Positions 1 through 64,000 of a DNA stretch of 64,000 bases are shown here, in pieces. Below the pieces are notes generated by a model. That model ran no database searches and had not been told where the DNA came from. It was given only the letters and a program-made list of their open reading frames with translations. The stretch's first letter is position 1, and every line of letters begins with the position of its first letter. This DNA comes from Chloroflexota bacterium (GTDB lineage: Bacteria; Chloroflexota; Dehalococcoidia; UBA2979). Location of the stretch: positions 59,063-123,062 of the forward strand of contig JAQCIU010000006.1 of the NCBI GenBank assembly GCA_027593235.1, written 5' to 3'. The translations under genes were made by a program, and so were the position numbers.

Positions 1-1047
1 TTGGTAGAGCTGCGACCCGCCACACGCCCCGAGCAGCAACGTACCGAGGATCGCCGTCGCCCCGAGGTGCCGGCGCGTCAGCACCCGCGATCGCCGGCCC
101 GCCGCCTCGCCGACGACCATCGGCAACAGCAACAACAGCACGGCGGGCACCAGGAACCACTGGAAGCGCTCGATCGGCTGCTGCCCCGTGTCGTCCCCAA
201 ACTCGCTCTGTCGGAGCCGCTGAACCTCGATCGCCAGCCCCGCGATCGCGTTCAGCTCCCGGAAATCGCCGCCCGTCGCCGTCGCGATCGCGCGTAACGT
301 CTCGCGGTCCGCGCGGCTGATCGCCAGCGTTGCCGCGTCACCGGGAATCGCCGCCCCGGCGTCTGTGCCTACGGCCACCGTGAACACCGGGATGCCGTCG
401 TTCGCCGCGCGTGCTGCTGCCGCCAACGCCGCCTCACCGAGGTCCTCGCCATCCGAGATGACGATGATCACCTGGCTCTCCGCCGCGTCCGGTACCGCCA
501 GCACCGCGCGCGCCTCGTCGATCGCCGCGCCCAGATCGGTGCCCGCTGGCACCAGCTCCGCATCCCGCTGCGCCTGGTTCACGAGCTGCCCGAGCACCTC
601 GAGGTCCAACGTCAGCGGCGACCGCGCGAAGGCCCGCCCGGAGAAGATCACGAGGCCGACACGATCGCTGCGCAGATGCGTCAGGAACTCCCCGACGCCC
701 TCCGCCGCCGCGACCGATCGCGAGGGCAGCACGTCGCTCGTCGTCATCGACCGCGACACATCGAGGGCGATCGCGATGTCCACGCCCCGCCGTTCAGCGG
801 GCGCATCCTCGGAGCCCCATTGCGGCCGCGCGATCGCCAGCACGAACAACACGACCGCAGCCACCAGCGACCACGTCCGCAAGCGTTGCAGCCGCCTCCG
901 CCGGCCCAGCCGCAGCTCAGGTGCTCCGCCGTAGCGAGAATCCGCCCGCGCGCGGCGCCGCGCTTCCAGCCGCAAGAGCGCCCACCACGGCACCAGCACC
1001 AGGATCAACGCCAGCGACCACGGCTCACCGAACGAGAGGCCGAGCAT
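1..1047 (-). CDS. VWA-domain membrane protein (BatB-like), 3' end runs off the window
   Basis: Hand translation from ATG at 1047 (TGATG overlap with upstream stop): MLGLSFGEPWSL...ARPQWG...DIAIALDVSRSM (MIDAS DxSxS)...DRVGLVIFSG...GTDLG...ISDGED; not in the ORF track because it is truncated. Confidence 0.88.
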   Translation of the reverse strand, partial: MLGLSFGEPWSLALILVLVPWWALLRLEARRRARADSRYGGAPELRLGRRRRLQRLRTWSLVAAVVLFVLAIARPQWGSEDAPAERRGVDIAIALDVSRSMTTSDVLPSRSVAAAEGVGEFLTHLRSDRVGLVIFSGRAFARSPLTLDLEVLGQLVNQAQRDAELVPAGTDLGAAIDEARAVLAVPDAAESQVIIVISDGEDLGEAALAAAARAANDGIPVFTVAVGTDAGAAIPGDAATLAISRADRETLRAIATATGGDFRELNAIAGLAIEVQRLRQSEFGDDTGQQPIERFQWFLVPAVLLLLLPMVVGEAAGRRSRVLTRRHLGATAILGTLLLGACGGSQLYQ

Positions 1048-1997
1048 CACGGGTACCGCCGCAGCCACGTCGCGCGCAGCGCGCTCTCACTCAGCAACAG
1101 CAGCAGCGCACCGGCCAGGAACCACGGCGCGTACTCGCGGAACGCCACGAACCGCCGCTCCCCCAGCCGCGAGCGTTCCAGCTCGCCGATATCCGCGTAC
1201 GCCCGTGCCAGCTCTTCGCGGTCGCGCGCGTTGTAGTACTCCGCGTCCGTGCTCCGCGCGATCGCCCGCAGCGACACCTCGTTAATCGGGATCTGCCCGC
1301 CAATCGCGCCGCTGAGGAAGCCAATCGTGTAGACGCGCACGTCCAGCGCCGTCGCAAGCTGCGCCGCGACCTCCGGCGTGATCGCGCCCGCGTTGTTCTG
1401 CCCGTCCGTCAGCAGCACCACCACGCGGCTCCGCGCCGGCGAATCCTCCACCAGCGTCAGCGCTTCGCTGATCCCGAGGCCAATCGCCGTCCCGTCATCG
1501 ATCAACCCCGGCGCGATCGCGCGCACCTGCCGCTGGATCGCCGTCGTGTCGTGCGTCAACGGCGACAGCGTCAACGCGCGCGTTTGGAAGATCACCAGCC
1601 CGACGCGGTCACCCTCCAGCGTCTCCACGAATGAGGCCACCACCTCCTGTGCCTCCGACAGCCGCGTTGCGCCCCGCTCGCTGCGCGTCAGCGTCAGCAT
1701 CGAGCTCGACACATCGAGGGCGATCACGATGTCGACGCCCTCGGACGGAACCTGCGTCACCGCGAGACCCTGGCGCGGCCGCGCCAACGCGATCACCGCG
1801 AACGCGATCGCCGCCCAGCGCAACGCCGAGGGCAACCAGCGCAGCCGCAGCCGCCAGCTCGGCCGTGCCGCCGCGCGAATCGCCTCCAGCGAGCCGATCG
1901 CCAGATCTGCCGGTCGGCGTGGCCGCACGATCTGCATCAACGCCAGCACGCCAACCAGCGGCAGCAGCCAGAGCAGCAGCGGCGTCGCGAACGTCAC
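1047..1997 (-). CDS. VWA-domain protein (BatA-like)
   Basis: N-terminal F..P.LLWLL, LARP, MIDAS DVSSSM, GTAIG, LLTDGQNNAG, C-terminal TM helix. Confidence 0.92.
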   Translation of the reverse strand: MTFATPLLLWLLPLVGVLALMQIVRPRRPADLAIGSLEAIRAAARPSWRLRLRWLPSALRWAAIAFAVIALARPRQGLAVTQVPSEGVDIVIALDVSSSMLTLTRSERGATRLSEAQEVVASFVETLEGDRVGLVIFQTRALTLSPLTHDTTAIQRQVRAIAPGLIDDGTAIGLGISEALTLVEDSPARSRVVVLLTDGQNNAGAITPEVAAQLATALDVRVYTIGFLSGAIGGQIPINEVSLRAIARSTDAEYYNARDREELARAYADIGELERSRLGERRFVAFREYAPWFLAGALLLLLSESALRATWLRRYP

Positions 1998-3007
1998 GCG
2001 CTCACCGCCTGTCGCAACTCACCGCGGCGTGGCCGCGACAGCTCCACGATCTCGTAGGCCACGGTCAGGTCGTGGTCCGCCGAGGCAGGATCCGGCTGGG
2101 CACGCGCGTAAACCGCGGCGTCGCACCGCTCCAGCAGCCCGGCGACCAGCCGCGCCTGCCAGCGTCCCACCCCCGCGCCCGCGAACCGCTCGCGCAGCTC
2201 CCCCGTGGTCAGCGCCGTCGCGTTGAAGCCGTGCCGCTCCGCTAGGTAGGCGCGCGTCGCGATCGACAGTTCGCCGTAGAAATGGCGGTAGGCGGCGCGG
2301 TCGACCAGCGCCACGCCCCGCAACGCATCGAGGCGTGCGCGGGCACGGTCCTCGGGCGATCGGACATCCTCGATCGGCACCGCCGGCTGCGCGATCGGAC
2401 GGCGCCGGCGTTGCCAGGCCAGCGCCGCCGCGGCGGCTAGGGCGACACCGCCGAGGCCCAGCGGCACCTCGCTGCGTTGCCACCACGCCGGCGGCGTCCC
2501 GGCGCTCGCCTGTGGCTTCAGCGGACGTAGTTCCTCGTCACCGGCCGCGCGCACCGGCACGATCCGCAGGATCGGCGGGGGGCCCACCCCCCCCCCCCCG
2601 CTCGTGCCGTCCGAGGCCAACCACGACACCCGGATGTCCCCGGGGTGCAGATCCCCGAGGCTATACGCCGCGATCGTGAACTCGAAGGTGGTCGTGGCCA
2701 TCCCCGGCGTGCCCGTGCTCGGATCGTCGAACACCAGCTCCTCGGGCCGCGCTTCGAGCAGGTCGATGTTCTCGACACGCACCGGCTGATCGCTGCTGAC
2801 CAGCAGGTCCTGGCTATGCCGCACCGTCACGACGAGTTGCACCCGCTCACCAAGCGTCGCCGCACGCGGCCGCAACGAAGCGCTCACCTCGAACGCCGGT
2901 GTCGCCTCCTGCGCCGCCACGTGCGGACGGTCGAGGGCCGTCGCGAACGACACCCCGATCACCGCCAGCACCACGGCGACCACGACAAGGACCGCGGGGC
3001 GCCTCAC
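1994..3007 (-). CDS. Bat-operon accessory exported/membrane protein (BatD-like)
   Basis: Signal-like N-terminus, Ig-like region, central TM helix, C-terminal 'YLAERHGFNATALTTGEL'; overlaps flanking operon genes. Confidence 0.75.
   Translation of the reverse strand: MRRPAVLVVVAVVLAVIGVSFATALDRPHVAAQEATPAFEVSASLRPRAATLGERVQLVVTVRHSQDLLVSSDQPVRVENIDLLEARPEELVFDDPSTGTPGMATTTFEFTIAAYSLGDLHPGDIRVSWLASDGTSGGGGVGPPPILRIVPVRAAGDEELRPLKPQASAGTPPAWWQRSEVPLGLGGVALAAAAALAWQRRRRPIAQPAVPIEDVRSPEDRARARLDALRGVALVDRAAYRHFYGELSIATRAYLAERHGFNATALTTGELRERFAGAGVGRWQARLVAGLLERCDAAVYARAQPDPASADHDLTVAYEIVELSRPRRGELRQAVSA
2587..2599. repeat. C13 homopolymer (G13 on the coding strand)
   Basis: Direct read ...ggcccaCCCCCCCCCCCCCg...; encodes GGGGV. 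Confidence 0.9.
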
Positions 3008-3945
3008 CGACGCATCGCCCGCGTGCGGAAGAAGCGCGCGATCGGCGCCACCAGGTCGCCATCGAGGTGGATCTCCACCTCGTCCACCCCGGCCGCCGCC
3101 AGCGTTCGCCGTCGCTCGGCCGCCCGCTCCGCCGCCACCTGCGCATACCGCGCGCGCAGCGCCCCGCTCGAGGTGTCCACGAGCTGCCCCGGCTCACCCT
3201 CGGCACCGGCGAATCGCACGATCCCCAGGTCGGGCAACGCGAGGTCCGTCGGGTCGACAAGCACCAGCGCGATCACGTCGTGCCGCCGGCCAAGCGTGCG
3301 CAGCGAGTCGACATAACCCGTATCGAAGAAGTCCGAGATCAAGAACACCACGGACCGCCGTCGCAACGCGCGCGACAGGTAGTCGCACGCCGCTGCGATC
3401 CGCGTACCGGAAGTCGGCTTCGGGTGCCTCAGCACATCCCGCACGAGCCGTAGCACGTGATTCACGCCGCGCTTGGGCGGAACGAACCGCTCCACCTCAC
3501 CGGCGAACGTGAGCAGACCGACCCGATCGTGATGTTGCGCCGCCGTGAAACCCAGCAGCGCAGTCAGCTCCGCGGCCGCGCCGAGCCGCCCATCCGTGCG
3601 GTGCGCGACGAGCTGCGAGTCGGAGATGTCCACCGCGCAGATCACCGACAGCTCGCGCTCCTCGACGTACTCCTTCACCCACGGCACGCCCATCCGCGCG
3701 GTGACGTTCCAGTCGATGAAACGCACGTCGTCGCCGGGCACGTACTCGCGCGCCTCCGCGAACTCGATGCCGGTGCCACGAAACACGGAGCGGTAGTCGC
3801 CGCCCAGCACCGCGCTCGCCAGCCGTCGTGTACGAATTTCGATCCGTCGGATCCGCTCGCGGTCGGCGATCGTCAGCCCGCCGCCCTGGTCAGTCGGACC
3901 GCGTTCCGGCTCGGCCGGGTCGGCACGACGTCGCCAGCGCAGCAC
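3004..3945 (-). CDS. DUF58 domain protein
   Basis: 'GDYRSVFRGTGIEFAEAREYVPGDDVRFIDWNVTAR', 'VFLISDF'; follows MoxR. Confidence 0.95.
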   Translation of the reverse strand: MLRWRRRADPAEPERGPTDQGGGLTIADRERIRRIEIRTRRLASAVLGGDYRSVFRGTGIEFAEAREYVPGDDVRFIDWNVTARMGVPWVKEYVEERELSVICAVDISDSQLVAHRTDGRLGAAAELTALLGFTAAQHHDRVGLLTFAGEVERFVPPKRGVNHVLRLVRDVLRHPKPTSGTRIAAACDYLSRALRRRSVVFLISDFFDTGYVDSLRTLGRRHDVIALVLVDPTDLALPDLGIVRFAGAEGEPGQLVDTSSGALRARYAQVAAERAAERRRTLAAAGVDEVEIHLDGDLVAPIARFFRTRAMRR

Positions 3946-4934
3946 TACGGGATCCCAACGCCCTCAAGCAGGCGCGCCACCACGTCCTCGGGAGACACGC
4001 TCTGTGCCTCGGCCTCGTAGGTCAGCACCACGCGATGCCGCAACACGTCCGGTGCCAGCGCCTTCACGTCGTCCGGTGTCGCGTAGTCACGGCCCTGGAC
4101 GAAGGCATATGCCTGCGCGCCACGCGCCAGGAACGTCGCGGCGCGGGGAGACGCGCCGTAATCGATCAGCGGCGTCAGGTCGTTCAACCGGTAGCGCGCC
4201 GGCTCTCGAGTCGCATCGATCAGCCGCAGGATGTACTCGCGCAGCGGCTCGTTCACCTCCACGGCCCGCACCGCAGGCCGCAGCGCCGCGATCTCCGCCG
4301 CCCCGGCCACTGCCTCCAGCGCCTCCGGTTCGGCATCGAGGGCCTGCTTCAGGATCGTGCGCTCGTCCTCGCGCCCCGGGTAGCCGACCAGGATTTTCAG
4401 CATGAAGCGGTCGAGCTGCGCTTCCGGCAGGGGGTAGGTCCCCTCCTGTTCAATCGGGTTCTGCGTCGCCAGCACCAGGAACGGATCCGGCAGCTTCAGC
4501 GTCTCTCCGCCGATCGAGACCTGCCGCTCCTGCATCGCCTCCAGCAGCGCCGATTGCACCTTCGCCGGCGCGCGGTTGATCTCGTCCGCCAGCACGATGT
4601 TCGCGAAGATCGGGCCGCGCCGTACCGCGAACTCGCCCTCCCGAGGGTTGAAGATCAGCGTCCCGGTGATGTCCGCCGGCAACAGGTCCGGCGTGAACTG
4701 CACCCGCGAGAAGCTCGCGTGCAGCACCTCAGCCAGGCTCTGCACCGTCAGCGTCTTCGCCAGCCCGGGCACGCCCTCGATCAGCGCGTGATTGTTGGTG
4801 AACAACGCCACCAGCAGGCGATCGATCAGCTCATGCTGACCAACGATCACCCGTCCAATGCCGCCACGAATCGCCGAAACCACCTCGTGCAGGTGTTCGG
4901 GGGGCGTGAGCCGCTCTGCCGCCGGTTGCGCCAT
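3945..4934 (-). CDS. moxR: MoxR family AAA+ ATPase
   Basis: GVPGLAKT, RVQFTPDLLPAD, LADEINRAPAKVQSALLEAM, ATQNPIEQEGTYPLPEAQLDRF. Confidence 0.96.
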   Translation of the reverse strand: MAQPAAERLTPPEHLHEVVSAIRGGIGRVIVGQHELIDRLLVALFTNNHALIEGVPGLAKTLTVQSLAEVLHASFSRVQFTPDLLPADITGTLIFNPREGEFAVRRGPIFANIVLADEINRAPAKVQSALLEAMQERQVSIGGETLKLPDPFLVLATQNPIEQEGTYPLPEAQLDRFMLKILVGYPGREDERTILKQALDAEPEALEAVAGAAEIAALRPAVRAVEVNEPLREYILRLIDATREPARYRLNDLTPLIDYGASPRAATFLARGAQAYAFVQGRDYATPDDVKALAPDVLRHRVVLTYEAEAQSVSPEDVVARLLEGVGIP

Positions 4935-5009
4935 GTTCAGTCCACTGTCGATCGGAGGTGGGACGAACAGTCTACTGGTTGCGGCAGACCTTGAGGTGCA
5001 AGCGGGCGG

Positions 5010-8000
5010 CTACCCGCCGACGGCCGCGAACTCCCGCGCACCGCGCTCAACGCGCCCGATCTCCTCGACGCCACCGAGGACCCCGAGCAGCGCTCGCACC
5101 TCCGACACCATCCGCTCGGTCACGGATGCGTCCACCGCTCCGCGGCCCAGCCGCACGGCGCCGCCGTCGCGGCGGCGGATCAGCAGTTCCACCGGCAGCT
5201 CGCCCACGTGCCGATCGAGGAGCGCGCAGATCTTGCGCAACCGGCGGCGATCCGCCGCCTCGTCCGTCGTCTCCTCAAGTGAGATTCGCAGCCGGCGTGG
5301 CCCGTCATCGGAGGGGACGGACTCGTACACGGCGGGCTCCTCGGCTGCCTGGACGGGGCGCAAATACTGGCGCGAACCGCCATTCGGCGGCGGCCCACCC
5401 TGCGGCGGTCCGCTCGGTCGCGCCGCGTAGCCACCCGGTGCGCCCGGTGCGCCGGCCGCTTCCGGAGCCCGCGCGCGGCTCCCGTTGATCCGGAAGCGCG
5501 CCGGGTTCGAGTTGATGAGTTGCTTGGTATCAAGGTCGAACGCGGCCAGCTCCTGAGCAGCGACGGTCAGACGCCCGTTCCGCGAACGCACGTCAACCTT
5601 CGCCACCAGCACCGTCGCCTCGCGCAGCAGGTCGCGCACTTCTTCGTAGCTGTCGGGCCAGATCGTCAGCTCCACCTGGCCGCTGAGATCCTCGAGGGTG
5701 AGTGCCGCGAAGGCCTTCCCCTGGCGCGTCGTCAGCGGGCGGACGTTGACCACCGTGCCGGCGACCACCGCCTTCTGCCCCGCCATCTCCTCGCTGAAGT
5801 CGATCGCCTGCGCCGTCACCATCTCCGACAGCGACCCGGCCGCGCGCTGGAATGGGTGCTCGGAGACGTACGTCCCCAGCAACTCCTTCTCCCACGCGAG
5901 CAGTTGCGGCGTCGGCACCTCCATCGGCTCGATCTCCAGCGCCGGCAGTGGCGTATCCACCTCGTCGCCGAACAGGTCGAACATCGAGGTCTGACCGGTT
6001 TCGCGCAGCCGCTGCTGCTCCTGTGCCACCGTGAGCAGGCGCTCCACGCCACCGATCACCGTGCCGCGCGGGCCGAGCACATCCAGTGCCCCGGCCTTCG
6101 CCAGCGAGTCGAGCACGCGCTTGTTCACCTCGCGTGGGTTCACCCGCTTCGCGAAGTCCTCCAGCGTGGTGAACGGCCCGTTTTCTTCGCGGTTCGCGAT
6201 CAGCGTGTCGATCCCGCCCTCGCCGACGTTCTTGATCTGCGCCAGTCCGAAGCGGATCGCCGAACCGCCATCCGCGGTGCGCTCGATGCTGAAATTCGAC
6301 AGCGAGCGGTTCACGTCCGGCTGCAGCACCCCGATGCCGAGCCGGCTGCATTCGGCAATCCCCGCTGCCAGCCGATCCTGCGTCCCGCCCGCGGCCATCA
6401 GCACCGCCGCCATGTATTCAACCGGGTAGTGCGCCTTCAAGTAGGCGGTCTGGTAGGCAATCGTCGCGTACGAGAACGCGTGCGCCTTGTTGAAGGCGTA
6501 TCCCGCGAACGGCTCGATCAGGTCGAACAGCGTCTCCGCCAGCTGGCGGTCGTAGCCCTTTGCCACCCCGCCGGCGACGAAGTTCTCACGCTCCTCCACC
6601 ATCACCGAGGCAATCTTCTTGCCCATCGCCTTCCGCATCACGTCGGCCTGGCCGAGCGTGTACCCGGCGAACACGCGCGCGATCTGCAGCACCTGGTCCT
6701 GGTACGTGATGACGCCGTACGTCTCGTCCAGCAGCTCCGCGAGGTCCTGGTGCGGGTACACCGGCGCGGCGCGACCGTGCTTCACGTCGATGTAGCGCGG
6801 GATGTGCTCCATCGGGCCCGGCCGGAACAACGCGACCATCGCCGCCAGCTCGGAGATGTTCGCCGGCTTCAGCTCCGCCACGTAGCGGCGCATGCCAGAC
6901 GATTCCATCTGGAACACGCCGAAGGTCTCGGCGCGCGACAGCAGTTCGGCGGTCGCCTCGTCGCCGTCGGGCAGCGCCATCAGGTCCAGCGCTTCGCCCT
7001 GTTGCTCCTCGATCAGCTTCACCGCACGACCAAGGATCGTGAGGTTCGTCAGCCCCAGGTAGTCGACCTTCAGCAGGCCGATCTTCTCGACGTCTGCCAT
7101 CGCGTACTGGGTCGTCGGCAGCGCGTCTTCGTCCTTGGACCCGGTCGCGCGCTGCAGCGGCACCACATCCATCAATGGCTCGCGCGAGATCACGATCCCC
7201 GCTGCGTGCGTCGACGCGTGCCGCGTCACACCCTCAAGGCTGCGCGCGGTATCGATCAGCTCGCGCGCCCGCACCTCGGTCTCGTAGACCTCGCCCAGCT
7301 CGCGCGACTGCTCCAGCGACTCATCGAGGGTGATGTGCAGCTGATCCGGGATCATCCGCGCGATGCGGTCGGTCTCGTCGAACGAGAACCCGAGGGCGCG
7401 CCCACTGTCGCGCACCGCCGCCTTCGGACCCAGCGTCCCGAACGTACAGATCTGCGCCACACGGTCGCGCCCGTAGCGCTCGGCGGTGTAGCGAATCACC
7501 TCTTCGCGGCGGTCATCCGCGAAGTCGAAGTCCACATCCGGCATCGACAGGCGCTCGGGGTTCAGGAAGCGCTCGAAGACGAGCCCGTACTGGAGCGGCT
7601 CAATGTCGGTGACGTCGGTCGTGTAGAGCACGATCGAGGCCGCGGCCGAACCGCGGACACCCATCGGAATCTCGCGCTCGTGCGCGAACCGCGCGAGGTC
7701 GCGGACGATCAGCATGTACTCGCCGAAGCCGGTCTGCTCGATCACGCTCAGCTCGTAGCGGAGTCGCTCGCGGTGCTCCTCGGTCGGATTGCCGTAGCGC
7801 CGCTCCAGGCCCTCTTCGCACAGCTCGCGCAGGTGCTCCATCGCCGTCATGCCCTCGGGCACACCGGCGTCTGGGAGCTGTGTGCGGCCGAACTCGAGCT
7901 TGAGGTCGACCTGTTCCGCGATCACGAGGGTGTTCGCAAAAGCCTCGGGCAGCTCCGGAATCAACCCGCGCATCTCGTCGGGCGACTTCAGATAGAACTC

Positions 8001-8711
8001 GTGATTTGGCAGCTTGAAGCGCTTCTCGTCCGTGATCGTCGCGTTCGTGCCGATGCAGAGCAGCACCTCGTGCGGCTGCGCGTGAGACGCCTCCACGTAG
8101 TGCGAGTCGTGCGTCAGGACGAGCGGGAGCTCCATGCGCTTCGCGATCGAAGCGATCTGCGGCGTCAGCGCGCTGAACTCCTCGATCCCGTGTTCCATGA
8201 TCTCGAGGTAGTAGCGGCCCGGGAACACGTCGCGGTACCAGCCCGCCACATCCATCGCGCCGGCCTCGTCGCCGTCGCGGATCGCCTTCAGGAACTCCCC
8301 GGACGGGCAGCCCGAGAGCACGATCAGGCCCTCCGAGTGCTCTTCCAGCAGCTCACGGTCCATCCGCGGCCGGCGATAGAAGCCCTCGAGGTGGGACTTG
8401 CTGGAGATCTTCAGCAGGTTCTTGTAGCCGGTCTCGTTCTGCGCCAGCAGCGTCAGGTGGTTGGGCCACTCACCGGACTTCTTCTCGTGCCGGCTGCCCG
8501 GCGCGACGTACCCCTCGAGGCCGATGATCGGCTTGATCCCGGCCTTCGTCGCTGAGTCGTACAGCTCCAACGCGCCGTACATCGCCCCGTGATCGGTCAC
8601 CGCCAGCGCCGGCATTCCAAAGCTCGCAGCACGCGCCACGAGATCCGGAATCTTCGACATCCCGTCCAGGAGCGAATACTCGGTGTGCGTATGAAGGTGG
8701 GCGAACGACAT
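5010..8711 (-). CDS. dnaE: DNA polymerase III alpha subunit
   Basis: PHP motifs HLHTHTEYSLLDG, TDHG; catalytic PDVDFD; YAFNKAH; OB fold; start set at MSFAHLH (8711). Confidence 0.97.
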   Translation of the reverse strand: MSFAHLHTHTEYSLLDGMSKIPDLVARAASFGMPALAVTDHGAMYGALELYDSATKAGIKPIIGLEGYVAPGSRHEKKSGEWPNHLTLLAQNETGYKNLLKISSKSHLEGFYRRPRMDRELLEEHSEGLIVLSGCPSGEFLKAIRDGDEAGAMDVAGWYRDVFPGRYYLEIMEHGIEEFSALTPQIASIAKRMELPLVLTHDSHYVEASHAQPHEVLLCIGTNATITDEKRFKLPNHEFYLKSPDEMRGLIPELPEAFANTLVIAEQVDLKLEFGRTQLPDAGVPEGMTAMEHLRELCEEGLERRYGNPTEEHRERLRYELSVIEQTGFGEYMLIVRDLARFAHEREIPMGVRGSAAASIVLYTTDVTDIEPLQYGLVFERFLNPERLSMPDVDFDFADDRREEVIRYTAERYGRDRVAQICTFGTLGPKAAVRDSGRALGFSFDETDRIARMIPDQLHITLDESLEQSRELGEVYETEVRARELIDTARSLEGVTRHASTHAAGIVISREPLMDVVPLQRATGSKDEDALPTTQYAMADVEKIGLLKVDYLGLTNLTILGRAVKLIEEQQGEALDLMALPDGDEATAELLSRAETFGVFQMESSGMRRYVAELKPANISELAAMVALFRPGPMEHIPRYIDVKHGRAAPVYPHQDLAELLDETYGVITYQDQVLQIARVFAGYTLGQADVMRKAMGKKIASVMVEERENFVAGGVAKGYDRQLAETLFDLIEPFAGYAFNKAHAFSYATIAYQTAYLKAHYPVEYMAAVLMAAGGTQDRLAAGIAECSRLGIGVLQPDVNRSLSNFSIERTADGGSAIRFGLAQIKNVGEGGIDTLIANREENGPFTTLEDFAKRVNPREVNKRVLDSLAKAGALDVLGPRGTVIGGVERLLTVAQEQQRLRETGQTSMFDLFGDEVDTPLPALEIEPMEVPTPQLLAWEKELLGTYVSEHPFQRAAGSLSEMVTAQAIDFSEEMAGQKAVVAGTVVNVRPLTTRQGKAFAALTLEDLSGQVELTIWPDSYEEVRDLLREATVLVAKVDVRSRNGRLTVAAQELAAFDLDTKQLINSNPARFRINGSRARAPEAAGAPGAPGGYAARPSGPPQGGPPPNGGSRQYLRPVQAAEEPAVYESVPSDDGPRRLRISLEETTDEAADRRRLRKICALLDRHVGELPVELLIRRRDGGAVRLGRGAVDASVTERMVSEVRALLGVLGGVEEIGRVERGAREFAAVGG

Positions 8712-8797
8712 CGGGTCCCAGGCCTGCGCCGGCGGCGCGTTCGACGAATAGGGGCCTGTCAGCGGCACTATTCTGCTGATCGGTGTAGGCGACTACG

Positions 8798-8878
8798 CGA
8801 ACGTCTGTGCGAAGTCACCGGACCCCGGACTCTACTCTCCTGCCTTGCCCCCTCGCAAGGCATCAGAACGTGCGTGCG
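8798..8878 (-). promoter_or_regulatory. dnaE promoter (TTGCGA-18-TAGAGT) flanked by two imperfect LexA-like boxes
   Basis: -35 at 8853-8858, -10 at 8829-8834; CGAAC-GTCT-GTGCG at 8798-8811 and AGAAC-GTGC-GTGCG at 8865-8878. Confidence 0.5.
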
Positions 8879-8936
8879 CACGAGAGACCGGAAAGCGGAG
8901 CCGGCGACCTGCCGCACCTGCTCCCGGCCGGGTCAA

Positions 8937-10157
8937 TCAGTCCTCGCGGTCCAGTTCGAACGCGTCATGCAGCGAACGTACCGCGTCGCCAACCCGTGCG
9001 GAGGCGATCACGCAGGTAATACGGATATCGCTCGTCGAAATCATATCCACGTTGATGTTCTCGTCGAACAGCGTGCGGAACATCCGTGCCGCGAAGCCCG
9101 GCGCCGAGGCCATCCCGGTCCCGACAATCGAGACCGTGCCCAGGTCCGGCTCCGCAACCACCTCGGCGGCGCCCAGTTCGGCCTGCACGGACCCAACGAC
9201 CCGCAGCGCGTCCTGCAGGTCCCCTGGCGCCACCGTGAACGTCATGTCCGTCAGCTTCTCAACGCTCGCGTTCTGCACGATCGTGTCGACCGAAACGCCG
9301 GCTTCCGCCAGCGGCTCGAACAGGTTCGCCGCGATCCCGGGTCGGTCCGGCACGCCGCGCACCGTCACCTTCGCGATGTGGTCCTGGTGAGCGATCCCGC
9401 GGACTTTGTTGCCCTGTTCCATCGTCATCTCTCCATGGATCAGCGTACCGGGGGCATCATCGTCGAAACTGCTCGCCACGCGGATCGCGACGCCGTATAG
9501 CTCGCCAATCTCTACCGCGCGCGCGTGCATCACCCGCGCGCCGGTCGTCGCCAGCTCCAACATCTCCTCGTAGCCGATGTCCCGCAGCGGCCGCGCCTTC
9601 GGGCAGATCCGAGGATCAGCCGTATACACGCCCGCCACGTCTGTGAAGATCTCGCAGCGATCGGCATTCAACGCCGCCGCCAGCGCGACAGCCGTCGTGT
9701 CCGACCCGCCTCGACCGAAGGTCGTCACGTCGAAGTCCTCGGTGATGCCCTGGAAACCGGCGACGATCACGACCCGCCCGGCCTGTAGCTCGCGCTCCAT
9801 CCGCTCGGTCTGAATCTCGGAGATGCGCGCCCGCCCGAACACCGCCGTCGTGCGGATCCCCGCCTGCGCGCCGGTCAGACTGACCGCGTCGACGCCGATC
9901 TCGTGCAACGCCATCGACAGCAGCGTGCTCGTCACCATTTCGCCGGTGGAGAGCAGCACGTCCAGCTCCCGCGCCGGCGGTTGGCCGGTGATCTCGGCCG
10001 CCAGCGACAGCAGCTCGTCGGTGCGGTCGCCCATCGCGGAGACCACCGCCACCACCTCGTCGCCTTGCGCGCGGCGCGTCTCCAGTCGGCGCGCGACGCG
10101 CTTGATGTGCTCCGCGGTGGCCACCGAGGACCCACCGTACTTCTGTACGACACGCAT
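8937..10157 (-). CDS. lysC: Aspartate kinase (alpha/beta type, two ACT domains)
   Basis: [38 protein letters not shown]. Confidence 0.96.
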
Positions 10158-10169
10158 CGCGGTGCCCGC

Positions 10170-11066
10170 TTACCCGGCGTCGACGAGCGTCGCGCCGGTC
10201 GTGCTCATCCGCGTCACCCGCGTCTCGGTCTCCAGGCCGTGCGAGGCCGCAACCTCGCGCATCGCGCCCGCGACCTCCTCGGCCTCCGCCTCGCGCGCGA
10301 ATGCCGCGACGGTGGATCCGCCGCCGGACAGGTACACGCCCGGTGCCCCCGCGTCGCGAGCGGCCTGGAACAGTGCGTACATCGCCGGGAACAGCGTCGA
10401 CCGCGCCGGTTGGTGCAACACGTCCTCGGTCGCCGTCCCCAGCAACTGGTAGCGCCCCTGTGTCAGCGCGCCCACCAGCAGTGCGGCACGGCCGATGTTG
10501 TGTACCGCCTGGTTCCGCGTCAGCCGTTCCGGGAGCCGCTTGCGCGACTCCTCCGTCGGCATCGAAAACTGCGGAATCAGCAGCACCAGGCGCAGGTCGT
10601 CGGGCGGATCAATCCCCAGGTGGACGATCCGGTCGTCATCCTCCACCACGACGCGCAGGCCGCCAAACATCGCCGGAATGATGTTGTCGCCGTGCCCCTC
10701 CAGTCGAAACGCCAGCGGGACCAGTGCCTCGTAGTCTTGCCCGCCACCAATCAGCACGTTCGCCGCAATCAGCCCTGCCGCGCGCGCAGCGGCGGAAACG
10801 CCCAGGCCGCGCCCAACTGGTACGTCGCCCTGGTAACTCACGCTCAGCCCGCCGGGAGAGGCCACCCCGGCCTGTTGGTACAGCGAGAGCGCCGCGCTCG
10901 CCGCCATCTGCTCAATCGGCCCCTCCGGCGCGGGGACGCTCTCGTCGCTGGCCGTGATCGCGTAGCGCGCCGTCCAGTCGAGGGCGATGCCAAGGCTGTC
11001 GAAGCCCGGCCCAAGGTTGGCCGAGGTCGCAGGGACGTCAACGGTGACAGTCTGTGTTGGTGCCAT
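10170..11066 (-). CDS. thrB: Homoserine kinase
   Basis: VPATSANLGPGFDSLG, PVGRGLGVSA, EGHGDN, LSGGGST; start set at MAPTQ. Confidence 0.95.
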   Translation of the reverse strand: MAPTQTVTVDVPATSANLGPGFDSLGIALDWTARYAITASDESVPAPEGPIEQMAASAALSLYQQAGVASPGGLSVSYQGDVPVGRGLGVSAAARAAGLIAANVLIGGGQDYEALVPLAFRLEGHGDNIIPAMFGGLRVVVEDDDRIVHLGIDPPDDLRLVLLIPQFSMPTEESRKRLPERLTRNQAVHNIGRAALLVGALTQGRYQLLGTATEDVLHQPARSTLFPAMYALFQAARDAGAPGVYLSGGGSTVAAFAREAEAEEVAGAMREVAASHGLETETRVTRMSTTGATLVDAG

Positions 11067-11226
11067 GTACGCGAGTCTAGGAAGTGGCGTGATCAGCAGC
11101 AAACATCAAGCCCAATCGCGCAAGGTTCTGATGACCGCGCAACCTTGGGCGTGAGATTACTTCACGTATACTTTTGATCTTGAAGCGACGCGCGACCGTC
11201 CACGGAGGCGGTCGAAGGGGGTCCCC

Positions 11227-12402
11227 GTGGAAGATATCGTCCTCACGAGTGGCGTGCGTACGGCCATCGGCACGTTTGGCGGCTCGTTGAGCGAAACCTC
11301 CGCCTCCGACCTCGCCGCGCACGTCATCCGCGAAGCGGTCAAGCGCGCCGGCATCGCCCCCGAGCACATCGATCAGGTCATCCTCGGTTGTGTCGGCCAG
11401 GTCGCCGAGGACGGGTACATCGCCCGCCATGCCTCCGTGAAGGGCGGCATGCCGATCAGCACCCCGGCTTACACCGTAAACCGCATCTGCGGCTCCGGCC
11501 TCGAAGCCATCAATAACGCCGCCCGCTGGCTCGAAACCGGCGATGCCGAGGTCGTCGTCGCAGGCGGCGCCGAGAACATGAGCATGATGCCGTTCCTCCT
11601 TCGCAAGGGACGCTATGGCTACAAGTACGGCCACAACACCCTCGAAGACGCCACCATGCACCTGCTCACCGACCCCTTCGAGAGCATCCTCATGGGCGAA
11701 ACCGCCGAGAACCTCGCCGAACGTTACGAGGTCTCGCGCGAAATCCAGGACGAGTACTCGCTCCGCTCGCAAGAGCGCGCCCTCCACGCCATCGAAGCCG
11801 GCTACTTCACCGAGCAGATCGCTCCCCTCGAGGTCCGCAAGGGCCGCGACACCATCACCTTCGACACCGACGAGCACCCCCGTGCCAGCTCGATGGAAGT
11901 GCTCGCCAAGCTCCGCCCTGTCTTCCGCGAGGGCGGCAGCGTCACCGCCGGCAACTCCTCGGGCATCAACGACGGCGCCGCCGCCGTTGTCGTCACCACC
12001 GCCTCCAAGGCCCGCGAACTCGGCATGAAGCCGCGTCTGCGACTCGTCGCTCGCGCCGAGTCCGGCGTCGACCCGTCGATCATGGGCAGCGGTCCGATCC
12101 CCGCCATCGAGAAGGTCATGGCCAAGTCCGGCCTCACCGTCGAAGACATGGACGTGATCGAACTCAACGAGGCGTTCGCCTCGGTCACCACCGCCTGCTC
12201 GGCCGTGCTGAACCTCCCGCTCGACAAGACCAACCCCAACGGCGGCGCGATCGCCCTCGGCCACCCCGTCGGGGCGACCGGCGCGATCCTCACCGTGAAG
12301 GCCATGCACGAGCTGGAGCGCACCGGCGGCCGCTACGGCCTCGTCTCGCTCTGCATCGGCGGCGGCCAGGGCATCGCCACCATCTTCGAGCGCATCAGCT
12401 AG
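11227..12402 (+). CDS. Acetyl-CoA C-acyltransferase (thiolase)
   Basis: NRICGSG, NEAFA, GGAIALGHPVGATG, CIGGGQG. Confidence 0.96.
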   Translation: MEDIVLTSGVRTAIGTFGGSLSETSASDLAAHVIREAVKRAGIAPEHIDQVILGCVGQVAEDGYIARHASVKGGMPISTPAYTVNRICGSGLEAINNAARWLETGDAEVVVAGGAENMSMMPFLLRKGRYGYKYGHNTLEDATMHLLTDPFESILMGETAENLAERYEVSREIQDEYSLRSQERALHAIEAGYFTEQIAPLEVRKGRDTITFDTDEHPRASSMEVLAKLRPVFREGGSVTAGNSSGINDGAAAVVVTTASKARELGMKPRLRLVARAESGVDPSIMGSGPIPAIEKVMAKSGLTVEDMDVIELNEAFASVTTACSAVLNLPLDKTNPNGGAIALGHPVGATGAILTVKAMHELERTGGRYGLVSLCIGGGQGIATIFERIS

Positions 12403-12441
12403 CCAACGCCGGCGGTTCCCCGCCTCCGAGGCCAGACGAAC

Positions 12442-12470
12442 AGACACCGCCCAATGGGCGGTGTCTTGCT
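12442..12470. terminator. Hairpin terminator between convergent thiolase and tmk
   Basis: Perfect inverted repeat AGACACCGCCCA/TGGGCGGTGTCT. Confidence 0.7.
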
Positions 12471-12512
12471 ACCCGGCGCACTCCCGAGGCCCGCGCCGTC
12501 CCCGGCCATCGG

Positions 12513-13166
12513 TCAGGCCAGCCCGCGACCTTCGAGGTCACCGTGCAGCCGCGCCCAGACGCGCTCCGTCACCTCGCTCGCCGGCAGCGTTCCATCGAGG
12601 ACCAGCCACCGCTCCGGCCCCGCCGCCGCGAGCGCCGCGAACCCGGCGCGAACGCGCTCGTGGAACCCGCCTTCGGCCCGTTCGAGGTAGTCGTCGGCTC
12701 CGGCGCGCCGTGCGTGCCCAACCGCCGGCTCCAGATCCAGCAGCACCGTCAGATCCGGCGTCAGCCCATCCGTTGCGATCGCGATTGCCGCCGCCACCAC
12801 GTCCGCGGGCAGGCCCCGCCCGTACTGCTGATAAGCGACCGTCGAATCCGCGAAGCGATCGCAGATCACCAGCGCGCCGCGGTCCAGCGCCGGCCGAATC
12901 AGCTCCGCCACCAGTTGCGCGCGCGAGGCCGCGAACACCAGCAATTCCGCCCGCTCGTCGGTTTCACCGTCTGCCGAGGTCAGCAGCGCCGAGCGCAGTC
13001 GTTCGCCGAGCGCGGTCCCCCCCGGCTCACGCGTCGTCACCGTCTCGATCCCGAGCGCGCGCGCCCGCTCGGCCAGCGCCGCGAGCTGCGTCGACTTGCC
13101 GGCGCCCTCGCCGCCTTCGAGCGTCACGAACCAGCCGCGTGCGTGGCGCGGAGCCTCCGAGGGCAT
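12513..13166 (-). CDS. tmk: Thymidylate kinase
   Basis: FVTLEGGEGAGKST, TREPGG, CDRFADSTVAYQ. Confidence 0.96.
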   Translation of the reverse strand: MPSEAPRHARGWFVTLEGGEGAGKSTQLAALAERARALGIETVTTREPGGTALGERLRSALLTSADGETDERAELLVFAASRAQLVAELIRPALDRGALVICDRFADSTVAYQQYGRGLPADVVAAAIAIATDGLTPDLTVLLDLEPAVGHARRAGADDYLERAEGGFHERVRAGFAALAAAGPERWLVLDGTLPASEVTERVWARLHGDLEGRGLA

Positions 13167-13168
13167 CG

Positions 13169-14827
13169 TCACACCTGCGGCGGCCACGGCGCGGCGCCCA
13201 CAGGCGTGGCGCCCAGCGGCGTGCCGTCCGAGACGACCACGACCCGTCGGAACGGTTCACGACCGCGCGAGGTGCTGGTCAGCCCGTAGCGCTCCGCCAC
13301 CTCGTGCTGCAGCCGCCGGATGTAGGCGTTCTGCGGCGACAGCTCCACGCTCGACGCGCCGCCGTGCGAGATGCTCGCGACAGCGTCCTCCGCCTCGCGC
13401 AACGCCGCCGTCAGCGGATCGACCTCCATGTCGCTCCCGCGCATCGCCAGCAACTGCCGCTCCATCTGCGATGCCGTGTTGTTCCGCAGCACGTAGATCG
13501 GGATCCCCCGCTGCTCAGCGCGGCGCAGCGGGCCGCTGCGGCGGCGGTAGTACGGCCGCAGCGTCATCACGCAGTCCGCGTCGTCCACCGAATCAACGAT
13601 CGCCGCCGCCGATCGCGTCGAGGCGATCGCACCCTCTAACCGTGAACGGCTCACCCCGAACGGCAAGATCTTCTTCGCCGGACCGCCGGGGGCCGGTGGC
13701 AGTTCCTGCCAGTCGCTCTCGTCCACCGTCGCGCGTTGAGGCGCGCTCGTCACCCGGTCATCCGGCCGCAGTGGCATCCGATGCACCGTCTGGACGACCC
13801 CGTCCTCCAGTTCGCGCACCTCGGCATCGGCCTCGTATCCGCGCAACAGCGCGTCCACCGTGCCCGCGACGTCCTCGTGCACCGCCACCCGATCGAACGA
13901 CTGGATCTCCACCAGGCAATCGAAGGTCGGCGGGTTCCGCCGCTCCAGGATCGTCTTCTGCGTCCCCCGGCGGCGCGCCTCGTCATCCCCGAGGGTCACC
14001 GATTCGATCCCGCCGATCAGATCGGACAGCGTCGGGTTCTGCATCAGGTTCGCCAGCGTATTGCCGTGCGCGGTCCCCACCAGTTGCACGCCTCGCTCCG
14101 CGATCGTGCGCGCCGCCTCCGCCTCAAGGCCCGTGCCGATCTCGTCGATCACGATCGCCTCGGGCGTGTGGTTCTCCACCGCCTCGATCATCACCCGGTG
14201 CTGCAGCTCCGGTCGGCCCACCTGCATCCGCCGTGCGCGCCCGATCCCCGGGTGCGGGATGTCGCCGTCACCGCCAATCTCGTTCGAGGTGTCCACCACC
14301 ACCACGCGCTTGTTGAAGTCGTCGGCCAGCGTCCGCGCCACGTCGCGCAGCATCGTCGTCTTGCCAACGCCGGGCGGGCCGAGCAGCAGGATGCTGTGCC
14401 CGGACTCCACCAGGTCACGGACCGCGCTCGCCGAACCGGACACGCTTCGCCCCACGCGGCAGGTCAGACCCACGATTCGGCCGCGGCGGTTGCGGATCGC
14501 CGAGACGCGATGCAGCGTCCGCGGGATCCCGGCACGGTTGTCCTCGCCGAACTCGGAGAGCTGCGCGACCGTCTGCTCGATCTCCTGCTCCGTCACCTCG
14601 CCGTCGTCCAGCGTGATCTCGGCGCCGGCCCGGTAGCGCGCCGTCGGCACCCGGCCCACATCGAGGATCACCTCGATCAGCCCAGACATGCCGTGCTCGC
14701 GCACCGCACCCTGCACCCGCAGCGGCAACCGGCCGATCAGCAGATCGATCTCCTCCCGTTCCTCATCGGAGATCACAACCGCTTCCGGTTGCACCGCCTC
14801 GGATTGGTCGGCTTCGACTTCGTTCAC
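13169..14827 (-). CDS. SpoIIIAA/Ycf45-like AAA ATPase with C-terminal R3H domain
   Basis: GPPGVGKT, DTSNEIGG, IDEIGT, GTAHG; 'PQNAYIRRLQH' R3H motif. Confidence 0.9.
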   Translation of the reverse strand: MNEVEADQSEAVQPEAVVISDEEREEIDLLIGRLPLRVQGAVREHGMSGLIEVILDVGRVPTARYRAGAEITLDDGEVTEQEIEQTVAQLSEFGEDNRAGIPRTLHRVSAIRNRRGRIVGLTCRVGRSVSGSASAVRDLVESGHSILLLGPPGVGKTTMLRDVARTLADDFNKRVVVVDTSNEIGGDGDIPHPGIGRARRMQVGRPELQHRVMIEAVENHTPEAIVIDEIGTGLEAEAARTIAERGVQLVGTAHGNTLANLMQNPTLSDLIGGIESVTLGDDEARRRGTQKTILERRNPPTFDCLVEIQSFDRVAVHEDVAGTVDALLRGYEADAEVRELEDGVVQTVHRMPLRPDDRVTSAPQRATVDESDWQELPPAPGGPAKKILPFGVSRSRLEGAIASTRSAAAIVDSVDDADCVMTLRPYYRRRSGPLRRAEQRGIPIYVLRNNTASQMERQLLAMRGSDMEVDPLTAALREAEDAVASISHGGASSVELSPQNAYIRRLQHEVAERYGLTSTSRGREPFRRVVVVSDGTPLGATPVGAAPWPPQV

Positions 14828-15786
14828 GCACCACCCCCGCTTGGGACATGCATTCCGGCCCGAACCGGCACGCTGGCCAGCACCGGGCGCGCGGTTCGTC
14901 GACAGAGTTGGATGTACTCGTCCTCGGGCGTCAGCCCCGCGGACGCCAGCTCTCGCTCCACCGCGCCCAGACAGCGCGGCACCAGCGCATGCACTTCGCG
15001 AGCCTCGGCCTGTTCCATCACCGCGGCCATCAACGCTCGTGCCGTCGCCTCGTCATCGGGCGCGACCAGCAGTTCAAGCTGCACGCGGTCATGTTGATCA
15101 TGGAACGCCGCGAGCCCGCTGACTACCCCATCGCGCTCCGCGACCAGTTCCGTGCCCCCGCGCAGCCACCGCCGGTCGCGCACGGATGACCACTCCTCGC
15201 GCGTCATCCCCAGTAGCGCCCGCGCCTCCACCGGCACGGATCGCCCGTAGAGCTGGAACACCGCCAGGTCGTCGCTCTCGTGGATCGGGCGCACCGCCAC
15301 CGTCGAGGCCGCCGGCGCCACCGTCGGCGTCCCGCGCCAGATCCGCTCCAGCAGCGCCGGTCGGAACCCGGCCCGCGTCGCTGCCTCCCGGCTCGGAGCA
15401 TCCAGCGCCAACCGCAGCAACAGGTGCGTCACGCTCGCGCGCGCTCCCGCCTCCACCGCCTGGTTCAGCAGGTCCTTCACCACGGAATCGCTGTCCGCGT
15501 CACCGGCTGCATCGATCAACGTATCGATCATCCAGGCGCTCTTCGCGTTCAGATCACGCGCCGTCGCGATGCCGCGTACCTCGCGGCCATCGACGTTGAT
15601 CCACATCCGGCGCCCCAGGTGCAGCCACTGCGCCAGCGCCACGTTCAGCGGTCGCGTCCTCTGGGGGTCGGGGTCGCTCAGGCCTTCCAGCGTCACCGCC
15701 TGGTTCCGCCGCACCTCATCGTCGAACGTGACGAGGGCCACCAGATCGGTGGGTCGTGCGGCGTGGCTGTGTGGCTCGGACGTCAC
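14824..15786 (-). CDS. Hypothetical protein, probable tandem GNAT-like fold
   Basis: Overlaps both neighbours; 'VRPIHESD', 'LVAERDGVVSG', 'ATRAGF' resemble GNAT segments. Confidence 0.65.
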   Translation of the reverse strand: MTSEPHSHAARPTDLVALVTFDDEVRRNQAVTLEGLSDPDPQRTRPLNVALAQWLHLGRRMWINVDGREVRGIATARDLNAKSAWMIDTLIDAAGDADSDSVVKDLLNQAVEAGARASVTHLLLRLALDAPSREAATRAGFRPALLERIWRGTPTVAPAASTVAVRPIHESDDLAVFQLYGRSVPVEARALLGMTREEWSSVRDRRWLRGGTELVAERDGVVSGLAAFHDQHDRVQLELLVAPDDEATARALMAAVMEQAEAREVHALVPRCLGAVERELASAGLTPEDEYIQLCRRTARPVLASVPVRAGMHVPSGGGA

Positions 15787-16406
15787 GTCGCTTGCCCCTC
15801 CGCGACCGCCTCCTGCACCAACGCCACAAACAGCGCGTGCATCCGTGCATCTCCCGTGATCTCCGGGTGGAAACAGGTCGCCATCCGGCGCCCGTCTCGC
15901 ACCGCGACGATCCGCCCGTCCTCCAGCCGCGCCAGCACCTCGACGCCCGGCCCCACCTCGGTGATCACCGGCGCGCGAATGAAGACCGCGTGGAACGGGC
16001 CGTCATCGAGGCCGCCCACCGCCAGATCCGTCTCGAACGAGTTCACCTGCGTGCCGAACGCGTTCCGCTCCACCGTCATCGCCAGCCCACCGACCGAGGG
16101 CCGGTCGAGCCCGGGAACGTGCGCCGCCAGCAGAATCGCGCCCGCGCAGGTGCCCCAGACGGGCAACCCGGCGGCGATGCGCTCCCGCAGTGGCTCCATG
16201 AGGTCGAACGCCAGTAGCAGCCGCGCGATCGTCGTGCTCTCACCACCCGGGATCACCAGGCCCTGGACCGCGTTGAGCTGCTGCAGCGTGCGGACCTCGG
16301 AGGTCACGGCGCCAGCCTCACGCAGCATCGAGGCGTGCTCCTCGAAGTCCCCCTGGAGGGCGAGCACGCCGATGTGAACAGACGTCAGGGGTGGGGCAAT
16401 CGCCAT
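15783..16406 (-). CDS. pdxT: PLP synthase glutaminase subunit
   Basis: GVLALQGDFEEH, IPGGEST, GTCAG, FIRAP, FHPE. Confidence 0.96.
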   Translation of the reverse strand: MAIAPPLTSVHIGVLALQGDFEEHASMLREAGAVTSEVRTLQQLNAVQGLVIPGGESTTIARLLLAFDLMEPLRERIAAGLPVWGTCAGAILLAAHVPGLDRPSVGGLAMTVERNAFGTQVNSFETDLAVGGLDDGPFHAVFIRAPVITEVGPGVEVLARLEDGRIVAVRDGRRMATCFHPEITGDARMHALFVALVQEAVAEGQAT

Positions 16407-16416
16407 CCGCTGGTGG

Positions 16417-17373
16417 TTAGTTCCCCCGCCGGGCGAGCTGAGCCTCAATCGGAATCGACGCCACCGATTCGCCGCGCATCGCGGCGCCCAGGCCGCGCGA
16501 CACCTCGGCGATCAGCTTCGCATCGCGGAAGTGCGTCACCGCCTTCACGATCGCCTCGGCGACCGCTTCCGGCCTGTCCGACTTGAAGATGCCGGAGCCC
16601 ACGAACACACCCTCGGCGCCCAGTTGCATCATCAGCGCCGCGTCCGCGGGCGTCGCCACGCCACCGGCGGAGAAGTTCACCACCGGCAGGCGACCCAGTT
16701 GCTTCACCTCGCGGACCAGGTCCAGTGGCGCCTGCAGGTTCTTCGCCGCCGTCGGCAACTCGTCGTCGGACATGTTCTGCAGACTGCGAATCCCGCCCCA
16801 GAGCTGTCGCATGTGACGCACTGCCTCAACGATGTCGCCCGTGCCAGCCTCGCCCTTGGTGCGAATCATCGCGGCGCCCTCGGCAATGCGGCGAAGCGCC
16901 TCGCCCAGGTCACGGCAACCGCACACGAATGGCGCGCGAAACTGGTGCTTGTCGATGTGGTTCTGGTCGTCCGCGGGCGTCAGTACCTCGGACTCGTCGA
17001 TGTAGTCGATCCCCAACGCGTCGAGGATCTGCGCCTCAACGAAGTGGCCGATCCGCGCCTTCGCCATCACCGGGATGGTCACGGCCTGCTGGATCTCCTG
17101 GATCTTCTCCACTTGGCTCATCCGCGCGACGCCGCCCTCTTTGCGGATGTCCGAGGGAACGCGCTCCAGTGCCATCACGGACACCGCGCCCGCTTCCTCG
17201 GCGATCTTCGCCTCGGCCGCGGTGGTGACGTCCATAATCACGCCACCCTTCAGCATCTGCGCCAGGCCAGCCTTCACACGCCAGGTAGCCGTTTCGCCGC
17301 CGGCCGCGGCGTGACCGTTGTCAGTGCCGGGCGAGTTCGAGGCTGGCGTTCCGTTGCTACCGCTGGTCGTCAT
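16417..17373 (-). CDS. pdxS: PLP synthase lyase subunit
   Basis: [34 protein letters not shown]. Confidence 0.97.
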
Positions 17374-17507
17374 AACGCTCCCTTGGACCGATGCTGCATT
17401 CAGGCAAATATTGTAGCGCCCACCTGCTGCTTCACACTCACGCCCCGCCCGCCGTTTCGGGGAATCAGGGTCGCGGCTGGACTGGCCAAGGCGCTACGCT
17501 GACGGCA

Positions 17508-18092
17508 ATGGTCACCGTGGGCGATTCGCCCTGGCTCGCGACACACCACCTCGACGGCGACGCGCTGATCGGGCTCATCTCCGATACCCATATCCCGGAG
17601 GCGCGCTCGACCCTCTTCGACGAGGTCTACGAGGCGTTCCGCGGCGTTGACCTGATCCTCCACGGCGGCGACATGCACGACGTCGTCGTCCTCGACTGGC
17701 TCCAGGCGATCGCGCCCGTGATTGGCGTCCGCGGCAACGGTGACGATGGCTCCAGCGGCCGCCCGGTCGCGCCGGACGATCCGCGGCTCGCGCACAACCA
17801 GCTCATCCAGGTCGGTGGCAAACGCATCGGCATGACCCACGCGTTCCCGGAGTTCCCCTACCTGGGCTCCATGTCGCTGGACGACGCCATGCAGCGGTAC
17901 TTCGAGGGCCCCGTCGACATCGTCGTCGCCGGCGACACCCACGTGCCGCACGTCACCTGGCGCGAGGACGTGCTGATCGTGAACTCGGGCTCGCCCACCT
18001 ACCCTCGCAACCTGCAAACCCAGCTAGGCACGATCGGATTCCTCGAGATCCGGAATGGCGGCGTCGATGCGTGGATTGAACAACTCCACTAG
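17508..18092 (+). CDS. YfcE/MJ0936-family metallophosphoesterase
   Basis: ISDTH, HGGD, RGNGD, TH, GDTH, NSGS; start set at MVTVG. Confidence 0.9.
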   Translation: MVTVGDSPWLATHHLDGDALIGLISDTHIPEARSTLFDEVYEAFRGVDLILHGGDMHDVVVLDWLQAIAPVIGVRGNGDDGSSGRPVAPDDPRLAHNQLIQVGGKRIGMTHAFPEFPYLGSMSLDDAMQRYFEGPVDIVVAGDTHVPHVTWREDVLIVNSGSPTYPRNLQTQLGTIGFLEIRNGGVDAWIEQLH

Positions 18093-18131
18093 CGCAGCGC
18101 CCCAACCCGGCGCACGCGTGGGGTCCGGCTG

Positions 18132-18296
18132 ATGGATCGCGCCAACCTCATCGTTGCGATGCTCTCCGCCCTCGTTGGCGTCATTGCCCTCGGCATGGCC
18201 CTGAGCAGTGGCCGCCTGGTCAACCTCAGCAGCGTCCTCGGACTTGTCCTGCTCGCCAACGCCTTCGTGCGATTCCAGCTCGCGAGGGAACGTTGA
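18132..18296 (+). CDS. Small two-TM membrane protein (54 aa)
   Basis: Hand translation MDRANLIVAMLSALVGVIALGMALSSGRLVNLSSVLGLVLLANAFVRFQLARER; GC3-rich codons; below ORF-track cutoff. Confidence 0.65.
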   Translation: MDRANLIVAMLSALVGVIALGMALSSGRLVNLSSVLGLVLLANAFVRFQLARER

Positions 18297-18443
18297 TCCC
18301 CGCTCGCCGGCCGTCCCCCAGCACCGGTGGCGACGCCCGCGACACCCGCGGCAGCGCCCGGGAGGCTATGCATGCGTCGGCGGTCCTGACACGCTGTGTC
18401 GGCGCCGCTTCGCGGGCGCACCGGCAGACACCGGGGGACTCAC

Positions 18444-18908
18444 GTGACCGCTGACCCGCTTCGTGCTCGTTCCTTCCTCGTCCCACTGGACGGCGGCGAA
18501 GCCGCCTACGGCGCACTCGTCGCCGCTTGCGAGGTCGCGCGCAAGACCAAGGCCTCCGTCTCCGCCATCTACATCATCGAGGTCCCGCGATCGCTCCCCC
18601 TCGATGCCGATCTCGTCGCCGAAGGCCAGCGCGGTGAGGAGATCCTCGAACACGCCGAATCACTCGCCGCCTCCCATGACATCCACCTCGAAGGCGATCT
18701 CGTCCAGGCGCGCCAGGCCGGACACGTCATCATCGACGAAGCCGTCGAACGTGGCGCGGATACGATCGTGATCGGCCTTCCTTACAATCGCCCCTACGGT
18801 CGCTTCGCACTGGGCAGCCTGACCGACTACGTGCTCGAACACGCGCCCGGCTTCGTCTGGCTGATCCGCTACCCCATCTCGGAAAACAAGGCCGCCGCCT
18901 CAAACTGA
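18444..18908 (+). CDS. Universal stress protein
   Basis: FLVPLDG, ADTIVIG, 'FALGSLTDYVLEHAP'. Confidence 0.9.
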   Translation: MTADPLRARSFLVPLDGGEAAYGALVAACEVARKTKASVSAIYIIEVPRSLPLDADLVAEGQRGEEILEHAESLAASHDIHLEGDLVQARQAGHVIIDEAVERGADTIVIGLPYNRPYGRFALGSLTDYVLEHAPGFVWLIRYPISENKAAASN

Positions 18909-18922
18909 ACTGAGGGTCATCG

Positions 18923-19345
18923 ATGAACGTGGTGATTATGGGATGTGGACGGGTCGGCTCCAGCGTCGCGACGCGCCTCGCCGAGGAGGGCCATACCGTC
19001 TCCATCGTCGATACCGATGCATTCGCCTTCTCGCGGCTTCCCAGCCAGTTCAAAGGCCGCCGCTTCCTCGGCTCCGGCAACGATCACCGCACCCTCGAAG
19101 CCGTCGGCATCCGCGAAGCGGACGCCTTCATCGCGCTCGCCTCGGGCGACAACCGCAACATCCTCGCCTCGCAACGGGCCAAGCACATCTTCGGGGTCAA
19201 GACCGTCGTCACCCGTGTGAAGGATCCGCAGCGTAGCGAACTCTTCGCACAGCTCGGGCTCCAGACCTTCAGCCCCACCACTATCGGCGCCGATCTGGCG
19301 CATGACGCCCTCTTCAACACCGCGGACAGCGGCAGCGAGGCCTAG
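18923..19345 (+). CDS. TrkA-family RCK_N-only protein
   Basis: VVIMGCGRVG, GIREADAFIA, DNRNI; no RCK_C domain. Confidence 0.9.
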   Translation: MNVVIMGCGRVGSSVATRLAEEGHTVSIVDTDAFAFSRLPSQFKGRRFLGSGNDHRTLEAVGIREADAFIALASGDNRNILASQRAKHIFGVKTVVTRVKDPQRSELFAQLGLQTFSPTTIGADLAHDALFNTADSGSEA

Positions 19346-19348
19346 TCC

Positions 19349-20023
19349 ATGTACATCATCGTGGTCGGAGGCGGCATCGTCGGGTACGGCATCGCCCTCG
19401 AGCTCCAGATGCTCCCGGGCCACGAGGTCACCATCGTCGAACGCGAGGACCGCCGCGCTCGCGAGCTGCGCGACGAACTCGGCGAAATGGTCGTCCACGG
19501 CGACGGTTCGGAGGTCGCCTTCCTCGAACAGATCGGCGCGGCGCGCGCCGATCTCCTGATCGCCGTCACCGCCGATGACGGCGCCAACCTCGTCGCCTGC
19601 CAGGTCGCAAAACACCGCTTCAACGTCGCCCGCACGATCGCCCGCGTTAGCGACCCGCGCAACGCGGAACTGTTCCACCTCCTCGGGATCGACTCCACCA
19701 TCTCCGCCGCCCAGGCCGTGATGGCACAGATCGAAACCACCCTCCCGGAACACACCGTCGTCCCGCTGATGAGCCTCGAGGGCTCCGGCCTCACCGTCGT
19801 CGATCTGCACCTCCAGGACGGCGCGCCCGCCGACGGCGTCGCAATCCGCGACATCCGCATGCCACCCAGCGCCCTCATCTCCCTCGTCGTCGGCGCGGAC
19901 GGCCCAATCGTCCCAGACGGCAACACCGTGCTCCACAGTGGTGACGAGGTGATCGCCGTGATCCCGCTCGACGCCGAAGAGAGCATGCGCGAGCTGATCA
20001 CCGGTCGACCGGCGGCAGGCTGA
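19349..20023 (+). CDS. trkA: TrkA-family potassium uptake regulator (RCK_N + RCK_C)
   Basis: IIVVGGGIVG, HGDG, IVPDGNTVLHSGDEV. Confidence 0.9.
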   Translation: MYIIVVGGGIVGYGIALELQMLPGHEVTIVEREDRRARELRDELGEMVVHGDGSEVAFLEQIGAARADLLIAVTADDGANLVACQVAKHRFNVARTIARVSDPRNAELFHLLGIDSTISAAQAVMAQIETTLPEHTVVPLMSLEGSGLTVVDLHLQDGAPADGVAIRDIRMPPSALISLVVGADGPIVPDGNTVLHSGDEVIAVIPLDAEESMRELITGRPAAG

Positions 20024-20853
20024 TGCGCCTCGCCCACCTCGGACCCGCCGGCACCTACGCCGAGGCCGCCGCACAGCGCTATCACCCGGACGCCGATCTG
20101 CTGCCCACCCGTACCTTCACCGCCGCCGCCGAAGCCGTCGATCGAGGTGAAGCCGACGCCGCCGTCTGCGCGATCGAGAACGCCCTCGAAGGCCCCATCG
20201 CCGAGACCCTGGCGATCCTCGTGCGCGACGACCTCCACCTCCAGATCAGCGGGGAGATCGTCCTCGCGATCCGCCACGCGCTCGTCGGCGCGCCCGGCCT
20301 CACGCTCGCGGACGTCAAGACCGTCTACTCGCACCCGCAGGCGCTCGCGCAGTGCCGGCGTCGCCTCGCGGAACTCGTCCCCGCGGCCCAGCCAGTCGCC
20401 GCGCTGTCCACCGCCGCCGCCATCGCCGCCGCCATCGAGGAGCCCGGCACCATCGCCGTCGGCAACCTCCGCGCCGCCGAGCTGTATGCCGCCCACTGCT
20501 ATGCCGACGACATCGCCGATCTTCCCAACAACCAGACCCGCTTCATCATCCTCTCCACCACCGAGGCAGCGCCCACCGGTGACGACAAGACCTCGCTCGT
20601 CTTCACCATGGCCCACGATCGACCGGGCTCGCTCGTCGAAGTCCTCCAGCCCTTTGCCGATCGTTCCATCAACATGACCAAGATCGAATCGCGCCCTACC
20701 GGCCTTCAGCTCGGTACCTACTTCTTCTTCGTCGACGTGCAGGGCCACCAGCAGCGGCCGGATGTCGCCGCCGCCATCGCCGAGGCCCGACCGCACACCC
20801 AGTGGCTCAAGGTGCTGGGCTCCTACCCTCGTTGGACCGGGAACGATGCCTGA
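20023..20853 (+). CDS. pheA: Prephenate dehydratase
   Basis: LGPAGTY, IENALEG, SHPQALAQC, NQTRF, TKIESRP. Confidence 0.95.
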   Translation: MRLAHLGPAGTYAEAAAQRYHPDADLLPTRTFTAAAEAVDRGEADAAVCAIENALEGPIAETLAILVRDDLHLQISGEIVLAIRHALVGAPGLTLADVKTVYSHPQALAQCRRRLAELVPAAQPVAALSTAAAIAAAIEEPGTIAVGNLRAAELYAAHCYADDIADLPNNQTRFIILSTTEAAPTGDDKTSLVFTMAHDRPGSLVEVLQPFADRSINMTKIESRPTGLQLGTYFFFVDVQGHQQRPDVAAAIAEARPHTQWLKVLGSYPRWTGNDA

Positions 20854-21661
20854 GATTCCAGACCTGGAGGCGGTGCGCAACTACCTGAAACCCAGGCTTC
20901 AGGATCGCGCCATCACCGCTACCGCCGCGCCCATCCCCTGGATCGTCCGCACCGGCGCCGATGGCCTCCAGGATCTGATCGGCCATCAGTTCGTCGACAT
21001 CCTCCGCCACGGCAAGTACCTGATCTTCAACCTCGATGACGGGCGCGTCCTCGTCATCAACGCGATGCTGACCGGCCGCTTCCACTGGAGCGAGACCGCC
21101 GATCGCAAGCCCGGCAAGCTCGCCGTCGTGCTCACGCTCGATGACGGTCACGAGCTCCGCTATTCGGACATGCGCCGCATGGGCCGCTTCTACCTCACCG
21201 ATCCCGATCACCTGGACGTGGTCCCGCAGTTCTCCACCATGGGCCCGGACGTCCTCGCCATCGACGAAGCCGAGTTCACGGCGCGCATCGCGAAGCGCCG
21301 CGGACAGATCAAGAACACCCTCACCAACCAGGAATTCGTCGCCGGCATCGGCAACGCCTACTCGGATGAGATCCTCTGGGAGGCCGGCCTCCACCACCAC
21401 CGCAAACGCAGCACCATGGACGACGATGACATCCATCGGCTCTTCGTCGCCATTCACACCATCCTCGATCGCTCATGCGAGACCGTCGATGCGATCGTTC
21501 AGAGCGAAGGACTCGGCAAGAAGGCCGAGTGGCGCGAACACCTGAGCGTCCACCGCAAGGCCGGCGAGGTCTGCCCGCGCTGCGGCTCGGAGATCAAAGG
21601 CCAGACCAGCGGTGGCAGCGAAACGAACTATTGCGTCCAGTGCCAGCCGCTGTTCGCGTGA
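20846..21661 (+). CDS. Fpg/Nei family DNA glycosylase
   Basis: N-terminal MPEIPD, RHGKYL, GIGNAYSDEIL (H2TH), C-terminal CPRC...CVQCQ zinc finger. Confidence 0.94.
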   Translation: MPEIPDLEAVRNYLKPRLQDRAITATAAPIPWIVRTGADGLQDLIGHQFVDILRHGKYLIFNLDDGRVLVINAMLTGRFHWSETADRKPGKLAVVLTLDDGHELRYSDMRRMGRFYLTDPDHLDVVPQFSTMGPDVLAIDEAEFTARIAKRRGQIKNTLTNQEFVAGIGNAYSDEILWEAGLHHHRKRSTMDDDDIHRLFVAIHTILDRSCETVDAIVQSEGLGKKAEWREHLSVHRKAGEVCPRCGSEIKGQTSGGSETNYCVQCQPLFA

Positions 21662-21677
21662 CGAAGCGGAGGCAGGC

Positions 21678-22382
21678 GTGAAAGTCATCGGCAAGGACAT
21701 CGGCACGGTGCTCGATCGGCTCTATGCCGAGGTGGAGAGCCGCGTCACCGTGGAGGCCGAACGCGAACTGCGGTTCGAAGCGGGCGCCGAAGGCAGCTTC
21801 TCCAACGTCATCTGGCGCGCCGACGGCGTCGTCATCCAGCTCCACAACGGCGTGCCCAACAAGGCGCTGCCGCACGTCGTCGGCATCGCGCTCGAGCACG
21901 TCCGCCAGCGCCTCGAGCGCTACCCCTCGCTCCAGCGCCCCGCCGTCGACGAGGCCGATGGACCGCTCCTTCGCAGCGCGCTCCGTGAGCTCGTCCTCGC
22001 GCCCGCCGCCGATCACGCCCTCAAGGCGCTCACCCTCGATGTCCAGTGGGAAGCCGAACAGCGCCACCAGGCGCTCAAGGATCTGATCCGCGATCACGCC
22101 GAATGGGACGATCCCGCCGAGTCCGGCCACGCCTTCCTCGTGCTGCTCTACGCCCGCGCCGCGATCGAGCACCCGGCCGAACTCTGGCCGGCCCTCGACG
22201 CCGCGTTCCAGGAAGCGCTGCCGCGCGTCACCGAGCACGGACGTGCCGTCGAGGAGGCGGTCCGCCGCCACGGCTGGACGAGCCCCGGTGCCTGCCTCGA
22301 ATCCCTGCTTGCCGCGCGTGCGCTGCTCGATCTGGACGCACTCGCGCCGATCCTCGATCGCCGCACCGGCCAGACGCTCTAG
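21678..22382 (+). CDS. Hypothetical protein
   Basis: GTG start after GGAGG, genome-typical codons, no recognisable family. Confidence 0.75.
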   Translation: MKVIGKDIGTVLDRLYAEVESRVTVEAERELRFEAGAEGSFSNVIWRADGVVIQLHNGVPNKALPHVVGIALEHVRQRLERYPSLQRPAVDEADGPLLRSALRELVLAPAADHALKALTLDVQWEAEQRHQALKDLIRDHAEWDDPAESGHAFLVLLYARAAIEHPAELWPALDAAFQEALPRVTEHGRAVEEAVRRHGWTSPGACLESLLAARALLDLDALAPILDRRTGQTL

Positions 22383-22472
22383 CCAGCCACCACCCAGCGG
22401 CGTTCCGTCCAACGAGGACCCGACGCGCCTCGATCGCCGCCGCCGGGGTCGGGGTCGGGGTCGGCACCGTCG

Positions 22473-23021
22473 CTAGGACGCCACCGCCGTCGAGGGATCC
22501 GGCTGGCGCCGCCAGCCCGCAATGAACGGCGTCCACTCGACGTAGCGTTGAAGATGCACCGCAAACAGCTCCGCCGGATGCGAGGACGGGCGCCGTGGCC
22601 AGCGCGCCAGCGGCATCTCCGCCTCGTCGGGGGTGCGGCCACCCTTGCGGTGATTGCAGCTCCGGCACGCCGCCACCAGGTTCTCCCAGGTATGCGGGCC
22701 GCCCCGGTGCCGAGGTACCACGTGGTCCAGCGTCAGATCGGCGCGCCGCCCGCAGTACTGGCAATGATTGCCGTCCCGCGCGAAAATCTCCCGCCGCGTC
22801 AGCCGCGGCTGGGGCTGCGGACGCCGTACGAACTGCTGCAATCGAATCACCGAGGGCGTATCAAACCGCGCGCTGCCCACCCCGCGGAGCTGTTCGGCGC
22901 CGGTCTCCAGTACCTCCGCTTTGCCGCGAAACACCAGCACCACCGCACGTCTGACCGAACAAACGTTGAGCGGTTCGTAGTTCTGATTGAGTACCAGCGC
23001 CCGTCGCTGGATCGCCACCAT
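22473..23021 (-). CDS. HNH endonuclease (HNH_5/McrA-like)
   Basis: LVLNQNYEPL, CQYCG, DHVVPRHRGG, WENLVAACRSCN. Confidence 0.94.
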   Translation of the reverse strand: MVAIQRRALVLNQNYEPLNVCSVRRAVVLVFRGKAEVLETGAEQLRGVGSARFDTPSVIRLQQFVRRPQPQPRLTRREIFARDGNHCQYCGRRADLTLDHVVPRHRGGPHTWENLVAACRSCNHRKGGRTPDEAEMPLARWPRRPSSHPAELFAVHLQRYVEWTPFIAGWRRQPDPSTAVAS

Positions 23022-23142
23022 GACCCCCGCGGATCCGGAGTGTCCCGACGCACCGTCAGACCAGCGCGACCGACATCCACATTCGCGGGAAGTGTAGCGG
23101 ATTCAGAAACGCGAGCGTGATTACTGACCGGGCGCTGACGAC

Positions 23143-23694
23143 CTACTCGTCGTCCATCAGATCCGCCACCGAGGCCGGTACCGTCGACTGCCACGCGCGC
23201 AGATGATCCAGCGCGTCATCGAACTCAGGCGGCAACGCCAACTCCATCACCGGTGCCCGCTCCAGGAACACAGGCGCCAGCGTCGATTCGTCGACCGCCG
23301 TCGCCATCATCGCCGATGCCGGGAACACCGAGACGGCGATCAACGCCACCTCCACCATCACGACGCCCTTCACAAACCCGAAGGCGGCGCCGCCGAGGTG
23401 GTCGAACGGCCCGAGCATGAAGAGGTGCGCCGTCCGGCGCAGCACGCTCGCCACGAGCTGTCCGAGGACCAGGATCCCCGCCAGCAGCGCGCCAAACGAC
23501 AGCAGATTGCGAATCGTCGCGTCGTCGATCAAAAACTCGAGGTTCGCGCTCAGCTCGTCGTAGAACAGGCCCGCGACCACGGCGCCTGCCAGCAACGCCG
23601 CCAGCGTCACCATCTCGCGGATCAGACCGCGGCTAAAGGCGGAAAACGTCACCCACGCGATGACAGCGACAATAACGAGGTCGAGCCAGTGCAT
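23143..23694 (-). CDS. CvpA family membrane protein
   Basis: MHWLDL..., RGLIRE, DHLGGAAFGFVKG. Confidence 0.9.
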   Translation of the reverse strand: MHWLDLVIVAVIAWVTFSAFSRGLIREMVTLAALLAGAVVAGLFYDELSANLEFLIDDATIRNLLSFGALLAGILVLGQLVASVLRRTAHLFMLGPFDHLGGAAFGFVKGVVMVEVALIAVSVFPASAMMATAVDESTLAPVFLERAPVMELALPPEFDDALDHLRAWQSTVPASVADLMDDE

Positions 23695-23780
23695 ACGCGC
23701 ACGCGCCCCAGTTCCCCCCGCCCGCAATCGGAGGGTAGCACCCACCGGCGCCTCATCGAACGAACTCGGACGTAGGGTTT

Positions 23781-24554
23781 CTACTCGAATCCGAGCCGGC
23801 GCTCCCGCATCGACACGTACCGCGCGTGACCGAATACGAGGTGGTCCAGCACCCGCACATCCAGCAGCTCACCCGCCGCCACCACCGCCGTCGTGAACGC
23901 CACGTCGTCGCTGGAAGGCGCCGGATCGCCGCTCGGGTGGTTGTGCGCCAGCGCGATCGCGAACGCGTTACGCCGGATCGCCTCGCGGAACACCTCCGCC
24001 ACCCGCGCTGGCGAGGCGTTGATCGACCCTCGATAGAGCGTCGGCTGCGCCAGCACGTGGTGCTTTGTGTCCAGGATCAGCAGCCGCACCTCTTCCTGTT
24101 GCAGCAGCTCCATCTCGGACTGCAACAGCCGCGCGATGTCCTCCGGTCCCGTCACCCGAGGGCGCAACACCTCGCCCTGCAACGCCGCGCGCCGCCCCAG
24201 CTCGAAGATCGCCGCAATCGTCGAAGCCTTCGCCGGGCCCAGCCCGTGCATCGCCGTCAGCGTCGGCAGATCGGATCCCGCCAGCCCCCGCAACCCACCG
24301 TGCTCCGCAAGCAACCGCGAGGCCGCCGCCAGCACATCCTCCCGCGCGGATCCCGTGCGCAGCACAATCGCCAGCAACTCCGCCGTCGTCAGCGCCCCCG
24401 GCCCGAGCTGCGCCAGCCGCTCCCGAGGCCGCTCCTGCGCCGGCAGCTCCGCCACACGGACGTGGTACGGCGCCTCCTCGGCTGACCCGCGCGCGGCATC
24501 GGCGCTGGCGGGGGTACTCGCCGCATCAGGCTCGCGGTCCGGCACGTCGGACAC
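23781..24554 (-). CDS. radC: RadC/JAB-domain protein
   Basis: ERPRERL, ELLAIVLRTG, GLGPAKA, AHNHPSGDPAPSSDD, LDHLV; start approximate. Confidence 0.95.
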   Translation of the reverse strand: MSDVPDREPDAASTPASADAARGSAEEAPYHVRVAELPAQERPRERLAQLGPGALTTAELLAIVLRTGSAREDVLAAASRLLAEHGGLRGLAGSDLPTLTAMHGLGPAKASTIAAIFELGRRAALQGEVLRPRVTGPEDIARLLQSEMELLQQEEVRLLILDTKHHVLAQPTLYRGSINASPARVAEVFREAIRRNAFAIALAHNHPSGDPAPSSDDVAFTTAVVAAGELLDVRVLDHLVFGHARYVSMRERRLGFE

Positions 24555-24564
24555 CCGGCGGTCG

Positions 24565-25023
24565 CTAGCGTCGCGGCTGGCGCTGGGGCGGCTCCACAAT
24601 CCGTTCGATCGTGATCACCCGCATCGTGTGCGGCCAGTGTCGGATCGACACCCGCTGGCCCTCATGCAGCTCCGTCGCGGCCAGCACGCCCACCTCGAAC
24701 ACCTGCCGCTCCAGCATCAGGTAGTCCTGGCGCCCGAAGATCAGCAGCTTCGATTTCTTCCAGATCCGGACCGCTTCGCCCTCGGTCGCCACCGGCTCCG
24801 CGCGCAGATCGCGCATCGCGGCGACGAACTCGTACACCACCGCGAACGCCACGATACCCAGCACCAGCACCGGTAGCACCGCGCCGGCATTGCCGCCCAC
24901 CAGCGCGTTCAGCGCCAGCAGCAGCAGGCCAACCACCACCAGCGAAGTCGGTCCGTAAATCACCGCATTACGAACAAGCATCCGCCGGTCAGACGGACGC
25001 TCTTCAATCATCTCCAGCGACAT
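24565..25023 (-). CDS. Hypothetical two-TM membrane protein
   Basis: Two hydrophobic helices then a beta-rich domain; between LysM gene and radC. Confidence 0.7.
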   Translation of the reverse strand: MSLEMIEERPSDRRMLVRNAVIYGPTSLVVVGLLLLALNALVGGNAGAVLPVLVLGIVAFAVVYEFVAAMRDLRAEPVATEGEAVRIWKKSKLLIFGRQDYLMLERQVFEVGVLAATELHEGQRVSIRHWPHTMRVITIERIVEPPQRQPRR

Positions 25024-25047
25024 CGGAGGCCCCGCAATCAATCCCCG

Positions 25048-25578
25048 CTATTGATCCGGAATCACCAGCACCTGGCCCACCTGGATCGACGTGATGTCCG
25101 CGATACCGTTCGCGGAAGCGATCGCCGTCGCAAACTCGTTCAGTTCGCGGTCGGTGGGCAGGAACTGCTCCGCAATCGCCAGCATCGTATCGCCGGAGAC
25201 CACCGTGTAGGTGACCTCGCTCGGTGTCGGCTCCGCCGTCGGTACCGTCGTCGCCGTCACCGTCTCCGTGGCGACCGGCGTCGCGGTCGCCGATCCGTCC
25301 GGCTTCGCCGCGGCCGTCGCTTCCGAGGTCGCCCCCGCTGTCGCGGTCGCCGTCGGCGAACTCACGATGCCGCTAATCGAGGCCGGCGGTCCGTCCTGAT
25401 CGGCGCCCACCGGCGGCAGCACAAGCAGCCACACGGCGAAAATCGAACCTAGCAGGAGAGCAATCAGGGAGCCTCGGTAGACCCGAGGTGAGGGCATGGC
25501 GAGCGACGGATCGAGCCCGCTCTCATCGAGCAGCTCATCCTCGGTCAGGTATCGATCGAGGTCGCGATCGTCGCTCAC
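25048..25578 (-). CDS. Membrane-anchored LysM protein
   Basis: TM helix, Thr/Ala/Pro linker, 'YTVVSGDTMLAIA...NGI...IQVGQVLVIP'. Confidence 0.9.
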   Translation of the reverse strand: MSDDRDLDRYLTEDELLDESGLDPSLAMPSPRVYRGSLIALLLGSIFAVWLLVLPPVGADQDGPPASISGIVSSPTATATAGATSEATAAAKPDGSATATPVATETVTATTVPTAEPTPSEVTYTVVSGDTMLAIAEQFLPTDRELNEFATAIASANGIADITSIQVGQVLVIPDQ

Positions 25579-25657
25579 GTCCCGAGCGTATCACGTGTCC
25601 CCGGCGCCGCCTCGACGCCGGGGACCGCTACGTCCCGAAATCCAGTTGCGCTCGCGC

Positions 25658-26035
25658 TTAGCTCAGCTCAACCGTCGCGCCGGCCTCTTCAAGCTTGGCC
25701 TTCGCCGCCTCGGCCTCGGCCTTGGCAACGCCTTCCTTGATCGGCTTCGGCGCGGCCTCAACCAGGTCCTTCGCGTCCTTCAGGCCCAGCGCCGTCAGCT
25801 CGCGGACAACCTTGATCACGTTGATCTTGTTCGCGCCGAAGTCCTTCAGGATGACGTCGAACTCATCCTTCTCCTCAACGGCGGCAGCGGCGTCACCTGC
25901 GGGAGCCATCGCCATCGCCATCGGGGCCGCGGCGGTCACGCCGAACTCTTCCTCGATCGCCTTGTTCAGGTCACGCAGCTCCAGCAGCGTCATGCCCTTG
26001 ATGACCTCGAGTGCGTCGTCAACCTTGCTCATCAT
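25658..26035 (-). CDS. rplL: 50S ribosomal protein L7/L12
   Basis: [30 protein letters not shown]. Confidence 0.98.
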
Positions 26036-26131
26036 CTGCCTCCTTCACCGGCTCCGCCGGTGGCTTTCAGAGTTCGCGCCGGCTCGCACCGGCGGATCAT
26101 CGCGTGAATCGTGTTCGCTCGAACGCAAGCC

Positions 26132-26671
26132 TTAGCTCGCCTCGCCCTCGGACTCCAACTGCACCGCACGGGCCTCAATCAGCCCAACAAACTCGCGGGC
26201 CGTCCCGTCCAACAGCATCATCAGCTCGCGGATCTTGCCAACCAGACCACCCGCGATACGGGACAACAGTTCCTCACGTGAGGGCACCGTCGCCAGATCG
26301 CGGATGTACGCCGCATCCACCAGCAAGCCATCCACAATCGCCTGGCGGATCTCCACCTTGGACGTGTCGTGCTCGCGCAGGTACGTCGTCAGCGCGCGCG
26401 ATGGGCCCACCGGCTCGTCGTACCCGAACACCACCGCCGTCGGCCCATCGGCCAGATCGGCGAACTGCTCCAGACCCGCGTCCTTCGCGGCAATCCGCAG
26501 CAGCGTGTTCTTCACCACCTTCATCTCGGCGCCCGCCTCGCGCAGCACTTGCCGCAACGCGACCTGCTCCGCAACGCTGGTGCCCTGGTAGCTCGTCGCA
26601 ATCGCGATCTGTGCGCGACCGATCAACTCGGTCAGCTCGGCTACCTGCTCAAGCTTCTTCGCGGTGGGCAT
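26132..26671 (-). CDS. rplJ: 50S ribosomal protein L10
   Basis: MPTAKK start after GGAGGA; VVKNTL; LATVPSREELL. Confidence 0.96.
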   Translation of the reverse strand: MPTAKKLEQVAELTELIGRAQIAIATSYQGTSVAEQVALRQVLREAGAEMKVVKNTLLRIAAKDAGLEQFADLADGPTAVVFGYDEPVGPSRALTTYLREHDTSKVEIRQAIVDGLLVDAAYIRDLATVPSREELLSRIAGGLVGKIRELMMLLDGTAREFVGLIEARAVQLESEGEAS

Positions 26672-26736
26672 CGGCCCTCCTCCGTGATGCCGGTCTCCCG
26701 GCTCGCCATTCCCATTCGTCAATGCTCGTCGGGCGT

Positions 26737-26880
26737 AAAAAAAACGCCCTCCCGCTGTGCGGTGAGGGCGCGTGTCCACGGGTGCCCGTCGGGCTCCCAC
26801 AGTCTCGCTTGTGCCCCACCTGTACAGGCCGCCCGGTTCGTTGGGCGTTATCCCTCGCGGGACCCGTAGTCTCTGGCGGT
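26737..26880 (-). promoter_or_regulatory. L10-leader-like autoregulatory RNA with attenuator terminator
   Basis: GAGACTACGGG...ATAA...CCTGTACAGG followed by a GC-rich hairpin (26745-26770) and U8 (26737-26744) upstream of rplJ. Confidence 0.75.
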
Positions 26881-26988
26881 CGCGCGACATTCGTCGCGCT
26901 GCTCGTCGTGTACACGGCCAGACCGAGGTCCAACCGGCTTCATAGTGTGCGGTCCCCGCCGCTTGCCGTCTACGGCACGGACCCAATC

Positions 26989-27070
26989 ACCCGAGGGCGT
27001 AGCCCTCTTCAGCAAGACCCGAGGGCGTAGCCCTCTTCAGCAAGACCCGAGGGGCGTAGCCCTCAGGCAG
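26989..27070. repeat. 28-bp tandem palindromic repeat (2 exact + 1 degenerate copy)
   Basis: ACCCGAGGGCGTAGCCCTCTTCAGCAAG at 26989 and 27017, variant at 27045; core GAGGGC-GTA-GCCCTC. Confidence 0.9.
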
Positions 27071-27123
27071 ACAGCCGATGGCACACCAGCGAACGACCGA
27101 GCAAACGACCGAAACCCGAGCGA

Positions 27124-27156
27124 CAAACAAACGACCCGCCTCGGCGGCGGGTCGTT
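27124..27156 (-). terminator. Intrinsic terminator after rplA
   Basis: AACGACCCGCC/GGCGGGTCGTT stem followed by a U-rich tail on the minus strand. Confidence 0.7.
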
Positions 27157-27210
27157 CGTAACGCCGAGGCGTCACGTCATTCGAGTGATGGTGCGCGCGT
27201 GGCGCGACCC

Positions 27211-27930
27211 TTACGAACCGGTCGCCGTCGCCATCGCCATCATCTGGTTCACGTCCATCGGCACGCCCGGCCCCATCGTGGAGGTCAGCGTCGCAGCGCG
27301 CAGGAAGGCGCCCTTCGTGCCCGTCGGCTTCGAGCGCACGATCTCTGAAACCATCGCTCGCAGGTTTCCCTCAAGCTGCTCCGGCGTGAATGACGCCTTG
27401 CCGATCGTGCAGTGCAGCAGGTTCATCCGGTCCAGCCGGAAGTCCACGCGGCCCGCCTTCGCCTCCTGCACGCCTCGCGCCAGGTCCTGACTGGACAGCA
27501 CCGTGCTGTTACGCGGGTTCGGCATCAGCCCGCGCGGGCCCAGGACGCGGCCCAGGCTACCAACTTTGCCCATCATCTCCCGCTGTGCCAGCGCGACATC
27601 AAAGGCAAGGTAGCCGTCGGCCACGCGAGCGATCAGATCGTCGCCGCCCACCTCGTCGGCCCCGGCCTCCATCGCCAGCGTCGCCGCTTCGCCCTCGGCG
27701 AACACCAGCACGCGCACCTCGCGGCCGATCCCGTTCGGCAGCACCACCGAGCCACGGATCTGCTGGTCCGCGTGACGGCCGTCCAGCCCCGTGCGCAGGT
27801 GCAGTTCAACGGTCTCGTCGAACTTCGCTGTTGCGTTCTGCTTCACCAGTTCCACCGCGGCGAGCGGCTCGTAGAGGCGCTCCTCAACGTTCGCACGCGC
27901 GGCAACGGTTCGCTTTCCCAGTTTCGGCAT
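27211..27930 (-). CDS. rplA: 50S ribosomal protein L1
   Basis: KFDETVE, LGPRGLMPNP, STMGPG. Confidence 0.98.
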   Translation of the reverse strand: MPKLGKRTVAARANVEERLYEPLAAVELVKQNATAKFDETVELHLRTGLDGRHADQQIRGSVVLPNGIGREVRVLVFAEGEAATLAMEAGADEVGGDDLIARVADGYLAFDVALAQREMMGKVGSLGRVLGPRGLMPNPRNSTVLSSQDLARGVQEAKAGRVDFRLDRMNLLHCTIGKASFTPEQLEGNLRAMVSEIVRSKPTGTKGAFLRAATLTSTMGPGVPMDVNQMMAMATATGS

Positions 27931-27932
27931 GA

Positions 27933-28355
27933 CTACTTGACCTCAATCCCCATCGAGCGCGCCGTGCCCTCGACGATTCGCATTGCCTGATCAATGTCAT
28001 CGGTGTTCAGGTCCGGCAGCTTCGTCTCGGCAATCTTCCGCACCTGCGCGCGGTTCACCGAACCCACCATCTGCTGGAGCTGGCTCGCCGATCCGCGCTC
28101 AACCCCCGCCGCCTTACGCAGCAGGTCGGACGCTGGAGGCGTCTTCAACACGAAGTTGAAGGACCGATCCTCGAAGATCGTAATCCGCGCCGGGATGATC
28201 TGCCCGGGCGTATCGCGCGTCTGCTCGTTGTACGCCTTGCAGAAATCCATGATGTTGATGCCGTGTGGGCCCAGTGCCGTACCAACCGGCGGTGCCGGGT
28301 TTGCCAGACCAGCACGAATCTGCAGCGTAACCACCGCTCGAACCTTCTTCGCCAT
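27933..28355 (-). CDS. rplK: 50S ribosomal protein L11
   Basis: [19 protein letters not shown]. Confidence 0.98.
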
Positions 28356-28420
28356 CTCGCCTCACCAACACCCGGCCGCGAATCAGTCGCAGCCGCCTCT
28401 CCATACGGGCAAACCCGTTG

Positions 28421-29029
28421 TTATTGCTTCTCGACCTGCAGGAAGTCCAGCTCCACCGGTGTATCCCGGCCGAACATGGACACCATCACACGGACGCGAC
28501 CACGATCCAGATCGATCGTGTCGACCGTCCCGATCATCTCGCTGAATGGACCGTCGGTGACCAGCACCGTCTCGCCCACCTGGAACCCAATGTTGATCCG
28601 CGGCGCTGCAGAATGCATCTGCCGCAGGATTTGCTCCACCTCGGCGTCAGGAAGCGCCGTCGGCTTCGCGCGCTCGTCCATCGTCGTACCGGCGAAGCCC
28701 GTCACACCGGGCGTGTTCCGCACCACATACCAGGACTCATCGTCCATCAGCATTTGGACAAACACATAGCCGGGGAACAGCTTCTTCGAAACCGTCTTGC
28801 GCTGGCCGTCGCGAATCTCGATCTCATCCTCGGTCGGAACCACCACCTGGTGGATCCGCTCGGACATGTCCATCGACTTGATTCGCTGTTCCAGGTCGAC
28901 CTTCACCTTGTTCTCGTACCCGGAGTACGTCTGAACGATGTACCAGGCGCGGCCATCCTTGACCTCGACATCGACGTCGGCGTTCGCCGCGTCGTCTGTC
29001 GCCTGTGCTGATAGCGGTTCGGGTGCCAT
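28421..29029 (-). CDS. nusG: Transcription factor NusG
   Basis: WYIVQTYSGYE, FPGYV, VRNTPGVTGF, KOW, MFGRDTPVEL. Confidence 0.97.
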   Translation of the reverse strand: MAPEPLSAQATDDAANADVDVEVKDGRAWYIVQTYSGYENKVKVDLEQRIKSMDMSERIHQVVVPTEDEIEIRDGQRKTVSKKLFPGYVFVQMLMDDESWYVVRNTPGVTGFAGTTMDERAKPTALPDAEVEQILRQMHSAAPRINIGFQVGETVLVTDGPFSEMIGTVDTIDLDRGRVRVMVSMFGRDTPVELDFLQVEKQ

Positions 29030-29037
29030 GGTCGCTC

Positions 29038-29364
29038 CTACCGCAGGATCGTTTGTTCGACGAACCAGCCAAACGCGAGGTCCGCGACACCGAGGACCAC
29101 GCCAATGGCCACCGACACCACGATCACCACGAAGGACAGGTATCCCACCTCCTGGCGGGATGGCCACGTGACCTTGCGCAGCTCACTGATGATGTCCGTG
29201 ATCCACGTCGGGCGGAACAACGATCCGCGTCGTCGGGCGGGATCAACGTGAGCAGAAGTGGACGGCAGCCCGGCCGGATTCCCGGACGCGCGCGTACCGC
29301 TTTTGGTCTGTCGTTGCTGTCGTCGTTCCGCTCGGGCTTGAGCCCGGCGAGCCTCTCGGCCCAT
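29038..29364 (-). CDS. secE: Preprotein translocase subunit SecE
   Basis: ELRKVTWPSR + TM helix; upstream of nusG. Confidence 0.93.
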   Translation of the reverse strand: MGREARRAQARAERRQQRQTKSGTRASGNPAGLPSTSAHVDPARRRGSLFRPTWITDIISELRKVTWPSRQEVGYLSFVVIVVSVAIGVVLGVADLAFGWFVEQTILR

Positions 29365-29456
29365 CGTCGCCGCTCCTGCCACCGCGGGGTCGTCCGAAGC
29401 GGAACCGCTGGTTCGCGGCGCCGCTTCCGCGAACCAGCGAGTGTGTCTCGTCCGGT

Positions 29457-29621
29457 CTAGCGAGTCTCCCGGAAAACCTGCACAGTGCGGGTCTTCGGGC
29501 AGTACTTGCGCAATTCAATGCGGTCCGGGTCGTTCCGCTTGTTCTTCTTCGTATGGTAAACGACACCCGGGCAGTCGTTGCTGACCAATTTGATGTGGTC
29601 TCGATCGCCCTTTTTCGCCAT
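29457..29621 (-). CDS. rpmG: 50S ribosomal protein L33
   Basis: Hand translation MAKKGDRDHIKLVSNDCPGVVYHTKKNKRNDPDRIELRKYCPKTRTVQVFRETR; canonical tuf-rpmG-secE position. Confidence 0.95.
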   Translation of the reverse strand: MAKKGDRDHIKLVSNDCPGVVYHTKKNKRNDPDRIELRKYCPKTRTVQVFRETR

Positions 29622-29629
29622 CGAATCCC

Positions 29630-30829
29630 CTACTCGGTAATTTCGATCACGATGCCGGAACCAACCGTGCGCCCACCCTCGCGAATCGCGAATCGCAGAC
29701 CGGTCTCAATCGCGATCGGTGACACCAGCTCAATCGCCAGCTCCACGTCATCGCCCGGCATCACCATCTCCGTGCCCTCGGGCAGCGTTGCCGTCCCCGT
29801 CACGTCCGTCGTGCGGACGTAGAACTGCGGACGGTAGCCGTTGAAGAACGGCGTGTGACGGCCGCCTTCTTCCTTGGACAACACGTAGACCTGACCACGG
29901 AATTTCTGGTGAGGCGTAATCGAACCGGGCGCCGCCAGTACCTGGCCACGCTCGATGTCCTCACGCTCAATACCGCGCAGCAGGCAGCCGACGTTGTCGC
30001 CAGCCTCGCCCGTCGTCAGCGTCTTGTTGAACATCTCGACACCGGTCACGGTCGTCGTGTGCGTCGGCTTCAGGCCGACGATCTCGATCGACTCGCCGAC
30101 CTTCACCACACCGCGCTCGATGCGGCCGGTCACCACGGTACCGCGGCCCTTGATGCCGAACACGTCCTCGATCGCCATCAGGAATGGCTGATCCTTCGCG
30201 CGCTCCGGCTGCGGGATGTACTCGTCGACCGCCTTCATCAGGGCCAGGATCGGCGCGAACTCCGGTGCGTTCAGATCGGTTGACTCGGACTCCAGCGCTG
30301 CAAGCGCGGAACCACGAACGATCGGAACGTCGTCACCCGGGAACTCGTACTCGGTCAGCAGTTCGCGCATCTCAAGCTCAACCAGCTCAAGCAACTCTTC
30401 GTCATCCATCATGTCGACCTTGTTCAGGAAGACCACGATGTTCGGCACCTCGACCTGACGCGCAAGCAGCAGGTGCTCGCGGGTCTGCGGCATCGGACCG
30501 TCCGGGGCGGCGACCACCAGGATCGCTCCGTCCATCTGGGCGGCGCCGGTAATCATGTTCTTGATGTAGTCGGCGTGCCCGGGGCAGTCCACGTGGGCGT
30601 AGTGACGGGCAGCCGTCTGATACTCCACGTGCGTGATGGCGATGGTGATACCACGCGCCTTCTCTTCCGGCGCGTTGTCGATCTGCTCGAACGAACGGAA
30701 GTCCGCGCCACCCTGCAACGAGAGCACTTTCGTGATCGCCGCAGTCAGCGTCGTCTTGCCGTGGTCGACGTGACCGATCGTGCCGATGTTGGCGTGTGGC
30801 TTGTCTCGCTGGAAAACAGCCTTACCCAT
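29630..30829 (-). CDS. tuf: Elongation factor Tu
   Basis: [28 protein letters not shown]. Confidence 0.99.
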
Positions 30830-30941
30830 CGCGGTCTCCTACTCTTCCCCATCCCGACGGGGGTTCTGTTTCGCGGGCTCTCACCCGCCGATTCAATGAT
30901 CTTGATCGACGCTCAACTCAACGAACCCCAACACGGTTAAC

Positions 30942-31016
30942 TGGAGCCCGCTATGAGAGTTGAACTCATGACCTCGTTCTTACCAAGAACGCGCTCTACC
31001 ACTGAGCTAAGCGGGC
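30942..31016 (-). tRNA. tRNA-Thr(GGT)
   Basis: Cloverleaf GCCCGCT...CGTTC-TTGGTAA-GAACG...GTTCAAC...AGCGGGCTCCA. Confidence 0.96.
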
Positions 31017-31194
31017 CTCGTGAGCCGGGCGCGTGCCGGCCGTCTAGTGTGCCGTTCAGTCGCGCTGCGCGCTACCGGACGTGGTTGATCTTCGCGTCTC
31101 GCTCCTACGTCTGCCCGCTACCCGCGCCTCTCAACGGAGACCCGTACCTCGGGCTGCCCTGCTGAGCTCGTCACTCCGGAGGGGTAATCGGTGA

Positions 31195-31280
31195 TGGTGC
31201 AGGGGGCAGGATTCGAACCTGCGTAGCCGTAAGGCGGCGGATTTACAGTCCGCTGGAATTAGCCACTCTCCCACCCCTGC
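31195..31280 (-). tRNA. tRNA-Tyr(GTA)
   Basis: Anticodon loop CTGTAAA, long variable arm, GTTCGAATC, encoded CCA. Confidence 0.96.
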
Positions 31281-31296
31281 AAGATCCTCCGCGGGT

Positions 31297-31372
31297 TGGA
31301 GCCCGAGAGGGGATTCGAACCCGCTAACCTACCGATTACAAATCGGTTGCGCTGCCATTGCGCCACTCGGGC
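31297..31372 (-). tRNA. tRNA-Thr(TGT)
   Basis: ACCGA-TTTGTAA-TCGGT anticodon arm, GTTCGAATC, encoded CCA. Confidence 0.96.
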
Positions 31373-31460
31373 CGACACCCACTACTACGCCGTCACGAGG
31401 CCGTCACGAGGCTGTAGAGAGCAAGACGCACCCCGATACACGGAGTGCGCACCGCCGATG

Positions 31461-31488
31461 ATTATATCGACACCGATCGAGGGGTCAA
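31461..31488 (-). promoter_or_regulatory. Sigma70-type promoter of the tRNA-tuf operon
   Basis: TTGACC-16 bp-TATAAT. Confidence 0.7.
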
Positions 31489-31599
31489 CGCGGATCCCAC
31501 CAATTCTCGCGCAAATCCGCCCGCAAACGCCAACTCACCCGCCCGCGCCACCCACGAGGCCCGCGCGTCACGCCCCGGAAACCGAGCGCGAACCTCTGC

Positions 31600-33042
<1,443 letters not shown>

Positions 33043-33236
33043 CGCGACCCTCCTCGGACGGCGAAGCGCGGCGAGGCCGACGTCGGCGCAGGCGCGCACG
33101 TCGTCGCCAACTCGCGATAAATCAACAATCGGGGGTGATTCGTGATCGAAGGCAGTCGCCCCATGGGTGGGCTCCGTTCTGGCGGATCGGATGTTGCTGC
33201 AGGAGAGCCGGGCGCGATTGCGTTCGCGTCAGCGGC

Positions 33237-33314
33237 TTACGTACACGTACAGCAACAGCGCCCGTTTCCAGGGCGGTCGGATCGGTCGCTCAGCACGGAA
33301 ATCATCGTTGCCAT
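33237..33314 (-). CDS. Putative Cys-rich leader peptide of cysS (25 aa)
   Basis: MATMISVLSDRSDRPGNGRCCCTCT*, four Cys codons in the last six, immediately upstream of cysS. Confidence 0.7.
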   Translation of the reverse strand: MATMISVLSDRSDRPGNGRCCCTCT

Positions 33315-33321
33315 CGAGCGC

Positions 33322-33807
33322 TTATCGTACACGCTCTTCCACCAGTGCCACCGCCATCGCGGCGATCGCGCGGCCCTCGCCAATCATGCCCATGCCCTCG
33401 TTCGTCGTCGCCTTCACGTTCACCCGATCGATGCCCAGGCTCAGCACCCCCGCCAGCGCCTCCCGCATCGCCTGGATGTGCGGCGCCAGCCGTGGACGTT
33501 CCGCGATCACCGTCACGTCCACGTTCACCACGCTGATCTGCCGCGAAGACAGCAGCCGCGCCACCCGCGTCAGCAACTCGCGGCTATCGATGCCCGCCGT
33601 CTCCGGCTCCCCCGGCGGGAAGTGCTGCCCGATGTCCCCCTCCCCGGCAGCGCCGAGGAGTGCGTCAATCACCGCGTGAATCAGCGAATCCCCGTCCGAG
33701 TGCCCCTTGAGCTGCGGCGTACCCGCGATCTCGATCCCACCCAGCCGCAGTTGGCCGCTCTCGTCCTCCCGGAACGGGTGGATGTCATACCCGAAGCCGA
33801 CCCGCAT
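33322..33807 (-). CDS. ispF: 2-C-methyl-D-erythritol 2,4-cyclodiphosphate synthase
   Basis: GFGYDIH, GHSDGD, DIGQHFP, NVKATT. Confidence 0.97.
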   Translation of the reverse strand: MRVGFGYDIHPFREDESGQLRLGGIEIAGTPQLKGHSDGDSLIHAVIDALLGAAGEGDIGQHFPPGEPETAGIDSRELLTRVARLLSSRQISVVNVDVTVIAERPRLAPHIQAMREALAGVLSLGIDRVNVKATTNEGMGMIGEGRAIAAMAVALVEERVR

Positions 33808-34493
33808 TAGCCGTCTCCTCTCACCCGGGCAGCCAGCAACGCGCGCGCAAGCGCCAGATCGAACGGCCCGGTCACCTTGAAGTTGGCGGGGTCGCCGTCC
33901 ACCACCATCACCGTGCCGCCGTCCGCCTCGATCATCGCCGCGTCGTCCGTCACATCCGCCTGCGCCATCGCGTGCGCCGCGCGCAGCCGGCCCGCGTTGA
34001 ACCCCTGTGGCGTCTGCGCCGCGCGCACCGTGCTGCGATCGATCGTCGCCAGCACCCGCCCGTCCTCGTCGATGCGCTTCAGCGTGTCCACGACCGGCAC
34101 CACCGGTACCGCTGCCCCATGTTCGCGCGCCGCCTCAAGCACCCGCGCGCACAACTCCGGCGTCACCAGTGGGCGCGCCCCGTCGTGCACCAGCACCCAG
34201 TTCGCCTCCTGCGCCGCAGCCAGGCCCGCCGCCACCGAGTCCTGGCGACGCGTCCCGCCGGCCACGCACCGCACCTCCAGCCCCTCGCGCTCCGGAACCA
34301 GGCTCGCCAGCCGCTCGTGCAGCACCAGCGGTGCAACGATCACCAGCACATCCAGCTCCGGCAGATCGGCCACACCCCGCAGCGCGCGCTCGATCACCGA
34401 CGCCCCGTCCAGATCCGCCCAGAGCTTGTCCTGCCCACCCATCCGGGTCGAACGCCCCGCCGCCAGTACGATCGCCGCAACGATGTCGCTCAT
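33807..34493 (-). CDS. ispD: 2-C-methyl-D-erythritol 4-phosphate cytidylyltransferase
   Basis: LAAGRSTRM, RQDSV, VHDGARP, QTPQGF, TDDA. Confidence 0.96.
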   Translation of the reverse strand: MSDIVAAIVLAAGRSTRMGGQDKLWADLDGASVIERALRGVADLPELDVLVIVAPLVLHERLASLVPEREGLEVRCVAGGTRRQDSVAAGLAAAQEANWVLVHDGARPLVTPELCARVLEAAREHGAAVPVVPVVDTLKRIDEDGRVLATIDRSTVRAAQTPQGFNAGRLRAAHAMAQADVTDDAAMIEADGGTVMVVDGDPANFKVTGPFDLALARALLAARVRGDG

Positions 34494-34709
34494 CCACCGA
34501 TTCTACGGTTGACCGCCCGGACCGTCTGACTGTCGCGATCGCTTCCCCCGCCCATCGCTCGAGGGCCGGCCCCCGCCCGCACAAAGGCTCGCGTCTTGTC
34601 CGCGCCTCCGCCGCGCCTCTACCCTCGAACCTGCCCTCGCGGCCTTGCCCGCGGGCGAACCAGGCGGATCGGCGCGCACGCGCCTCCGCGAACCATCGGA
34701 GCCCCGGCG

Positions 34710-36845
34710 ATGACAAGCCTCTACGAGTCGCTGATCTCCCGGGTCGAACGCCCCGCCCGCTACGCCGGCGGCGAACTCAACTCGATCGTCAAGGACTGGG
34801 ACCAGCACGACCTCCGCGTCGCGCTCGCCTACCCCGACCTCTACGACCTCGGCATGTCCAACCTCGGCCTGATGATCCTCTACGACATCATCAACCGCCG
34901 CGACGACGCCCTCGCCGAACGCGCCTTCAGCCCGTGGACCGATTTCGAGGAGCTGCTGCGCCAGCACGAGGAGCCACTCCGCTCGCTCGAGACGAAGCAC
35001 GCGCTGCGCGACTTCGATGTCCTCGGCATCACGCTCCAGTACGAGGCCTGCTACTCCAACGTCCTCAACATGCTCGACCTCGGTGGCATCGCGATCCGCA
35101 CCGCGGACCGCGCCGACGACGAGACGATCGTCATCGCCGGCGGATCGGGCGCGCTCGAGCCCGAGCCGCTCGCGCCGTTCATCGACGCGTTCGCCCTCGG
35201 CGAGGGCGAAGAGGTGATCCGCGATATCTGCGACGCGATCGCGGAGTGGAAGCGGAACGGCGGCGGCCCGCGCGCCGACCTGCACCGCCGCCTCGCGCGC
35301 ATCGAGGGCGTCTACGTACCCTCGCTCTACACCGTCAGCTACAAGGACGACGGCACGATCGACAAGATCGAGCCGATCGACGACGCCGCTCCCGGCCGCG
35401 TCACCCGCCGCGTCGTGCAGGTCCTCGAGCCAACGTTGACCAAGCCAATCGTCCCCTACATGGAGGTCGTCCACGACCGCGCCACGATCGAGATCCAGCG
35501 CGGCTGCACCCAGGGCTGCCGCTTCTGCCAGGCCGGGATGATCTACCGCCCCAGCCGCGAACGCACCGTCGAGGAAGTCGTGACCGCGGCCGGCGAATTG
35601 CTCGCCAACACCGGGTACGACGAGCTGTCGTTGATGTCGCTCTCGACCACCGACCACTCCGAGATCGCGCCGATGGTCCACGCGCTCATCGACGCCTACG
35701 GCGACCGCGGGCTGAAGATCAGCATCCCCTCCACCCGCGTCGACTCCTTCTCCGTCGAGATTGCGGAAGCCGTCGCGCGCGGCAAGAAGCACACCCTCAC
35801 CCTCGCCCCCGAGGCGGGCTCGCAGCGCCTCCGCAACACCATCAGCAAACTCGTCTCCGAGGCCGACATCCTCACCGCCGTCGAGAACGCCTTCGCCGGC
35901 GGTTGGACCTCGATCAAGATGTACTTCATGGTCGGCCAGCCCACCGAGACCGATCACGACGTCGAGGAGATCGTGCGGCTCGCCGCCGAGGTGAAGCGCA
36001 TCGGTCGCAAGCACGTTGGCAAGCGAGCCCGCGTGCGCGTCTCCACCAGCAACTTCATCCCCAAGGCGCACACGCCGTATCAGTGGGTCGCCCAGTGCGA
36101 CTCCGAAACGCTCCGCCGTCGCCACCAGATCCTCCGCGGCGGCTGCCGCGAACTCGGGGTCCAGTTCACATGGGAAGACCCGGAAAAGTCCCTGCTCGAA
36201 GCGGTGCTCTCGAGGGGCGACCGCCGCGTGGCCGACGTCGTCGAGGCCGCCTGGCGCAAGGGCGCGCGGTTCGACGCGTGGTCGGAGCACCACGACTGGT
36301 CGCTGTGGAACGAGGCCTTCGAGGAGTGCGGCGTCGATCCCGCCTTCCACGCCTACCGCGCCCGCGAACTCTGGGAGACGCTCCCCTGGTCGCAGATCCA
36401 CGGCGGCACCGAAGCCAGCTACCTCCGCGGCGAGTGGCTCAAGACCCTCGAGCAAGAGATCACGCTCGACTGCAAACGCGACCCCTGCAACGTCTGCGGC
36501 ATGCAGAACTTCGACGCCGACTGCAAGGTCAAAATCGCCGACCTCGTCCAGATGAAGGTCGACGACAACCCGGTCCAGAAGGAACGCCTGATGCAGGAGC
36601 GCGAGCGCCTGCTGGTCGCCCTCAACCCGGTCGAGGCCGGCATCCAGATCAACCCGCGCCCGATGGCCGCCGGCCTTTCGCCGCGCCTGATGCCCGTCAA
36701 GACCGCCGGCGACCAGCCGGGCCTCCCCACCTCGGGAGGCCGAAACGATGCCGGGGCACTCGCCCGGCAAGACGGTCCCGGTACGAATCGGACAGCCCTG
36801 AAGCTTGGGCTGTCCCACCTGCCCTCGATGGGAGCCGCCCGGTGA
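34710..36845 (+). CDS. TIGR03960-type B12-binding radical SAM protein
   Basis: PARYAGGE, YPDLYDLGMSNLG, CTQGCRFC, APEAGSQRLR, FIPKAHTPYQW, C-terminal CxxxPCxxCG. Confidence 0.9.
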   Translation: MTSLYESLISRVERPARYAGGELNSIVKDWDQHDLRVALAYPDLYDLGMSNLGLMILYDIINRRDDALAERAFSPWTDFEELLRQHEEPLRSLETKHALRDFDVLGITLQYEACYSNVLNMLDLGGIAIRTADRADDETIVIAGGSGALEPEPLAPFIDAFALGEGEEVIRDICDAIAEWKRNGGGPRADLHRRLARIEGVYVPSLYTVSYKDDGTIDKIEPIDDAAPGRVTRRVVQVLEPTLTKPIVPYMEVVHDRATIEIQRGCTQGCRFCQAGMIYRPSRERTVEEVVTAAGELLANTGYDELSLMSLSTTDHSEIAPMVHALIDAYGDRGLKISIPSTRVDSFSVEIAEAVARGKKHTLTLAPEAGSQRLRNTISKLVSEADILTAVENAFAGGWTSIKMYFMVGQPTETDHDVEEIVRLAAEVKRIGRKHVGKRARVRVSTSNFIPKAHTPYQWVAQCDSETLRRRHQILRGGCRELGVQFTWEDPEKSLLEAVLSRGDRRVADVVEAAWRKGARFDAWSEHHDWSLWNEAFEECGVDPAFHAYRARELWETLPWSQIHGGTEASYLRGEWLKTLEQEITLDCKRDPCNVCGMQNFDADCKVKIADLVQMKVDDNPVQKERLMQERERLLVALNPVEAGIQINPRPMAAGLSPRLMPVKTAGDQPGLPTSGGRNDAGALARQDGPGTNRTALKLGLSHLPSMGAAR

Positions 36846-37027
36846 ATCTCATCCTCGCGCTCATCCCAATCGTGCTCCTCGCGGTCGCCTTCTCGTTCTA
36901 TTGCCTGAACATCCTCAGGCACGAAGGTTCCGCCAACCTGCCTCCGGCACTGTGGGTCGTCGTCATCGTGCTGTCCCAACCGGCCGGTGGCATCGCCTAC
37001 CTCGCGGCCGGGCGACCGCGCCGGTGA
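36842..37027 (+). CDS. PLDc N-terminal-domain small membrane protein (YxlE-like)
   Basis: GTG start; 'LWVVVIVLSQPAGGIAYLAAGR'; GTGA overlaps on both sides. Confidence 0.8.
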   Translation: MNLILALIPIVLLAVAFSFYCLNILRHEGSANLPPALWVVVIVLSQPAGGIAYLAAGRPRR

Positions 37028-37920
37028 TCACATCCGCGCTCGCGGTCGAAACCTCTGGATTGTCGAAACGCTACGACGGTCACATCGCCGTCGACCAGGT
37101 CGACCTCAGAGTCGAACGCGGTAGCGTCTACGGCCTCGTGGGACCCAATGGCTCGGGTAAGACCACCACGCTCTCGATGCTCGCCGGCCTGCGTCGCCCA
37201 ACCGCCGGCACGATCGACCTCCAGATCGACCGCGCCGCGCTCGCGCTGCTTCCCGACACGCCCGAGTTCGAACCCTGGCTCACCGGCCGCGAGGTCGTTG
37301 ACCTCGCGAGGGCACTGGTCGCACCCCGCCTCCCCATCTCCCGGGTGCAAGACGCACTCGACGAGGCCGGGCTGAGCGATGCCGCGGACCGCCGTACCGG
37401 CGGCTTCTCACGCGGCATGCTCCAGCGCCTCGGCGTCGCGTCCACCCTCGTCGGTGATCCGGAGCTGCTGCTGCTCGACGAGCCGTGCTCCGCGCTCGAC
37501 CCGGTCGGGCGACGGGAGGTGCTCGATCTCGTCGCCCGCCAACGAGGACGGCGTACCGCGATCTTCTCCAGCCACATCCTCGCCGACGTTCATGAGATCT
37601 GCGACACCATCGGCGTCATGCGCGAGGGCCGCCTGATCTACCAGGGCCCGCTCGCCGACCTGCTGACCGGCGCCGCCACGCCGGCGATCCTGGTCCGGCT
37701 GCGCGGCAACGACCCCCGCGTCGTCGAGCAGCTCGAGCGCCAGTCCTGGATCCGCAGCGTCACCACGCTCGCCGACGGCGAGTTGCGCATCGAGGTCGAG
37801 TCCTCCGAGGCCGCCGAACGAGGCCTTGCCGGCGCGCTCGCCGAGGCGGGCGCCATCGTCATCAGCCTCCGCCCGGAGGAAGCGTCCCTCGAGCGAGCGT
37901 TCCTGGAGCTGACGCGATGA
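37024..37920 (+). CDS. ABC transporter ATP-binding protein
   Basis: GPNGSGKTT, FSRGMLQR, LLLDEP, SSH. Confidence 0.95.
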   Translation: MITSALAVETSGLSKRYDGHIAVDQVDLRVERGSVYGLVGPNGSGKTTTLSMLAGLRRPTAGTIDLQIDRAALALLPDTPEFEPWLTGREVVDLARALVAPRLPISRVQDALDEAGLSDAADRRTGGFSRGMLQRLGVASTLVGDPELLLLDEPCSALDPVGRREVLDLVARQRGRRTAIFSSHILADVHEICDTIGVMREGRLIYQGPLADLLTGAATPAILVRLRGNDPRVVEQLERQSWIRSVTTLADGELRIEVESSEAAERGLAGALAEAGAIVISLRPEEASLERAFLELTR

Positions 37921-38669
37921 CCCTCGCGCGACTCGAGTGGTTCCGGCTCCGCCGCACCTGGCGCGGCCCGGTGCTCCTCGTGATCTTCCTGTTCTTCGGC
38001 CTGGTGGGGCCGCTCACCGCCCGCTATATCGCGGACATCTTCGACCGCTTCGGCGGCAGCGAAATCCAGGTCATCGTCCCGGACCCGGTGCCGGCGGACG
38101 GCCTCATCCAGTACCTCGGCAACGTCCACCAGATCGGATTGCTGGTCGTGATCGTGGTCGCGGCCAGCGGCCTCGCCTTCGACGCCAGTCCTGACGTCGC
38201 CGCCTTCTTCCGCACCCGCGTCTCATCGATCGGGCGGCTCGTGCTGACGAGGGCCGCGATCTACGTCGTCGCGGCAAGCGCCGCCTTCATCGCCGGCGCG
38301 CTTGCTGCTTGGTACGAGACGATCGTGCTCATCGGTTCGTTGCCGATCGCGGAGATGATCGGCGGCATGTTCCTCGGCGTCGGCTACTACGCCTTCGTCA
38401 TCGCGGTCGTGGCACTCAGCTCCAGCATCGCCCGCTCCACGCTCGCCGTCAGCGCCCTCGCCTTCGGAGTCACGGTCGTTGACCAGGTGCTCTGGGGCCT
38501 CCTCCCACCGCTGGAACGCTGGTCGCCGGCGCGTCTCGCGTTCGCGCTTTCCGACCTCACCGAGGGCGCGGACTTGATCGACTACCTGCCAACCCTGGCG
38601 TCCACCGCCGTGCTCACCGCACTGCTGCTGGCGGTCGCGATCCGGCTGCTCGAGCGCCGCGAGGTGTGA
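37917..38669 (+). CDS. ABC-2 type permease (YxlG-like)
   Basis: About six TM helices, follows ABC ATPase with ATGA overlap. Confidence 0.88.
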   Translation: MTLARLEWFRLRRTWRGPVLLVIFLFFGLVGPLTARYIADIFDRFGGSEIQVIVPDPVPADGLIQYLGNVHQIGLLVVIVVAASGLAFDASPDVAAFFRTRVSSIGRLVLTRAAIYVVAASAAFIAGALAAWYETIVLIGSLPIAEMIGGMFLGVGYYAFVIAVVALSSSIARSTLAVSALAFGVTVVDQVLWGLLPPLERWSPARLAFALSDLTEGADLIDYLPTLASTAVLTALLLAVAIRLLERREV

Positions 38670-38753
38670 CCCGGCGAGCGAGGACGGCTCGCCCCCGCCC
38701 ACCCGCCGCAACCACACGCCCAGGCGCGAAGCGTCGAGGTGGGTCGAAGACCC

Positions 38754-40013
<1,260 letters not shown>

Positions 40014-40139
40014 TGATGAAGACTCCTTGTAGGTAGGCGCACGCGAACCGCGTGGTCAGCCTGGATTCGAGCGTATCGCCCCAAACTGAAGGGCGCGTGA
40101 CGAACACCACACCATCAGCTGCGCCGCCGCTACACCCGC

Positions 40140-40155
40140 CGCTTCACGTGAAACA
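40140..40155. other. parS-like site
   Basis: CGCTTCACGTGAAACA, 14/16 match to TGTTTCACGTGAAACA, intergenic. Confidence 0.4.
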
Positions 40156-40284
40156 GGTACTCCACACGATCGAGGTGATGGTGATCAGTGCGTGGGCGTT
40201 CGTGCGCCGCCCCCACCCCCGAGGGCGAACACACCCCCGAGGTAACCCCACCCCGCCCGAAGGCCATCGCGCGCCGAAGGCGCC

Positions 40285-41439
40285 TTAGAGGCGGAAGCGG
40301 GTGGTCCACATCGCCTGGATCGGCTCCGCGGCCGCGCCGTTCGCCACGTACTCGTGGTACGCGCAGACGATCGTGCCATCCTCGAGTTGCACCACGCTCG
40401 GGTACCCCGTGTGCCAGTACATCGCCACCGAGGGGTCGGCGAACCCGCCGCTCCGGATCACGAACTCGTTCTCGAGGTCCCAGCTCAGCCCGTCCTCGGA
40501 CACGCACCCGCGCACGCCGTCCGGCTCCTTGCGGTACCCGTAGACCGCGAGCACCCGGCCGTCCTGCAGCTGGATCAGATCCGGCGGGAAGCCCCAGAGC
40601 GCCGTCCGTTTTGGCGGCGCCCAGCTCGCCCCGTCATCCTCGGAGTGGGTCAGCCACATATTGTCGTTGCGGCTCGGCTTCACGCTGGTCCGCATCATCG
40701 AGACCAGCGTGCCGTTGGCCAGTCGTGTCAGCCCCTGCTCAGCCCAGCCGAGGATGTGCCCCGGGTCGTAGCCGACCGTCGACCAGTACTCCCAGTTCGC
40801 GCCGCCATCGTCCGATCGCAGCGCGAAACAACGCAGCGTCTCGCCCTCGCGGCCCTGGAACTCGCGGCTGATCGAGCCGTGCAGCGGCATCAACAAACCG
40901 CCGTCCGGCAACTCCACGATGTGCCCCGCGCCGGATCCACCCACCGAGTACGCCATCAGGCCCTCGGCCGCGATCGGCGCCGTGTTCACCGGCACCGCGT
41001 CGCCCCACGTGGCGCCGAGGTCGTCCGAGCGCAGGATCGCGTATCCCGTCTGCCGCTTCAGCCGTTCCGGCTTGCCGGGCGGCGGCGCCAGCAACGTCTG
41101 ATCCGCGCCGTCCTTCAGCGCGCTCGGCGCGATGAAGCTGCACACCCGCGTGTGCATCAGGATCGCGCCATCCGAGGTCTGCGCAAACGCGCAGTCCCAG
41201 TTCCCGCCGTACTCGGTCCATGGCCACACCACCTGGAACGTCGATGCGTCCCACGACCGGCCGCCGTCGCTTGATCGCACGAAACAGGACTGCCCGCTAT
41301 CCGAGTGGATCAGCCCGCGTTCCTGGTTGAACCCCAGCAGCAACTCACCGTTCGACAGCTTGATGATGCTGCCCTGGTTACAAGCGTGCTCCGGGTCCTG
41401 GTAGGCGAGGACGTGCTCCACGTCCGTGGGCGTGATCAT
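40285..41439 (-). CDS. BNR/Asp-box beta-propeller (sialidase-like) protein
   Basis: Five Asp-boxes (SSDGGRSW, SDDLGATW, SDDGGANW, SEDDGASW, SEDGLSW); GYPS; no signal peptide. Confidence 0.85.
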   Translation of the reverse strand: MITPTDVEHVLAYQDPEHACNQGSIIKLSNGELLLGFNQERGLIHSDSGQSCFVRSSDGGRSWDASTFQVVWPWTEYGGNWDCAFAQTSDGAILMHTRVCSFIAPSALKDGADQTLLAPPPGKPERLKRQTGYAILRSDDLGATWGDAVPVNTAPIAAEGLMAYSVGGSGAGHIVELPDGGLLMPLHGSISREFQGREGETLRCFALRSDDGGANWEYWSTVGYDPGHILGWAEQGLTRLANGTLVSMMRTSVKPSRNDNMWLTHSEDDGASWAPPKRTALWGFPPDLIQLQDGRVLAVYGYRKEPDGVRGCVSEDGLSWDLENEFVIRSGGFADPSVAMYWHTGYPSVVQLEDGTIVCAYHEYVANGAAAEPIQAMWTTRFRL

Positions 41440-41509
41440 CGGAGGTTCCGTTCCCGCGTGCGCGACCGTGGTCGAGCGGGATGATACGCAGGAACGGAAC
41501 TCCCCTTGA

Positions 41510-42397
41510 TTAACCGCCGATGTAGCCGTGGTGTTCCGCGATGTGGTCGTAGCCTTCCGCCGAGACGCTCGCCTCCATCTCCTCGGTCCAACGCTCCGCC
41601 GCCGTCGAGGCGATCAACCGCGCCCGCGCGCCGAACGCGCGCAACGCCCGCGATCGCACCGCATCGAGGTCCAGCGACCGGTCCTCCGACGCCCAGCGCT
41701 CGTTCACCACGTCGTCCGCCTCGTCGATCGACGGTGCCGGACGTCCGTCACGCGCCGCCTCGAACGTTGCAACCTCGTGCTCCGTCCAGCGCGCGAAGTG
41801 GCCGAACACCTCGCGGCTCGTCCAATCCGGCGACTCCGGGTCGTGCAACGCCTCGCCCGGACGGGCATCGAGGGCAGCAACGAAGGGCACCCACGCCGCT
41901 CGATCCCGCTCCAACCGCGCGAGGGCGCTCGGCGGCGACGCCACGCCGGCCGCCTCCACCACGTACTGGAGGTGCTCCAGCACGTGCTCGACACCGTTTC
42001 CGCTCGCGTACGCCGCGATGTACCGATTCCAGCGTGGCTCTTCCACGTCGGCGATCAACCCGCGCAGCTGGCCCCACGCCTCGAGGGCACGCGACCGCGC
42101 CGCCTCCAGATCGAGCGCCCGATCCTCCTCGATCCAGGCGAGGTTGAACTGATCGCCGCCACCGTCGTAGTCGTGGATGTCGCGCTCACCGCTGAGGTGA
42201 CGGCGAATCAGCTCCGCTGAGACGCCCAGCCACCGCCCGACGTGGCCCCAGACGTCGGCGGCGGTCCATTCGTGCGCGTCGTCGCCGTGCAACGTGACCC
42301 GATCCGCGCTCTCCAGTGTCACGGACAGCTCCGCCAGCGCCGCATCCGTTCCCGCGATGATCGTTCGTGCCGCTTCAGTCCGTGCCGTGGTCACCAT
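41510..42397 (-). CDS. Tandem DinB/ClbS-like four-helix-bundle protein
   Basis: Two copies of WT..(D/E)V.GH..RW...N..W..EDR.LDL...H..EH; start MVTTA after GGAGAAG. Confidence 0.75.
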   Translation of the reverse strand: MVTTARTEAARTIIAGTDAALAELSVTLESADRVTLHGDDAHEWTAADVWGHVGRWLGVSAELIRRHLSGERDIHDYDGGGDQFNLAWIEEDRALDLEAARSRALEAWGQLRGLIADVEEPRWNRYIAAYASGNGVEHVLEHLQYVVEAAGVASPPSALARLERDRAAWVPFVAALDARPGEALHDPESPDWTSREVFGHFARWTEHEVATFEAARDGRPAPSIDEADDVVNERWASEDRSLDLDAVRSRALRAFGARARLIASTAAERWTEEMEASVSAEGYDHIAEHHGYIGG

Positions 42398-42515
42398 CTG
42401 CTCTTCTCCGCCACCATCTATCTGCTGTTTAGTGGTATCGCTACCAGTATTCGCTGTTTTACTAGTGGCGACTGAACCAGTCAAGTCCCGAATGCCAGTG
42501 ATGTAAACTGAGCGC

Positions 42516-43058
42516 ATGGACCGAGCCGATGAGCGCCTGTTCTTCAAGTTCCTCAACAGTCACCACTACGACGACGCGATCGACGACTGGTTCGTCACCC
42601 CGCAGCTCTTCGAGCGCTGGCTGACCGAGCAGAACGTCGCCGAGAGCGGCCTGATCGAGGTCAAAGCCGACGACGTGGCGTTCGCCCTCGAGGCCCGCGA
42701 CGCCCTCAACGCGCTGATCGACGCTCCCACCGCGCGAAACACCGCCCAGCTCGACGTGATCGCGCGCCGCCTCTCGCTCCACGCGCGCTTCACCGAGGCC
42801 GGGTCGCACCTCGAGCCCGCCGCCGCCGGCATCCCCGGCCTCGTCGCGCGCGTCCTCGGACTCACGCACGACGCGATGCGCGACGGCACGTGGGAGCGGC
42901 TCAGCCGCTGCAACAACAACGGCTGCCAGTGGGCCTTCCTCGATCGCTCCAAGAATCGCTCGCGCCGCTGGTGCGACATGAATAGCTGCGGCACGCAGGC
43001 CAAGTCCCGCGCCTACCGCGCCCGCCAACGCCAACTCCGCGAACGCATTAGCCCCTAG
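42516..43058 (+). CDS. CGNR zinc-finger / ABATE-domain regulator
   Basis: FLNS, 'WERLSRCNNNGCQWAFLDRSKNRSRRWCDMNSCG'. Confidence 0.9.
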   Translation: MDRADERLFFKFLNSHHYDDAIDDWFVTPQLFERWLTEQNVAESGLIEVKADDVAFALEARDALNALIDAPTARNTAQLDVIARRLSLHARFTEAGSHLEPAAAGIPGLVARVLGLTHDAMRDGTWERLSRCNNNGCQWAFLDRSKNRSRRWCDMNSCGTQAKSRAYRARQRQLRERISP

Positions 43059-43140
43059 CTCGTGGGCCCCGCGCGACGAACGCCGCGCCCCACTCCACCG
43101 TCGCCGATCCAGCCTCGCAGCTGGCCGAACCCCAGGATCG

Positions 43141-43166
43141 AACAAGGGGGCCTTTCGGCCCCCTTG
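43141..43166. terminator. Terminator hairpin downstream of rpoC
   Basis: CAAGGGGGCC-GAAA-GGCCCCCTTG (minus strand) between convergent genes. Confidence 0.75.
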
Positions 43167-43190
43167 CGTAAGTTCGACTGAGGTCGAGAA

Positions 43191-47532
<4,342 letters not shown>

Positions 47533-47540
<8 letters not shown>

Positions 47541-50500
47541 GGGTCACATCCTCTGCTTCGCGCCCTGAGAGGTTGATCCCGAGCTTCGGAATCTGCTCCA
47601 TGTAGTCCTCACCGAACTCGACCTCCTCGGAGAGGTCGTTCAGGATCTCCACGCTCAGGCCGAGCGACTGGAGTTCCTTCACAAGCACCTTGAAGGACTC
47701 CGGAACACCCGGGTCCATCGTGTTCTCGCCCTTGACGATCGCCTCGTACGTCTTCACGCGTCCGACCACGTCGTCCGACTTCACCGTCAGCATTTCCTGG
47801 AGGATGTGCGCGGCGCCGTACGCCTCAAGCGCCCACACCTCCATCTCACCGAAGCGCTGACCGCCGAACTGCGCCTTACCACCCAGCGGCTGCTGAGTGA
47901 TGAGGGAGTACGGGCCAGTCGATCGCGCGTGGATCTTGTCGTCCACGAGGTGGATCAGCTTCAGCATGTAGATGTAGCCAACCGTCACCGGCTGATCGAA
48001 CGGCTCACCGGTGCGGCCGTCGTAGAGCGTCTGCTTGCCCCAGATCGGGGACGCGACGTTCTCGCGAGCGGCGACCGTCTTCACGCGATCCGCGAAGTTC
48101 TCGTCGCTCAGGCGGCGAACGTTCTTCTCGCCGAAGCCCTCAAGCCACAACGTGAGGCAGGCCTGCGTCGCCGTGCCTGGAGGGCCGGTGCGTAGCACGT
48201 CGTCCGGGTCGAACCCGCCCTCCTTGATGTAGGCCTCCATCGCCGCCAGGTCGACACGCTGGCCAACCTCGGTGTCCACGGAGCTGAACGCGGCTTCCGT
48301 CTCAACCGCTCCCGACTGAATCGCAAACCACGCTCGGCTCAGCGCGTCCTCGATCTCCGTCTCCGAAGCGCCGTCGAACACCGGCGTCACCGCCCGCCAC
48401 CCGAGGGTGGACGCGGCCCAACCGAGGTGCGTCTCCAGCACCTGCCCGATGTTCATGCGCGACGGCACACCAATCGGGTTCAGCACGATCTCGACGCCAC
48501 GTCCGTCCGCGAGGTACGGCATGTCCTCGAGCGGGAGCAGCTTCGACACCACACCCTTGTTGCCGTGACGGCCGGCCATCTTGTCGCCGGAGACGATCTT
48601 GCGCTTCTGGGCGACGCCCACGCGCACCATCTTGTTCACGTCCGCCGGCAGCTCGTCGCCAGCCTCGCGGCTGAAGACGCGCACCGAAATCACCTTGCCG
48701 CGCTCACCGTGGGGCACGCGCAGGCTCGTGTCTTTCACCTCGCGGGCCTTCTCACCGAAGATCGCGCGCAGTAGCTTCTCTTCCGGCGTCAGCTCCGTCT
48801 CGCCCTTCGGCGTGATCTTGCCGACCAGGATGTCGCCCTCGCGTACCTCGGCACCCACGCGAATGACGCCCTCTTCGTCAAGGTCGCGCAGCGCTTCCTC
48901 GCCGACGTTCGGGATGTCGCGGGTGATCTCCTCCGGGCCCAGCTTCGTGTCGCGGGCCTCGACTTCGTACTTCTCCATGTGGATGGAGGTGAACTTGTCT
49001 TCGCGGACGATCGACTCCGAGAGCACGATCGCGTCCTCGAAGTTCAAACCCTCCCAGGACATGAACGCCACCAGCAGCGACTGGCCCAGCGCCAGTTCCC
49101 CATCCTGCGTGCAGGACGAGTCCGCAATCGGCTGGCCGCGCGTCACGCGCTGACCTGTGCTCACGATCGGCCGCTGGTTGATCGAGGTGCCCTGGTTCGA
49201 CCGCACGAACTTCAGCAGCGGGTACCGCTGCTCACGGCCCGAGTCGTATCGGATCGAGATGAAGTTCGCGCTCGAACTGCGAACCTCGCCGTCCTCCTCT
49301 GCGTGCAGCACCTGGCCGGAGTCGGCCGCGGCCGGTCGCTCCATCCCCGTGCCCACCAGCGGGACCTCCGGACGCAACAGCGGCACCGCCTGGCGCTGCA
49401 TGTTCGCGCCCATCAACGCGCGGTTCGCGTCGTCGTGCTCGAGGAACGGAATCATCGCCGCCGCGACCGAGACGATCTGCTTCGGCGAGACGTCGACGTA
49501 GTCGATCTCCACCCGCGAGACCATCTCGAAGCGGTCGCCATGTCGTACCTCGACGCGCGACTGCGTGATGTTGCCGGCGTCGTCGATACCGACGTTCGCC
49601 TGCGCGATCCGGAAGACCTCTTCCTCATGCGCGTCCAGGTAGACCGCCTCCGAAGACGCGAACGGCTGCAGCGCGATCATGTCCTCGGCGGCGTCCGCCA
49701 GGTTGCGCGCCAGATCCTCGTCGATCGCCTGGCCCTCGGTGCCGATCACCTTGCCCTTGGCGTCCAGCACCTCGGCGGCGAGGTAACGGCCCTCGAGCTG
49801 GCGGTTGAAGTTCTTCGACAGCTCGTGCGTCACCGGGCGGTATGGCGTCTCAATGAAGCCGAAGTCGTTCACCACCCCGTACGAGGCCAAACTGCCGATC
49901 AGACCAATGTTCGGGCCTTCCGGCGTCTCGATCGGGCAAATCCGGCCGTAGTGGCTGGAGTGCACGTCGCGGACGTCGAAACCCGCGCGGTCGCGTGACA
50001 GGCCGCCGGGGCCCAGCGCGGACAGCTTTCGCTTGTGCGCGATCTCCGACAGCGGGTTCACCTGGTCCATGAACTGTGACAGCTGGGATCCGCCGAAGAA
50101 TTCCTTCATCGACGCGACCACCGGCCGGATGTTCACCAGCGCCGAAGGCGTCGCCTCCTCCGGATCCGTGATCGTCATCCGCTCGCGGACCACGCGCTCC
50201 ATGCGCAGCATCCCGACGCGGAACTGGTTCTGCATCAGCTCACCGACCGACCGCACGCGGCGGTTGCCCAGGTGGTCGATGTCGTCCGGGTGACCCTTGC
50301 CGTTGTTGATGTCCCAGATACGGCGAATGATCGCCACCAGGTCCTCGCGCCGCAGCGTCCGGATCTCCGGGGTGTCGACCAGGCCCAGCCGCTTGTTCAG
50401 CTTGTAGCGGCCCACCTTGCCCAGGTCGTAGCGGCGGTCCGTGAAGAACAACGTCTCCAGCAGCTCGCGGGCGTTGTCCGCCGTCGGCGGGTCGCCGGGG

Positions 50501-51288
50501 CGCAGTCGCCGGTAGAACTCCTCCAGCGCCTCCGCCTGGTTCGTCGTCGAGTCCTTGGCCAGCGTCGCCTCAAGGAAGCTGTGGTCCTCGTTGGTGTCGA
50601 CGTCTTGGAGGATCGCGCGGATCCGCTCGTCCGTTCCCAGCTCGCCCATCGTCAGGCCCTCTTCGCGGTCAATCGCGCGAAGTAGGACGGTCACCGGGAT
50701 ACGGCGCTTGCGGTCGACCTTCACCGAGATCAGGTCCTTGGCGGAGGTCTCGAACTCCAGCCACGCACCGCGGTTCGGAATCAGCTTCGCCGCCACCAAC
50801 CGCCGGCCCGTTGCCGGGTCGATCGTGCCGGTGAAGTAAACGCCGGGAGAGCGCACCAGCTGCGACACCACCACGCGCTCTGCGCCGTTGATGATGAACG
50901 TGCCGTGGGCGGTCATGAGCGGGATGTCGCCCATGAAGAGCTCTTGCTCCTTGACCTCACCCGTCTCCTTCACCAGCAGTTCCACGCGCACGCGCATCGG
51001 CGCCGCGTAGGTCCGCTCGCGATCGCGCGACTCGGTCTCCGAGTACTTCGGCTCTTCGAACCGGTACTCACCGAACCGCAACTCCATCCGGCCACCGGTG
51101 AAGTCGTCGATCGGCGAAATCTCGTCAAAGAGTTCGCGCAAGCCTTCGCGCAGGAAGCGTTCGTATGAACGCCGTGGCATCTCAATCAGATTTGGCATGT
51201 CCAGCACATGCGGCGCTTGGCCGTATGTCTTCACCAGGCTTGGCACCCGGCGGTTGGAACGAACGATACGTCGGTTCGCTGTGGTCAA
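47533..51288 (-). CDS. rpoB: RNA polymerase beta subunit
   Basis: [38 protein letters not shown]; probable TTG start at 51288 after GAAGGGG (ATG at 51321 possible). Confidence 0.99.
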
Positions 51289-51426
51289 GAGAGCCCCTTC
51301 GCGGCCAGCAAGCGTCGTCATGCGTGGGGAGTGGATCCCGGGCGCCCAGTTCAATTCGACTTCGTGTCGTTTGGCAGGGTTTGATCCCCATGCCGGTCGA
51401 TTCGTACACGGACGACTGTGTGCACG

Positions 51427-51457
51427 AAAAAAGCCCCGACGGCCTACCGTCGAGGTT
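51427..51457 (-). terminator. Attenuator-like intrinsic terminator in the rpoB 5' leader
   Basis: ACCTCGACGG-TAGG-CCGTCGGGGC followed by U6. Confidence 0.7.
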
Positions 51458-51503
51458 CTGAGTTACCGCATCGATTAGAAAGAGGGCGCCCCACGCTTGC
51501 CTT

Positions 51504-51532
51504 AGTCTATACAGGCGTTGGCGGATTGACAA
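51504..51532 (-). promoter_or_regulatory. rpoBC promoter
   Basis: TTGTCA-17 bp-TAGACT. Confidence 0.7.
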
Positions 51533-51633
51533 CAGTACGACTTCGCGAATCCGCGGGTCAATCTCCAGTCTGACGGAACAATCACCCGACACCCGCCGCC
51601 TATACTGCCCCCGTCCACGACAAAGGAACCTAG

Positions 51634-54027
51634 ATGGTAAACGCCCGGCCGCCTGATCCGCCGGACGATGACCTCCCCTCCGCCCGCGAGGGCGTCTTCG
51701 CCGGGCTTCGTGTCGTCGACTTCTCCACCGGTATCGCCGGCCCCTACGCCACCATGTTCCTCGCCGATCACGGCGCCGACGTCATCAAGGTCGAACCCCC
51801 CGCGGGCGACCCCTTCCGCGCCTCTCCCGGCTTCGAAACCCTCAATCGAGGTAAGCGCTCCCTCCGCCTCGATCAGACCGGCGACTCCCGTCAGCGTCGC
51901 ATCGAACTCCTCGCGCGTGCCGCTGACGCCGTCATCGTCGATCTCGCACAGCCCCTCGCCGCCGAGCGCGGCATTGCCCATGAACAGCTCGCCGCCGCGA
52001 ATCCCTCGCTCGTCTATGTCGCCATGCCCCCCTTCGGCGACGCTGGCCCGCTCGCGGATCAGCCAGCCACCCCCGCTCGCCTCGCCGCCGTCAGCGGCAT
52101 CATGGCCGGCCAGGCCTCCTACAGCGGCGACCCCAGCTACCTCGTACTCCCGCTCGCCAGCTACGCCGCCGGCGTGCTCGGCGCCGCCGCGGTCGCCGGC
52201 GGCCTCTACGCCCGCGAACGCTGGGGCATCGGCCAGCGCATCGATGTCCCCCAGCTCGCCGGCGCGGCCGCCCTCCAGGTCGGCGGCGTTGAATCCGATC
52301 AGGTGCCCGTCCCACCGCTCGAGGGCGCGCCGATGGGCTCGAAGGGCGCCATCCCCGTCTACCGCCTCTTCCAGGCACGCGACGGGCTCTGGTTCTTCCT
52401 CGCCTGCGGTACCCCCACCTTCTTCCACAAGCTCCTGATCGCGATCGGCCATCCCGAGCTCTCCGCCGATCCGCGTTTCGAGCACGCCCCCTGGGGACTC
52501 GCCACCCCGGAAGCCAGCGCCGTCCTCGTCCCCCTCCTCGAAGACACCTTCCGAGGCGAATCGCGCGATCATTGGATCGGCGTCCTCCGCGAATACGACG
52601 TCCCCGCCCAACCCGTCCAGACGCGCGACGAATACTTCGACAGCTACACCGTCAGCGCCAACGACATGCGCGTCAGCATCGATCACCCCGACTACGAGTG
52701 GGTCGAGATGATGGGCGTCCCGCTCAACCTCACCGCCACGCCGGGCCAGGTCTTTGGCCGCGCCCCCCGCCTCGGCGAGCACACCGACGACATCCTCGGC
52801 GAACTCGCGTCCGCCGCCCCGCCACTCGCGCGCATCGCCAACCGCGATCCCGGCCCGCACCTCCTCGAGGGCGTCCGCGTCATCGACGCCACCTCGTTCA
52901 TCGCCGGCCCGACCTTGACCCGCCACCTCGCGATGCTCGGCGCCGACGTCGTCAAGGTCGAAGCCCCCACCGGCGATCCGTTCCGCCAGCACGGCCTCGG
53001 CTTCCTCGGCTGGAACCAGGGCAAGCGCGGTATCGCGCTCGACCTCCGCGAAGCGGCCGGTCGCGAAGTCCTCCACCGACTCGCCATCGATGCGGATGTC
53101 GTCGTGGAGAACTATCGCCCCGGCGTCGCGCGCCGGCTCGGCATGGACGACGCCACCCTGCGTGCGCTCAACGCGCAGCTCGTCACCGTCACAGCGCCCG
53201 GCTGGGGCAATGACGAAACCATGAGCGAACTCGCCGCCTGGGATCCGCTCGTCCAGGCGCGCTCCGGTGCCATGCACCACCAGGGCTCCGACGAAGAGCC
53301 CGTCTTCCACAGCGTCGCCCTCAACGACGTCATGACCCCCGCGATCGGCCTCTTCGGCGTCCTCGCCGCGCTCTTCCACCGCGAGCGCACGGACGAGGGC
53401 CAACAGATCGAGCTGGCGCTCGCCCGCACCGGCCTCGCGATTCAGGCCGCCGAGTTCACGCGTGTCGCCGGCGCGCCGGCGGGTGCCGGCTTCCTCCGTG
53501 GTGACGTCGACTTCCCCGGCCCCGACGCCGGCCAGCGCTGGTACCGCTGCGGCGACGGCGAACCGATCTTCCTCGAAGCCACCCGCGAGGCCGAACGCGC
53601 CGCCCTCATCGGCTGCGCCGGTGTCGCGCTGCACACCCGGCAGGTCGCGGCCCCGCACGGCACCCCGCCCAATGCCATCGCCAGCCAGTCGCTTGCCGGC
53701 GCCTTCGCCACCCGCCCCCGCGACGAATGGCTCGCCGCCCTCGATGAGGCAGGCGTCCCCGCCGTCCCGATCCTCCGTCGCCACGAGGCCGCCCGACTCC
53801 CGCTCTTCACCGCCAACGACCTCGTCGTCACCCAGCCGCACCCGGACTGGGGCAGCACCATCAACTATGGCCTGCTCCTCCGCCCGACCGTCACCCGCGG
53901 CCGCCTCGATCGCACCGCACCGCGCCTCGGCGAACACACCCACGAGGTGCTCACCGCCGCCGGCTACACCGCCGAGGAGATTGCCGCCCTCGGTGCTGCC
54001 GGGGTTGCGGTGGTGCCGGGCGAATAG
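51634..54027 (+). CDS. Class III (CaiB/BaiF) CoA transferase, two fused domains
   Basis: Two copies of RV(V/I)D....IAGP....LA..GADV(I/V)KVE.P.GDPFR...N(R/Q)GKR and AP.LGEHT. Confidence 0.93.
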   Translation: MVNARPPDPPDDDLPSAREGVFAGLRVVDFSTGIAGPYATMFLADHGADVIKVEPPAGDPFRASPGFETLNRGKRSLRLDQTGDSRQRRIELLARAADAVIVDLAQPLAAERGIAHEQLAAANPSLVYVAMPPFGDAGPLADQPATPARLAAVSGIMAGQASYSGDPSYLVLPLASYAAGVLGAAAVAGGLYARERWGIGQRIDVPQLAGAAALQVGGVESDQVPVPPLEGAPMGSKGAIPVYRLFQARDGLWFFLACGTPTFFHKLLIAIGHPELSADPRFEHAPWGLATPEASAVLVPLLEDTFRGESRDHWIGVLREYDVPAQPVQTRDEYFDSYTVSANDMRVSIDHPDYEWVEMMGVPLNLTATPGQVFGRAPRLGEHTDDILGELASAAPPLARIANRDPGPHLLEGVRVIDATSFIAGPTLTRHLAMLGADVVKVEAPTGDPFRQHGLGFLGWNQGKRGIALDLREAAGREVLHRLAIDADVVVENYRPGVARRLGMDDATLRALNAQLVTVTAPGWGNDETMSELAAWDPLVQARSGAMHHQGSDEEPVFHSVALNDVMTPAIGLFGVLAALFHRERTDEGQQIELALARTGLAIQAAEFTRVAGAPAGAGFLRGDVDFPGPDAGQRWYRCGDGEPIFLEATREAERAALIGCAGVALHTRQVAAPHGTPPNAIASQSLAGAFATRPRDEWLAALDEAGVPAVPILRRHEAARLPLFTANDLVVTQPHPDWGSTINYGLLLRPTVTRGRLDRTAPRLGEHTHEVLTAAGYTAEEIAALGAAGVAVVPGE

Positions 54028-54090
54028 CCGGCTCACCGGGGTCCGCCCCGACTGACCGCCACGCGTGGACCGTCCGAAGATCACCGCACG

Positions 54091-54264
54091 ATGCCCGGAC
54101 GCCCCTTCAGCCCCGTCGATCTCGCGCCCGCCTTCCCGGACGTCGCCTGGGCCGTCGGCATCGCCTTCGTCCTCGCGCTCGTGACCTACCGCACCCCGAA
54201 GCCGAAGGTCGCGAAAGACACCATCGAGGTCGTCACCATCACCGAGGATGACGAAGCCTCCTAA
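54091..54264 (+). CDS. Small single-TM protein (57 aa)
   Basis: Hand translation MPGRPFSPVDLAPAFPDVAWAVGIAFVLALVTYRTPKPKVAKDTIEVVTITEDDEAS; GC3-rich codons. Confidence 0.6.
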   Translation: MPGRPFSPVDLAPAFPDVAWAVGIAFVLALVTYRTPKPKVAKDTIEVVTITEDDEAS

Positions 54265-54363
54265 CCCCCTGATCCGGTAGCCTCCCCTCGCTGACGGCGG
54301 TTCGATCGCGCACCCGCCGCCCGCTCGACCAACCGCGCTGCAGTGCCCGCGCCAGGGAGCCCC

Positions 54364-55527
54364 ATGGACTTCGATCTTTCCGATGAACACCGCCTGATCC
54401 AGCAGACCGCGCGACGTGTCGCGCGCGATGTGATCGCACCCCGCGCCGCCGAGGTCGATGAAACCGGCGAGTACCCGGAGGACTACTTCCAGGCGTTCAA
54501 GGACGCCGACCTCCTCGGCATCACCCTCCCCACCGAGGTCGGTGGCACCAACGCCGGCACCCTCGCCCTCACGCTCGCCGTCGAGGAGGTCGCCAAATAC
54601 GACTGCTCCGCCGGCCTCATGCTCCTGCTCTCGTCCCTCTCCACCCACACCGTGAAGCTCTTCGGCACCGACGAGCAGAAGCGCGACTACATCGGCCCCG
54701 TCGCTCGCGGCGAGAAGAAGGCCGCGTTCTGCCTCACCGAACCGGACGCCGGTTCGGATGTCGCCAACCTCCAGACCCGCGCGCGCCGCGACGGCGACGA
54801 ATACGTCATCACCGGTCAGAAGTGCTACATCTCCGGCGGCCCGATCGCCGATCAGGTCGTCGTCTTCGCGAAGACCGATCCCGCCAACCCACGCTCGCTC
54901 AACGCCTTCATCGTCGACACCGCCATGCCCGGCTTCGAGGTCACCTCGATCGACCGCAAGCTCGGCGTGCGTGGCGTCCCCACCGGCGTGCTCACCTTTG
55001 ACGAGGTACGCGTACCCGCCGCCAACATCGTCGGCGGCAAAGAGGGCCTCGGCATGCAGGCCCCGCTCGCCACCCTCAACTCGCTCCGCCCGGTCGTCGG
55101 CGCGCGCGGCGTCGGTCTCGCCGAGGGCGCCGCAAACTACGCGCTCGGCTTCGCTCGGGAACGCCGCGCCTTCGGCGGCCCGCTCACCGATCTTCAGGCC
55201 ATCCAGATGAAGTTCGCGGAAATGGCGATCGATATCGAGGCCGCCCGCATGCTCGTCTACCAGGGATCCTGGCTCGTCGATCAGGGCCGCTTCGGCCCCG
55301 AGCACGGTCACATGCTCTCCGTCGCCAAGGCCTTCGCCACCGAAATGGCAAACCGCGTCGCGTCCGAGGCCCTGCAGATCCTCGGCGGGCAGGGCTACAT
55401 GATGGATCACCCGATCGAGCGCCACTACCGCGACGCCCGCCAGCTCATGATTGTCGAAGGCACCTCGGAGATTCAGCGCCTCGTCATCTCGCGCGCGCTG
55501 ATGACCGGCAACCTCGCGTACGCCTAG
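54364..55527 (+). CDS. Acyl-CoA dehydrogenase
   Basis: FCLTEPDAGSD, G.K.YIS, R.AFG, LQILGGQGY, YRDAR...IVEGTSEIQR. Confidence 0.96.
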   Translation: MDFDLSDEHRLIQQTARRVARDVIAPRAAEVDETGEYPEDYFQAFKDADLLGITLPTEVGGTNAGTLALTLAVEEVAKYDCSAGLMLLLSSLSTHTVKLFGTDEQKRDYIGPVARGEKKAAFCLTEPDAGSDVANLQTRARRDGDEYVITGQKCYISGGPIADQVVVFAKTDPANPRSLNAFIVDTAMPGFEVTSIDRKLGVRGVPTGVLTFDEVRVPAANIVGGKEGLGMQAPLATLNSLRPVVGARGVGLAEGAANYALGFARERRAFGGPLTDLQAIQMKFAEMAIDIEAARMLVYQGSWLVDQGRFGPEHGHMLSVAKAFATEMANRVASEALQILGGQGYMMDHPIERHYRDARQLMIVEGTSEIQRLVISRALMTGNLAYA

Positions 55528-55563
55528 CGACACCCTCGGTGGCGCGACCAGCCGAGGTCGCGC

Positions 55564-56769
55564 CTACGGGCCGCCCACCCCGGCCGCTGCCGTTGCCGCG
55601 CTACCGGCCGTCGCCGTGCCTGCCGCTTCGGCATCGATCCGCGCGAACCGCGCACGCTCCGCCGCCTCCGGGTCGTACGGCCGGCGCACCGCCTCCAGCC
55701 AGGCCGGCCACGCCTCCTTCGGCGTCCCATCCATCTGCTGCAGGCCCAGCGTCGCCACCAGGTCTTCCGGCGGCTCCGCCGCGTAGGACAGATCCCGCGC
55801 GATCAGCCAGATCAGCACCGTCGCACCCAGATTGTCCGCGTCGCTGAACAGCCGCTGCAGGAAGCGCCGCTGTTCCGCCGGCGTCGAAGCGTTGATCCCC
55901 TCGCGCCCCACCCCCGAGGCGTACCCAGCCGAGATGATCGCCACCGGCAAATTCGTCCGCTCGCTGATCTGCGCGTAGTAGAACGGCTGCACCTTCCGTG
56001 CCACCGCGAACGCGAACGAGGGATAGGTCGTAATCCCGAACTGATCGAGCCGTCCGGCAAAGTCGTCCAGCAACTCCCAGCGCGCCGTGTGCGGCGGTAG
56101 CCACGGGATCACCCCCAGCAGCTCCTCGTATTGGAAGCTCGCCAGCACCTTCGTCTCGGGCACCGTCTCCTTCACCGCGTCGTACGCCTCGGAGTACGCC
56201 GCGACAAACTGCGCGTAGGCCTCCGGGTTCTGTTCGAACACCACGTTTATTTCGCTGCCGATCACCAGGTACGCCGGGCGCACGTTCCGCGCGATGAACA
56301 GCGCGTCCGCCACCAGCGCCTGTCGCAGCTCCGCATCCCCCAGCGTCTGCCCGGCGTGCGAGGTCGGCAGCCCCTGCAACACCGAATGCGACGCCGGGTC
56401 GAATGGATCGAGGACATAGACCAGCGACAGCCCGCGCGCTTCAGCCGCCCGTTTCTCCGCGAGCGTCTGCGCCCGCAGCTCATCGGAGATCGTCGCGCCC
56501 GGCAGGAAATCCGCCCATGCCGGCGGCCGCTGGATCAGCAGCGACTCCCCATACCCCGCCGCCAGGTCGTACGTCGCGAGGTACGCCTCATCCGTCAGCT
56601 CCGAGGGAATCGAGGAGAACCCCAGCAGGTACCCGCGTGGCAGACCGGACGGGGCCGCCGACGCCGAAGCAATCGGCGTCGCGGGCGCGGCATCCTCCAC
56701 GCGGCAGCCCAACAGGGCCAGCGCCACGAGGATGAGCGCAAGGAACGAGGTTCGGCGAAACAACGGCAC
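55564..56769 (-). CDS. Lipoprotein with probable glycoside-hydrolase-like TIM barrel
   Basis: Lipobox LLGC; 'YLVIGSEIN', 'GITTYP', 'LGL...DGTPKEAW' pattern. Confidence 0.65.
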   Translation of the reverse strand: MPLFRRTSFLALILVALALLGCRVEDAAPATPIASASAAPSGLPRGYLLGFSSIPSELTDEAYLATYDLAAGYGESLLIQRPPAWADFLPGATISDELRAQTLAEKRAAEARGLSLVYVLDPFDPASHSVLQGLPTSHAGQTLGDAELRQALVADALFIARNVRPAYLVIGSEINVVFEQNPEAYAQFVAAYSEAYDAVKETVPETKVLASFQYEELLGVIPWLPPHTARWELLDDFAGRLDQFGITTYPSFAFAVARKVQPFYYAQISERTNLPVAIISAGYASGVGREGINASTPAEQRRFLQRLFSDADNLGATVLIWLIARDLSYAAEPPEDLVATLGLQQMDGTPKEAWPAWLEAVRRPYDPEAAERARFARIDAEAAGTATAGSAATAAAGVGGP

Positions 56770-56792
56770 GGAACGATTGTCCGGCTCCCAGG

Positions 56793-56868
56793 CCCAGCCT
56801 TCAACGTACGACTGCCCCAGCCTTCAACGCATGGCAGCATCGGCCTTCAACGCATGGCAGCGTCGGCC
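56793..56868. repeat. 23-bp period tandem repeat (3 copies)
   Basis: GCCTTCAACG at 56797, 56820, 56843; copies 2 and 3 share GCCTTCAACGCATGGCAGC. Confidence 0.85.
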
Positions 56869-56949
56869 GCGACGGATCAGGGTCGCGCCGTCGCCATTCG
56901 AGGGGGCTCCCGCCGTGCCACCCGCACCGTCCAACCGACGATCCGCGCG

Positions 56950-57174
56950 ATGACCACTACCACCCTCGACGATTTACAGGGCGCCCTCGGCGCCGTCACC
57001 TCGGCCGGCAACGCGCGCGCCGCCGTCCGTCGTGCCGCCAGAATCGTCGGCGTCGAGCGCGATCAGCCGCTCGACCTGCGCGAGTTGGTGCGCCTCTGCT
57101 CGGCGCTCTCCGCCGAGGGCGGGTCGATTCAGCTGTTGGCGGAAGAGATCGCCGGCGACGCGCTGCGGATCTGA
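56950..57174 (+). CDS. Hypothetical protein (74 aa)
   Basis: MTTTTLDDLQGALG...ALRI, genome-typical codons. Confidence 0.6.
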   Translation: MTTTTLDDLQGALGAVTSAGNARAAVRRAARIVGVERDQPLDLRELVRLCSALSAEGGSIQLLAEEIAGDALRI

Positions 57175-57222
57175 TCGGGGTCGAGCGTGGGTCAGCGTCC
57201 CTCAGTCGGGACGGGATTCGAG

Positions 57223-57693
57223 CTACAGCTCTTCGCCGTCCTCGAACATCGCCTCACGCGCCACGTCTCCCCAGGAGAACAGCGCCGCAGCGAAGCGGAT
57301 CCCGGACGCGCCCGCGTCCAGTTCGGCGTTCAGTTGCTCCAGCGGAATCTCGCGCAGGAACGTCGCGAGCCGGTCGCCCACCCCGTCCGCACTGTAGAAA
57401 TCCACCGGCCGAAACACCCCGAAGGTCTTCGAGGCCAGCGGGTCGCCGCCGGGAATCGCGCACGCGAATGCCAGCGCCAGTTGATCGATCCCGTACGGGC
57501 GACGCATCGAGGCGATCCGCTCGCGGCACCAGCCGTCCACGTCCTCGAACAGCCCCTCAATCGCGGACGGCTCGATCATCGGGCCGGCGAGCATCCAGTC
57601 CTGCTTCGACAGGCCGGTACCCGCGCGGATCGATTGCTCGATCCGTCGCCGGACCGGGTCGGGGCGCAGCCGCTGGATGATCTCGGTCAGCAA
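57223..57693 (-). CDS. Hypothetical protein
   Basis: Globular-looking 156-aa ORF filling the gap. Confidence 0.7.
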   Translation of the reverse strand: MLTEIIQRLRPDPVRRRIEQSIRAGTGLSKQDWMLAGPMIEPSAIEGLFEDVDGWCRERIASMRRPYGIDQLALAFACAIPGGDPLASKTFGVFRPVDFYSADGVGDRLATFLREIPLEQLNAELDAGASGIRFAAALFSWGDVAREAMFEDGEEL

Positions 57694-57889
57694 TGCTCGC
57701 GCCTATCATGGGCCGTTGTCGGTTTCACCTAGGGGCGTTCCCTGCTGAATCATCGGCAGGGTTTCCCCGATCACCAACGCCGCCAACCCCCATCTGGGGA
57801 CCGTCATCCGACCGTCAGTTCCCCCCTCGCCGGGCACACCAGCGCCGCCCGCGCGCAGTCCCCGCGACGCTTCGCCGTAGAATGGGCAC

Positions 57890-58330
57890 ATGGACGGTGG
57901 CCCCGGCTCTGATGTTGAAGCGGTCCGCCGCACACTCCGCGAGCGTGATCACGCCCTCTTCCGTTTCGAGACCGTCCCCCACCGCCTCCTCATCGACTTC
58001 CGCTCCACCTCCGAGGTTGAGCCCGCCGTGCACGTCCTCGAACCTGTCCGCTCGCTCCGCGAACGGATCGCCACGATCCGCCGCGTCCGCCCCGCGCTCC
58101 CCGTCCCCACCGAGCTCCAGGTCGTCGGTTGGTCGCTCCGCATCGGCTCGCTCGAGCGCCTCGGCCTCCTCGAAATCGTCCGCACGCGCCTCGCCGACAG
58201 CGGCGCCGCCGAGACCCTTCGCCAGCTCACCGCCGCCATCGAACGGCTCGAAACCCTCGAACGTGACGAATTCCGCCGCGCGATCACCGGCGAGGGCTAT
58301 CGCACCCTCTGGCCCGCGCGCGGCTCCTAG
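57890..58330 (+). CDS. Hypothetical protein
   Basis: TAGAAT 6 nt before ATG; typical codon usage. Confidence 0.75.
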   Translation: MDGGPGSDVEAVRRTLRERDHALFRFETVPHRLLIDFRSTSEVEPAVHVLEPVRSLRERIATIRRVRPALPVPTELQVVGWSLRIGSLERLGLLEIVRTRLADSGAAETLRQLTAAIERLETLERDEFRRAITGEGYRTLWPARGS

Positions 58331-58342
58331 CGCCGCCCCCTC

Positions 58343-58699
58343 GTGGATCGCGATCGCTTTCGCCGCCTCGTCCAGCGCGCCCTCCGCGGACTGCCCGTCG
58401 CCGCCCGCGATCAACTCAACAACCTCGAGGTCGTGATCGAACGCGAGCCCGGCCCGGACGACCTCGAGAGCAGCGATCCCGGCGACACCCTCTTCGGCCT
58501 CTACATCGGCACCCCGCTTGTCGATCGCGCCGACTACCACCTGACCCTGCCCGACCGTATCGTCATCTTCCAAGGCCCCCTGGAGCGCTCGTTTCACCCG
58601 CGCGACATCCCTGAACAGGTGCGCATCACCGTCCTGCACGAGATCGCGCATCATTTCGGCATCGACGACGATCGGCTGCACCAGCTCGGCTACCGGTAG
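58343..58699 (+). CDS. Zincin-like minimal metallopeptidase (DUF1025)
   Basis: LFGLYIG, PDRIVIF, TVLHEIAHHFGI. Confidence 0.92.
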   Translation: MDRDRFRRLVQRALRGLPVAARDQLNNLEVVIEREPGPDDLESSDPGDTLFGLYIGTPLVDRADYHLTLPDRIVIFQGPLERSFHPRDIPEQVRITVLHEIAHHFGIDDDRLHQLGYR

Positions 58700-58785
58700 C
58701 CGAACCGCCGCCACTCAGCACGGCGGCCCCGATCCAGCTCAGTGCGGATCACCGGCACGGATCAAGCAGAGAACTGGAGACGCCC

Positions 58786-59520
58786 ATGGTCAGCGAACGC
58801 TTCGTCATCGGCATCGATGACACGAACGACGCGGATGGCGCCGGCACCAGCAAACTCGCCCGCGATTGGGCCGCCGCCATCGAGGACGAACGGTTCGCCA
58901 CCAGCCACGGCGTCACCCGCCACCAGCTCTGGCAGAGCCCCAAGGTCGCGGCCACCACCCACAACCGCGCCCTCGCGATCGCCATCGAAACCGATCGCCA
59001 CGTCCTCGATGTCGAGGACCACGTCGTCGACTTCGTGCGCACACACGCCGCGGCGAAGGCCAACCCCGCCGTCGCCGTGCTCTCCCGGCACACCGACATG
59101 CCGCACGCCCTCGCCTTCGGCCGCCGCGCACAGCAAGAGCTACTCAAGCTCGCCGACGCCGAGCGTTACTCCACGGAGGCGAACGTCTCGCTCCGTAGCC
59201 TCGGTGGGAATCGCAACGGCATGATCGGCGCCCTCGCCGCCGTCGGACTCCACGCTGGGGGCAAGGACGGTCTCTTCATCCAGCTCGTCGGCATCCGCGA
59301 ACTCGCCGGCCGCGTCACCGCCGGCCAGATCCGCGAACGCACCGCGCTCACCCACGTCATCGACGAAGACACTGGCGAGGAACTGGATCGCGACGACCTC
59401 ATCGACACCGGCGACTGGGTACGCCCGCGCATGATCGAGAACGACCCCGTCCTCCTGACCCGCCGCTCGCCCGATGAAAAGAAGCTCTGGCTCACCATCG
59501 ACCGCCGCCCCGCAAGCTAG
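58786..59520 (+). CDS. TiaS N-terminal-like (IGIDDT) protein of unknown function
   Basis: IGIDDTN...GT, VTRHQL, TTHN, GMIGALAAVG. Confidence 0.7.
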   Translation: MVSERFVIGIDDTNDADGAGTSKLARDWAAAIEDERFATSHGVTRHQLWQSPKVAATTHNRALAIAIETDRHVLDVEDHVVDFVRTHAAAKANPAVAVLSRHTDMPHALAFGRRAQQELLKLADAERYSTEANVSLRSLGGNRNGMIGALAAVGLHAGGKDGLFIQLVGIRELAGRVTAGQIRERTALTHVIDEDTGEELDRDDLIDTGDWVRPRMIENDPVLLTRRSPDEKKLWLTIDRRPAS

Positions 59521-59573
59521 CGGGGCATCCCGAGGAGCCCCCAAGCTACCGAGGCGTTCCGCTAGGCCGAGGG

Positions 59574-60740
59574 TCAGCGCGCCGCGCCCTCGAGCCAGCG
59601 CCGCGTCAGCCGCTCCGCCGCCGCCCGCACCGGTTCCGCGCCCAGCGCCATCGCCTGCTCCACGGTCACGCCTTCCGGCGTCGAGCGCTCGGCATCGAGG
59701 ATCCCGGCCGGCCGGCCGCTGACCTGCCCGCCGATAGCGACGCACGGCCGTCCCAGCTCCGCCGCCAGCGCGCCCACGTGCCCCACTGTCTTGCCGTACC
59801 CGGTCTGCGCGTCCACCGAACCCTCGCCCGTGATCACCAGATCCGACTCCCGCATCGCGCCCTCGAGATCCACGAGGTCCGCCACCAGCGCCGCTCCGGA
59901 TTCGATGCCACCCGCGGCCCCGGCTGCGTGCGCGGCAGCCAACAGGCCCACCGGAATCCCGCCACCGGCCCCCGCGCCCGGCAAGCCGGCCAGCGCGATC
60001 CCGAGGTCGCGTTCGATGCACGCCGCCCAGCCCGCCAGTGCCGCTTCGAAGGCGGGGACCTGCCAGTCCCGCACGCCCTTCTGTGGGCCGTAGATCACCG
60101 TCGCGCCCTCGGGCCCCAGCAGTGGGTTTGTCACATCCACCGCCACCCGCAGCTCCACCGCCCCCAGCCCCGCCGGCGCCTCCCCACGCACCACCGAGGC
60201 CAGTCGCGCCAGACCCAGCGCGCCTTCCGGGATCGCCGCGCCACCACGATCGAGCAGCCGTAACCCCAGCGCGCGTGCCGCGCCCGCGCCACCGTCGTTC
60301 GTCGCCGTCCCACCGACACCAACCACGATCCGCCGCGCCCCGCGTCGCAGCGCGTCCGCGATCAGCTCGCCGACCCCGAACGTCGACGCCAGCGCCGGTC
60401 GCCGCAGCGCCGGCTCCACCAGCACGAGGCCGCACGCCGCCGAAGACTCGATCACCGCGGAACTGCCCGCGGTCGTTTGCAGCAGTGCGTACGTCGCCAC
60501 GACGGGATCGCCCAGCGGACCGGCCACCTCGACGCGCACCCGCTCGGCGGCGCTCGCTGCCAGGCAGGCGTCCACCGTCCCCGGGCCGCCGTCACCCAGT
60601 GGCACCTGGCGGATCGCGGCCGCCGCTCCCAGCGCCGCGCGCACGCCTGCCGCGATCGCCGTCGCCGCCTCAATCGCCGTCAACGAGCCTTTGAACTCTT
60701 GCGGACACACCAACACGCGGAGAGGAACGCTCGCCGTCAC
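59574..60740 (-). CDS. Glycerate kinase (GlxK family)
   Basis: PQEFKGSL, DGGPGT, GGTATNDGG, GAGAGGG, ITGEG..D.QT..GK. Confidence 0.95.
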   Translation of the reverse strand: MTASVPLRVLVCPQEFKGSLTAIEAATAIAAGVRAALGAAAAIRQVPLGDGGPGTVDACLAASAAERVRVEVAGPLGDPVVATYALLQTTAGSSAVIESSAACGLVLVEPALRRPALASTFGVGELIADALRRGARRIVVGVGGTATNDGGAGAARALGLRLLDRGGAAIPEGALGLARLASVVRGEAPAGLGAVELRVAVDVTNPLLGPEGATVIYGPQKGVRDWQVPAFEAALAGWAACIERDLGIALAGLPGAGAGGGIPVGLLAAAHAAGAAGGIESGAALVADLVDLEGAMRESDLVITGEGSVDAQTGYGKTVGHVGALAAELGRPCVAIGGQVSGRPAGILDAERSTPEGVTVEQAMALGAEPVRAAAERLTRRWLEGAAR

Positions 60741-60743
60741 CGC

Positions 60744-60923
60744 TCAGGCGCCCCAGCCGAACCACAGCCGCAACGCGGCGCTGATCAGGATCGCCGCGAC
60801 GTAGGCAAAACCCACCCGCTTCGCGTGAAAGCCAATCCGCCGTAACCGCGCCGGGGCGAACAGCACCAGGTACGCCACCACGAACACCGAGACGATCAGC
60901 AATGCACGGATCAGTGAGCCCAT
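60744..60923 (-). CDS. Small two-TM membrane protein (59 aa)
   Basis: Hand translation MGSLIRALLIVSVFVVAYLVLFAPARLRRIGFHAKRVGFAYVAAILISAALRLWFGWGA; GAGGGG upstream; stop 3 nt before glycerate kinase start. Confidence 0.7.
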   Translation of the reverse strand: MGSLIRALLIVSVFVVAYLVLFAPARLRRIGFHAKRVGFAYVAAILISAALRLWFGWGA

Positions 60924-61036
60924 CGGCCGCGCCCCCTCGGTCGCCGCTCGATGCTAGCGGAGTCCCGCCCTGCCTTCCCCGCGCGCCGCGCTCGCGAGCC
61001 CGGGGTCACACCGATGGGCAAGGTGACACGGATCCG

Positions 61037-61088
61037 TTGACAAGAACACTTGTTCTGACTACAGTCTCCGTACTAGAACATCTGTGCG
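61037..61088 (+). promoter_or_regulatory. Sigma70 promoter with LexA (SOS) boxes
   Basis: TTGACA(61037)-17-TACAGT(61060); AGAAC-ACTT-GTTCT at 61043-61056; AGAAC-ATCT-GTGCG at 61075-61088. Confidence 0.8.
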
Positions 61089-61154
61089 CCTTCACGCACA
61101 GGCACCCGCACCAACCGCGGTACTCGACGACGACCCAACGAACGGGGGCACGCA

Positions 61155-61349
61155 ATGACATCAACCAGGATCCGCAACACTCGACGCTCCGCGACTGGCC
61201 CCATCAGCGGACGCGCGGGCGCGCCATCGCTCATGCCGTTCGGGCCGGCACCGCGATTCGGACACCGTTGTCCCGACTGCGGCGGACCGCTCGCCTTCGG
61301 CGAGGGTTGCTCGCTCTGCCCGATCTGCGGACATTCCTCCTGCGCCTAA
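61155..61349 (+). CDS. Small Zn-ribbon protein resembling the NrdJ C-terminal Cys-rich domain
   Basis: CPDCGGPLAFGEGCSLCPICGHSSCA*; GGGGG upstream of ATG; own promoter. Confidence 0.78.
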   Translation: MTSTRIRNTRRSATGPISGRAGAPSLMPFGPAPRFGHRCPDCGGPLAFGEGCSLCPICGHSSCA

Positions 61350-61467
61350 CCTGATTCTGACACCGTCACTCCACCCTCAAATCCGAGCATCTCTCGCGTA
61401 ATACGTCCGTGGACCGGGTCCCCTGGCGACCGTATACTCGCCAAACTTCCCAAAGATCCGGGGCGGA

Positions 61468-62304
61468 ATGACACTGGCGATAGAGACACCGGCTGATTTG
61501 GCTGGCCTGACGCGGCGCGTGCGACGGCACGTTGTCGAGATGGTCTATGGGGCAAAGTCGGGCCACATCGGGGGTTCGCTGTCCTCAACGGACCTCATGT
61601 CCGTTCTCTACACCAAGTTCCTCCGCCATGACCCGGAACGCCCGAGCTGGCACGAGCGTGACCGCTTCATCATGTCGAAGGGTCACTGCACTCCCGTCCA
61701 GTACGCGCTCCTCGCGGAACTCGGCTACTTCCCGACCGAAGAGCTGAACACCTTCCGCCGCAAAGGCACCCGCCTCCAGGGCCACTCGATCCTCGGCAAG
61801 CCCCCCGGCGTGGACAACACCGCCGGCGCGCTCGGCATGGGCCTCTCCTTCGGCCTCGGTATCCGCCTCGCGCAGCGCCTCCAAGGTCTCGAGGACTCGC
61901 GCGTCTGGGTGTTGATGGGCGACGGCGAGCAGAACGAAGGACAGGTCTGGGAAGCCGCCATGGCCGCCGCGCATCACCGCGCCGAAGGCCTCTTCGCGAT
62001 CATCGATCGCAACGGCATCCAGAACGACGACTTCACCAAGACCACCATGAGCACCGAGCCGCTCGACGAGAAGTACCGCGCCTTCGGCTGGACCGTGCTC
62101 TCCGACCTCGATGGCCACGACCTCACGACGATCGAGCAGGCCTACCGCTGGGCGCTCGATCAGCGCAGCGCCCCCGTCTGCCTCATCTTCGACACCGTCA
62201 AAGGCAAGGGCGTCTCCTTCATGGAGCACAACCCCTCCTTCCACGGCGCGCCCCCCTCCGACGAGGAGTTCAAGGTCGCGATGGCGGAACTGGCGGACGC
62301 ATGA
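61468..62304 (+). CDS. Transketolase, N-terminal subunit
   Basis: SGHIGGSLS, DRFIMSKGH, GDGEQNEGQVWEA, TVKGKG. Confidence 0.95.
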   Translation: MTLAIETPADLAGLTRRVRRHVVEMVYGAKSGHIGGSLSSTDLMSVLYTKFLRHDPERPSWHERDRFIMSKGHCTPVQYALLAELGYFPTEELNTFRRKGTRLQGHSILGKPPGVDNTAGALGMGLSFGLGIRLAQRLQGLEDSRVWVLMGDGEQNEGQVWEAAMAAAHHRAEGLFAIIDRNGIQNDDFTKTTMSTEPLDEKYRAFGWTVLSDLDGHDLTTIEQAYRWALDQRSAPVCLIFDTVKGKGVSFMEHNPSFHGAPPSDEEFKVAMAELADA

Positions 62305-63248
62305 CCACCACCCAGGCCCCCGCTCCCGCCGCCACCCGCGAAGCCGTCGGACCGACGTTGATCCGGCTCCAGCGCGAAGGCCATAACCTCATCGTCGTCG
62401 ACGCTGACCTCGGCAAGTCCACCTCGGCGCGCAAGTTCCGCGACGAGTTCCCGGAGCGCTTCTTCACCTTCGGTGTCGCCGAGCAGAACATGATCTCCGC
62501 CGCCGCCGGCTTTGCCGCGATGGGCCACACCGTCTTCGCGACCACCTTCGCCGTGTTCGCCGAACACGCCTTCGATCAGTTCCGCATGTCGGTCGCGCAG
62601 CCCAACCTCAACGTGAAGCTGATCGCCAGCCACGGCGGCGTCTCGACCGGCGAGGATGGCGCCTCCGCCCAGTCCATCGAGGACATCGCCGTCTTCGCCT
62701 CCGTCCCCAACGCCAGCGTCTGCATCCCGGCCGACGTCGTTGAGTCCGAGGCAATCATCGAGGCCGCGGCCAACACCCCCGGACCGTTCTACGTGCGCAC
62801 CGCGCGCCCCAAGACCCCGGTCATCTACACCGACGGACCGCGCTTCAAGCTCGGCAAGGCGGACATGCTCCGCGACGGCCGCGACGTCACCATCGTTGCC
62901 TGCGGCCTGCTCGTCGAGCGCGCACTGCGCGCCGCCGACCAACTCGCCACCGAGGGCATCGACGCCCGCGTCCTGAACATGGCGACCATCCGCCCGCTCG
63001 ACGTCGCCGCCCTCGAGACCGCCGCGCGCGACACCGGCGCGATCGTCGTCGCCGAGGAACACCTCACCCACACCGGACTCGGCGCGATGTGCGCCCACGC
63101 GCTCGCCACCACCACCCCAGTGCCGATGGAGTTCGTCGGCGTCGAGCGCTACGGCGAGTCCGCCACCTGGTCCGAAGCCCTCGAGATCATGGGACTCACG
63201 CCGGAGGGCATCGCGGCCGCGGTGCGCAAGGTCGTCGCCCGCAAATAG
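62301..63248 (+). CDS. Transketolase, C-terminal subunit
   Basis: DADL, GVAEQNM, GEDGASAQ, IRPLD, AEEH. Confidence 0.95.
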   Translation: MTTTQAPAPAATREAVGPTLIRLQREGHNLIVVDADLGKSTSARKFRDEFPERFFTFGVAEQNMISAAAGFAAMGHTVFATTFAVFAEHAFDQFRMSVAQPNLNVKLIASHGGVSTGEDGASAQSIEDIAVFASVPNASVCIPADVVESEAIIEAAANTPGPFYVRTARPKTPVIYTDGPRFKLGKADMLRDGRDVTIVACGLLVERALRAADQLATEGIDARVLNMATIRPLDVAALETAARDTGAIVVAEEHLTHTGLGAMCAHALATTTPVPMEFVGVERYGESATWSEALEIMGLTPEGIAAAVRKVVARK

Positions 63249-63302
63249 CGGACCACCCACCGCTGCCGGTCGCATCCGTTGCAAGCGGGATGTCGGAACG
63301 GC

Positions 63303-64000
63303 CTACCGCTCCAGCAACGCCACCAACTCGCCCAGGTCGCTGACCTCGGCATCCGCTTCATCCGGGCTGTCGAACCGGCCGCCTCGGCGGTTCACCCACA
63401 CACCGTGCATCCCGTGGCCGCGCGCACCCGCCACATCGTGATGCGGGTTGTCGCCGGCGTGTAGCGCCGCGGCCGGGCTGACGCCCAGCGTCTCCAACGT
63501 GTGCGCGAAGATCGCGGCATCCGGCTTCGTCACGCCGACTTCCTCGGAGATCACCAGCACCTCGAAGTAGTCGCCCAGCCCGAGCCGCTCGATCTTCAGC
63601 CGCTGATCGACGCCCAGCCCGTTGCTGATCAGCGCCAACCGGTGCGTCGCCCGCAGGCGATCGAGCGCCGGTAGCACGTCGTCGAACAACCGCAGGTGCC
63701 GCGGCCATGCATCGAGGTAGGCGTCGAAGACGGTGTCTGCCGCCGCTGCATCCAGGTCGGCGTGGCGACCGAGCAGTTCGCGGAAGCCCTGCCGCGCGAA
63801 GTCGTTGCTCCACTCGCGGCTGCCCGCCGCGCGTTGCGCGGCGATGATCAGCGGGCGCAGCTGACCTTCGTAAATCTCCCCGGAACTACCGAGGTCCGCG
63901 AAGAGCGGTGCTTGCGCTCGCAACTGCAGGGTCGCTTCCGCGAACCCCGCGTGCCAGGAACCCCTGGCGTCGACGAGAGTGTCGTCGAGGTCGAGGCAGA
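63303..64000 (-). CDS. HAD-family hydrolase, 5' end outside the window
   Basis: Frame extends to the window edge with motif I (LDLDDTL); ISNG, KPD..IF, GDNPHHDVAGA. Confidence 0.92.
   Translation of the reverse strand, partial: CLDLDDTLVDARGSWHAGFAEATLQLRAQAPLFADLGSSGEIYEGQLRPLIIAAQRAAGSREWSNDFARQGFRELLGRHADLDAAAADTVFDAYLDAWPRHLRLFDDVLPALDRLRATHRLALISNGLGVDQRLKIERLGLGDYFEVLVISEEVGVTKPDAAIFAHTLETLGVSPAAALHAGDNPHHDVAGARGHGMHGVWVNRRGGRFDSPDEADAEVSDLGELVALLER

Follow-up and report, generated by a model that had tools for sequence, protein, structure and literature searches.

A conserved cysteine-codon leader ORF between ispF and cysS in a Chloroflexota genome, predicted to sense cysteine supply

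The ispF-cysS gap and its leader ORF

On the minus strand of the window (the whole 64,000-nt stretch of DNA analysed), ispD (34493-33807) and ispF (33807-33322) are followed by a gap and then by cysS (33042-31600). The gap measures 279 nt, since the ispF stop codon lies at 33324-33322 and the cysS ATG at 33042-33040. The genome of the window, designated G000, comprises 3.39 Mb at 68% G+C and is 90% complete; in what follows, G numbers denote relatives' genomes, L numbers metagenome loci, and X numbers contigs from other studies. The features of the locus are listed below in the order of transcription.

33322..33807, minus strand: ispF, 2-C-methyl-D-erythritol 2,4-cyclodiphosphate synthase (Pfam YgbB, E = 1.2e-60)
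33329-33324, minus strand: TAnnnT hexamer TACGAT, within the ispF end codons GTA CGA TAA
33237..33314, minus strand: leader ORF of 25 codons plus stop (ATG at 33314, TAA at 33239-33237), encoding MATMISVLSDRSDRPGNGRCCCTCT
33165..33236, minus strand: spacer from the leader stop to the next start, 72 nt, 44% C and 25% G
33175-33172, minus strand: Shine-Dalgarno (SD) sequence GGAG of the 41-codon ORF
33039..33164, minus strand: 41-codon ORF, MGRLPSITNH...AVRGGSR, its TGA stop overlapping the cysS ATG as ATGA
33055-33048, minus strand: strong SD-like sequence of cysS, GAGGAGGG
31600..33042, minus strand: cysS, cysteine--tRNA ligase (NCBIfam TIGR00435, 466 bits against a cut-off of 340; Pfam tRNA-synt_1e, DALR_2, and CysS_C also match the product)

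The leader ORF ends with TGT TGC TGT ACG TGT ACG TAA, with four Cys codons among its last six. These codons lie at 33257-33249 and 33245-33243, giving CCCxC at positions 20-24 of the peptide. That three of the four are TGT is unusual: the long ORFs of this genome encode Cys by TGT in only 18% of cases (1484 TGT versus 6876 TGC). Only one clear tRNA-Cys was found, with anticodon GCA; TGT would therefore be read by wobble. Together, 24 leaders contain 42 TGT and 31 TGC codons, and every one of them (24/24) has TGT as its final Cys codon. The original prediction had placed a 25-codon ORF with this ending at 33314-33237 in a 279-nt gap and had noted its preference for TGT in a genome dominated by TGC; both descriptions hold. 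The ORF thus has the form of a short reading frame with clustered cognate codons in the leader of an amino-acid operon, the downstream genes being cysE or cysS.

Runs of three Cys codons in any frame are not rare in themselves, as 388 of them occur in the 3.39-Mb genome. A genome-wide search for other C-terminally Cys-rich short ORFs outside coding regions returned 18 candidates under a crude gene mask and gave no evidence for a regulon. Besides the leader, three of the 18 lie within about 320 nt of a gene; their neighbours are a ferredoxin-thioredoxin reductase beta gene, a CoA-transferase, and a gene that matches no Pfam family.

A scan of the gap for sigma-70-like or consensus promoters found none. 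The TAnnnT hexamer is positioned 6-9 nt 5′ of the leader start. In 23 of 59 related loci, ispF ends with GTA CCA or GTA CGA followed by TAA or TAG, rare codons from which the hexamer is formed there; GTA makes up only 6.7% of the Val codons here. The location of this hexamer near the end of ispF would fit a leaderless or nearly leaderless short ORF, although it does not prove one.

As had been anticipated, neither a T-box nor a U-tailed terminator is present. T-box RF00230 has no match at E <= 10 across 30800-34000, and a T-box reading was rejected on that ground; three weak T-box-like elements occur elsewhere in the genome. No intrinsic (U-tract) terminator was found in 32900-33900, where the flanks of the hairpin that follows the leader stop (P1, below) are C/U-rich but carry no U run. 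In 20 kb of the window, terminator-like sites numbered 11 versus 7.7 ± 3.1 in shuffled sequence and are thus not enriched. An Rfam search of the gap (E <= 10) gave only a sub-threshold P4 sRNA match, which was dismissed at 21.5 bits against a gathering score of 37. The base composition of the spacer agrees with the earlier description of a C-rich transcript past the leader stop.

Conservation of the leader and history of the operon

CysS was searched in 99 genomes of the same family, of which 87 gave a match at E <= 1e-100. Upstream DNA was read for 83 of the 87; G062 and G075 were dropped with cysS at a contig end, and G052 for its short upstream stretch. The common gene order in the family is ispF-cysE-cysS, with cysE and cysS mostly overlapping or abutting. 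In 53 loci, ispF lies directly upstream, with a gap of at least 100 nt in 27 and a shorter gap in 26. Many of the family's gaps behind ispF are accordingly short and hold no leader (26/53 under 100 nt).

Short ORFs were defined as 8-80 codons with an ATG, GTG, or TTG start, and 200 dinucleotide shuffles served as the control. At least three Cys within five residues were found in 8 of 27 gaps on the sense strand and in 0 of 27 on the antisense strand (shuffles: mean 0.08, maximum 2). With at least two Cys in five residues, the counts were 15/27 sense and 4/27 antisense (shuffles: mean 2.19, maximum 7), and with at least four they were 4/27 and 0/27 (shuffles: mean 0, maximum 0). These counts overstate the number of independent events, because related genomes are not independent. 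The original prediction had staked its case on a Cys-rich short ORF 5′ of cysS in relatives, and the 8/27 gaps with three or more clustered Cys uphold it on this point.

Among the closest homologues, the leaders of G003 (MLTTISVLRARTDRPETGRCCCVCP, 5′ of cysS) and G001 (MSTMNAVLRARSDRPRDGRCCCVCS, 5′ of cysE-cysS) likewise end in CCCxC. Metagenome contigs were searched with ispF, and 18 loci at >=65% identity were read; an in-frame Cys-rich short ORF is present in 10 of them, with the following C termini.

L231, metagenome contig: ...GRCCCVCL
L232, metagenome contig, 5′ of cysE-cysS: ...GRCCCACL
L233, metagenome contig, 5′ of cysS: ...ERCCCACS
L234 and L236, metagenome contigs: ...CRRCCC (the G023 leader ends alike)
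L240, metagenome contig: ...SCACPWGRVAR
L241 and L242, metagenome contigs: ...SCACARCLRG

In L235 and L237, a 1-nt deletion shifts the Cys codons off the ATG frame. L243 has CC only, and five further loci of the 18 lack the short ORF or lie at a contig edge. A CysS search of genome contigs returned only distant matches (identity <=52%); the placement of the organism was taken from these weak matches to Dehalococcoidia and Chloroflexota MAGs and from the original prediction.

Within the genus-level group, all six leader copies have 25 codons and zero indels, whereas the spacer behind them is rich in indels; the SVL and DRP residues of the leader are also kept in this group. What unites the leaders across genera is limited to the C-terminal clustering of Cys and their place in the operon. 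For instance, the leaders of G014 (CACCRCTCPTGR) and G023 (ending CRRCCC) have nothing in common but their C-terminal Cys, and the ORFs of genus g15 have lost most of theirs.

The survey was extended to cysE upstream regions across the class in 15 genomes. ORFs ending in ...CVC occur at the same place in other families of the class (G025, G028, G034, G455, and G317), as does an ORF ending in ...RDTCVC in G030. The bare nucleotide pattern TGCGYSTGTN{4,5}GGGG was present in 155 of 401 class genomes, with only 3 of 29 sampled loci lying before cysE and the other neighbours unrelated; it is too unspecific to be of use for tracing distribution.

Contigs from other studies carry the same leader arrangement at strain level: X4 covers 32900-33258 and 33288-33500, and X6 covers 33060-33497. 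X3 spans the whole stretch and may be a source sample. The strain contigs have no listed difference within 33194-33351.

The gene that follows the leader in G001 and L232 is cysE (TIGR01172, 230 and 238 bits against a cut-off of 210.65), and cysS comes next. In G000, that place is taken by the 41-codon ORF. At the start of G001 cysE, 19 of 22 nt agree with its SD, ATG, and first codons (MGRL versus MGWL), and all of its final 10 nt (10 of 10) agree with the end of that gene; CAGAACGGA is kept 5′ of the cysE start in relatives. A Pfam search of the 41-codon ORF found no family. When the G000 and G003 spacers were aligned globally to G001 cysE, only the ends could be matched and the interior was untraceable. 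The corresponding ORF has 50 codons in G003, and in L233 an 11-codon ORF likewise ends as ATGA on cysS. Elsewhere in the 90%-complete genome there is only one cysE-like sequence, on a different contig and with 50% identity.

Comparison of these loci identifies ispF-leader-cysE-cysS as the ancestral order, with cysE-cysS as the predicted original target of the element. The 41-codon ORF is probably a remnant of cysE. As its interior cannot be aligned, we infer that cysE was lost from the locus while its translation start and the coupling to cysS were retained.

RNA structure, the proposed switch, and its alternatives

Three local structures surround the Cys codons, as listed below.

33259..33275, minus strand: hairpin P0 inside the leader ORF, CGCCC (33275-33271) pairing with GGGCG (33263-33259)
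33248..33257, minus strand: 5′ arm of the Cys helix, UGUUGCUGUA, comprising the first three Cys codons and one base
33207..33236, minus strand: hairpin P1, right after the leader stop, GCCG with CGGC and CGCGA with UCGCG
33192..33201, minus strand: 3′ arm of the Cys helix, UGCAGCAACA, ending 16 nt 5′ of the SD of the next ORF

P0, which ends 1 nt 5′ of the first Cys codon, is kept in 6/6 homologues; in one of them, L233, a C-G pair is replaced by U-A, a compensatory change. The complementarity between 33257-33248 and 33201-33192 noted in the original prediction amounts to 10 pairs, one of them G-U, and the two arms are paired in minimum-energy folds. In X4, a variant at 33193 (G>A on the plus strand) turns a G-C pair of this helix into G-U. 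The folding energy is -14.2 kcal/mol for P1 by itself (z = -2.34; 1/200 shuffles as good) and -26.7 kcal/mol for the 70 nt at 33190-33259 (z = -2.42; 2/200 shuffles as good). The downstream pairing of the Cys codons is 0.73 versus a mean of 0.35 when the downstream sequence is shuffled, a value reached by 1 of 60 shuffles. The fold of the whole gap (296 nt) is no better than that of shuffled sequences (z = -0.35) and gives no global signal. As Cys runs are common and the whole gap folds like shuffles, the case for the element rests on conservation and not on the single sequence.

A hairpin occurs at the place of P1 in all six genus-level homologues, as judged partly by reading the sequences. 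Measured from the last TGT, P1 starts at a distance of 6 nt in the G000 group, and CxC-type leaders of other genera have a G-rich hairpin starting at 4-5 nt in 16 of 16. This spacing suggests a geometric relation to a stalled ribosome. From the known dimensions of the ribosomal footprint, the hairpin would sit at the mRNA entrance of a ribosome whose A site is occupied by the last UGU.

In the minimum-energy folds of the cysE-type relatives, the pairing partner of the Cys codons lies beside the SD and stops 8-24 nt short of the cysE ATG; thus CUGCGCGUG pairs with CACGCGCAG, which precedes AAGGGAGC, and GCGUCUG pairs with CAGACGC. The distance from the helix partner to the SD is 16 nt in G000 and 2-10 nt in relatives, with the partner upstream in all cases. 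RNAalifold on nine sequences recovered CUGCGC:GCGCAG and GGGG:CCCC. Covariation is near nil, with 1-2 compensatory pairs; of the conserved Cys-run ORF and covarying stems that the original prediction had proposed to look for in relatives, the ORF was found conserved and the stems gained only this much. The downstream pairing is also uneven: only in 7 of 24 leaders is it equalled or exceeded by no more than 2 of 60 shuffles, and in 6 of 24 it is weaker than in the shuffles. By duplex energies, cognate arms exceed the mean of non-cognate arms in 18/24 but rank first or second in only 5/24, a weak preference.

Two further pairings of the original prediction fared less well. CGGGCGC (33264-33258) and GCGCCCG (33215-33209) are indeed complementary, but the local hairpins P0 and P1 explain them better than a crossing stem does. 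UUAUCGCGA (33120-33112) and UCGCGAUGA (33047-33039), proposed to pair over the cysS start, are both present but unpaired in the fold. Both sit within the ORF that resembles a cysE remnant.

The element is real and conserved, and its function is predicted. In our view, the 25-codon ORF is a cysteine-sensing leader ORF of some kind, with a probability of roughly 70%. Because relatives carry the Cys-rich ORF and a T-box is absent, we favour a ribosome-mediated cysteine sensor; the ORF most likely acts by ribosome stalling in response to cysteine supply. The attenuator first proposed for cysS is partly supported in this form, with its target revised: originally, it would have controlled cysE-cysS, and here it would reach cysS through the 41-codon ORF.

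In the mechanism we propose, the leader peptide gene, inherited from the ispF-leader-cysE-cysS operon, would sense charged tRNA-Cys. When Cys-tRNA is plentiful, ribosomes would complete the leader and depart. The Cys codons (33257-33248) could then pair with 33201-33192 around P1, and leader and spacer would form one long duplex beside the ribosome-binding site of the next ORF, making initiation poor. When Cys-tRNA is scarce, a ribosome stalled on UGU/UGC would keep the duplex open and leave the next start region free. Translation of the 41-codon cysE-remnant ORF would then be passed to cysS via the ATGA stop/start overlap, and this translation would also shield the mRNA from Rho. Translational attenuation was therefore chosen as the output from the absence of a terminator together with the precedent of mycobacterial poly-Cys short ORFs, as far as that work describes them (bioRxiv 10.1101/834739).

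Leader translation and stalling would both have to occur for this output, and to the translational route onto the next ORF and on to cysS we assign somewhat less than an even chance. With the Cys codons masked as by a ribosome, the computed accessibility of SD and AUG over the 24 leaders did not rise (means of 0.47 unmasked, 0.49 masked, and 0.52 under a control mask). In G000, the SD itself is not sequestered, and the folds defined no clear mutually exclusive alternative structure of the leader. With the computed SD unmasking negative, the switch itself is a prediction. Furthermore, cysS may not need the coupling, since it has the strong SD-like GAGGAGGG of its own.

The main rival to translational attenuation retains the same sensor and differs in the output, which would be Rho-dependent attenuation or polarity. 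The C-rich, G-poor spacer (33236-33165) would serve as a Rho entry site, and a ribosome held at the Cys codons, or the folding it imposes, would keep Rho off so that RNA polymerase reads into the next ORF and cysS. Rho-dependent attenuation in the tna operon provides a model for such a route. The composition of the spacer, the rho gene of this genome (PF07497, 111 bits), and the lack of an intrinsic terminator or of an enrichment of terminator-like sites over 20 kb are all in keeping with it, as is the constant placement of the Cys codons a few codons from a stop or hairpin. A Rho route has been proposed for terminator-less actinobacterial Cys leaders in the account of Seliverstov et al. 2005 (PMC1262725). 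Nevertheless, stalling would free the 3′ arm and expose more C-rich RNA to Rho, not less, and the one mycobacterial Cys leader described as tested does not act via termination (10.1101/834739). We consider the Rho route unlikely.

An improbable alternative is that the leader is a relic which regulates nothing since the loss of cysE, with cysS expressed from its own SD. The absence of cysE from the locus, the quality of GAGGAGGG, and the shuffle-like fold of the whole gap would be expected of a relic. Against it, four lineages that lack a complete cysE at this place have an intact leader (G000, G003, L233, and G023 with L234 and L236); G000, G003, and L233 retain a small ORF ending as ATGA on cysS; and the leader carries no listed variant among strains.

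A further alternative assumes a structured RNA, such as a protein or ligand site or a processing signal, in which UGC-GNN-UGU and a G-rich hairpin read as Cys by chance and translation is incidental. TGCG(C/T)(C/G)TGT with a GGGG hairpin at 4-5 nt is kept across families while the stop position of the ORF varies. The RP..GR codons of the G000 group form P0, and L233 retains the pairing but not the residues; L235 and L237 retain the nucleotides and lose the frame. These observations are met by the fixed start codon and the indel-free 25-codon frame in 6/6 copies, by codons that swap between TGT and TGC yet stay Cys, and by an enrichment that is specific to strand and dependent on frame. Leaders of different genera, such as those of G023 and G014, have only the C-terminal Cys in common, no Rfam family matches, and the nucleotide pattern on its own is unspecific, as its 3/29 sampled class matches before cysE indicate. 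We regard a purely structural role as quite improbable.

It is highly improbable that the ORF encodes a functional Cys-rich micropeptide, metal-binding or redox-active: its conserved SVL and DRP residues could speak for one, but they coincide with the RNA hairpin and differ in L233, only the Cys run and the place before cysE/cysS are kept between genera, and a regulon or further copies of Cys-rich short ORFs were not found in the genome. A riboswitch, a RiPP precursor, and a chance ORF were also considered and rejected.

To return to the cysteine-sensing leader ORF, it is conceivable, although we are doubtful, that it represents a distinct class of terminator-less cysteine attenuators, old and widespread in one Chloroflexota-like class and holding before cysE-cysS the place that the Cys T-box has in Firmicutes. 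Its core would be UGC-NNN-UGU and a G+C-rich hairpin at a fixed 4-6 nt, where a rare, wobble-read codon and a hairpin roadblock at the mRNA entrance would jointly make up the sensor. If this were true, the element would have survived the loss of cysE through coupling of the mini-ORF to cysS.

Relation to known cysteine-responsive leaders

Cysteine is sensed by T-boxes in Firmicutes, by CysB-type proteins in Proteobacteria, and by poly-Cys leader ORFs in Actinobacteria. In Bacillus, a Cys-specific T-box leader precedes cysE-cysS after ispD-ispF and senses the charging of tRNA-Cys; a T-box binds uncharged tRNA directly and does not need translation. The leader described here occupies the same operon position as the Bacillus T-box, but no T-box was detected in the gap. 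As in trpL, hisL, leuL, thrL, and pheL, codons for the cognate amino acid are concentrated towards the end of a short leader ORF, in a segment that can pair downstream. In contrast to attenuators of the trp type, the leader has neither a terminator/antiterminator pair nor a U tract.

The findings suggest that a large, mostly uncultured lineage uses a terminator-less leader ORF over its first cysteine-synthesis enzyme and its cysteinyl-tRNA synthetase. They also present a predicted sensor retained through the remodelling of an operon after gene loss. For annotators, they supply a rule for a small unannotated ORF; for experimenters, a compact and testable candidate for a cysteine-responsive element from a high-G+C organism. 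Besides, the fixed spacing between codons and hairpin is a mechanistic hint that can be tested in any translation system.

Among tested systems, the mycobacterial attenuators come closest to the present leader. As far as Canestrari et al. 2020 (bioRxiv 10.1101/834739) describe them, the Cys tract of the poly-Cys short ORFs pairs with the SD region, and they act on translation and not on termination; the polycysteine leaderless short ORFs include Ms5788A/Rv0815A, and Rv2334A before cysK1-cysE. In agreement with that account, the present element is a short ORF that carries its Cys codons at the 3′ end and lies before cysteine-metabolism genes, without a terminator; its Cys tract is predicted to pair with RNA before the next gene in a long, stable leader duplex; and its start may be leaderless, with TAnnnT 6-9 nt upstream. 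On the other hand, the two belong to different phyla and have zero sequence similarity. Going by the same source, the mycobacterial ORFs have up to 8 consecutive Cys codons, in contrast to 2-5 interrupted ones here (CCCxC, CxC), and the pairing partner lies over the SD there and beside it here. Also unlike in mycobacteria, a hairpin lies on either side of the Cys codons here, at fixed spacing. The targets are cysE-cysS, and in this genome cysS alone via the remnant ORF, and the function is predicted, whereas the mycobacterial case was tested.

Cys leader ORFs were predicted earlier in Mycobacterium, P. acnes, and B. longum, and, as those actinobacterial predictions are presented, the remaining parts of an attenuator are missing there as they are here (Seliverstov et al. 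2005, PMC1262725). A cysS case is known from Rhodobacterales, where uORFC-8-2, a Cys uORF with an intrinsic terminator, lies upstream of cysS (Brewer et al. 2021, RNA Biol, PMC8632094). By that description, it resembles the present leader in being a uORF with conserved Cys codons 5′ of cysS, with the codons in a stem, and in its reading as ribosome-mediated attenuation. It differs in having two stems and an intrinsic terminator with a U run, of which none was found here, and two tandem Cys codons at about 14-15 versus CCCxC at 20-24, and it belongs to Alphaproteobacteria.

We searched the literature for Cys leader ORFs of Chloroflexota and for cysS uORFs and found no description in this lineage; the expectation that such a leader of cysS was undescribed in Chloroflexota thus held, with the Rhodobacterales case, as far as its source covers it, the published cysS counterpart (PMC8632094). 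The predicted switch is therefore of a known kind, with counterparts in Actinobacteria and Rhodobacterales, and is new in its phylum and in its operon context.

Possible promoters around ispF, the leader and cysS

The rare codons GTA CGA or GTA CCA, followed by TAA or TAG, close ispF in 23 of the 59 loci, comprising the window (33324-33330) and related loci. Because ispF ends in this manner, a TAC(G/C)AT hexamer is conserved there, and it could be the -10 element of the cysE-cysS transcript. Besides, CATCCCGTAACATG is present as two tandem copies at the start of the leader (MDGMPTL...) or immediately ahead of it in the ispF-cysE gaps of two related loci, L009 (genome G014) and L120 (genome G041), and this may represent a duplicated promoter or start region.

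Just 3′ of cysS in the window, a near-consensus promoter precedes three tRNA genes and the EF-Tu gene:
31461-31488, minus strand: promoter TTGACC-16 nt-TATAAT
30945-31372, minus strand: three tRNA genes
29630-30829: EF-Tu gene

T-box-like elements and a second CysRS-like gene

Three T-box-like matches were found outside the window on other contigs of the same genome (G000), all scoring under the Rfam gathering score:
C61:62997-63275: 67 bits
C44:16717-16954: 42 bits
C30:15928-16251: 29 bits
T-boxes probably serve other genes in this organism.

A second CysRS-like gene also lies elsewhere in the genome, beyond the window:
C32:69119-70309 (L317:320-1510): CysRS-like gene, ~400 aa
Its product is devoid of the C-terminal anticodon-binding domain and scores 387 bits with TIGR00435 and 314 bits with the MshC model, the latter under that model's cut-off. 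A comparable match, at ~40% identity, is present in most genomes of the family.

Frame-shifted and diverged leader ORFs in relatives

In two metagenome contigs, L235 (1630-1806) and L237, a 1-nt deletion shifts the Cys codons out of frame and joins the leader ATG to a 56-codon ORF, whose end overlaps the cysS start as ATGA. The arrangement resembles a naturally occurring mutant that ties cysS translation to the leader and lacks Cys sensing.

The ispF-cysE gap of a low-G+C relative (L004 of genome G002, and L238) holds a 34-codon ORF, MQCSIICIARHLDDPYCGDN...KKFLF*, whose three Cys are scattered rather than clustered. The 5′ part of this ORF folds into a strong hairpin, and a U-rich stretch lies at its end. 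Possibly it is the leader in a diverged form.

In genus g2, the ispF-cysS gaps of L008 (genome G024) and L243 contain an ORF of ~50-60 codons with a common tail, RPAHATS..HETGWTR.LAD. Its Cys codons (MAQCRCCC... in L008, CC alone in L243) lie near the ORF start, a layout unlike that of the leaders with C-terminal Cys.

Follow-up and report, generated by a model that had tools for sequence, protein, structure and literature searches.

A conserved, probably LexA-controlled microprotein gene of Dehalococcoidia with homology to the cysteine-rich tail of class II ribonucleotide reductase

Introduction

According to Loderer et al. (2017), TCEP-driven turnover of NrdJd, the class II ribonucleotide reductase (RNR) of S. 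nassauensis, requires all six cysteines of its C-terminal Cys-rich domain (CRD); zinc is bound, and the two tail cysteines that do not bind zinc are assigned as a redox pair (PMC5704485). In the same work, electrons are reported to be able to pass between subunits, and no interaction with thioredoxin or glutaredoxin was found (PMC5704485). A separate CRD, supplied in equimolar amounts, failed to rescue the tail-less enzyme with TCEP, a result that is presented as “data not shown” and was obtained with a CRD larger than the microprotein described below (Loderer et al., 2017; PMC5704485). A precedent for a tail that serves the catalytic chain as a separate polypeptide is provided by split class II RNRs: according to Burnim et al. 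(2022), the zinc-finger tail resides on a chain of its own, NrdJb, which is the partner of NrdJa (PMC9669993).

Here, we describe a gene for a 64-aa microprotein in a 64,000-nt stretch of DNA from a Dehalococcoidia genome (the whole stretch that was analysed, hereafter “the window”). With high confidence, this is a conserved, LexA-boxed gene encoding a homologue of the NrdJ tail. Like the NrdJ CRD, the microprotein carries a six-Cys array at its extreme C-terminus, matches the end of the NrdJ model and is predicted to form a small zinc ribbon. Unlike the CRD, it is free of the reductase, lacks a preceding IscU-like/TSCPD domain, and has its own promoter with putative LexA operators, its own G-P, G-E-G and C-P residues and no Lys/Arg before the last Cys. 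The array also differs in spacing, which is x9/x5 in the S. nassauensis CRD (Cys-920/923/933/936/939/945; PMC5704485) vs. x9/x4 in the microprotein and in NrdJ1 of the present genome. NrdJb adds an IscU-like domain and pairs with an NrdJa that has no cysteine tail (PMC9669993). In contrast, both NrdJ proteins encoded here are complete, and the microprotein corresponds to the zinc finger alone, on a contig without any further nrdJ-like segment. The 64-aa ORF stands alone. A CRD proper is joined to the rest of a class II reductase, behind the catalytic barrel and with or without an IscU-like/TSCPD domain, and an NrdJb combines such a domain with the zinc finger and serves a tail-less NrdJa.

A likeness of another kind exists to yeast Sml1, in that the DNA-damage response controls (or would control) the level of both small proteins, and both presumably act at the C-terminal regeneration step of RNR. 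The two are unrelated in sequence, however, and the microprotein is bacterial and LexA-boxed, with its action on RNR being presumed. Furthermore, Sml1 is removed after damage, whereas the microprotein gene would instead be induced. Among genes of LexA regulons, the microprotein gene resembles recA and lexA of this genome, where a GAAC-N4-GTTC core likewise overlaps the core promoter, but its product lies outside the known SOS functions. In most bacteria, the SOS regulon is not known to act on ribonucleotide reductase itself.

The Microprotein Gene and Its Promoter

All elements of the locus lie on the forward strand. A preliminary description, made from the sequence, had proposed a TTGACA-17-TACAGT promoter with a perfect AGAAC-N4-GTTCT palindrome in its spacer, a second, imperfect box downstream, and a 64-aa ORF behind the promoter, and each of these elements was found in place. 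The -35 hexamer TTGACA (61037-61042; read from the sequence and found by the promoter scan) and the -10 hexamer TACAGT (61060-61065; promoter scan) are separated by 17 nt and together match the consensus at 10 of 12 positions. The palindrome, AGAACACTTGTTCT (box 1, 61043-61056), fills most of this spacer, and box 2, TAGAACATCTGTGCGC (61074-61089; PWM score 16.9), lies at the expected transcription start, 32 bp from box 1 (centre to centre), with one mismatch in its GAAC-N4-GTGC core. A Shine-Dalgarno-like GGGGG (61144-61148, by reading of the sequence) ends 6 nt before the ATG start of the microprotein gene (61155-61349, stop included), the assignment of which rests on the ORF list, on homologues and on protein-level selection. 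In the product, a basic, variable N-terminal part (residues 1-38; 61155-61268), predicted to be disordered from alignment and pLDDT, precedes the predicted zinc-ribbon module with its six cysteines C39, C42, C52, C55, C58, and C63 (61269-61343), which is delimited by the model match, the invariant residues and pLDDT.

Two promoter-like sites were found in the 1-kb region, as compared to 0.2 expected from shuffles. The bare GAAC-N4-GTTC motif occurs in two copies in the window vs. 0.81 expected, and two or more copies appeared in 21 of 100 shuffles, which means that the count in the window alone is at chance level and not significant. What makes the box more than a chance occurrence is its position in the promoter and its conservation.

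Homology to the NrdJ Tail

The preliminary description had matched the ORF to the zinc ribbon of class II RNR and had noted the absence of an adjacent nrdJ remnant. Both observations are borne out by profile searches: ORF residues 37-64 align to positions 732-759 of the 759-position NCBIfam model NF006417 (vitamin-B12-dependent RNR; E 5e-7, 28.3 bits), and when the complete genome was searched with this model, the 156-nt tail match was the only one on this contig. The cysteine spacing of the microprotein, CxxC-x9-CxxCxxC-x4-C with the last Cys one residue before the stop, is that of the tail of the genome's NrdJ1, and the six-Cys spacing was identical in every one of the 16 relatives whose NrdJ1 tail was compared. 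The similarity is reciprocal. A profile built from 23 microproteins retrieved 776 cluster representatives at E <= 1e-3; among the best 150 of these, 103 are no longer than 100 aa and 120 possess a C-terminal six-Cys array, while 20 of the 27 longer matches scanned have an RNR barrel, a TSCPD domain or both, with the profile match at their C-terminus. A Pfam scan of the 64-aa ORF found no family above threshold and no TSCPD domain.

Two other representatives show the module in fused form. In one (P0081), a glutaredoxin-like domain is joined to the tail (NF006417 positions 711-759, E 7e-11; a single representative, available without genomic context), and in another (P0158), the module is fused to a cNMP-binding domain. 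The microproteins are also distinct from the NrdJ1 tails: the invariant G-P, G-E-G and C-P are specific to them, and the Lys/Arg before the last Cys, which is kept in all 16 NrdJ1 tails, is absent from the microprotein. Taken together, these comparisons strongly support the view that the microprotein is a homologue of the NrdJ Cys-rich tail, and that its 26-residue six-cysteine ribbon would be derived from the C-terminal CRD of a class II NrdJ.

Conservation, Selection, and Predicted Structure

Stand-alone homologues are present in 182 species-level genomes, nearly all of which are titled Dehalococcoidia or Chloroflexota, and a clear small-frame match was obtained in 19 of 24 genomes of the same family. 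The ORF is therefore conserved and not an isolated nrdJ fragment. An unconserved fragment would have spoken against the preliminary description, as would homologues without LexA boxes, and the homologues do carry boxes (see below). In the alignment of 23 microproteins, all six Cys as well as P40, G44, P45, G49, E50, G51, P56, and G59 are invariant, with no invariant columns upstream of R38/C39; the six Cys are kept in 71 of the 72 loci parsed for the operator survey below. Among 70 unique coding sequences, the invariant Gly/Pro positions use three to four synonymous codons, and pairwise codon differences amount to 20,983 synonymous vs. 13,020 non-synonymous ones, a pattern that indicates selection at the protein level. 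The basic leader contains an RLRR-like stretch in many homologues, is only 6-12 residues long in some, and homologue forms of 35-50 aa exist.

Structure prediction reproduces this division. In 10-residue blocks, the mean pLDDT starts at 61, 52, and 54 over the first 30 residues, rises to 69 in the next block (31-40) and reaches 82-88 across residues 41-64, with a confidently predicted zinc-ribbon fold. The microprotein may bind zinc and have redox activity. In a Foldseek comparison with the PDB, no structure matched at E <= 0.001, and nothing but generic zinc ribbons, from ribosomal proteins and transcription factors, came up; the ESM Atlas yielded only small unnamed clusters. The best match in a sequence search of solved structures (E 0.028) is an unrelated RING protein, and two weak matches on viral contigs are other zinc ribbons without boxes; these candidates were discarded. 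Recurring neighbours of the gene are a 389-aa ORF, at the place where the window has a glycerate kinase, and a split transketolase; nothing in the neighbourhood points to a partner other than RNR. In metatranscriptome X16, a tenth of the sampled words was found, and its contigs cover positions 62040-62300 only (transketolase), with none over the ORF.

Conservation and Identity of the Operator

To follow the boxes across the homologues, 72 of 80 species-level loci were parsed by ORF pattern, the other eight being left out of the box counts. On inspection by eye, most of these eight turned out to be homologues extended at the C-terminus, and L112 and L114 are without the last Cys. At least one box lies within 400 nt upstream of the gene in 69 of the 72 loci, and 59 have two; the remaining three retain only 61-142 nt of upstream sequence, cut by contig ends. 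Among relatives, all 16 parsed small-ORF loci are boxed (four of 20 loci were unparsed). Outside the upstream sites, none of 710 control windows in these loci contains a PWM match. Training of the PWM used the upstream boxes of the microprotein genes themselves, so that counts based on it are partly circular; the counts of the exact motif, 78 copies within the upstream zones vs. 1 outside, are not circular. The promoter context is retained as well: TTGAC begins at most 10 nt upstream of, or overlaps, the start of box 1 in 60 of the 69 boxed loci, TAnnnT follows 16-18 nt after the TTGAC hexamer in 42 of 69, and the distance between the boxes is 29-36 bp in 48 of the 59 two-box loci (full range, 21-50 bp). 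Promoter, operator and Shine-Dalgarno stretch are all conserved among the microprotein loci.

The GAAC-N4-GTTC motif is the LexA core of the Gram-positive type, and work on LexA boxes exists for Dehalococcoides. A 262-aa ORF of the genome (G000:C32) encodes a canonical LexA with LexA_DNA_bind and Peptidase_S24 domains. When the genome was scanned with the family PWM, box 1 of the microprotein gene was the top site (24.8 bits), and further sites were found upstream of an imuB-like IMS gene (24.2), nrdJ1 (23.7), recA (21.6), an MrfA-like helicase gene (20.0 and 17.8), lexA (18.0), ruvB (17.7), dinB (17.5), and dprA (16.0). At recA, the box lies inside the spacer of a TTGACC-17-TACTGT promoter, as it does at the microprotein gene, and the GAAC-N4-GTGC half-variant of box 2 recurs in the promoter region of lexA itself. 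Two other LexA-boxed loci were inspected, and no clear gene was identified there. By its regulon content, the palindrome is strongly supported as the LexA box of this organism, and the gene, with similarly strong support, as a putative LexA-repressed SOS gene of this high-GC Dehalococcoidia lineage (Chloroflexota); LexA would be expected to bind at the promoter, and DNA damage to induce the gene. The SOS control proposed in the preliminary description is well supported by this motif being shared with recA, lexA, the imuB-like gene, dinB, ruvB and the MrfA-like helicase gene, and with its retention at the stand-alone homologues, the survey of which it had suggested.

The Reductases of the Genome

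Two nrdJ genes are present in the genome, the smaller nrdJ1 and nrdJ2, and both retain their own tails, which answers a question raised by the preliminary description. Only nrdJ1 is LexA-boxed; nrdJ2 is without such a box. Within the family, 15 of the 17 genomes have a box 34-64 nt before the start of the nrdJ1 orthologue, vs. none of 13 genomes from other families of the class, and each of the 16 family genomes with an nrdJ1 encodes the microprotein as well. Computation on these genomes shows predicted co-regulation of the microprotein gene with nrdJ1. Three genomes of the family (G007, G011, and G020) have the microprotein and no nrdJ1-type gene, and in one genome outside the family (G025), a boxed microprotein gene coexists with an unboxed nrdJ. 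A complex prediction for residues 1-700 of NrdJ1 (alignment of 12) with residues 28-64 of the microprotein (alignment of 23) and zinc, run with no controls, scored 0.12 and 0.31, the mark being 0.32.

Possible Functions of the Microprotein

The preliminary description had proposed a trans-acting redox or regulatory module of RNR, as either helper or decoy. The account that we favour is the following. In the undamaged cell, LexA dimers on the spacer box and on the box at the transcription start would keep the promoter off. After DNA damage, RecA-stimulated cleavage of LexA would free the microprotein promoter and, in this family, LexA release would also switch on the LexA-boxed nrdJ1. The free module would then most likely act in trans on NrdJ turnover. 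As a small thiol-disulfide/zinc module, it would hand reducing equivalents to the reductase or to the reductase's tail, or dock with either, and the supply of dNTPs would be raised or retuned for repair synthesis. A redox link to RNR is favoured because of the co-regulation with nrdJ1 and the one glutaredoxin-like fusion, and the reductase is the putative target. Published work on NrdJd, with its six required cysteines, bound zinc and passage of electrons between subunits (PMC5704485), and on NrdJb as a separate tail chain (PMC9669993) also speaks for this account. Taken as a whole (a LexA-repressed SOS gene, an NrdJ-derived ribbon, and action in trans on NrdJ turnover), this account comes close to an even chance without reaching it. 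The part in which the microprotein acts positively on NrdJ turnover is tentative, and lies a little below even. Since both nrdJ genes have their own tails, nothing is obviously in need of complementing, which counts against a simple helper role. The differences between the microprotein and NrdJ tails at several conserved sites point the same way, as does the failure of a separate CRD to rescue the tail-less enzyme (Loderer et al., 2017; PMC5704485). The family genomes with the microprotein but without nrdJ1, and the unboxed nrdJ of G025, likewise speak against this account. With somewhat less than even confidence, the microprotein may be a diffusible, damage-induced partner of class II RNR, be it the missing mediator that recharges the Cys-rich tail or a mimic that resets activity and oligomeric state.

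Instead of supporting turnover, a tail mimic could act as a decoy that rivals the reductase's own tail at the active site, in access to the physiological reductant or in tail-mediated oligomerisation, and thereby brakes or retunes dNTP synthesis in the SOS state. Small RNR-binding inhibitors such as yeast Sml1 would be its functional counterparts. Tail homology would permit the microprotein to occupy the sites of the tail, and a non-productive mimic could tolerate the missing Lys/Arg next to the last Cys; inhibition by Sml1 at the C-terminus of the RNR large subunit is the subject of reference 27 of Loderer et al. (2017), to judge from its title (PMC5704485). Yet the co-induction of nrdJ1 from the same type of operator fits an inhibitor poorly, and a purely steric decoy would have no need for the presumed redox pair, while all six Cys are retained throughout the 23 aligned sequences and in 71 of 72 parsed loci. 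We regard this possibility as quite improbable. Unlikely as well, although it deserves more weight, is that the ribbon was recruited from the 3' end of nrdJ and now binds, e.g., nucleic acid, RecA or LexA, or components of cell division or replication. Such behaviour is common among small proteins induced in the SOS response, and an effector unrelated to RNR would explain the residues that are invariant in the microproteins and not in NrdJ tails, the basic, often RLRR-containing leader, the occurrence of the gene in genomes without nrdJ1, the resemblance of the fold to nothing but generic zinc ribbons (those of ribosomal proteins and transcription factors), and the fusion to a cNMP-binding domain (P0158). 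Against this stand the retention of the exact six-Cys array, including the counterparts of the two non-zinc redox-pair cysteines of NrdJd, the dispensability of the leader in the 35-50-aa homologues, and a neighbourhood that suggests no other partner.

The two remaining alternatives concern the operator and the ORF as such. If the palindromes were operators of another regulator, e.g., NrdR, the gene would belong to an RNR regulon and not to the SOS response. NrdR is indeed encoded in the genome, just upstream of nrdJ1 (G000:C37:19949-20389), the motif is shared with nrdJ1, and the tandem boxes are about three helical turns apart, which is the typical spacing of NrdR boxes. But recA, lexA, dinB, the imuB-like gene, ruvB and the repair helicase gene, which share the motif, are targets of LexA and not of NrdR; the spacing of the boxes is variable (21-50 bp), nrdJ2 has no such box, and the GAAC-N4-GTTC core differs from the published NrdR box. 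An operator of this kind is very improbable. That the ORF is a leftover nrdJ 3' end or arose by chance could be suspected from its shortness, from the match being confined to the last 28 residues of NrdJ, and from the lack of a Pfam family above threshold. The stand-alone homologues in 182 species-level genomes and in 19 of 24 same-family genomes, the synonymous-substitution pattern with the selection that it reflects, the conserved promoter, operator and Shine-Dalgarno stretch, and a contig without further nrdJ-like segments refute it as far as sequence evidence reaches, and its probability is negligible. The LexA-controlled module acting on NrdJ turnover remains the reading that we prefer.

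Implications for the SOS Response of Dehalococcoidia

In full-text searches of the literature, we found no description of a stand-alone NrdJ-tail protein or of LexA control of nrdJ, and the text of the paper on the S. venezuelae LexA regulon contains neither “nrd” nor “ribonucleotide”. LexA regulogs and a Chloroflexi collection exist according to the RegPrecise paper, and an earlier in-silico listing may be found there.

Repair synthesis needs dNTPs, and this family of Dehalococcoidia appears to place a second class II reductase together with a free regeneration module under the control of LexA. Should this module act on the enzyme, it would provide a handle on the in vivo reduction of the Cys-rich tail of class II RNR, and on the tuning of RNR by small proteins after bacterial DNA damage, as it occurs in eukaryotes. 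If the microprotein is a diffusible RNR partner, it would be the first small protein in bacteria that regulates the enzyme under direct control of LexA, together with an SOS-inducible nrdJ1. A well-defined, conserved family of proteins of 35-85 aa is also added to the SOS repertoire of Chloroflexota, a phylum in which the response to DNA damage has hardly been studied, and the conserved tandem-operator promoter could be used as a reporter. These observations suggest that uncultured Chloroflexota link DNA repair to the provision of DNA building blocks.

Promoter, Operators and Their Conservation

The preliminary description had placed a 64-codon reading frame behind a promoter with a perfect palindrome in its spacer and a second, imperfect box downstream, and all of these elements are found where it put them. 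The near-consensus promoter TTGACA-17-TACAGT (61037-61065, + strand) agrees with the consensus at 10 of 12 positions, and promoter-like sites number two in the 1-kb region against 0.2 expected. Box 1, the perfect palindrome AGAACACTTGTTCT (61043-61056, +), starts the 17-nt spacer, and box 2, the imperfect TAGAACATCTGTGCGC (GAAC-N4-GTGC; 61074-61089, +), lies 32 bp from box 1 at the expected transcription start. A Shine-Dalgarno sequence, GGGGG (61144-61148, +), precedes the ATG of the microprotein ORF (61155-61349, +). By itself, the bare GAAC-N4-GTTC motif is too common to be meaningful (two copies in the window vs. 0.81 expected, and at least two in 21 of 100 shuffles), so that the case for the box depends on its position and conservation. 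The second exact copy of the window, at 21765-21776, scores below 13, the matrix threshold of the genome-wide scan, and is probably a chance match.

In relatives, where 16 of 20 loci were parsed and 4 left out, all 16 small ORFs have an upstream box with at most one mismatch, and 14 have two. At the species level, 72 of the best 80 loci were parsed, and at least one matrix match lies in the 400 nt that precede the first Cys codon in 69 of them, with two in 59; the remaining three have just 61-142 nt of upstream sequence. Matrix matches number 128 in 27.8 kb of upstream zones, compared to none elsewhere in the same loci and none in 710 control windows, a count that is partly circular because the matrix was trained on boxes of microprotein genes, whereas the count of the exact motif, which is not circular, is 78 in upstream zones and one outside. 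TTGAC overlaps the start of box 1 or lies at most 10 nt upstream of it in 60 of the 69 loci, TAnnnT follows 16-18 nt further on in 42 of those, and the boxes are 29-36 bp apart in 48 of the 59 two-box loci. This survey strongly supports the LexA control that had been claimed, and the gene, its promoter and the tandem operators go together.

The neighbors of the gene vary more than its promoter and operators. In the window, a glycerate kinase gene (59574-60740, -) is divergent from it, while 37 of 80 loci have a divergent upstream 389-aa ORF in its place. Downstream lies a transketolase split into N and C subunits (61468-62304 and 62301-63248, +), and two transketolase subunits are found there in 31 of 80 loci. 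The window's transketolase gene has a promoter-like site of its own; between it and the microprotein gene no terminator was detected, and read-through into transketolase after damage is thus possible. A hydrophobic 59-aa ORF (60744-60923, -; GC3 0.86), divergent and upstream of the SOS promoter, matched no family in Pfam and NCBIfam.

The Putative LexA Regulon

The whole source genome (3.39 Mb, 68% G+C, 78 contigs, 89.7% complete) was scanned with a 16-nt weight matrix built from 30 boxes upstream of relatives' homologues, and the genes at the best boxes were identified by Pfam. The box of the microprotein gene scores 24.8, followed by those upstream of an imuB-like IMS gene (24.2), the reductase gene nrdJ1 (23.7; contig C37:21436-21451, or L001:1408-1423 in the extracted locus, 64 nt before the start), recA (21.6), an MrfA-like DEAD/MZB helicase (two boxes, 20.0 and 17.8), lexA (18.0), ruvB (17.7), dinB (17.5) and dprA (16.0). 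The recA promoter is built likewise (TTGACC-17-TACTGT, box inside the spacer), and the GAAC-N4-GTGC variant of box 2 recurs in lexA's own promoter region. At L034:2712-2762 (C36:81211-81261), tandem boxes precede the gene of a 786-aa DEAD-box helicase that carries an MrfA zinc-binding domain, and this would place a mitomycin-repair-type helicase within the SOS regulon. More strong boxes (19.0-22.1), among them two tandem pairs, adjoin no nameable gene (L029:1208-1257, L035:2012-2048, L030:1644-1659, L031:1912-1927, L032:1479-1494, L033:2372-2387) and possibly mark further small SOS genes or RNAs; one such pair lies past the 3' end of an ORF that by eye resembles seryl-tRNA synthetase.

Two class II reductase genes are present in the genome: nrdJ1 (C37:21508-23727, +; 739 aa, barrel plus TSCPD domain) and the long nrdJ2 on C53 (reading frame of 1208 aa). 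Since a LexA box lies 34-64 nt ahead of the nrdJ1 start in 15 of 17 family genomes, this one included, the second, smaller reductase may be counted as an SOS gene in the bacterial family of the microprotein, and an SOS-inducible second reductase is perhaps noteworthy by itself. No box was found at nrdJ1 orthologues in 13 genomes of the class outside this family, nor at nrdJ2 of the source genome. The microprotein occurs in all 16 family genomes with nrdJ1 and clearly in three of the eight without it, a co-occurrence that, the genomes being kin, does not amount to a statistical test. Less than 8 kb of contig C37 (19949-27608) holds nrdR (L150:1501-1950), nrdJ1 and recA, all on the + strand.

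The Microprotein and the NrdJ Tail

The claimed signature of the NrdJ zinc tail was confirmed by NCBIfam NF006417 (vitamin-B12-dependent ribonucleotide reductase), in which residues 37-64 of the ORF match the model end, 732-759 of 759 (E 5e-7); a Pfam search gave zinc-ribbon matches below threshold only. From an alignment of 23 sequences, AlphaFold2 predicts disorder in the N-terminal half (pLDDT 52-61) and, confidently, a three-stranded zinc ribbon (82-88), for which PDB searches by structure and by sequence returned generic zinc ribbons only. Both reductases of the genome retain the Cys-rich tail, and that of NrdJ1 has a spacing identical to the ORF's (CxxC-x9-CxxCxxC-x4-C), both stopping one residue past the last Cys. 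The microprotein shares 49% identity with the NrdJ1-type tails (E 6.8e-6) and is nearer to them than to the tail of NrdJ2, for which the same comparison reported no match at E <= 0.01. However, judged by their residues, the microproteins form a distinct subfamily: 16 NrdJ1 tails approximate SGLT-CPDCG-xQL-xYxE(R/G)-CLxC-RSCGY-TK-C, whereas in the microproteins G-P, G-E-G and C-P never vary and no Lys/Arg stands ahead of the final Cys. SOS control and the relationship to the NrdJ tail are both strongly supported by these sequence comparisons.

A word-indexed search found nine stand-alone homologues of 60-68 aa. Among 41 relatives' genomes, a small-frame match is clear in 19 of 24 from the same family and weak in one more, the four without a match being 86-94% complete, and 3 of the 16 genomes outside the family but within the class have one. 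Scanning a single genome for each prokaryote species yielded 182 loci, the best 80 of which are titled Dehalococcoidia, Chloroflexi or Chloroflexota, except for one Acidobacteria and one uncultured bacterium. Against 1.84 billion cluster representatives, the profile gave 776 matches at E <= 1e-3; in the best 150, 103 are at most 100 aa long and 120 have a C-terminal six-Cys array, 116 of these with the 9/4 spacing. Twenty of 27 longer matches scanned are ribonucleotide reductases or TSCPD proteins. In two other cluster representatives the tail module follows a glutaredoxin-like domain (P0081, 147 aa; NF006417 positions 711-759, E 7e-11) or a cNMP-binding domain (P0158, 150 aa).

Invariant in all 23 aligned microproteins are C39, P40, C42, G44, P45, G49, E50, G51, C52, C55, P56, C58, G59 and C63; no position in the N-terminal half is invariant, and the shortest homologues (35-50 aa) are barely longer than the zinc module. 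The last Cys is absent, by substitution or a changed C-terminal end, from 3 of 80 homologous loci (L071, L112, L114), natural variants that are handy for probing the presumed redox pair.

Possible Roles

That the boxes are the operator of another regulator is very unlikely: NrdR is also encoded, about 1.1 kb upstream of nrdJ1, as is a canonical LexA, but the motif is common to recA, lexA and the translesion polymerases, which argues that the boxes are LexA's. GAAC-N4-GTTC is the LexA core of the Gram-positive type. It is hardly credible that the ORF, alike as it is to the end of NrdJ, is a dead fragment. A whole-genome search found no other nrdJ-like segment on its contig, in agreement with the claimed absence of an adjacent nrdJ remnant, so that it is a free-standing gene rather than the end of a disrupted nrdJ. 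Three to four synonymous codons are in use at the invariant Gly and Pro positions, and pairwise differences among 70 unique coding sequences, picked by a pattern demanding six Cys, are 20,983 synonymous vs. 13,020 non-synonymous, which shows purifying selection at the protein level.

For the reductase of S. nassauensis, NrdJd, Loderer et al. (2017; PMC5704485) report that all six tail Cys (920, 923, 933, 936, 939, 945) are required for turnover with TCEP, that the tail binds zinc, with Cys 933/945 as the proposed redox pair, that inter-subunit electron transfer is possible, and that the tail domain drives oligomers; thioredoxin or glutaredoxin interaction was not found, and mixing tail-less NrdJd with an equimolar amount of the domain expressed on its own gave no activity ("data not shown"). 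According to Burnim et al. (2022; PMC9669993), 71% of dimeric class II reductases have the zinc finger, and in split ones a separate chain, NrdJb, bears it alongside an IscU-like domain. Full-text searches of the literature turned up neither a free protein consisting of the tail alone nor LexA control of nrdJ; RegPrecise's Chloroflexi LexA regulog might list such genes.

LexA bound at both boxes would block the microprotein promoter, and DNA damage would lift this block, so that the microprotein would be produced along with NrdJ1, RecA and the translesion polymerases. Our best guess, tentatively held, is that it acts in trans on reductase turnover as a small module for thiol-disulfide relay or docking, since it retains the full zinc-plus-redox Cys array of the reductase tail. 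It is rather doubtful, given this same array, that the microprotein is a zinc ribbon recruited for a different SOS target, and improbable that it mimics the tail to brake or retune the reductase. The microprotein lends itself well to a simple biochemical test. What is new is a free-standing form of the known NrdJ tail domain that would also be a new member of the SOS regulon, in a family so far confined to uncultured Chloroflexota.
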